From a virus (Duplodnaviria; Heunggongvirae; Uroviricota; Caudoviricetes), in IMG/VR virus record IMGVR_UViG_2529292997_000011, positions 1-19,442 of that record: DNA of 19,442 nt; one strand, 5' to 3'. How positions within the stretch are numbered: the first letter of the stretch is position 1; the number at the start of each line of letters is the position of its first letter. The position numbers were made by a program, and so were the translations under genes. The notes below the pieces were generated by a model. That model had not been told where the DNA came from. It was given only the letters and a program-made list of their open reading frames with translations, and did no database searches. Of the stretch, positions 1 to 19,442 are shown piece by piece.

Positions 1-446
1 GAGGCACTGACCGCGCTCAGTTCGCTGCACTGCTCGATGCGCCAGCGGCTGATCACCTCCTGCTCCGGATCGGCGTCACTGTTTCCGTTGACGAAGTTCA
101 CCGCATCCAGAAAACGGGCGTAAACCTTACGCCTGACCACCGTTCCGCCGACCAGACTCTGCAGATCTTCCGCCATCCCGGTGACCATGCCGTACAGGTT
201 AGAGACTTTAAGCGTTGGCCTTGCACTGGCTCCTTTGCCGTTCATCTCAAATCCGCTTCCCTGAATGGGATAAGCCTGATACTGCCGCCCCTGCCAGGTG
301 ACTGGTTCACCCTTTTCGTTCTGCTCATTACAGAAGAAATAACGATCTCCGCCGACCTCTGTCAGATCAATTTCCCAGAGCACGACCAGCGCGGATTGCT
401 CCGTTTTAGTGCACTCATTGAGTGTTTCCTGCTGTATATCCTGCAT
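1..446 (-). CDS. L: Minor tail protein L (lambda gpL-like), N-terminal part only; the gene runs off the window start
   Basis: Minus-strand ATG at 446..444 (the ORF track omits it because the ORF leaves the window). Hand translation begins MQDIQQETLNECTKTEQSALVVLWEIDLT, which I recognise from memory as close to the lambda gpL N-terminus. Start overlaps the stop of the upstream M gene (TGATG). Confidence 0.8.
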   Translation of the reverse strand, partial: MQDIQQETLNECTKTEQSALVVLWEIDLTEVGGDRYFFCNEQNEKGEPVTWQGRQYQAYPIQGSGFEMNGKGASARPTLKVSNLYGMVTGMAEDLQSLVGGTVVRRKVYARFLDAVNFVNGNSDADPEQEVISRWRIEQCSELSAVSA

Positions 447-802
447 CAGTGAGTGACCTCTTCAAAGGTACAGTTAAAATCGGTATACATGGCATTATCC
501 GAAATGCTCCACTCCCTGCAGACAACCCGGACAGTCCTGTTGTGTTTTGGCGGACGCCACAAAAAAGCACGAATCCCGGCATGACGGGATAAAAAACTGT
601 CCAGCGCGGCACGGGAATATTCATCTGTGACACGAAATACCGGTTTAAACGTTTTCAGATCCGCATTCAGACCACCAGCCCGTCGCTGTTCATATCCGTC
701 ACCAAACTTTACCGTAATAACTGATGGCTTTCGTGTCGTCTCCATCCCCTCACGGGGGATCCAGTTAAAAACTTCAGGCTCAGGCACTGTACAATCCTCC
801 AT
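446..802 (-). CDS. M: Minor tail protein M (lambda gpM-like)
   Basis: ORF 446..832 contains FGDGYEQRRAGGLNADLKT and FLWRPPKH, resembling lambda gpM from memory. Start is ambiguous (832, 802 or 745); 802 gives a lambda-like length. Position between tape measure and L fits the lambda order H-M-L. Confidence 0.75.
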   Translation of the reverse strand: MEDCTVPEPEVFNWIPREGMETTRKPSVITVKFGDGYEQRRAGGLNADLKTFKPVFRVTDEYSRAALDSFLSRHAGIRAFLWRPPKHNRTVRVVCREWSISDNAMYTDFNCTFEEVTH

Positions 803-3800
803 CCCGACGCGATGACTGCATAATTGACACAACCCTGCTGTCGATCAGATCCACCAGTCCCCTGGCTGAGCGCGCATCTATCTCGCCATTGCTCCCTTGA
901 TTCTGAATGCTGATGTGATACACGGGAGAATAAACAAATCCACCGCCACCATTCACATTTCCAATGGCCCTGACCCCAAGAGAGCCGTCCGCTGCCCGTG
1001 TCAGTGGCATGATTGCTTCAGGCCCGGCCTCGCCCATCAGCCCGGCACCTTTCGCAAAAGCAAAATACGTCGGGGTATCCACAATGGTGTTACTGTAAGC
1101 ACTCAGATTTGCCGATGTATAAACACCACCTTTTGCGTTTGCCACTGCACCGGAAAGCCAGTCGCCGACTGTACCAAGCCATCCTCCGGCACCGGACATG
1201 CTTTTGGAAAGTGACTTCAGCCCGTTAACGATGGCAGCGTTCATCAGAATTTTTGAAACTTCCTGGAGAATTGAACTCCCCCAGTTTCTCCAGTCCACAA
1301 CATTTCCGGCCAGTGCATCGGAAATATTTGATACCAGCCCGTCCATAGTGGAAACGACAGCATCTGCCGCCTGCGAAGCATAATCGGTGGCACTGTCTGC
1401 CCAGTTCGTCAGTCCCTCCTGGAGTCCGGCATTCCAGTTACTGCGTAAAGCATCAGCCTTTGCATAATAATCCTGCTGATCGCTGAGACGCTCTTCCAGA
1501 TATTTTTCATTCAGAGATTTTTCCTGTTTCCACAGGGCTTCTTCAATTTCTCCGGCCTGATACTGTCTCAGTAGCTCGTTATTTTTCTGCTCAAACTCCT
1601 GCCGGATGCTCCACATTTCCTGAAGTCGTTCACGCATCCGTGAGCCTTCACCATATCCCAGTAACTGAGCCTCATTTGATGCTCTGACACTGGCATTACT
1701 GTCCGCCAGACTGCTCTCATACGCAGCAAGCTGCTCACGAATCTTTTTCTGGTCGATGAGTGCTGCATTCTGCAAAAGCGTTTTTTTCTGCGCTTCTGAC
1801 AGGGTTGATAATTCGCCCTGGCTGACCTGATATTTCATCTTAGCCAGTTCAGTATTCTGCCCTGCCAGTGCTATTTGCTCTTTTTGCTGTTTAATCAGTT
1901 GCTTATAAGTATCTTCTATTTTTTCCGCTTCGGTCTTTTTATGCGCTTTGGGTTTATTTGCCTGGTTATTTCGCCATGCATCCAGTGAGTTATTTATATA
2001 ATTCAGTCTTGCTGTCTGATACGCCTCTCCCACAAAGCCGAGATCATCCGCAGCATAACCCAGGCGGGCACGCTCACGAGCTTCCCCCTTCAGGCGGGAC
2101 AGAGCCAGTTCGCGCTCGCTGTTATTCAGTGCGGTCTGCTGTTTATCATCCAGGGTTGCCTGTGGTAGCCGTAACGGTACATTCACCAGCCCCTGTCGCT
2201 GCTGAAGTAATTCATTACCGAGCCCGAGAAGGCGATTAAACTCGGTATGCTGCCCATTCATGATCAACAGGGACTGATACGCTTTGTTTTGTTCCGCTGC
2301 CTGTTGACGGATCAACGCCACCCGTCGCTCCTCCAGCCCGGCAAGCACATCCTGAATGGATTGCGCTTTGCCCTGCATTTGAGTGAGGCGAGACTGTTCA
2401 ACTGCCAGTTGATTTGTTGCTTCTGCAAGCCCTTCTGTGACAGTTTTTACCGACGTCATGTGGTTAATCATAAAACCGTTATCGGTTGTCCAGCCCGGGT
2501 TTGCCAGCACATACTGATAGCCAGCAATTTTTTCCTGTAAGGATTTAATCTTACTTTTCTGCTCGTCAATTAACCTGTTTTGCTCCTTCAGTGCCTGTCG
2601 CGTCTTTTCCTCATTATCTGACGCTTCAGGAAGCGACATTGCCGACGTTTTCTGGCGAATTTCGTCGATTGTTGCGGCATACTGTCGTGCAGATTCTCTG
2701 GCCTGCTCCTGATTCTGATACATCGTGTACCAGGCCGCAGCCCCCAGCATGACGAGTCCCGGCACACCACCAACCAGCCCCAGCGCGCCACTTAATAAAC
2801 GACTCCCCACTGACGTAACATTATTCAGCGTTGTCTGTGCCGCTGTTCTGGCCGCAATATTACGGGTAAGTGACACCTGGGCAGCTGTCAGCTTCGCTTC
2901 TGCTGCGGCCTGCCTTTCGGTACCGCGAGCAGCAACAACCGCCTGTTGCGCACGATAAACCGCCGCACGCGCCCTGGCGGTTGCTATCTGTGTCCCCCGA
3001 AGTTGCACTTCAGCAAGAGCCACTTCGTTTCTGGCTGCAGTAATTAATCCGGCAGTTGCAGATCCAGCAGACGACGCCATATTGCCAAAATATCGGGCTA
3101 CCCCGACGGCAACCAGAGCACCAGCAGCGGTTGCCACGGTGTCAATATTGCCTGCAATACCATTCAGCACACCGGAGAGCGTCTTCGTCACTCCGCTTGC
3201 CTCGTTCGCACCACCAACCCAGGCCATAAAGGCGTTTTCAACTTTGGTTGCAGAGGATGAAACCGTATCAGGCATTGCTGCATATTCATCACGCAACGCC
3301 CCAAGCTGACTAATCAGTGCAGGAACAACCTTATCGGCGGTCAGTTTTCCGTTATCCGCCATGGCCTTCAGATCCTTACGGGCAACCCCCATTCCCGCAG
3401 CCAGCGCACGAATAACACGATCGCCGTTCTCATTCACCGAGTTAAACTCTTCACCGCGCAGCACTCCCTGCGCCAGTGCCTGACTGAACTGCGTGATCAC
3501 CGAACTGGCTTCTGCTGTACTGGCACCGGATAATTTCAGGCCCGTGGAGATCGCCTCGGTGACTTTCAGTACCTCCTCAGAACTGTAACCATACTCCCGC
3601 ATGGAAGCTGCAGAACGGGCAAAAAGGCTGGCGTTATCAGAAAACGCCGTCCCCGTTCTCTGGCTGATCGCCATTAATTCACGCTGTGATGACTGAAAAT
3701 CATCACTGGACTGTGAGGCCTGCTTCAGACGGGCATTTACTGAATTCCACTCATCGGCGAGAGAAATAAGATGACCGGTAGCAAAAGCCCCGGCAAATGC

Positions 3801-4025
3801 CCCCGCCATGTTCAGTGCCGAAGATTTAGCTGTATTTATCTGATCCGTCACTTCTGCCAGTGCACGCCGCATTTCACGGGATGCAGCAGCGGACTGTCGG
3901 CCTCCGTTCTGCATGGTACGGTAGTAATCCTGCCCCATACGCGAAGCCCGGGAGATCTCTGACTGGAATGACCGGGAATTTGCCGAGATTTTAATAATCA
4001 GTTCACGTAATGTCGCCACACTCAT
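780..4025 (-). CDS. H: Tail tape measure protein (gpH-like), 1081 aa
   Basis: Very long ORF immediately downstream of the G/G-T chaperone pair, Ala/Gln-rich with long coiled-coil stretches and an internal hydrophobic segment (GLVGGVPGLVMLGAAAWY). The ATG at 4025 has a GGAG almost abutting it, so the true start may be the GTG two codons downstream. Confidence 0.9.
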   Translation of the reverse strand: MSVATLRELIIKISANSRSFQSEISRASRMGQDYYRTMQNGGRQSAAASREMRRALAEVTDQINTAKSSALNMAGAFAGAFATGHLISLADEWNSVNARLKQASQSSDDFQSSQRELMAISQRTGTAFSDNASLFARSAASMREYGYSSEEVLKVTEAISTGLKLSGASTAEASSVITQFSQALAQGVLRGEEFNSVNENGDRVIRALAAGMGVARKDLKAMADNGKLTADKVVPALISQLGALRDEYAAMPDTVSSSATKVENAFMAWVGGANEASGVTKTLSGVLNGIAGNIDTVATAAGALVAVGVARYFGNMASSAGSATAGLITAARNEVALAEVQLRGTQIATARARAAVYRAQQAVVAARGTERQAAAEAKLTAAQVSLTRNIAARTAAQTTLNNVTSVGSRLLSGALGLVGGVPGLVMLGAAAWYTMYQNQEQARESARQYAATIDEIRQKTSAMSLPEASDNEEKTRQALKEQNRLIDEQKSKIKSLQEKIAGYQYVLANPGWTTDNGFMINHMTSVKTVTEGLAEATNQLAVEQSRLTQMQGKAQSIQDVLAGLEERRVALIRQQAAEQNKAYQSLLIMNGQHTEFNRLLGLGNELLQQRQGLVNVPLRLPQATLDDKQQTALNNSERELALSRLKGEARERARLGYAADDLGFVGEAYQTARLNYINNSLDAWRNNQANKPKAHKKTEAEKIEDTYKQLIKQQKEQIALAGQNTELAKMKYQVSQGELSTLSEAQKKTLLQNAALIDQKKIREQLAAYESSLADSNASVRASNEAQLLGYGEGSRMRERLQEMWSIRQEFEQKNNELLRQYQAGEIEEALWKQEKSLNEKYLEERLSDQQDYYAKADALRSNWNAGLQEGLTNWADSATDYASQAADAVVSTMDGLVSNISDALAGNVVDWRNWGSSILQEVSKILMNAAIVNGLKSLSKSMSGAGGWLGTVGDWLSGAVANAKGGVYTSANLSAYSNTIVDTPTYFAFAKGAGLMGEAGPEAIMPLTRAADGSLGVRAIGNVNGGGGFVYSPVYHISIQNQGSNGEIDARSARGLVDLIDSRVVSIMQSSRRDGGLYSA

Positions 4026-4032
4026 TCTCCGG

Positions 4033-4057
4033 ACGAAAAAAAACCGCCGAAGCGGTT
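4033..4057 (-). terminator. Terminator-like hairpin plus U-run between the G-T chaperone and the tape measure gene
   Basis: Minus-strand transcript reads AACCGC-UUCG-GCGGUU followed by UUUUUUUU (plus-strand stem 4042-4047 / 4052-4057). Confidence 0.4.
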
Positions 4058-4065
4058 ATGTTGAC

Positions 4066-4754
4066 TCACTGAGACACTATTAAAAGCGCGTTTTCCAGTC
4101 CGGCAAATGGATCTGATACGCCTTCTGTCTGCTCCTTCTCCCACTGAAGAAGCGCATCATTCAGTGGCACTTTGACCCCCTGCGCACCGTAAACAGCTGA
4201 AACAATCTGGGCAGCCCGGATATCAGCCCGTTCGTCCCCCAGCGGGCTGAACCTGTCAAATTCTGCCCACATCATGATTTCTGATGCGGACATTTCCCGG
4301 CGTAACTCTGACAATGTGCGCCCCATCCTGAGCGCCAGCATCATCAGAAAACGCATCCCCGGAAGCGCTACTTTTTTTTAACCTCGCCGGCATCACTGAT
4401 TAGTTCCAGAGACTGCCGAAGAAGCCGCGCATGCACCGGGCCATACACGGCAATCACCTGTTCACGATCATCCTCTGAAAATACAGGTTGCAGTCCGGTA
4501 TCACACAGAACATCGATGAACAGTTCAACATCCGCTTCCAGATTTCGGCGGGCGCGCTCCGCAACGGATAACGGTGTCTCATCATCTTTTGCTTTAACGA
4601 TCTCCTGCCAGCGCAACCAGGCTTCTGCAGAAGGTTCCCGTAATACAACCGTTGCCCCTTCCCATTCAGGCACATCAACAGTTTTATGGCGAAACCCCGA
4701 CATCGTTGCCAGTGCCAGATTACGGATATTTTTAGTCATCACATCTATCCTCAT
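4066..4754 (-). CDS. Tail assembly chaperone G-T fusion produced by programmed -1 ribosomal frameshift
   Basis: Slippery heptamer A_AAA_AAG on the minus strand (plus coordinates 4371-4377) is in the zero frame of the G ORF, two codons before its TAG. A -1 slip continues ...KK-VALPGMRFLMMLALRMG..., which is exactly the 4066..4356 ORF of the track. I checked the frame arithmetic by hand (codon tops 2 mod 3 shift to 0 mod 3). Confidence 0.75.
4368..4754 (-). CDS. Tail assembly chaperone (gpG-like)
   Basis: 128-aa ORF directly between the major tail protein and the tape measure gene, ending ...GEVKKK-stop on a slippery A-run. This position and the frameshift architecture are diagnostic of the G / G-T chaperone pair. 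Confidence 0.8.
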   Translation of the reverse strand: MRIDVMTKNIRNLALATMSGFRHKTVDVPEWEGATVVLREPSAEAWLRWQEIVKAKDDETPLSVAERARRNLEADVELFIDVLCDTGLQPVFSEDDREQVIAVYGPVHARLLRQSLELISDAGEVKKK

Positions 4755-5458
4755 TAACTGACGGTAACAGTGCAGGAAGTAGAGGTCACTTTGTTAACCG
4801 GGCTTGCTGAATCAGAAATCTCGCAGGTATATGCACCCGCATCACCGGATACTGCCGATGCCTTACTGAACGTTGCCGCCGTCTGTCCGGAAACAGGAGA
4901 ACCACCTTTCTTCCAGACATAAGAATAAGGCGGCACACCACCCGCAGCCTCAACCGCCATTTCAAGTTTCGATCCGGAAGCAACCCGCAGCGTGCTTTTT
5001 AAATCGACCTTCACTTTCAGCGGCTCTGTCGTCAGCACAGGTTTACCTTTCAGGCGCAGAGAAAACGTTGCAGCCACAACACCATTGGTTCCTGCAGACC
5101 AGGTATGCTGACGCACCTCTGCCATAAAGGTAAATCCGTTGCCTGACGGAAAAATAACTTTAAAGCCATACGTGGTGTCATTGTCATAGGCACTGCGCAA
5201 CGCGTTCTGGGCAGCATTGAGGTAAAAGTTGCCTGACATGGAAATCTCTGAAGCAGCACCAAGGCCGTTAATATTTTCCTGCTCAACAGAACACAGCGTG
5301 GTGACATCAATATCCTGCTTTTGTCCTGCAGTAAACTGCACCTCTTTGATTGTACAGCTCAGGCCAAGATAGCTGGCAGAATCCAGGGTTTCTGCTGTTA
5401 CCGGTGCAGACGAAATCATAATTTTCGTCAGTTGCGAACGCTCAAAATTAGAGGACAT
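4754..5458 (-). CDS. Major tail protein with C-terminal Ig-like (Big_2-type) domain
   Basis: ORF 4754..5509; probable start is the ATG at 5458 (MSSNFERSQL...) preceded by AGGAG. Sits upstream of the G/G-T pair. The C-terminal approx. 80 aa (SGSKLEMAVEAAGGVPPYSYVWKKGG...AYTCEISD...TVTVS) look like a bacterial Ig-like domain. Confidence 0.8.
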   Translation of the reverse strand: MSSNFERSQLTKIMISSAPVTAETLDSASYLGLSCTIKEVQFTAGQKQDIDVTTLCSVEQENINGLGAASEISMSGNFYLNAAQNALRSAYDNDTTYGFKVIFPSGNGFTFMAEVRQHTWSAGTNGVVAATFSLRLKGKPVLTTEPLKVKVDLKSTLRVASGSKLEMAVEAAGGVPPYSYVWKKGGSPVSGQTAATFSKASAVSGDAGAYTCEISDSASPVNKVTSTSCTVTVS

Positions 5459-5470
5459 ACTCGTCTCCTG

Positions 5471-5496
5471 AAAATAAAAAACCCGCCAGCGGCGGG
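5471..5496 (-). terminator. Intrinsic terminator-like hairpin immediately upstream of the major tail gene
   Basis: Minus-strand CCCGCC-GCU-GGCGGG followed by UUUUUUAUUUU. Confidence 0.5.
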
Positions 5497-5517
5497 TGGG
5501 TAAAATCATTAACGACC

Positions 5518-5862
5518 TCAGGCTATTACCTGAAATTCAAGCGTGGCTCTGCTCAGACGGGAGTCAGGATCATACCCCTGCGTTTTAGAAATAACGGAGG
5601 GTGCCAGTTTCCTTACTGCATCAAGCGCCTGCTCACGAATATCATCTGCGTCATCAGGTACTGTCGCCCAGACATCGATCTGCACGGTAATTCTGGATTC
5701 AGCCTGCCCATCAAGCACATCAGATGCCGTGTCAGACACCACAGAAAACACCAGCCACGGCGGAGATACCGCAGGCTTTCCCTCCGTCAGCGGGACCACA
5801 TAAGGATAAACCTGTCCTCCGGCCAGCTGAGACAACAGGGAATACAGTGTGCCCTCCCTCAT
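5518..5862 (-). CDS. Putative tail completion / tail terminator protein (assigned by position)
   Basis: 114-aa ORF overlapping the upstream gene by 4 nt, located between the HK97 gp10-like gene and the major tail gene. The call rests on synteny only. Confidence 0.55.
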   Translation of the reverse strand: MREGTLYSLLSQLAGGQVYPYVVPLTEGKPAVSPPWLVFSVVSDTASDVLDGQAESRITVQIDVWATVPDDADDIREQALDAVRKLAPSVISKTQGYDPDSRLSRATLEFQVIA

Positions 5863-6308
5863 TTACTTAAGACCTCATCAATAGCCTGATTCATTCGCTG
5901 TATGGCAACCTGCGCCGCCAGCTCCTCTGTCGTATCGAAAGCCGGGCGAATGAATGGATGCGCGGGCATGTTTATCGTTCCCAGCTCCACAAAGCGCCAG
6001 TAAAATGCATTTCGGGGATCGCTGGCTTTCATGCTGTTATCACTGTTTCCGGTTCGCAGGTTCCGTCCGCGAATGTGGACACCCGAGATAATTTCCCCCC
6101 GACGCTTTGAACGCTGAGTGAGAACAACCACATTTTTCTTCAGTTTCCCGGTTCGCTCCGGCGCACGTTCAACAACTGCATCCCGCATAACTTCAGCACC
6201 GGCACGGGTGGCATCGCGCAGAACCTTATTGTTTTCTGCCCTGCTGAGCGTCTCCAGATCCCGTGCAATATCCGCCAGGCCGGAAAAATCAAGACTGAAA
6301 TCCATCAC
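5859..6308 (-). CDS. HK97 gp10-family phage protein (head-tail joining / tail component)
   Basis: 149-aa ORF with the AHPFIRPAFD motif that I recognise as typical of the HK97 gp10 family; overlaps neighbours by 4 nt on both sides. Confidence 0.65.
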   Translation of the reverse strand: MMDFSLDFSGLADIARDLETLSRAENNKVLRDATRAGAEVMRDAVVERAPERTGKLKKNVVVLTQRSKRRGEIISGVHIRGRNLRTGNSDNSMKASDPRNAFYWRFVELGTINMPAHPFIRPAFDTTEELAAQVAIQRMNQAIDEVLSK

Positions 6309-6643
6309 ACATTCCCCTTCAGGCTGCAGAGTATTTCAAGCCGGGTAGCGCGTGCATCCGGTATTGGTGGACCTTCTATACCCAGAATGGCCCCTTTAAA
6401 TGCACCGGTCAGCACTTTCAGACGTGAAGTCGCTGTCACATCGCGCCGGAATCTCATCCAGACTCTGACCGTAGCCTGAGCGGTTTCTGCTCCGCCTGAG
6501 ATTATCTCCCTCCCGCTGATACCCTTAACTTCTGCCCATACGGTAGCTCCCTCCGTCACCGTCTCCACCGGATGCCCTGACGGAGAGCGGGCGGTGGTGA
6601 CATTCAGAATAATTACGCGATCACGTAATCTGCCCGCCTGCAT
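6305..6643 (-). CDS. Head closure / head-tail adaptor protein
   Basis: 112-aa ORF beginning MQAGRLRDRVIIL...; size and position between the connector gene and the gp10-like gene match head-tail adaptor genes of HK97-like phages. Confidence 0.65.
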   Translation of the reverse strand: MQAGRLRDRVIILNVTTARSPSGHPVETVTEGATVWAEVKGISGREIISGGAETAQATVRVWMRFRRDVTATSRLKVLTGAFKGAILGIEGPPIPDARATRLEILCSLKGNV

Positions 6644-6651
6644 GTCTCCTC

Positions 6652-6969
6652 CTACAAAGGAATAAAACGATAAGGCTCCAGCAGAGAAGAAAAACCAAAC
6701 GGGACTGGTGCCTTGCTGACATCTGAGGAATTTTCCCGGTTTTCGTACCAGTGCCCGACCAGCAACATGAGCGCCAGCAAAACATCATCAGCTATAAGCA
6801 CCCCTTCAGGATCACCTTCCGGCACCGTCTCCTCATAAAGCTTACGGTTGATAAAATTTTCTGCCTTGCGGCAGGCAGCCCGGAAATACAGCATCAGTAA
6901 CTCATCATCAGTTGCATCATCTGTATCAATACGGCACTGCGCCCTGAGTTTTTCCACTATTGCTGCCAT
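6652..6969 (-). CDS. gp6-like head-tail connector protein
   Basis: Track ORF 6652..7149 would overlap the capsid gene. The internal ATG at 6969 (MAAIVEKLRAQ...) has AGGAG at 6-nt spacing and lies after the terminator hairpins, so it is the likely start. First gene after the capsid gene, as in HK97. Confidence 0.65.
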   Translation of the reverse strand: MAAIVEKLRAQCRIDTDDATDDELLMLYFRAACRKAENFINRKLYEETVPEGDPEGVLIADDVLLALMLLVGHWYENRENSSDVSKAPVPFGFSSLLEPYRFIPL

Positions 6970-6980
6970 CAGAAACTCCT

Positions 6981-7024
6981 GCCCGCAACACTGTGCGGGC
7001 ATAAAAAAACCGCGTCGGCGCGGT
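6981..7024 (-). terminator. Tandem hairpins downstream of the major capsid gene; the first has a U7 tail
   Basis: Minus-strand ACCGCG-CCGA-CGCGGU followed by UUUUUUUA (7002-7024), then a second hairpin GCCCGCA-cagugu-UGCGGGC (6981-7000), then the RBS of the next gene. Confidence 0.5.
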
Positions 7025-7045
7025 CTGTAACTGAACAACGAGTGG

Positions 7046-8263
7046 TTATTTGCCAGTGAGCGCCTTGATGGCTGCCACATCTTCCAGCACACAGTCAAAA
7101 CGATGGAAAGCCAGAAATGCCACCTGATCAAACTCAGCATAACGCTCAACCAGACGTTTCAGTTCCATATAAGTAACGCGGCGAATGATAAAGCGGTTGA
7201 AATCCCCCAGGAAAATGAATTTTTTTCCGGTACCAATCCCGTCAATAGCCTGATCAATAACATAAGGGATCCCCAGCACAGTAGCCGGCGTACCGCCTGC
7301 AATATCCGGCAGCCATAACGGGCGTTTCTGTCCATCCTCCATCTCTTCAATAGTCTGCAATGTGGCATCATTGAATGCCCAGCGGTATTTCGGCCCACCA
7401 CGATATGCCGGATCAATGGCATGTTTCAGGGCATTCATTTCTTTCCAGGTGAAAGCGGCAGAGGCTGCAGTCTGGATGATTCCCGTCACCGACGCTGCCA
7501 GCCCTTTTGGCTGTAACGGTGATCCCGTTCCGGTCCCCTGAACCAGATATTTCGCCTCTCCACGACCAATACGCTGGGCAATACGGTTTGCCAGATAAGA
7601 TTCAATATCCACCCCACTGTCCTGGAGCAGCTCATTGGACACACGAATTATTTTTGATGACAGCTTTTTAGCCCCCAGAATAGCGGTCCCGAACGTCACA
7701 TCCTGTTCCGTTGCGGCTGTATTTTCCGCCAGCAGTTCGCCCTCTTCAGTCGTGCCATCAGACGTTGACCAGGTGATATCCTGCCCGGTTGATGTGGTCA
7801 GAAGTTGCGCAACACTGGCAATCCCGCCATAAGCCTTCATGGTGTCAATGATTTTGTTACGCATCTGCGTGGGCACCGTATATCCGCCCTGAGAATCCGT
7901 TGTTACACTCTGAGCCCGCAGTTCACGCATCAGATTACGCTCTTCAGCATTCAGTTCTGCAAATCCGGCACGCAGAAAACGGTTAAATGCCGCAGCGCGC
8001 TTCTCTTCCACCGCCTTTTTCCCGTTCTCCGCCTCATTATTCTGGCGCTCTTCCGGCCCGGACTCATCCACATATGCCTGATCCTGACGGCGCAACTCTT
8101 CTTCACGGGCGATTTGCTCATCCAGCGCATCCAGCTCAGCTTTCGCCCTGTTCCACTCTGCCCGTTGCTCATCAGTCCATGCGTTATCACCAATTTTTTC
8201 ATGCAGTGCACGCATATCCTTTGCAATGGTGTTTCGTTTTTGCTTCATCTCATGAAGTTTCAT
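7046..8263 (-). CDS. Major capsid protein, HK97 fold, with N-terminal delta/scaffold domain
   Basis: 405-aa ORF directly after the prohead protease. N-terminal approx. 100 aa are charged and coiled-coil (EELRRQDQAYVDE...), consistent with a delta domain; the remainder has the size and character of HK97-family capsid proteins. Confidence 0.9.
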   Translation of the reverse strand: MKLHEMKQKRNTIAKDMRALHEKIGDNAWTDEQRAEWNRAKAELDALDEQIAREEELRRQDQAYVDESGPEERQNNEAENGKKAVEEKRAAAFNRFLRAGFAELNAEERNLMRELRAQSVTTDSQGGYTVPTQMRNKIIDTMKAYGGIASVAQLLTTSTGQDITWSTSDGTTEEGELLAENTAATEQDVTFGTAILGAKKLSSKIIRVSNELLQDSGVDIESYLANRIAQRIGRGEAKYLVQGTGTGSPLQPKGLAASVTGIIQTAASAAFTWKEMNALKHAIDPAYRGGPKYRWAFNDATLQTIEEMEDGQKRPLWLPDIAGGTPATVLGIPYVIDQAIDGIGTGKKFIFLGDFNRFIIRRVTYMELKRLVERYAEFDQVAFLAFHRFDCVLEDVAAIKALTGK

Positions 8264-8277
8264 CGTCAGTAGTATCC

Positions 8278-8877
8278 TTATGCATTAAGAAGGGTCAAAA
8301 GACGCTCACGCGCCATTCGTTCGTTAACAGCTTTCTTCAGCGCACCACTCGCCCGCGCTTCCTGCCAGGCTTTCATTGAGCGGACACCAGAGTCTGCGTC
8401 CTGATAGGCCGGATATGTCACCGGGCTGACGTCATACAGACGAGAAATGCGCGTGATTTCCCGGATAACAATCCCCTCGTCGTCTTCATACCAGCTCTCT
8501 CCATCACGAGCGACGCGAAACGCGAACGAGGACTGATTAATGTCACCACGCAACATTGGTGACAGCACCAGGTCACAAATCGTCGGCGTATCCGGTGCAA
8601 CAATGTCGTAACGCAAACCACGTTCATCCACTGATAATGACAACGTGCCGGCAGAACTTCGTCCGAGAATGAAATTAGGATCATGATTAAACAATCCACG
8701 TACATCATCATTCAGCACGTCGTCAAAAGCCCCCGGCTTGATGATTTCACGAAATCCCCACAGAGGTTCTGAACGACTGTTAAATACCGAGCCATACCCC
8801 AAAATATGAGTCGGGGCATTATCATATTGTTCTGCCCGCACTTCCCCGCTGTAACAGCGCGTTTCACGGTCATTCAT
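8278..8877 (-). CDS. Prohead maturation protease (HK97 family)
   Basis: ORF 8278..8916; probable start at the ATG at 8877 (MNDRETRCYSGE...), 2 nt past the portal stop. Lies between portal and capsid genes, the canonical position. Confidence 0.8.
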   Translation of the reverse strand: MNDRETRCYSGEVRAEQYDNAPTHILGYGSVFNSRSEPLWGFREIIKPGAFDDVLNDDVRGLFNHDPNFILGRSSAGTLSLSVDERGLRYDIVAPDTPTICDLVLSPMLRGDINQSSFAFRVARDGESWYEDDEGIVIREITRISRLYDVSPVTYPAYQDADSGVRSMKAWQEARASGALKKAVNERMARERLLTLLNA

Positions 8878-10096
8878 CGTTCTTTTCCTCTTTGCCTTTC
8901 GTATCTTTAAAATCATTCAACGGATTTGCTGCATTTACGCTGACCAGCATTTCATCCAGACCATCAACCGGGTTCATGTCCTCAAATGCCCTCGCTTCAT
9001 TCCGGCTCATCCAGCCATCTGTAATGGCAAAGTGATAAAACTGCGCACGCTCCTGTGGAGTCCCGCGGAGCAATCCTGTAAGGTTGAAACGAACGTAATA
9101 CCCGGCAGCCCGTTCTGTGCGGGTAAACAGGCGACGGTTAAGCTCCTGCTCCCAGTTCGCAACCCAGGGCATCATCGTGTAGCGAACAAACTGAATCGCC
9201 TGCTGTGTAATATTCGAAAATGTGGCTTTTTCCAGGTCATTAATCATGTGCGCCGGGACATTAAAAATTCCGGCAATCATCGACCGGTTCAGCTTGGTCA
9301 TATCAATGATCTGAGCATCCACCGGAGAAACTGTCAGGGCACGGTAATCCAGTTGCGCAGGCAGCAGCATGGTTTTATTTTCCTGACTGCGAAGCGCTGT
9401 CACCGCCCGCTGCCACATATTCTTGAGCCTGCTCCAACTCTGTTCGTTCAGTTCATTTTTCACAGAAATAATCCCGGCAGGACGGGCATTACCGTTAAAA
9501 AAAGCACTGGTATACTGCTGACCACTCATTCCCATACCAATGGTTTCAGCATGCTGCATGATCGGACTCAGTCCCATTTTCTGATTGTTTCCCAGCGCCC
9601 TGATATGGATCATGTCGTCCGGACTTACCGCAAATGCACCCTCTTCGTTATACACACCGTAGGTATGACGCCCTCCAGTGTTAAGTAACGTGGTTTCCCA
9701 TGGCATACAGCATTCAAGACTGGTAACCTCGCCACGACGATTACGTTTCACCCACGTATAACCATTGCCCCACCCCAGCACATGACGCTGCTTCAGTTCC
9801 CGCCACTTATAGCTGGTCTGCCAGGCATTCGGTTCATCATGAACGAGCCAGAACAACGGGTGATCGCGTGCCGGCTGAACATGCTCATTCGTTTTTCGCA
9901 TCACATGCAGGGGCATCTGAGCCACACTGGATGAAATAACATAAATACAGGCATAGACAGCAGCCAGCCTCATGGACGTTTCCGGACTGACATACACATC
10001 CCGGGCAAAAATATTATCCGTCTCAGCGGCCTCTCCGGTTACCGGAACCGAGGGATTTTCCAGAGGCTCACTGCGAAACAGAGCATCAAGAAGCAT
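8870..10096 (-). CDS. Portal protein (HK97 family)
   Basis: 408-aa ORF downstream of the terminase large subunit; size and position are canonical. AGGAGAA sits upstream of the ATG. Confidence 0.9.
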   Translation of the reverse strand: MLLDALFRSEPLENPSVPVTGEAAETDNIFARDVYVSPETSMRLAAVYACIYVISSSVAQMPLHVMRKTNEHVQPARDHPLFWLVHDEPNAWQTSYKWRELKQRHVLGWGNGYTWVKRNRRGEVTSLECCMPWETTLLNTGGRHTYGVYNEEGAFAVSPDDMIHIRALGNNQKMGLSPIMQHAETIGMGMSGQQYTSAFFNGNARPAGIISVKNELNEQSWSRLKNMWQRAVTALRSQENKTMLLPAQLDYRALTVSPVDAQIIDMTKLNRSMIAGIFNVPAHMINDLEKATFSNITQQAIQFVRYTMMPWVANWEQELNRRLFTRTERAAGYYVRFNLTGLLRGTPQERAQFYHFAITDGWMSRNEARAFEDMNPVDGLDEMLVSVNAANPLNDFKDTKGKEEKNDE

Positions 10097-10226
10097 GTTT
10101 TCTCCTCATGGACACCACCAGTGCATAAAGCAGCAACAAACAGCCAGACAGCATCAGAGACGCTGGCAGACCTGCATACAGATAAACGCCAGCAGTGAGC
10201 AAACCGAAACCGATCAGCCCGGTCAT
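10086..10226 (-). CDS. Candidate 46-aa hydrophobic peptide between terminase and portal genes
   Basis: Hand-translated minus-strand ORF, below the track's 60-aa cut-off: MTGLIGFGLLTAGVYLYAGLPASLMLSGCLLLLYALVVSMRRKHAS. Almost entirely hydrophobic with a basic tail. Weak RBS; its 3' end overlaps the portal RBS and start. Confidence 0.25.
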   Translation of the reverse strand: MTGLIGFGLLTAGVYLYAGLPASLMLSGCLLLLYALVVSMRRKHAS

Positions 10227-10243
10227 ATCAGTAATAAGCTGTT

Positions 10244-12001
10244 TCACAGAATTAACAGGTCCTCATCAGGATCAAGCGTGGACAGAAAGTCATTCACGCC
10301 CCCGCCATTTACCAGAAAGCGGCTCATGGCTGTAAAAAGCGCAACAGGGCCGTCGATTTTGGCTTCCGGCGTGGATTTATTCGGGAAGATGTTGTCGTTT
10401 TTGTCCGGTTTTACAGTAACGTTAGACATCATCCAGTTCATGACCGGATGATTGCTGTGATGGAAACGCCCGGCATAAACCAGTGATTCCGTTTCCTTCA
10501 TGGCCTCTGACAGATTGCGGACCGTCTGCGGAACCTCCACCAGCGGTATCCCTTCTTCAGCCAGTGCCAGACTGAACTGCATTGCGCTCCACGGGTCAAA
10601 TCCCAGTTCCCTGAGGTTTTCACCGCCAATCCATTCCAGTAAGTCACTTTTTATCTGAGCATGATCGATAACATCACCATCCGTCAGGATGAGCTTATCC
10701 ATCTCCGCCCACTTCCGGTAAAGTTCTGCCTGCTGCCGCGAGCATCGTTCCAGCCGTCCTTCCGGAAGCCAGAATTTAAAATCAGCATGAACATGTCCGT
10801 TATCGGTTCGCCAGAGTTTTGCCGCCGCACAGATATCAATCTTATGAGCAAGGTCGACGCCGACCCACATGGGATATGTTTTCAGCTCATGTTGTGGAGC
10901 AATGTATTCGCACTTCTCCCACTTAATCATATCCATCCAGGCAGATTCGGCAGTGACCCACACATTCATGTGTTTGGTAAAAAAATTCACCCGCGCAGAG
11001 ACCTGTTCTTTCGCTTTTTTCGCCAGGCGACGCAGATCATCCCAGCGTTTACAGATGCCCAGGCCGGGATTCGCTTTCTGCCAGACCGTTTCATCAAACG
11101 GATCATCTCCCTCATCGAGGGTGTAAATAATCGCAAAGTAGGAGTCGTCTTTTACCGCGCCCTCCACGTCGCTGTTATAGCCACGCAATACCTTGATGGC
11201 GTAATCACGCTGCTCGTAACAAATCCCTTCCTTGTTAAACCCTGCCGTGGTGATACCAAATAAAAGGGACTGCAGACGGGCACCGGTTGCCGTTTCCAGA
11301 ACGTCCCACACGTCACGAGTTTTATGTGCATGCAGCTCATCAATAATGGCGCAGTGGATGTTCAGACCATCCAGGTTGTTTGCATCCGAAGAAAGCGGTT
11401 CAAATTTTGATGCGCTCTGCTCCTGGTAAATCGCCAGCTTGTTGAAATCAAACAACCGCCCGAGTGTCGACCGGGCTTTTCTGACCATATTTTTGGCGTC
11501 TTCAAACACGATTCTGGCCTGGTCACGCGTGGTTGCGGCTGAATACACCTCAGCTCCGCCTTCACCATCTGCCCCCGTCATATACAGGCCGATACCCGAT
11601 GACAGAGTTGATTTTGCGTTTTTACGGGCGACTTCGTTGTACGCCGTCCGGAACCGGCGCACCATCACCGGACGTCCGCTGCCATCGCTGCGCATGACAA
11701 CTTCCCCGGTCTCTTCATTGACCAGCGGAATGACAAAACCAAAAATATTAATGAGGATAAATACATGCCAGTCCATCAACTCAATGGGCTGGCCTGCCAG
11801 CGCCCCTTTTACATGAGGCACAAATTTGTAGAAATTCAGGATGTGCTGCGCACGGGGTTCACTGAAATAAATCCCCCGCTCTTCGCCGTACTTCAGATCA
11901 TCAAGAAAACGCTGGCAGGCCAGGCGGACAAATTCGCCAGCAACAATTTCTCCTGCAACAACACGTTCGGCGTAGCGGATCCCGTCAGCCACTTTTGCCA
12001 T
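10244..12001 (-). CDS. Terminase large subunit
   Basis: 585-aa ORF whose ATG overlaps the stop of the small-subunit gene (ATGA). P-loop-like segment VARKNAKST near the N-terminus and an acidic nuclease-like C-terminal half, followed by the portal gene. Confidence 0.9.
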   Translation of the reverse strand: MAKVADGIRYAERVVAGEIVAGEFVRLACQRFLDDLKYGEERGIYFSEPRAQHILNFYKFVPHVKGALAGQPIELMDWHVFILINIFGFVIPLVNEETGEVVMRSDGSGRPVMVRRFRTAYNEVARKNAKSTLSSGIGLYMTGADGEGGAEVYSAATTRDQARIVFEDAKNMVRKARSTLGRLFDFNKLAIYQEQSASKFEPLSSDANNLDGLNIHCAIIDELHAHKTRDVWDVLETATGARLQSLLFGITTAGFNKEGICYEQRDYAIKVLRGYNSDVEGAVKDDSYFAIIYTLDEGDDPFDETVWQKANPGLGICKRWDDLRRLAKKAKEQVSARVNFFTKHMNVWVTAESAWMDMIKWEKCEYIAPQHELKTYPMWVGVDLAHKIDICAAAKLWRTDNGHVHADFKFWLPEGRLERCSRQQAELYRKWAEMDKLILTDGDVIDHAQIKSDLLEWIGGENLRELGFDPWSAMQFSLALAEEGIPLVEVPQTVRNLSEAMKETESLVYAGRFHHSNHPVMNWMMSNVTVKPDKNDNIFPNKSTPEAKIDGPVALFTAMSRFLVNGGGVNDFLSTLDPDEDLLIL

Positions 12002-12483
12002 CAGTCTCTCGCTTTTAAAAGCTCCGCCAGCGGATCAACATCATCCGGTCCGGCGATATTTACTTTAGCCCGGCTTGCCGGTGACATACCAAACTCTGCA
12101 AGCATTGCCCGGATCCGCTTCCAGGCATCCGCTTTCATTGCCGCCGCGGGGTGCGCCTTAATCAGTACATCACCGCTCTGCGTTTCCGTGCGGTAGGTAT
12201 ACCCCTCAACATCGAGTGTTTCGCAGTGATGCCGATATTCGGTGTAGGCTTCCACCAGCAACTCGAGCGCACGCGCATCAAGCTGAGAAATGATCCCTTC
12301 CGCATTCAGCTCTTCCGCCATTCGCCTGAACCAGTACTTCCCCTGAGCCCCTAAATGCTGCGGAATTTTAGGAAGACCTTTTTCATCCTTTTTAGCGGTT
12401 TTTTTGTGGTCTTTAACGGGGCGCTTTGAGGGGTTGCCTCGAATCAAATGCAGGCGTGGCGGGGTTTTCGGAGGTCCTGACAT
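12001..12483 (-). CDS. Terminase small subunit (P27 family-like)
   Basis: 160-aa ORF with a basic N-terminus (RGNPSKRPVKDHKKTAKK), immediately upstream of and translationally coupled to the large subunit, and downstream of an HNH gene. This is the HK97-type arrangement. Confidence 0.8.
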   Translation of the reverse strand: MSGPPKTPPRLHLIRGNPSKRPVKDHKKTAKKDEKGLPKIPQHLGAQGKYWFRRMAEELNAEGIISQLDARALELLVEAYTEYRHHCETLDVEGYTYRTETQSGDVLIKAHPAAAMKADAWKRIRAMLAEFGMSPASRAKVNIAGPDDVDPLAELLKARD

Positions 12484-12631
12484 AATCGGTCTTACCTATC
12501 AATCGTTTGTTCACATTTCCAAAAAAAAGTTTTCGAACCTGCGGCGATGTGAGGAAGGGTCAGGCGGCGGTACTGAGCAGCCAGGGCTGCAGGGATTTGA
12601 CCCACCCCTCCCCTACAGATGGGAACTGTTA
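12484..12631. other. Non-coding gap between the HNH gene and the terminase small subunit; candidate cos / packaging region
   Basis: 148-bp gap containing an A8 tract and a GC-rich segment (GGGTCAGGCGGCGGTACTGAGCAGCCAGGGCTGCAGGG). In HK97-like phages cos lies between the HNH gene and the terminase small subunit. Inference from position only. Confidence 0.3.
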
Positions 12632-12982
12632 TCAATTGATGCGTTCGCGCGCTGTTTTTGCTTTATGGCAGGGCCAGCACAGACTCTGCAGGTTACTGTC
12701 TGCATCCGAGCCACCATGAGCTTTCGGAATGATGTGGTCCACAGTTCTGGCTTCAACGGCTCTCCCATTGCGCAGGCAGTTCTGACACAGATCATTATCA
12801 CGCTTCAGTATGCGCGCACGTATGGCATCCCATTTCGAGCCATAGCCACGCTGGTGGCGACTCAGTCCGCGCTGATGCTGTACCCATCCTTCGCCACGAT
12901 GTTTATCGCAGTAACCAGAACTGTCTGTGGTTGTACCTGCACATCCACGTTTACGGCAGGCTCGTGGGATTAGTGCTGGCAT
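12632..12982 (-). CDS. HNH endonuclease (terminase-associated)
   Basis: 116-aa ORF with a cysteine pair near the N-terminus (CRKRGCAG...CDKH), the HNH core DHIIPKAHGG...N, and a C-terminal CWPCH. Confidence 0.85.
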   Translation of the reverse strand: MPALIPRACRKRGCAGTTTDSSGYCDKHRGEGWVQHQRGLSRHQRGYGSKWDAIRARILKRDNDLCQNCLRNGRAVEARTVDHIIPKAHGGSDADSNLQSLCWPCHKAKTARERIN

Positions 12983-13120
12983 GTTTCGCCCTTATATAAA
13001 TCAAAAGTGACCTGCATTGAGTATCTCCATGAAATAGATTTGCCGCTGATATGAGCCAGATCAATAGACTTCATGAGCTAACGGGTGTAGATATTACTTT
13101 TTACTTCAGAGGGTTAACTC

Positions 13121-13660
13121 ATGGATATTAAGGATAAAATCAATACCATTTTGTTATGTGACATTGCCATCCACCTAGGTATCGAAACTGATATTGATCC
13201 ACAGCTTGTAAAATATGCTGTGTCATCTGGTAATGATTGGGTTATGAAGGCCGAATATTCACATTTGGATGTTGATGAACCAAGTAAAGAAGATCGTGAT
13301 TTTGTTACTGCTGTCTTGAATATGTACCGCGGACTTTCCAATGCTTTCAGGAAACTTAGTGATGACGAGCAAAAAGAATTAGTCCGTGACCATCATCTAA
13401 AAATACATGATGGGGAAATTCAGCTCCCAGGTTTCGACGGTCATAATGAATGCGATTACTTCAGTATCATTGAGGCATATCAGAAAATTGATCGCTTCCC
13501 CGAACAGAAACAGCCCATTGCCAATACTCATTCACGTACAGAACATCTCTATAACGCAATGCTTGATGAGTTTAAGAAAATTGACGCTGTAAATCGAAGC
13601 TGGGATTTATCGAAGGAAGAACTGGCATCCATTCTTTCCACAGCTCCACGCAGTTTCTAA
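13121..13660 (+). CDS. YfbU-family (UPF0304) protein; cargo gene transcribed opposite to the late operon
   Basis: The only convincing plus-strand gene in the window. RBS AGAGGG 8 nt before the ATG. Motifs LNMYRGL, PGFDGHNECDYFSIIEAY and HSRTEHLYNAML align by eye with the corresponding segments of E. coli YfbU as I remember it. Markedly AT-rich compared with flanking phage genes. Confidence 0.7.
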   Translation: MDIKDKINTILLCDIAIHLGIETDIDPQLVKYAVSSGNDWVMKAEYSHLDVDEPSKEDRDFVTAVLNMYRGLSNAFRKLSDDEQKELVRDHHLKIHDGEIQLPGFDGHNECDYFSIIEAYQKIDRFPEQKQPIANTHSRTEHLYNAMLDEFKKIDAVNRSWDLSKEELASILSTAPRSF

Positions 13661-13665
13661 GTGCT

Positions 13666-13932
13666 TTAGGCGGGTTTCCAACCCGCCTTATTATGCTCGT
13701 ATATAGAGAAGGAAGCACCCAAATTAACCAGCGCGGATTTCTTTTCCTCAATACGGCTGTTAAGTTCAGCAACTGCATGCGGGCGTATGGCCTCAAGAAA
13801 AGCACTATATTGATAGGCAGACTGGATTGTCACACCAAGCCCTGCACCACTTTCCAGTATACCTTTCTGTCGCTGTAGCTCTTTCATCTCGTTATAGATG
13901 TAATGTGCGTTACTTAGGTTTTCTACGTTCAC
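13666..13932 (-). CDS. Hypothetical 88-aa protein (GTG start), convergent with the YfbU-like gene
   Basis: ORF-track ORF; I checked that the initiator is GTG with AGGAAG about 10 nt upstream. No family recognised. Its last codons are encoded by the terminator hairpin, so it may be a real small cargo gene or an artefact. Confidence 0.4.
   Translation of the reverse strand: MNVENLSNAHYIYNEMKELQRQKGILESGAGLGVTIQSAYQYSAFLEAIRPHAVAELNSRIEEKKSALVNLGASFSIYEHNKAGWKPA
13667..13689 (+). terminator. Hairpin terminator at the 3' end of the YfbU-like gene
   Basis: GGCGGGU-uucca-ACCCGCC followed on the plus strand by UUAUUAU. The minus-strand side lacks a U-run. Confidence 0.45.
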
Positions 13933-14087
13933 GCCCTAAGTTCTTCCTGCAGTTAGCCTGCACTGATTTGTTATGCGCCAATATGTCCCGCTTCGTCTGT
14001 TGCATTATCATAAGTAATAGCGTAGGTTGACACCTTGGCTCTCTTTCGCCACCGGCGAATCTTTAGCGGATTATCCTTGGCCGGTTT

Positions 14088-14570
14088 TTATCTGAGACAT
14101 TGCTCACGAATGTATAGCTGTGCCCCTTCCAGTTGCTTCTGCATCGTCATCAACCGTTCTCTGAGGGTGAAATAATCCCGTTCAGCGGTGTCTGCCAGTC
14201 TGGGGCTGGTTGCATTATCCACGCTGGTGGGTCCGGTGGCTTCACGCACGGCTGCGGAGCAACTGGCATTGACCCGCAGGCGCTTACGACCAGCGGCAAC
14301 ATCAGCGCGCAGAGTTTCATTTTCAGCTTTCGCATTGGCTAATTCTCTCGAGTACTTTGCATCGAGCGCAGCAACATCACGCTGACGCTGCTGCATGTCA
14401 GCGATGGTGGCGGTCAGCTGCTTCAGCTCACTGACTTTTTTATCACGCTGTTCTTTGTAGGTGATGGCGTTATCACGGTAATGATTGACCGCCCACGACA
14501 GGCAGACGATGATGCAGATAACCAGAGCATAAATAATCGCGGCGACTCTGCTCACTGATCTATTCCCCAA
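14088..14570 (-). CDS. Rz: Rz i-spanin (lambda Rz-like)
   Basis: Translation (...[38 protein letters not shown]...[35 protein letters not shown]) closely resembles lambda Rz from memory. Track start at 14570 is TTG; a GTG at 14555 overlapping the endolysin stop gives a lambda-like MSRV... N-terminus. Confidence 0.9.
14150..14335 (-). CDS. Rz1: Rz1 o-spanin lipoprotein, embedded in the +1 frame of Rz
   Basis: 61-aa ORF wholly inside Rz with lipobox LVVSAC and the proline-rich segment [30 protein letters not shown], which I recognise as lambda Rz1-like. Confidence 0.85.
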
Positions 14571-15085
14571 CAGGCTAATGCGCTTTCCTGGTCACGACGA
14601 ATAACCTGTCCATAGCAGTTATTTGAACGTATGCGGCAATCGCGCCCACCATCTTTTATCCACCAGCGAATCGCCTCGCATGCGCCCTTACGATCACCAG
14701 CATTCAGCCGCTTATAAAACGTCGATGGAAAACACTTACCGGGGCCAATGTTATAGGGACAAAATGACGCGATACCCGCTTTTTGTGGTTCGGTCAGTGG
14801 TACTTTAATATTGCGCTCCACCCATGCCAGCGCCTTATCACGCTCAATGGCGTTGACCTGGTCGCATTTTTCCTTCGACAGTTTCATACCGGGAAAAACG
14901 GGTTTTCCATCCACCATCGTGGCACCCCGACAGATGGTCCAGATGCCGGAACCATCGCGGTATGCCGTTGTGTGGTTACCTTCTTTTTCATCCAGAAACT
15001 GGTCGAGAATATCAGGCGCGGGCGCACCGACGGCAATCAGTGCCAGAACGGCAGCCGACAGGCCGTATCTGATTTTTGCGTTCAT
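14552..15085 (-). CDS. Endolysin, lysozyme-type with N-terminal signal-anchor-release (SAR) domain
   Basis: 177-aa ORF with a hydrophobic N-terminus ([16 protein letters not shown]) followed by a lysozyme-like domain. Resembles from memory the SAR endolysins of phage-21-type cassettes such as E. coli Qin RrrQ. Paired with a pinholin upstream. Confidence 0.9.
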
Positions 15086-15148
15086 GGATATTTATCAGGA
15101 TTTATCGGTTTCTGCCCACGGACAGGTTTATCTGTTCCGGTCAGTGAC

Positions 15149-15499
15149 TTAAGGTTGTGATTCCGGAGGAGTCTTCAGAGAACCAGTAATTCTTCCTGGT
15201 AGCTTTCCTTTGTAGGTTATCCACACATTCTGCGCCTCTAAAATTACGGGGCGCTTTTCCGGCGACTGCTCATCCCCTTCACATAACCCGGCAGCAACAT
15301 CCAGGAAGACCTGTCTGATGCTCCTTCTGGCTGCTGCCTCATAAAACTCCAGCGCGGCACCTTCAACACGGTCCAGCGAGATGTCCAGGTCAAAAATTTC
15401 GCCGTCAAAGCGTTTTTTGTCCCGTAACGCTAAAGTTACCGTAACTTTATTCTCAAAATTGCGGATCCCTTTCACAATCAGTTCATAGTTTTGAGTCAT
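15149..15499 (-). CDS. Lysis-cassette protein of unknown function (YdfR-like)
   Basis: 116-aa ORF between holin and endolysin, beginning MTQNYELIVKGIRNFENKVTVT.... The position matches ydfR in the Qin essQ-ydfR-rrrQ cassette; the family assignment is from memory. Confidence 0.65.
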   Translation of the reverse strand: MTQNYELIVKGIRNFENKVTVTLALRDKKRFDGEIFDLDISLDRVEGAALEFYEAAARRSIRQVFLDVAAGLCEGDEQSPEKRPVILEAQNVWITYKGKLPGRITGSLKTPPESQP

Positions 15500-15503
15500 T
15501 GAA

Positions 15504-15719
15504 TTACTCTCCCCGTGCAGCCTTACGCTTGTCTTCTCTGATTTTGAAGTACAGATTTGTCAGATAAGTCAGGAAGCCCAGAACCAGACTCCCCAGTACA
15601 CCAATCGCAGCCCACTGTGACGGACTGACCTGATCAAGCCACTGTAAAAACCAGTAGCCAGCACTGCCTGCGGAGGTGCCGTAGGCAATGCCCGTTGAAA
15701 TTTTGTCCATGGATTTCAT
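15504..15719 (-). CDS. S: Class II holin, phage 21 S-like pinholin with dual-start motif
   Basis: 71-aa [74 protein letters not shown], near-identical to S21 as I remember it. M1 and M4 form the Met-Lys-x-Met dual start. Strong RBS GGAGGTGAGG. Confidence 0.9.
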
Positions 15720-15780
15720 AGCCTCACCTCCGCAAATAACGGATGGCGTAGTTTTACACTGAGAAATGAAAGGGATTTGA

Positions 15781-15803
15781 AAAGAAAAACCCGCAAAAGC
15801 GGG
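15781..15803 (-). terminator. Intrinsic terminator downstream of the tRNA cluster and upstream of the holin
   Basis: Minus-strand CCCGC-UUUU-GCGGG followed by UUUUUCUUUUC. Confidence 0.5.
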
Positions 15804-15959
15804 CGAAACGATATATACAGTAAGGGAAGCACTCTATCCAACAAACCACCCACAGTTAATCGGAATAAAAGCAGAGTGCTTATGAATGATCGCCTGCCCG
15901 AAGGTTAGTATTTCTGCACAGCAATTTTGCAAAAAAAGCGATCATTCATAACTTAAACG

Positions 15960-16003
15960 TCTTTCAGTCACTCCGGGATTTCCCATCATCGCAGACTGAA
16001 AGA
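15960..16003. repeat. 10-bp perfect inverted repeat with 24-bp spacer just 3' of the tRNA cluster
   Basis: TCTTTCAGTC (15960-15969) and GACTGAAAGA (15994-16003) are exact reverse complements. Confidence 0.3.
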
Positions 16004-16010
16004 CTCTAAC

Positions 16011-16085
<75 letters not shown>

Positions 16086-16088
16086 ATA

Positions 16089-16164
<76 letters not shown>

Positions 16165-16166
16165 AC

Positions 16167-16243
16167 TGGACCGCCACCGGGGACTCGAACCTCGCACACT
16201 CAACTTAAAGGGTTGACGCTCTTTCCTGATGAGCTAGTGGCGG
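16167..16243 (-). tRNA. tRNA-like gene, non-canonical; anticodon UUU (Lys) if the standard register holds; possibly a pseudo-tRNA
   Basis: Reverse complement CCGCCAC-UA-GCUC-AUCAGGAAA-GAGC-G-UCAAC-CCUUUAA-GUUGA-GUGUG-CGAGG-UUCGAGU-CCCCG-GUGGCGG-U-CCA. Acceptor, D and anticodon stems pair, but position 33 is C rather than the near-invariant U, and the T stem has an A:C mismatch. Confidence 0.5.
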
Positions 16244-16244
16244 C

Positions 16245-16320
16245 TGGTGGCCCTTGCTGGATTTGAACCAGCGACCTGGCGATTATGAGTCGCTCGCTCT
16301 CACCACTGAGCTAAAGGGCC
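16245..16320 (-). tRNA. tRNA with anticodon CAU, tRNA-Ile2 (ileX-like) or elongator tRNA-Met
   Basis: Reverse complement GGCCCUU-UA-GCUC-AGUGGUGA-GAGC-G-AGCGA-CUCAUAA-UCGCC-AGGUC-GCUGG-UUCAAAU-CCAGC-AAGGGCC-A-CCA. Resembles E. coli ileX from memory but diverged. Separated from the neighbouring tRNA by 1 nt. Confidence 0.8.
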
Positions 16321-16329
16321 GGGAGCAGA

Positions 16330-16358
16330 ATAATAATGGTGCGTAATTAATTCTGCAA
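16330..16358 (-). promoter_or_regulatory. Near-consensus sigma-70 promoter driving the tRNA cluster
   Basis: Minus strand: TTGCAG (16358-16353), 17-nt spacer, TATTAT (16335-16330), about 9 nt before the 5' end of the first tRNA. Confidence 0.55.
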
Positions 16359-16369
16359 TCTCATCCGTT

Positions 16370-17419
16370 TCAAACGATTAAATCCTGAACTTCCCTGACT
16401 GTCTGCTCAAAACGTCCGGTCTCCAGTTCAACGCCAATCGCACGACGCCCGAGCGCCAGTGCAGCTTTTACCGTTGAACCTGAGCCCATAAAAAAATCTG
16501 CAACCAGGTCACCCGGACGACTGCTTGCGCTGATTATCTGCTGCAGCATTTCTGCCGGTTTTTCGCACGGATGTTTCCCGGGATAGAACTGCACCGGTTT
16601 ATGTGTCCACACATCCGTGTACGGCACCTGCGCCGTCACACCAAAATACCGCCGCAGATGCTTATATTCACTCTGCAGCTCCACATACTGCCGGTTCAGT
16701 GACGTATACGTATCCACCAGCTGGTGGTGGGGCTTTTCCAGTTCTCCCCGCTGATGTTTCTCTTCTGCCACCCGGGCAAACAGCGACTGTAATTTCAGAT
16801 AATCGCTTTCGTTCGGTAGCTGCCACTGACTGGCACTGAACCAGTGCGACACCATGTTTTTCTTTCCTGTGGCATCTGCAATCTGTTTTGCCGTTATCCC
16901 CAGGGCCGCGCGCGCATCACGAAAGTAAGAAATCAGCGGGGCCATCACATGCTGTTTCAGTGCACTGCCCTTCGCCGCATACCCGGCATCTTTCGGACGA
17001 TACGGCCCCTGATAATGTTCCGCGAACAGAATGCGCTCTGTGGCGGGGAAATACGCCCGCAGGCTTTCCTTGTTGCATCCGTTCCAGCGTCCGGACGGCT
17101 TCGCCCAGATAATATGGTTCAGCACACTGAAGCGTTCACGCATCATGATTTCGATATCAGATGCCAGGCGATGACCACAGAACAGGTAAAGACTTCCGGC
17201 AGGTTTCAGCACCCGCCAGAACTGCGCCAGACACTGGTCCAGCCACTTCAGGTAATCATCGTCGCCCTTCCACTGGTTATCCCAGCCCTCGGGCTTCACT
17301 TTAAAGTACGGCGGGTCCGTGACTATCAGGTCAACAGAATTTTCGGGTAACGACCGGATAAATTCCAGGCAGTCGGCGTTGATTAACTCACAACTGGATA
17401 TTTTTACAGTGTTAAGCAT
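16370..17419 (-). CDS. Orphan DNA methyltransferase, beta-class order (motif IV DPPY before motif I FxGxG); N6-adenine or N4-cytosine
   Basis: 349-aa ORF with VTDPPYF near the N-terminus and DFFMGSGST near the C-terminus. No adjacent restriction endonuclease gene is visible. Confidence 0.85.
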   Translation of the reverse strand: MLNTVKISSCELINADCLEFIRSLPENSVDLIVTDPPYFKVKPEGWDNQWKGDDDYLKWLDQCLAQFWRVLKPAGSLYLFCGHRLASDIEIMMRERFSVLNHIIWAKPSGRWNGCNKESLRAYFPATERILFAEHYQGPYRPKDAGYAAKGSALKQHVMAPLISYFRDARAALGITAKQIADATGKKNMVSHWFSASQWQLPNESDYLKLQSLFARVAEEKHQRGELEKPHHQLVDTYTSLNRQYVELQSEYKHLRRYFGVTAQVPYTDVWTHKPVQFYPGKHPCEKPAEMLQQIISASSRPGDLVADFFMGSGSTVKAALALGRRAIGVELETGRFEQTVREVQDLIV

Positions 17420-17451
17420 GGATCATTAAGCCTGTCTCTGATAGGCTCATT

Positions 17452-17470
17452 CTGCTTTTGCGCAAAGCAG
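17452..17470. promoter_or_regulatory. 19-bp palindrome in the methyltransferase 5' leader; candidate operator or RNA hairpin
   Basis: CTGCTTT-TGCGC-AAAGCAG: 7-bp perfect arms, about 35-50 bp upstream of the methyltransferase ATG at 17419. Confidence 0.35.
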
Positions 17471-17555
17471 ATGGGCCTGAGGTTTGCTTGTGACCCCAAC
17501 GCATGAGCAGATGGCTGGCAGGTGCCGCTAACACCCACCAGCCGCCCATTACCAC

Positions 17556-17583
17556 AAATAAAAAAGCCTTCAGGGCTGAAGGC
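17556..17583 (-). terminator. Terminator-like hairpin overlapping the stop codon of the small upstream gene
   Basis: Minus-strand GCCUUCA-gccc-UGAAGGC followed by UUUUUUAUUU; the TGA stop of the 65-aa ORF lies inside the hairpin. Confidence 0.45.
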
Positions 17584-17766
17584 GTCTGTAACAACCGAAC
17601 TGATAATCTGCCAGACCCGCCATAACAAGCTGAGTCAGTATTAACTGGCAGCGTTCACGTGAAAGGTAAGTATTCTGCGCAATCTCCCCGACGGTCGCCG
17701 GTTCGGTGACGCTTAATTCATTAAACACCACTCTGGCGGTTTCGGTCATATCCTGCTGTTTTAGCA
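17570..17766 (-). CDS. Small 65-aa protein, possible helix-turn-helix regulator
   Basis: Track ORF 17570..17848; the internal ATG at 17766 (MLKQQDMTETARVVFNELSVTEPATVGEIAQNTYLSRERCQLILTQLVMAGLADYQF...) is preceded by AAGGAAAAG and lies downstream of tR'. The HTH assignment is a guess from residue pattern. Confidence 0.45.
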
Positions 17767-17884
17767 TGTCTTTTCCTTTTCCGGTTAACGTGACACACCA
17801 ATAACTCTTGTCGAAAAAGCCAGCAAGCTGAAAGACCCGTATTCGCAACCACCAGCGCGTTTACTGTACTGACGCGATTTCAGT

Positions 17885-17910
17885 CATAAAAAACCCGCCA
17901 GGCGGCGGGG
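17885..17910 (-). terminator. tR'-like intrinsic terminator about 45-65 nt downstream of the pR' start
   Basis: Minus-strand CCCGCC-gccu-GGCGGG followed by UUUUUUAUGA. Confidence 0.55.
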
Positions 17911-17949
17911 TGTAAAAAATCTTCTAACGTCAGGCATAAAACGCCCATC

Positions 17950-17990
17950 GTTAGAGCAAATTTACCACAGATTCGGGAAAAATCAACAAC
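17950..17990 (-). promoter_or_regulatory. Late promoter pR' with lambda-like -10 and pause-inducing region (qut-like)
   Basis: Minus strand: TTGATT (17986-17981), 16-nt spacer, TAAATT (17964-17959), then TTGCTCTAACGATGGGCG. From memory this is strikingly like lambda pR' (GGTAAATTTGACTCAACGATGGG). It begins 5 nt after the Q stop codon. Confidence 0.55.
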
Positions 17991-17991
17991 A

Positions 17992-18813
17992 CTATCGCGT
18001 TACCCTCTTTAACTGCCGCTCCGCCCATGCCTCTTCAATGTCAAACCGAACCACCAACGTATCGTAAAAGCGTTTCACTGATTTTTTCCACGTATCAAGC
18101 GTGATAGCACTCGTCACTTTGCGTATGGCATTAAATGCCTCCGTTGATGGTAGTCTTTCACAGCCACGACCACCACAACGCTGGCAGTCTCTGATAACAG
18201 GCATACCACGTTTTACCGACTCTTCACGATGAATGGCAACACCACGCCCACGACAGTCTTTACAGGCAGTGGAAATCTCCCCCTTCCCTTTACATTCAGG
18301 ACAAGACACTTTCACCACCTCCCGATTTTTTTTCCATTCTTCCCAGTAAGACGGATACACACCTTTCGTACACTTTGCCCATACCGGCGGCTTACCATCC
18401 GGATACTGGACCTTGTTTGTAAAAACTACGCTTTCAATAAATTTTTCCCCATAGCAACAAGGGCACTGCTTTTTACTCGCTGCGCTGCGGGCATAATCCT
18501 CAAAAGCGTACGAAGCCATAATGCGCATCACTACCGGTTTTATTTCTGCCGGGAGTTTTCTTAACGCCGCCACGCGATCACACCGACTGAGTGCATATTC
18601 TGTCAGCAATTCTGTTGCCCGCTCTCTGTCATTCATACTAATGCCCATTTTCCCAAGGAACGCAGAAAACCCCATCTCAGCCCGATTCTGTGTCATGCCC
18701 TGCGCGGCCATCACATCAGTGATACTCAGCGCATCTTTCGACGTTGAGGCCGATGCATCAGTCAGGCCGGGGGATTTTGGGGAGTAGTATTTCGGTAAAT
18801 CTTCCAGTTTCAT
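17992..18813 (-). CDS. Q: Late-gene antiterminator Q (lambda Q family, with an internal cysteine-rich insertion)
   Basis: 273-aa ORF. N-terminus (YYSPKSPGL...TDVMAAQGM) and C-terminus (RLPSTEAFNAIRKVTSAITLDTWKKSVKRFYDTLVV...RVTR) resemble lambda Q from memory. Central zinc-finger-like CPECKGKGE...CKDCRGRG...CQRCGGRGC. Followed directly by pR'. Confidence 0.85.
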   Translation of the reverse strand: MKLEDLPKYYSPKSPGLTDASASTSKDALSITDVMAAQGMTQNRAEMGFSAFLGKMGISMNDRERATELLTEYALSRCDRVAALRKLPAEIKPVVMRIMASYAFEDYARSAASKKQCPCCYGEKFIESVVFTNKVQYPDGKPPVWAKCTKGVYPSYWEEWKKNREVVKVSCPECKGKGEISTACKDCRGRGVAIHREESVKRGMPVIRDCQRCGGRGCERLPSTEAFNAIRKVTSAITLDTWKKSVKRFYDTLVVRFDIEEAWAERQLKRVTR

Positions 18814-19190
18814 TTTTTGACCTGCCCTTCAAGCATTATGGGGTAAATCTTCACCCCCAGACGTCCACCAGATACTGGCTGAGCACGAACGATATTGATT
18901 TCATCAAACTGCTCATCGTCCATTAGCAACCCCGCATGCGTCAGCGCATCCAGCGGCGCTTTCAGAATATTGTCCAGGTCACGGCGGCGCTTATCCGGTG
19001 GTTCTGCAATAATTTTTATTGCCAACCTTCCGGACAGGCTTAATTTCAGCCGCTGCTGGCGAACAATAAGCGCCACTGCCCGGCGATAACGCTCCCCGGC
19101 TTTTGATACAAAATATGTGCTGCCACGACGACGCCAGTAAGTGTTCACCGTTGGCGGGTAAGGCAAAACAAATTCTATGCGTTCAGTCAT
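18810..19190 (-). CDS. rusA: RusA-family Holliday junction resolvase
   Basis: 126-aa ORF with LPYPPTVNTYWRRRG and DKRRRDLDNILKAPLDALTHAGLLMDDEQ; the aspartate cluster and surrounding sequence resemble E. coli RusA from memory. Overlaps the Q start by 4 nt. Confidence 0.85.
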   Translation of the reverse strand: MTERIEFVLPYPPTVNTYWRRRGSTYFVSKAGERYRRAVALIVRQQRLKLSLSGRLAIKIIAEPPDKRRRDLDNILKAPLDALTHAGLLMDDEQFDEINIVRAQPVSGGRLGVKIYPIMLEGQVKK

Positions 19191-19421
19191 TTATGCTTTC
19201 CACTTCAAAACACCCGAATTTCTCGCGTGCATTAAAAAACGAATCAGCAACAACAGCTGGCTGCCGTGTTTTTCTTCAAAATCTTTTACCCCGGCGTGTA
19301 GTTCGCTATGGCATTTACGGCACAGCGGAATAACAAACAAATCATCAGCCTTTGTTCCCATCCCTCCCAGTCCATGACCAATGATGTGATGCGGATCATC
19401 TGCCTGATTGCCACACGTCAT
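19191..19421 (-). CDS. nin-region protein, DUF1364 / YbcO-like putative Zn-binding nuclease; N-terminus may extend beyond the chosen start
   Basis: 76-aa ORF with HHIIGHGLGGMGTKADDLFVIPLCRKCHSELH; the His/Cys pattern and the position just upstream of rusA match ybcO-like genes of lambdoid nin regions. Only 21 nt of window remain upstream of the chosen start. Confidence 0.5.
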   Translation of the reverse strand: MTCGNQADDPHHIIGHGLGGMGTKADDLFVIPLCRKCHSELHAGVKDFEEKHGSQLLLLIRFLMHARNSGVLKWKA

Positions 19422-19442
19422 GCATTTCTGCGTTTTTACCCA

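Follow-up and report, generated by a model that had tools for sequence, protein, structure and literature searches.

A YfbU-family gene is single-gene cargo at the lysis/packaging junction of an HK97-like lambdoid Escherichia coli prophage

The stretch of DNA analysed here, which we call the window, is 19,442 nucleotides long and comes from a tailed-phage record (Caudoviricetes, IMG/VR record IMGVR_UViG_2529292997_000011). At the junction between its packaging genes and its lysis genes lies a short region that hosts a single plus-strand gene, and the genes and signals in and around this region are as follows.

12001-12483, minus strand: TerS, on the packaging side of the YfbU-like gene
12632-12982, minus strand: HNH endonuclease of the HK97-type packaging module, the left flank (Pfam HNH, E 2e-16; also the RefSeq annotation)
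12983-13705: YfbU cargo module, 723 bp, GC 0.396, consisting of an upstream control region, the gene and a terminator
13050-13054, plus strand: TATGA, a candidate regulator site, the window's copy of TGTGA(G/A), about 10-15 nt upstream of the -35-like hexamer
13065-13070, plus strand: -35-like hexamer TAGACT, conserved as TRGACW
13088-13093, plus strand: -10-like hexamer TAGATA, exactly 17 nt past the -35-like hexamer (a shift of one nt reads AGATAT)
13108-13113, plus strand: ribosome-binding site AGAGGG, 7 nt before the ATG, kept as AGAGGG or AGAGAG in homologous loci
13121-13660, plus strand: YfbU-like gene, 179 aa, ATG start, product predicted to be cytoplasmic, all-helical and two-domain
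13668-13688: terminator hairpin, a GC-rich 9-bp stem AGGCGGGTT/AACCCGCCT with the loop TCC, followed by TTATTATG on the plus strand
13666-13932, minus strand: 88-aa late-operon gene of PHROG 5415, outside the YfbU cargo
13933-14087: spacer between the 88-aa gene and Rz, of which 13948-14087 is common to a prophage with a GNAT gene in the slot (blastn breakpoints)
14088-14555, minus strand: Rz i-spanin, the right flank and final gene of the lysis cassette (Pfam Phage_lysis, E 2e-49; RefSeq 'lysis protein')
14150-14335, embedded in Rz: Rz1, from the ORF list of the window (RefSeq gives an Rz1 lipoprotein at the equivalent site in one relative, L018)

The initial annotation had described 12983-14087 as one AT-rich cargo island of about 1.1 kb. 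We find that this region consists of two modules, the YfbU cargo at 12983-13705 and the separate 88-aa late-operon gene, and that the strong AT-richness is confined to the first of these, the remainder (13706-14087) having a GC content of 0.45-0.48. Comparisons by blastn place the limits of the cargo sharply. With every relative that lacks the gene, the DNA match ends exactly at 12982, and similarity to phages that carry the 76-aa form of the second gene alone (Chris1 and the CT02 prophage) begins at 13706. The GC content of the module is 0.39, compared with 0.51 for the whole window. The YfbU-like coding sequence itself has a GC of 0.393, which is 3.9 standard deviations under the window mean, and a GC3 of 0.344 against 0.47-0.56 for the three flanking genes on each side; the 540-bp stretch of lowest GC in the whole 19.4 kb (0.383) starts at 12991. 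An Rfam scan of 12400-14700 gave no match at E <=1.

The neighbouring 88-aa ORF, previously reported as unrecognised, belongs to PHROG 5415 (E 2e-38, residues 1-76 of 76), a family of 276 clusters, mostly 76 aa long, that is widespread in prophages and is found downstream of the lysis genes in phages without YfbU. In the family alignment the 76-aa proteins end in LGxSF(S/T), and on this comparison the last 12 codons here, for residues 77-88 (13669-13704), stem from the insertion junction and run through the terminator hairpin of the YfbU-like gene. AlphaFold2 predicts a helical hairpin for the 88-aa protein (pLDDT 78.5), a generic two-helix arrangement for which Foldseek returned no significant match. 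The two convergent genes might be read as a two-gene unit, either a toxin-antitoxin or a sensor-effector pair, as their stop codons are 5 bp apart and they share the terminator hairpin, which falls within the 3' end of the 88-aa coding sequence. We give this reading almost no credence. The overlap is accounted for by the insertion junction, since the family ends at residue 76, and the 76-aa family is far commoner (276 clusters against 36). Furthermore, the 5-6 kb neighbourhoods of seven other YfbU-subfamily genes (six in prophages, one on a plasmid) contain no homologue of the 88-aa protein. The ORF is therefore independent of the cargo, and the conserved adjacency expected of a type II toxin-antitoxin pair is effectively refuted by the same co-occurrence data.

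The signals around the YfbU-like gene are those of a small transcription unit. Its own ribosome-binding site and its own hairpin terminator had both been proposed, and both are borne out. Folding of the 51-nt context of the hairpin (13655-13705) gives -16.2 kcal/mol for the plus strand; the minus strand gives -15.5 kcal/mol and has no U-tract after the hairpin. A scan with a strict terminator consensus missed this hairpin; seven of eight aligned homologous loci, six of the seven being prophage loci, have a hairpin of differing sequence shortly past the stop codon. The suggestion of a promoter in 12983-13120 fares less simply. It fails under a strict sigma-70 consensus scan, which found no plus-strand promoter, the -10-like/-35-like pair being weak by consensus, and it stands as a conserved promoter-like architecture. 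In an ATG-anchored comparative alignment TRGACW, which has a background frequency in the window of 5e-4 per nt, stands at -53 to -57 relative to the ATG in eight out of ten prophage loci despite diverged surroundings, and in all eight of these a TA-rich hexamer follows at a spacing of 17 nt. The upstream element reads TGTGA at the equivalent place in 7/8 of the loci with this architecture (TATGA in the window). It resembles a CRP half-site and is a candidate for one, in which case a 16-bp site would centre near 13057.5. The ribosome-binding site, terminator and conserved promoter-like element support the view that the cassette is autonomous, and the gene is probably expressed in the lysogen. 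At 39% GC it is likely to be an H-NS target in E. coli, and because of this and the weak consensus promoter its expression may be low.

The product was expected to be a YfbU-family protein, and both profile and fold searches agree. The Pfam YfbU profile (PF03887) matches residues 47-172 with 44.1 bits (E 3e-11) against a gathering cut-off of 25, precomputed PF03887 matches exist for 24/29 sequences of the subfamily alignment, and RefSeq already names the 179-aa protein 'YfbU family protein'. A profile built from the subfamily matches the E. coli YfbU structures 1WPB and 4LR3 (E 4e-4) with the GFD...E..Y motif aligned, and 146 residues align with 1WPB over both domains of its all-helical fold. 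The prophage protein and chromosomal E. coli YfbU (UPF0304) share the GFD-x3-E-x2-Y and TH motifs of the C-terminal domain; the invariant residues are GFD at 104-106, E110, Y113 and H137. They differ in that the chromosomal protein is a 164-aa product of a conserved core gene, while the prophage protein has 179 aa and is encoded by an AT-rich, horizontally mobile gene. Identity between them is about 14% in the structural alignment, a single-sequence phmmer search of PDB sequences did not find 1WPB, and the score against NCBIfam equivalog NF003936, which marks orthology with E. coli YfbU, is 33.8 bits, under the cut-off of 90. These comparisons place the prophage protein in a divergent, paralogous YfbU subfamily and not with the housekeeping orthologue. 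The family as a whole is large, with 495 representatives at E <=1e-3, and some of its members are fused to ribbon-helix-helix domains. A fold search of BFVD returned one unnamed viral protein (E 1.3e-3) that carries no functional information. A phmmer match of the N-terminal helices to stathmin repeats in the PDB was spurious and was treated as compositional.

The genomic slot between the HNH and Rz genes is a site of exchange. Close relatives whose flanks are 91-98% identical enclose five or more alternative contents here: nothing (42 bp in phi467, and likewise empty in H94), Bor/Iss, a GNAT acetyltransferase or small ORFs. At least some of these gene-less relatives (phi467, vB_EcoS-733R4) were deposited as phage isolates. 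In vB_EcoS-733R4 Bor occupies the same place and strand as the YfbU-like gene, so that the initial comparison with the lambda bor slot, its orientation and its variable cargo is confirmed by the relatives themselves. The contrary pattern, the same gene here in all relatives, had also been raised. It does not hold among the close relatives of this phage, which are without the gene; it does hold for diverged homologues, which always occur at this position in unrelated backbones. The predicted placement antisense to late transcription is equally evident: the neighbours are on the minus strand and the YfbU-like gene is on the plus strand. The twin phage ON470583, which is annotated, has it as the sole plus-strand gene from the tail genes to the holin, co-oriented with the cI-like repressor. 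Lambda bor and prophage iss are likewise small autonomous cassettes downstream of Rz and upstream of cos and the packaging genes, transcribed opposite to the late operon. Both Bor and Iss are lipoproteins of the outer membrane and give serum resistance; the YfbU-like protein differs from them in having no signal peptide or lipobox, in its predicted soluble helical nature and in a lack of sequence similarity; a Bor-like lipoprotein or surface-exclusion role was discarded, as the conserved N-terminal 'ILLC' is part of helix 1 of the YfbU fold and not a lipobox after a signal peptide. With its position between Rz and HNH/TerS, its presence or absence between near-identical phages and its deviant base composition, 12983-13705 is a moron cassette of one gene, inserted where the lysis and packaging genes meet in an E. 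coli prophage of the HK97-like lambdoid type. We consider its anatomy, its family assignment and its status as a cargo slot to be firmly established.

The gene is also well maintained. Roughly 4% of the complete genomes of E. coli, ST131 and avian pathogenic strains among them, have an exact copy in a prophage. Among 29 aligned members, 50-98% identical to the window's protein, 26 have a length of 179-180 aa, and dN/dS values of 0.07-0.13 point to strong purifying selection. All ten members at >=55% identity with examined context lie between lysis genes and terminase and antisense to the late operon (one of the ten contigs stops short of the lysis genes), although these loci span four types of packaging module: Terminase_4 with HNH, Terminase_2/6, GpA/DUF1441 and Nu1. 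Such strict conservation of a packaging-adjacent position across backbones, together with the purifying selection, would be expected if this were a phage-lifecycle gene and not a moron, with a part in the lysis-lysogeny decision, in induction or in packaging at the nearby cos/HNH/terminase. We regard this as very unlikely. Relatives with flanks 91-98% identical lack the gene or carry other cargo, which makes it dispensable for this type of phage, and the gene is compositionally foreign and antisense to all lytic transcription. In addition, the nearest homologues under 55% identity are found on conjugative plasmids and not in phages.

The company that these genes keep is suggestive of phage defence. 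Two homologous prophages carry a defence-type gene in the same slot, a TIR protein in one (L024; PADLOC PDC-S66 match, 1e-113) and a kinase in the other (L008; PD-T4-6/Stk2/mad6 match, 1e-30 to 1e-34), and distant plasmid homologues adjoin an Abi_2 protein and a RES-Xre toxin-antitoxin pair. Neighbours vary across all loci examined and no partner gene is conserved. A 170-aa gene that sits beside the distant YfbU genes of Enterococcus and Raoultella plasmids was also rejected, the two flanking proteins not being homologous to each other.

A precedent for a single-gene defence system with this fold exists. Kamadhenu is a lactococcal abortive-infection system that consists of one 180-aa YfbU-fold protein (Grafakou et al., NAR 2024, PMC11381338; PMC12184496), hosted by the Lactococcus plasmid pUCCL624_130 (BioProject PRJNA1086404; PMC11381338; PNAS 2025, PMC12184496). 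The mutations of phages that escape it all fall at G22 of a Sak-like single-strand annealing protein (PMC12184496). Like Kamadhenu, the YfbU-like gene is a single gene on a mobile element, here prophage cargo with sharp breakpoints, and encodes a PF03887 protein of nearly the same length (179 aa) with no recognisable catalytic domain. The differences are that one is on a Gram-positive plasmid and the other in an enterobacterial prophage, and that an Abi-like phenotype has been demonstrated for Kamadhenu, while the prophage gene is known from its sequence. The proposed link, an analogy, consists of fold, size and single-gene architecture. Searches for a direct connection in Lactococcus found no match, whether by tblastn of the plasmid collection with the 179-aa protein (E <=10) or with an Enterococcus faecium YfbU, or by a protein search seeded with the Enterococcus YfbU. 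A PADLOC scan of the 179-aa and 88-aa proteins also gave no match, which is uninformative because Kamadhenu is absent from PADLOC, as it is from DefenseFinder (PMC13335696).

By analogy and neighbourhood, then, our main reading is that the YfbU-like protein may have an anti-phage function, to which we assign a probability of roughly 0.45. Counting against defence, the YfbU family also takes in a conserved, biochemically orphan gene of the chromosome, and the slot also holds non-defence cargo, namely Bor/Iss and the GNAT gene. The arrangement resembles the P2 and P4 hotspots, which are defence hotspots of prophages and satellites (Rousset et al. 2022, PMC9122126), in that a fixed position of the backbone hosts interchangeable cargo including defence genes, here the PDC-S66 TIR and PD-T4-6-like kinase; it differs in phage group, lambdoid/HK97-like, and in being a separate locus. 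We found no description of the lambdoid lysis-terminase junction as a defence hotspot in the literature searched.

Under this anti-phage reading, the gene would be transcribed in the lysogen and the protein alone would act as an abortive-infection type defence against superinfecting phages, in the manner of Kamadhenu. The trigger could come from the recombination or replication machinery of the invading phage, as a product or an intermediate, for example its single-strand annealing protein, a speculative proposal that we think doubtful. When the resident prophage enters lytic growth, Q-antiterminated late transcription would cross the gene antisense on its way to the HNH, terminase and structural genes, and so would damp the synthesis of new YfbU-like protein. 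This self-immunity is the weakest part of the model, because antisense late transcription would come too late against a sensor of early recombination functions.

The main competitor to the defence reading is directed at the host. As a lysogenic-conversion factor, the paralogue would modulate or mimic host YfbU and alter survival after DNA damage or stress, possibly keeping the cell alive for SOS-induced prophage development or improving the fitness of the lysogen in the host animal, as Bor/Iss do from this slot. Canonical yfbU is present in every E. coli, so each lysogen has two YfbU-fold proteins, which match in fold over both domains. Chromosomal YfbU forms large oligomers. At about 14% identity and with an equivalog score of 33.8 against 90, hetero-oligomerisation with host YfbU is not expected by default. 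E. coli yfbU is required for death triggered by DNA damage and is reported as a 'death gene', the deletion mutant surviving damage better (PMC2646832), and the ribbon-helix-helix fusions of some members suggest a regulatory or sensor role for the domain. The Bor/Iss morons in the slot of relatives are also concerned with host interaction; the slot neighbours in homologous prophages, however, are defence-type and not stress genes, and the one YfbU-fold protein from a mobile element whose phenotype is known acts against phages (PMC11381338). We judge the host-directed explanation unlikely.

By its profile and fold matches, the prophage protein is a further member of the already known YfbU family. 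Should the gene prove to act in defence, Kamadhenu would have its first Gram-negative counterpart carried by a prophage. The gene would also give a tractable entry in E. coli, with lambda and HK97 genetics at hand, to the function of the YfbU fold, a question that dates from the release of the 1WPB structure in 2004. If it is not, it would be a clean, selectable example of a moron with a host-directed function. That unrelated lambdoid backbones so strictly keep both the slot and the antisense direction is relevant to how prophages escape being killed by their own abortive systems, and it makes the lysis-terminase junction a place to mine for more cargo. A broader and quite unlikely possibility is that YfbU-fold proteins in general, from this prophage copy to those on plasmids (Kamadhenu, Enterococcus, Acinetobacter) and the chromosomal YfbU of enterobacteria, are stand-alone immune sensors of phage recombination proteins or single-stranded DNA that cause growth arrest, with the prophage clade kept at the junction by an antisense, Q-dependent switch-off. 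If true, this would provide a function for the long-orphan UPF0304 family, and a position-encoded mechanism of self-immunity for the lytic cycle of the carrier phage.

The window corresponds to the late region of a lambdoid, HK97-like prophage of E. coli, and phage vB_EcoS-689R5 is 100% identical to it over 12600-14600. Its genes, from Q towards the tail, are the following.

17992-18813, minus: Q antiterminator
16011-16320 and 16370-17419, minus, between Q and holin: four tRNAs (Gly-TCC, Thr-TGT, Lys-TTT, Met-CAT) and an orphan N6/N4 DNA methyltransferase of 349 aa
15504-15719, minus: holin, a lysis gene
15149-15499, minus: YdfR/DUF1327 gene of unknown function, within the lysis cassette between holin and lysozyme
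between the YdfR/DUF1327 gene and Rz, minus: lysozyme, a lysis gene
14088-14555, minus: Rz with embedded Rz1, lysis genes
13666-13932, minus: 88-aa ORF, RefSeq name 'hypothetical protein'
13121-13660, plus: YfbU-like ORF, 179 aa, RefSeq name 'YfbU family protein'
12632-12982, minus: HNH endonuclease, on the packaging side
past HNH, minus: small and large terminase, portal, protease, capsid and tail genes of the late region

In the annotated twin phage (ON470583) the YfbU-like gene is the sole plus-strand gene from the tail genes to the holin, and it is co-directional with the cI-like repressor. The Q-holin interval, with its tRNAs and methyltransferase, is a further cargo region of the late operon (CP033884 has two tRNAs and no methylase), and the YdfR/DUF1327 gene of the lysis cassette is kept in several relatives.

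The slot between HNH and Rz has flanks that are 91-98% identical across E. coli phages and prophages. Its alternative contents are as follows.

Empty slot of 42 bp (phi467; also H94)
Bor or Iss, plus strand
GNAT acetyltransferase, plus strand
Two small ORFs, minus strand
YfbU module

The presence of Bor or Iss among the alternatives, on the plus strand and between near-identical flanks, makes the comparison with the lambda bor slot in the initial annotation literally correct. At a coverage of at least 80%, the 1105-bp interval occurs in 224 complete chromosomes of E. coli. The YfbU allele, always chromosomal and always at least 95% identical, is present in 225 of the 5426 complete genomes of this species (about 4%).

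This interval was initially described as a single AT-rich island of 1.1 kb. The compositional anomaly holds up: the YfbU-like CDS has a GC of 0.393, 3.9 sd below the window mean, and a GC3 of 0.344 versus 0.47-0.56 in the three genes to either side, and the 540-bp window of lowest GC in all 19.4 kb begins at 12991. However, DNA breakpoints divide the island into two modules, with the 88-aa ORF outside the AT-rich one. In every relative without the YfbU-like gene similarity ends exactly at 12982/12983. The small-ORF homologue alone is present in Citrobacter phage Chris1 and an E. coli CT02 prophage, which resemble the window from 13706 on, and 13948-14087 is shared with a prophage that has a GNAT gene in the slot. 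These sharp breakpoints place the cargo proper at 12983-13705 (723 bp, GC 0.396), module boundaries that are newly described here.

The 88-aa ORF, unrecognised in the initial annotation, belongs to PHROG 5415 (E 2e-38), a family of 276 clusters, mostly of 76 aa, from Citrobacter, Salmonella, Klebsiella and E. coli prophages. Two other temperate phages that were examined have this gene directly after the lysis genes and before the terminase, in the late-operon direction. The family ends in ...LGxSF(S/T), normally at residue 76. The 12 extra residues of the 88-aa protein, IYEHNKAGWKPA, are read out of the YfbU terminator hairpin, the final 12 codons and stop occupying 13666-13704 (minus), so the tail is a junction artefact. 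The cargo insertion replaced the native stop of the gene and left a chimeric C-terminus, also newly described. AlphaFold2 models this end as a weak beta-hairpin (pLDDT about 64) and the protein as a generic helical hairpin, for which no informative structural match was found. No homologue of the 88-aa protein occurs at the seven other YfbU-subfamily loci tested, so the two genes are not a functional pair; these co-occurrence data effectively refute a two-gene unit, a reading to which we give very little credence. A good match to the sigma-70 consensus, GTGACA-18-TATAGT (10/12) at 13833-13804 (minus), lies within the 88-aa gene and is aimed antisense at the YfbU-like gene; such matches are no more numerous in the region than in shuffled sequence, and this one may be chance.

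The YfbU-like gene has its own RBS and its own terminator, as first proposed. The RBS, AGAGGG, lies 7 nt ahead of the ATG. A hairpin with a 9-bp GC-rich stem (13668-13688) is followed by TTATTATG, its 51-nt context folds at -16.2 kcal/mol, and a hairpin is found downstream of the stop in seven of eight aligned loci, with differing stem sequences. As to the possible promoter, a strict consensus scan found no plus-strand sigma-70 promoter, but eight of ten ATG-anchored prophage loci share a promoter-like architecture. This consists of TRGACW at -53 to -57, a spacer of exactly 17 nt, diverged in sequence, a TA-rich hexamer, and the RBS about 15 nt on. The elements in the window are given below.

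13050-13054, plus: TATGA, in the place of a conserved TGTGA(G/A) element at the homologous loci L021, L023, L024, L008, L027, L029 and L030
13065-13070, plus: -35-like hexamer TAGACT, by comparative alignment
13088-13093, plus: -10-like hexamer TAGATA, by comparative alignment

About 10-15 nt ahead of the -35-like hexamer, this TGTGA(G/A) element resembles a CRP half-site in class II position, with a poorly conserved second half-site. It hints at catabolite-regulated expression, and we offer it as a lead only. Together, the conserved promoter-like architecture and the terminator hairpins suggest transcriptional autonomy for the cassette, with a promoter that is probably weak and possibly regulated. 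In lambdoid phages, as established for lambda, a single Q-dependent late promoter also drives the genes beyond the lysis cassette. Since the hairpin also has no U-tract on its minus-strand reading, we infer that late transcription must cross the YfbU-like gene antisense.

As the initial annotation anticipated, the product belongs to the YfbU family. It scores 44.1 bits against Pfam PF03887 (threshold 25), and a profile of 29 subfamily members matches both YfbU crystal structures (E 4e-4) with the GFD...E..Y motif aligned; it is therefore a genuine YfbU-fold protein. Orthology to chromosomal YfbU was rejected: the NCBIfam equivalog score is 33.8 versus a cut-off of 90, a single-sequence search did not reach 1WPB, and identity to YfbU is about 14% in structural alignment. 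The subfamily is narrow. A word-index search found 36 proteins at E <=1e-3, the full-length ones at least 50% identical, and of 1.84 billion representatives searched exhaustively, 4 matched at E <=1e-30 and 495 at E <=1e-3. Of the 29 aligned members, 26 are 179-180 aa long, and dN/dS is 0.07-0.13 where dS is unsaturated, which points to strong purifying selection. The N-terminal helices (residues 14-63; 13121-13300) show a weak, repeated match to PDB 4f61, an engineered stathmin-like repeat protein (E 0.015 for the single sequence, 1e-7 for the profile), treated here as a compositional or coiled-coil artefact. Three family representatives of about 230 aa (P0054, P0074 and P0122) have an extra N-terminal segment of about 50 aa that scores as a ribbon-helix-helix (CopG) domain near the Pfam threshold (18.7-22.4 bits versus 20.5). 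This fusion points to the YfbU domain as a sensor or partner-binding module that may serve a DNA-binding regulator.

Nine further subfamily members, 55-82% identical, were examined in context (P0004, P0005, P0007, P0010, P0011, P0016, P0017, P0023 and P0028). In all nine the gene has the lysis cassette on one side and the small terminase on the other, and is on the opposite strand to both; the P0017 contig stops short of the lysis genes, so that the terminase side alone is visible. The packaging modules at these loci are of four types (Terminase_4+HNH, Terminase_2/Terminase_6, GpA/DUF1441 and Nu1), the lysis modules likewise vary, and in 8/8 loci measured the gene exceeds its flanks in AT content (GC 0.28-0.44 versus 0.42-0.56). 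Slot, orientation and promoter architecture are strictly conserved across unrelated backbones, which is newly described. The two Kosakonia members, at 49-53% identity, instead sit on an F-like conjugative plasmid or in a similar context by a TraI relaxase gene.

None of the databases gives the protein a function: PHROG 6084, to which it belongs, is labelled 'unknown function', and PADLOC gave no match because it, like DefenseFinder, does not include Kamadhenu (PMC13335696). Kamadhenu, the one decisive lead from the literature, is a 180-aa single-gene YfbU-fold system of a Lactococcus plasmid that acts after DNA injection in an abortive-infection-like manner (PMC11381338). A later paper reports full resistance to all tested skunaviruses and ceduoviruses, with G22 of a Sak-like single-strand annealing protein changed in every escape mutant (PMC12184496). 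The likeness to our protein is one of fold, size, architecture and mobility only. Separate hints also lean towards defence. In two homologous prophages the same slot also holds a ThsB-like TIR protein (L024, 1397-2275, plus; PADLOC PDC-S66, 1e-113) and a Ser/Thr kinase with PP2C phosphatase (L008, 6990-8488, minus; PD-T4-6/Stk2/mad6, 1e-30 to 1e-34), and distant plasmid YfbU genes adjoin an Abi_2 protein or a RES-Xre toxin-antitoxin pair.

HicAB (L008) and ParDE (L024) lie between Q and holin, and these prophages seem to carry defence and toxin-antitoxin genes in several slots of their late region. YfbU-family genes are also common on plasmids: 353 plasmid records, 270 of them Enterococcus, match an Enterococcus protein, with examples on E. 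faecium Aus0085 plasmid p3 (L025, 3998-4516) and an Acinetobacter lwoffii plasmid (L016, 2123-2620), small Acinetobacter plasmids carrying the gene by an Abi_2 gene. The P2-like Yersinia phage vB_YenM_324 (L006, Peduoviridae) has a 192-aa member (3456-4034; Pfam 83 bits; 31% identical to ours) close to the end of its genome, following the baseplate and tail-fibre genes. The YfbU fold is thus cargo in a second, independent phage lineage.

The initial suggestion of a lysogen-expressed defence gains partial support, with Kamadhenu as precedent (PMC11381338). Our leading explanation, at a probability of roughly 0.45, is that the protein would be made in the lysogen and act alone as a cytoplasmic abortive defence of the Kamadhenu type; speculatively, phage recombination machinery would be its trigger. 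That an E. coli yfbU deletion mutant lives through DNA damage lethal to wild type (PMC2646832) is a further hint in this direction. A host-directed conversion factor acting on a YfbU-dependent damage response is a less probable rival. That the gene serves the life cycle of the phage itself is more doubtful still, as close relatives do without the gene altogether.

The gene was already named in annotation, a moron in the bor slot is of a known kind, and YfbU-fold defence is known from Lactococcus. As a well-defined and cheaply testable defence candidate, the YfbU-like gene may help to reveal what an old orphan fold does.

Follow-up and report, generated by a model that had tools for sequence, protein, structure and literature searches.

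M.EcoGII is a reagent in wide use and a model of wholesale restriction evasion by phages, and methyltransferases of its type can methylate RNA. M.EcoGI and M.EcoGII, which are identical to one another at 333 of 349 positions, are both prophage-borne in E. coli O104:H4 C227-11 (PMC5778455). M.EcoGII is non-specific, methylating adenine at N6 whatever the sequence context; it is silent in lysogens, and its constitutive expression harms cells (PMC5778455). [quoted passage not shown] In phage Mu, the late, host-toxic and broad-spectrum adenine-modifying enzyme is encoded on the same transcript as a protein of about 60 aa (Com), with a structured mRNA at the enzyme's translation start, and com also precedes the non-specific adenine methyltransferases Hin1523, Hia5 and Nme1821 in Mu-like prophages (PMC3299994, PMC6483171). 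Another arrangement is that of the restriction-modification systems with controller (C) proteins, such as C.PvuII, C.AhdI and C.Csp231I, in which a small HTH-like gene lies beside a methyltransferase with a dyad nearby, together with an endonuclease, an Xre-type HTH and a pair of C-boxes upstream. Finally, the moron slot of lambdoid phages, 3' of pR'/tR', harbours stx, tRNAs and sRNAs in Stx phages (PMC4104026). The accounts of M.EcoGII consulted here describe no control of this host-damaging enzyme beyond its silence in the lysogen, and the published work on it describes neither the ORF upstream of its gene nor the leader presented below (PMC5778455).

The window, i.e. the whole stretch of 19,442 nucleotides that was analysed, contains a locus of an E. 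coli lambdoid prophage. The preliminary description had recognized a 65-aa ORF, a terminator, a palindrome and a methyltransferase; all four are present, and every feature of the cassette lies on the minus strand, in the order Q, pR'-like promoter, tR'-like terminator, 65-aa ORF, second terminator, palindrome, methyltransferase, four tRNAs and lysis genes. The main features are the following:

17992..18813, minus strand: antiterminator Q gene, 273 aa (ORF and Pfam PF03589 Antiterm, E 1.3e-50)
17959..17986, minus strand: candidate pR'-like late promoter (read by eye in the sequence)
17894..17909, minus strand: tR'-like intrinsic terminator, CCCGCCGCCTGGCGGG then TTTTTTAT (terminator scan)
17570..17767, minus strand: gene for a 65-aa protein, predicted winged helix (match to phrog_331, E 7.8e-38)
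17556..17583, minus strand: second intrinsic terminator (terminator scan; stem 17583-17566, then a T-run)
17420..17557, minus strand: structured 5' leader RNA of the methyltransferase, about 135 nt, helices P1-P4 (alignments and covariance model R1)
16370..17419, minus strand: N6-adenine DNA methyltransferase of the M.EcoGI/GII family, 349 aa, beta class (PF01555 and identity to M.EcoGII)
16011..16320, minus strand: four tRNA genes, CAU (Met/Ile2-type), Lys-UUU, Thr-UGU and Gly-UCC (ARAGORN, Rfam)

Among the features of a Q-dependent late operon, the Q gene and the terminator at 17909-17894 are clear, and the promoter element is weaker. The manually called candidate consists of a -35 element TTGATT (17986..17981), a 16-nt spacer and an extended -10 element TGGTAAATT (17967..17959); it matches 8 of 12 consensus positions, which is why it is absent from the promoter scan list. 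Its position just 3' of Q suggests that it is pR'. The promoter scan returned no promoter-like site in or before the leader, nor before the small ORF. That the small ORF has its own terminator holds, as the stem at 17583-17566 and the T-run overlap its stop codon (the end coordinate first reported for the ORF was 1 nt short). With this terminator between the small gene and the methyltransferase, co-transcription of the two would depend on Q read-through. A hairpin and U-rich tract equivalent to it lie 5' of the leader in most Enterobacteriaceae loci; an upstream terminator was also considered as a universal feature of the leader, which was rejected as it is absent in the Providencia/Morganella group. 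The two upstream terminators and the lack of a promoter-like site suggest that the methyltransferase is silent in the lysogen. Downstream of the methyltransferase follow the tRNA genes, which share its late transcription unit, and holin, DUF1327 and lysozyme genes; with Q as the upstream neighbor, there is no restriction gene around it, as had been noted. The cassette has the position and the Q read-through logic of the moron slot and, compared with other cargo of this slot, brings its own conserved leader and extends well beyond the Stx phages.

The methyltransferase matches PF01555 (N6_N4_Mtase) with an E-value of 2.3e-44 over residues 29-340. Its DPPY motif (residues 35-38) precedes FMGSG (near residue 310), in the beta-class order proposed earlier, which is also that of M.EcoGII. 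The enzyme has the same length as M.EcoGII and is identical to it at 331 of 349 residues (about 95%, full length), the comparison sequence being machine-read from Table S1 of the PMC11551740 supplement, with a few OCR errors. The N- and C-terminal regions of the two are identical, and the about 15–18 substitutions, some of which are apparent only and due to OCR noise, fall mostly in the central target-recognition region and the linker. The enzyme is also 95% identical to that of phage 1720a-02, which has been named as a homolog of M.EcoGII (PMC5778455). The target specificity, which the preliminary description had left open, is largely answered by the identity of about 95%: the enzyme is an M.EcoGII orthologue, predicted to methylate adenine non-specifically. 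Its location in the late region, 3' of Q, is as first described, and this orphan beta-class adenine methyltransferase plausibly shields progeny DNA from restriction.

Of 5426 complete E. coli genomes, 2721 match a 1.7-kb query that covers the cassette, and at least 12 E. coli genomes carry this stretch with 100% identity. The identical cassette is also found upstream of stx2 in many Stx2 phages and, beyond Stx phages, in Salmonella, Klebsiella, Erwinia, Providencia and others. A scan of IMG/VR with the methyltransferase of the window returned relatives with 95–100% identity only, which are useless for covariation, and useful sequence diversity was obtained by scanning with a Providencia homolog. 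From Escherichia to Providencia, judging by these sequences, the gene almost always travels with a strongly constrained, structured leader and usually with the small winged-helix gene.

The leader runs from the second terminator to the AUG. Across Enterobacterales it is 68–84% identical to that of the window, whereas the four-fold synonymous sites of the methyltransferase at the same loci are saturated, with only 24–39% identity. As judged from the alignments, these values show the leader to be under strong purifying selection. The conservation starts sharply at UGUGRAAAUGGGCGG, directly 3' of a variable upstream hairpin, and covariance model R1 matches all homologous loci. A coding reading, as a 45-aa ATG ORF (MGGWWVL...) within a 60-aa TTG ORF (17412..17594), was rejected because the homologs carry 1-nt indels, most of them with an in-frame TAG at codon 8. 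The indels, the in-frame TAG and the G-U pairs, which occur on the sense strand, together mark the leader as an RNA element at the level of sequence comparison. When the window was scanned against Rfam 15, only the tRNAs passed at the gathering score, with the leader unmatched, and nothing overlapped it at E-values up to 10. In the literature searched, including the anti-sRNAs of Tree et al. 2014 and the Pas sRNA preprint, no leader or sRNA is described at this position. The leader is apparently an undescribed folded RNA and a candidate new RNA motif. Its helices are:

17503..17549, minus strand: P1, a long hairpin beginning AUGGGCGGCUGG (folds and compensatory changes)
17486..17495, minus strand: 5' strand of P2 (GGUCAC-AAGC), pairing with 17431..17421
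17421..17431, minus strand: 3' strand of P2 (GCUUAAUGAUC), ending 1 nt before the AUG
17444..17477, minus strand: P3 (GGCCCAU, 17477..17471, with AUGAGCC, 17450..17444), enclosing P4 (pair counts)
17452..17470, minus strand: P4, the palindrome of the preliminary description, an apical hairpin with a 7-bp stem and a 5-nt loop (repeat search and single-sequence folds)

The architecture is that of a 5' hairpin, P1, followed by a second domain that is closed by P2 and in which P3 is stacked under P4; single-sequence folds of divergent leaders give the same architecture. The structure was drawn by hand, modelled with Infernal and re-tested on an independent MAFFT alignment. In this sequence-only alignment 90.3% of the cells pair, compared with 30–45% when the partners are slid, and there are double changes at 14 pairs in 135 cells, against 56.4 ± 6.2 in shuffles (0 of 500 reach the observed value), although the structure derives from the very sequences tested. 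The corresponding values in the model-fitted alignment are 93.2% paired and 150 double-change cells. Most of the covariation reflects a few clade switches (Enterobacteriaceae versus the Providencia/Morganella type, plus L225 and L236), and the independent events are few. RNAalifold on the raw MAFFT alignment recovered parts of P1–P3 only, because of 1-nt register shifts. In P3, a CAC/GUG to CAU/AUG change preserves the pairing.

Helix P2 connects the structure to the translation start, as it pairs positions -2 to about -12 relative to the AUG of the methyltransferase, which has no Shine-Dalgarno sequence. It is short, with the strict consensus pairs present in only 37 of 85 single-sequence folds, and shows compensatory changes at three pairs (e.g. 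AAGC/GCUU to GGA..AAC/GUU..UCC). Its 3' strand holds a conserved GATC (17421-17424); in L236 the sequence of this strand differs, yet a closing helix abutting the AUG still forms. Neither the AUG itself nor the A-rich 5' end of the coding region takes part in pairing, and initiation may therefore proceed unhindered by the structure.

The explanation that we favor, and hold to be reasonably probable, is that the locus is a late-operon cassette of a lambdoid prophage from which a promiscuous, DNA-protecting methyltransferase is produced in lytic growth only, with the leader gating its translation. Only RNA polymerase modified by Q would pass the terminators into the methyltransferase gene; the leader on the resulting mRNA would then serve as a gate or brake on translation of the toxic enzyme, and possibly also act on processing or stability; and the methylated progeny DNA would withstand restriction in the next host. 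The 65-aa protein, which has a good ribosome-binding site of its own, would be an optional accessory factor, for which a Com-like role on the leader or on the enzyme is the most attractive. This last step is the weakest, considering that the cassette works without the small protein in some phages.

A different role for the leader could lie in its hairpin P1, which has 6 bp below and 12 bp above a 4-nt internal loop in its 3' strand; no other helix is predicted as robustly (81 of 85 independent minimum-free-energy folds). Its upper stem shows compensatory changes at 7 of 12 pairs, and in L225 and L236 nearly the whole stem is replaced with the pairing retained. P1 could be an RNase III-type site, at which cleavage would part the methyltransferase message from the one upstream and set the stability of the former, without any gating by P2. 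Indeed, with about 18 stacked bp and an asymmetric internal loop, P1 bears what we take to be a resemblance to the RNase III sites of the T7 early mRNAs or of the lambda N leader, and it is the only part kept both in the shortened leaders of Xenorhabdus and Photorhabdus, where the P3/P4 domain is missing, and in the remnant of phiSTEC1575-Stx2k, whose cassette is broken mid-leader. RNase III sites, however, need little sequence conservation, whereas P1 and P2–P4 are near-invariant at many positions, and processing alone gives no role to P2–P4 abutting the AUG. We therefore consider this distinctly unlikely as the whole explanation, although it is compatible with the gating of translation favored above and does not exclude it.

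P4 is where the leader meets the earlier proposal of a DNA operator. What had been called a 19-bp palindrome about 40 bp upstream of the methyltransferase is indeed present in the leader (CTGCTTTTGCGCAAAGCAG, 17452-17470), but it is imperfect, with 7-bp arms (CTGCTTT/AAAGCAG) around TGCGC, and ends 32 nt before the ATG. Its possible recurrence elsewhere was not borne out: the 19.4-kb window contains one copy (0.01 expected by chance), no relatives with up to 3 mismatches and no second copy of the core GCTTTNGCGCNAAAGC. As an RNA hairpin it is found in 73 of 85 single-sequence folds; the base of the stem, GCUU/AAGC, is nearly invariant, and the upper stem changes yet stays paired (UUA..UAA, an A-bulge plus UG..CA, or UA..UA). 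A lone 7-bp hairpin is unremarkable, and the significance of the palindrome comes from its conservation across genera.

The small protein, for its part, is encoded by an ORF with an AGGA Shine-Dalgarno sequence 6–7 nt 5' of its ATG. The suggestion that it is an HTH protein is supported by an AlphaFold model with the order helix-helix-helix-strand-strand, i.e. a winged helix (pLDDT 87.3 for the best model, the other 4 of 5 being of low confidence at 59–69), and much less so by Pfam, in which the TrmB match stays below threshold (18.3 bits against a cutoff of 25.6). Foldseek against the PDB gave generic winged-helix matches only (best E 2e-3), NCBIfam nothing significant, and a sequence search of solved structures no meaningful match. 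The habit of annotating this ORF as a “TrmB family transcriptional regulator” is hereby corrected. The homologs are acidic to neutral, their net charges lying between about -4 and +3, and have two cysteines, one of them invariant; only one basic position is conserved, and it belongs to the C-terminal tail, at a distance from the helices. The layout seen earlier proves to be a conserved cassette, in which the two genes keep their adjacency and common orientation, with synteny holding down to 39% identity of the small protein. Of 80 species-level loci, about 60 have the small ORF 5' of the methyltransferase; counted from the small ORF, 68 of 80 viral contigs carry the methyltransferase 3' of it, and of the remaining 12, at least 5 appear to end too early to judge. 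The leader persists without the small ORF in about 15 species-level loci as well as in the phages Flotzy and Eeyore; in Flotzy the ORF is absent over the complete genome, with the leader fully kept, including the palindrome. Whatever the small protein may do to the leader is thus dispensable.

According to the controller model of the preliminary description, the palindrome is the DNA operator through which the 65-aa HTH protein, in the manner of C proteins, governs methyltransferase transcription. The tight synteny of the two genes, the predicted winged helix and the dyad symmetry of the palindrome are what one would expect from this model, but the other parts of such a system are missing: the module has no cognate restriction endonuclease gene, the small protein no Xre-type (HTH_3-like) domain according to Pfam and NCBIfam, the small gene is not preceded by C-box operators, and the window offers neither a second box nor a promoter-like site near the palindrome. 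The dyad instead lies 3' of the small gene and of its terminator, within the transcribed leader, as the tip of a covarying four-helix structure with G-U pairs, and its hairpin has a one-sided bulge in some clades. It is unchanged in phages without the small ORF, while Xenorhabdus and Photorhabdus keep the ORF and have no recognizable palindrome. Considering also the charge of the protein and its only conserved basic position, we find this model very unlikely; the palindrome is probably not a DNA switch, and, as far as comparative evidence can tell, the leader probably limits production of the toxic enzyme.

Much of the leader sequence is invariant, with 18 of 52 unpaired columns at least 97% conserved, which fits an RNA that binds a protein or a ligand and also a site acting at the DNA level. 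The block could be a recombination or mosaic joint, a DNA-binding site or a free-standing small RNA gene, considering that cassette boundaries fall here, as in phiSTEC1575-Stx2k, and that the prophage region 3' of pR' carries sRNAs (PMC4104026). This is highly improbable, as the block has no promoter-like site before it and no terminator at its end, runs directly into the AUG, accompanies the start of the methyltransferase gene in each of the 85 distinct sequences, and displays strand-specific G-U pairs and long-range compensatory changes. A riboswitch sensing SAM or SAH, or another metabolite, to tune the synthesis of a SAM-heavy enzyme is extremely unlikely: conserved unpaired columns beside covarying stems are typical of binding pockets, and the leader is directly 5' of the gene for a SAM-dependent enzyme, but there is no similarity to any Rfam riboswitch at E-values up to 10 and no evident expression platform besides P2, the P3/P4 domain is missing in Xenorhabdus and Photorhabdus, and the conservation pattern also fits a protein-binding site.

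Returning to translational gating of a late, toxic enzyme, the best analog appears to be com-mom, built from unrelated parts and with the mechanism here presumed. In both loci the gene for a late, host-toxic, broad-spectrum adenine-modifying enzyme follows that of a small protein, here presumably on one transcript as in Mu, and a structured mRNA segment, predicted in this cassette, lies where translation of the enzyme starts. The Mu-like prophages with com also encode a non-specific adenine methyltransferase. There is no homology between the two: Com is a four-cysteine zinc finger, whereas the protein found here is an acidic, predicted winged helix with two cysteines, and the methyltransferases of the Mu-like prophages are not of the same class. 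The genes of com-mom overlap, while a terminator and 135 nt separate the small gene from the enzyme gene in this cassette and, unlike Com, the small gene is dispensable in some phages.

It is possible, though on the whole unlikely, that the leader represents a new class of cis-regulatory RNA gating promiscuous adenine methyltransferases in phages of Enterobacterales, with the small protein or the methyltransferase itself as its partner. If true, the leader system would be a non-homologous, convergent counterpart of the Com/mom translational switch of Mu. The leader is in any case a concrete and testable candidate regulatory element that is present in about half of the complete E. coli genomes, and the comparison suggests that lambdoid phages and Mu have independently reached the same design, in which a late, toxic and broad-spectrum DNA modifier is preceded by a folded mRNA segment and a small gene.

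The window is a lambdoid prophage in which the methyltransferase gene occupies a late-operon position, behind two terminators. The region is laid out as follows, in order of transcription, with the helices P1 to P4 being those of the methyltransferase leader.

Features from Q to lysozyme (window coordinates)
18813..17992, minus strand: antiterminator Q gene (PF03589, E 1.3e-50)
17986..17959, minus strand: candidate pR'-like promoter (TTGATT, 16 nt, TGGTAAATT), read by eye
17909-17894, minus strand: strong intrinsic terminator, computed
17767..17570, minus strand: 65-aa ORF with its own AGGA ribosome-binding site
17583-17566, minus strand: second intrinsic terminator, overlapping the stop codon of the 65-aa ORF
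Between this ORF and the methyltransferase gene, minus strand: non-coding stretch of about 135 nt, including the palindrome (17452-17470)
17549..17503, minus strand: P1, a long hairpin (6 bp, a 4-nt loop on the 3' side, 12 bp)
17495..17486 with 17431..17421, minus strand: P2, GGUCAC-AAGC paired with GCUUAAUGAUC
17477..17471 with 17450..17444, minus strand: P3
17470..17452, minus strand: P4, the palindrome
17419..16370, minus strand: methyltransferase gene, 349 aa (PF01555, E 2.3e-44)
16320..16011, minus strand: four tRNA genes, CAU (Met/Ile2-type), Lys-UUU, Thr-UGU and Gly-UCC
After the tRNA genes, minus strand: P21-type holin, DUF1327 protein and lysozyme

The small ORF, palindrome and methyltransferase without a restriction gene, as noted in the preliminary description, are all confirmed save for three details: the ORF starts at 17767 and not 17766, the dyad really consists of two 7-bp arms flanking TGCGC, and it ends 32 nt before the ATG rather than about 40. 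The 19-mer is unique in the window, a search of which gave no second copy. In the Q protein (17992-18813) the antiterminator domain is accompanied by a zinc-finger signature of the DnaJ type, CXXCXGXG (PF00684, E 3.4e-6, which falls short of the Pfam cutoff). The spacer between the tRNA genes and the holin gene (15789-16004), which has no match in Rfam, contains two perfect inverted repeats, of 14 nt (15880-15893 / 15938-15951) and 11 nt (15959-15969 / 15994-16004), and a terminator-like hairpin (15807-15789) whose plus-strand reading is also terminator-like; this slot is where Tree et al. describe convergent prophage sRNAs (PMC4104026).

The enzyme type is already known. M.EcoGII, a prophage-borne beta-class enzyme of 349 aa from E. 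coli O104:H4, methylates adenine in any sequence context, is not expressed in normal growth and makes cells sick when expressed constitutively; phage 1720a-02 encodes a very similar enzyme, and M.EcoGI, identical to M.EcoGII at 333 of 349 positions, is also reported to be non-specific (PMC5778455). The window protein shares 95% identity with the enzyme of 1720a-02 and matches M.EcoGII at 331 of 349 positions, a few of the M.EcoGII mismatches being OCR errors in the machine-read reference text (PMC11551740 supplement). Judging from this homology, it is almost certainly a non-specific N6-adenine methyltransferase, which largely answers the question of its target specificity.

The main new result is the leader. 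When the upstream regions are aligned, conservation begins abruptly at UGUGRAAAUGGGCGG, directly after the variable terminator hairpin, and continues unbroken to the AUG. For loci from Salmonella, Enterobacter, Mixta, Rosenbergiella, Buttiauxella, Providencia, Morganella and viral contigs, comparison with the window shows a methyltransferase gene saturated at its four-fold synonymous sites (24-39% identity) and a leader that is 68-84% identical, a conservation equal to that of codon positions 1 and 2. A coding function for the leader is ruled out by 1-nt indels among homologues, and the sole candidate ORF has an in-frame TAG at codon 8 in the commonest variant. The leader has no match in Rfam, and this conserved structured element with its usual small-ORF companion appears to be undescribed there and in the literature searched.

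The four helices were drawn by inspection and a covariance model was built on the drawn structure. This model places the element directly upstream of the methyltransferase start in every leader-bearing Enterobacteriaceae- or Erwiniaceae-type locus, matches 64 of 80 Providencia/Morganella-type viral contigs (E <=7e-17), and weakly matches the shortened leaders of Photorhabdus and Xenorhabdus, which keep a P1-like hairpin. The latter loci (L056-L082 and L237-L251) retain the small ORF at 39-48% identity and have, some 100 nt before the start of the methyltransferase, a shortened leader in which a short downstream hairpin replaces P3/P4; it is a distinct variant of the element, weakly detected by the model. 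In a MAFFT alignment of 85 distinct sequences, built without reference to structure, 90.3% of the cells hold standard pairs (30-45% with slid partners), against 93.2% in a model-fitted alignment. Changes on both sides are found in 14 and 15 of the 39 pairs, and in 135 and 150 cells, respectively, mostly as a few clade-level switches and with a structure derived from the same sequences that test it. Shuffled controls for the 135 cells gave 56.4 +/- 6.2, none of 500 reaching 135, and slid registers gave at most 49. Single-sequence folds of divergent leaders show the same architecture, with only 37 of 85 minimum-free-energy folds containing the strict consensus pairs of P2, and in two loci (L225 and L236) almost the whole P1 stem is swapped for a different yet complementary sequence. 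The sense strand has many G-U pairs, which on the opposite strand would read C-A, so the structure belongs to the mRNA.

The 3' strand of P2 ends 1 nt before the AUG. A GATC (Dam site, 17421-17424, -5 to -2 relative to the AUG) is kept in nearly all leaders, and Providencia-type leaders have a second one in the opposite P2 strand; L236 lacks GATC and its closing helix still abuts the AUG. The conserved GATC may simply be part of P2. The conserved 5' UGUG (17551-17557) is complementary to CACA in the 5' strand of P2 (17489-17492), and this pairing of only 4 bp, mutually exclusive with P2, could act as an anti-sequestering switch.

The palindrome is the tip of the leader RNA structure. The GCUU/AAGC base of P4 is nearly invariant, and its upper stem varies by clade yet stays paired, in some cases containing a U-G pair or an A bulged out on one side. 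It had been raised as a possible operator in a controller-like module with the small ORF. Both this ORF and the terminator that ends it are upstream of the palindrome, a scan found no promoter near the palindrome, and the palindrome is unchanged in phages lacking the ORF and not recognisable in genera retaining it (Xenorhabdus/Photorhabdus). Every testable defining feature of a C-protein/C-box module fails, with neither C protein nor operator. What stands of the earlier interpretation is a conserved cassette that carries a late, orphan methyltransferase with an anti-restriction role, behind Q and two terminators and with no restriction gene among the window features; the suggested control logic does not stand.

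The 65-aa protein falls in the phrog_331 family, whose function is unknown. It is often named "TrmB family transcriptional regulator" (e.g. NP_543075.1 of phiP27) despite a Pfam TrmB score below threshold (18.3 bits vs 25.6), and many database entries carry spurious N-terminal extensions (72-106 aa). AlphaFold, from a shallow alignment, predicts a winged helix in the order helix-helix-helix-strand-strand (best pLDDT 87, the other four models 59-69). Foldseek returned no match at E 0.001 or better, and generic winged-helix domains alone (TM 0.7-0.78), including IclR/MarR regulators, O-methyltransferase dimerisation domains and SelB. Family members range from acidic to neutral (net charge -4 to +3), with MT..A, C...LTQ...AGL and one arginine or lysine in the C-terminal tail invariant, a weak signature for a nucleic-acid-binding surface.

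About 60 of 80 species-representative loci carry a homologue of 63-67 aa, always with the same spacing to the methyltransferase downstream; they extend from Escherichia to Xenorhabdus, Photorhabdus and Providencia, at identities down to 39%. In viral contigs with the small ORF, the methyltransferase follows 348 nt downstream in 68 of 80, at least five of the other 12 seeming to end too early to judge. The two genes do not always go together: the small ORF is missing from about 15 loci and from phages Flotzy and Eeyore, all of which have leader and methyltransferase, and no homologue turns up elsewhere in the complete Flotzy genome. The existence of phages that dispense with the small ORF speaks for a function of the leader itself. 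Phage phiSTEC1575-Stx2k (L004, 2438-2620) keeps half of the leader, with the P1 hairpin, together with the small ORF and the terminator of that ORF; the breakpoint falls within the leader, and the rest, with the methyltransferase, is swapped for AT-rich DNA with an AraC-family regulator gene.

The cassette is extremely common. Of 5426 complete E. coli genomes, 2721 have a match to the 1.7-kb stretch (median two places per genome with any match), with 100% identity in at least 12 complete chromosomes; the stretch is 87-94% identical in many Stx2 phages, 1720a-02 and phiP27, where it sits between Q and the tRNA/stx genes. In one chromosome (L252), Q, small ORF and methyltransferase are 100% identical and are followed by Ile, Arg and Arg tRNAs and a SASA-family esterase gene, which places a mosaic joint directly after the methyltransferase gene. 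Since an otherwise identical copy precedes a different tRNA set and esterase gene, the stretch is a mobile "moron" cassette. Enterobacterial-type methyltransferase loci (76-98% protein identity to the window enzyme) in assemblies titled Geobacteraceae MAG, Vagococcus sp., uncultured Collinsella sp. and Chryseobacterium sp. (L016, L026, L035 and L036) probably reflect contamination or mis-binning, not real host range.

The closest working analogue is the com-mom operon of Mu. In Mu-like prophages com also lies upstream of the non-specific adenine methyltransferases Hin1523/Hia5 (PMC3299994, PMC6483171), and a review already groups M.EcoGII with Mom under the description "silent in lysogens and toxic" (PMC12707154). 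Com is a Cys4 zinc finger, whereas the cassette parts are unrelated, which excludes membership in that family; the likeness is functional only. The leader GATC (17421-17424) could parallel the Dam-dependent control of mom.

The methyltransferase has no Shine-Dalgarno sequence before its AUG, and its leader is constrained and structured, with P2 abutting the start codon. P1 as an RNase III-type processing site and the leader as a ligand-sensing RNA remain as alternative explanations, as does a DNA-level element or free-standing sRNA. In the reading we favour, only Q-modified polymerase would reach the gene, and the leader would limit or gate translation of an enzyme harmful if made early, perhaps also affecting processing or stability. 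The winged-helix protein may have the leader or the enzyme as its target, or neither of them. Progeny DNA would be heavily adenine-methylated and would resist restriction.
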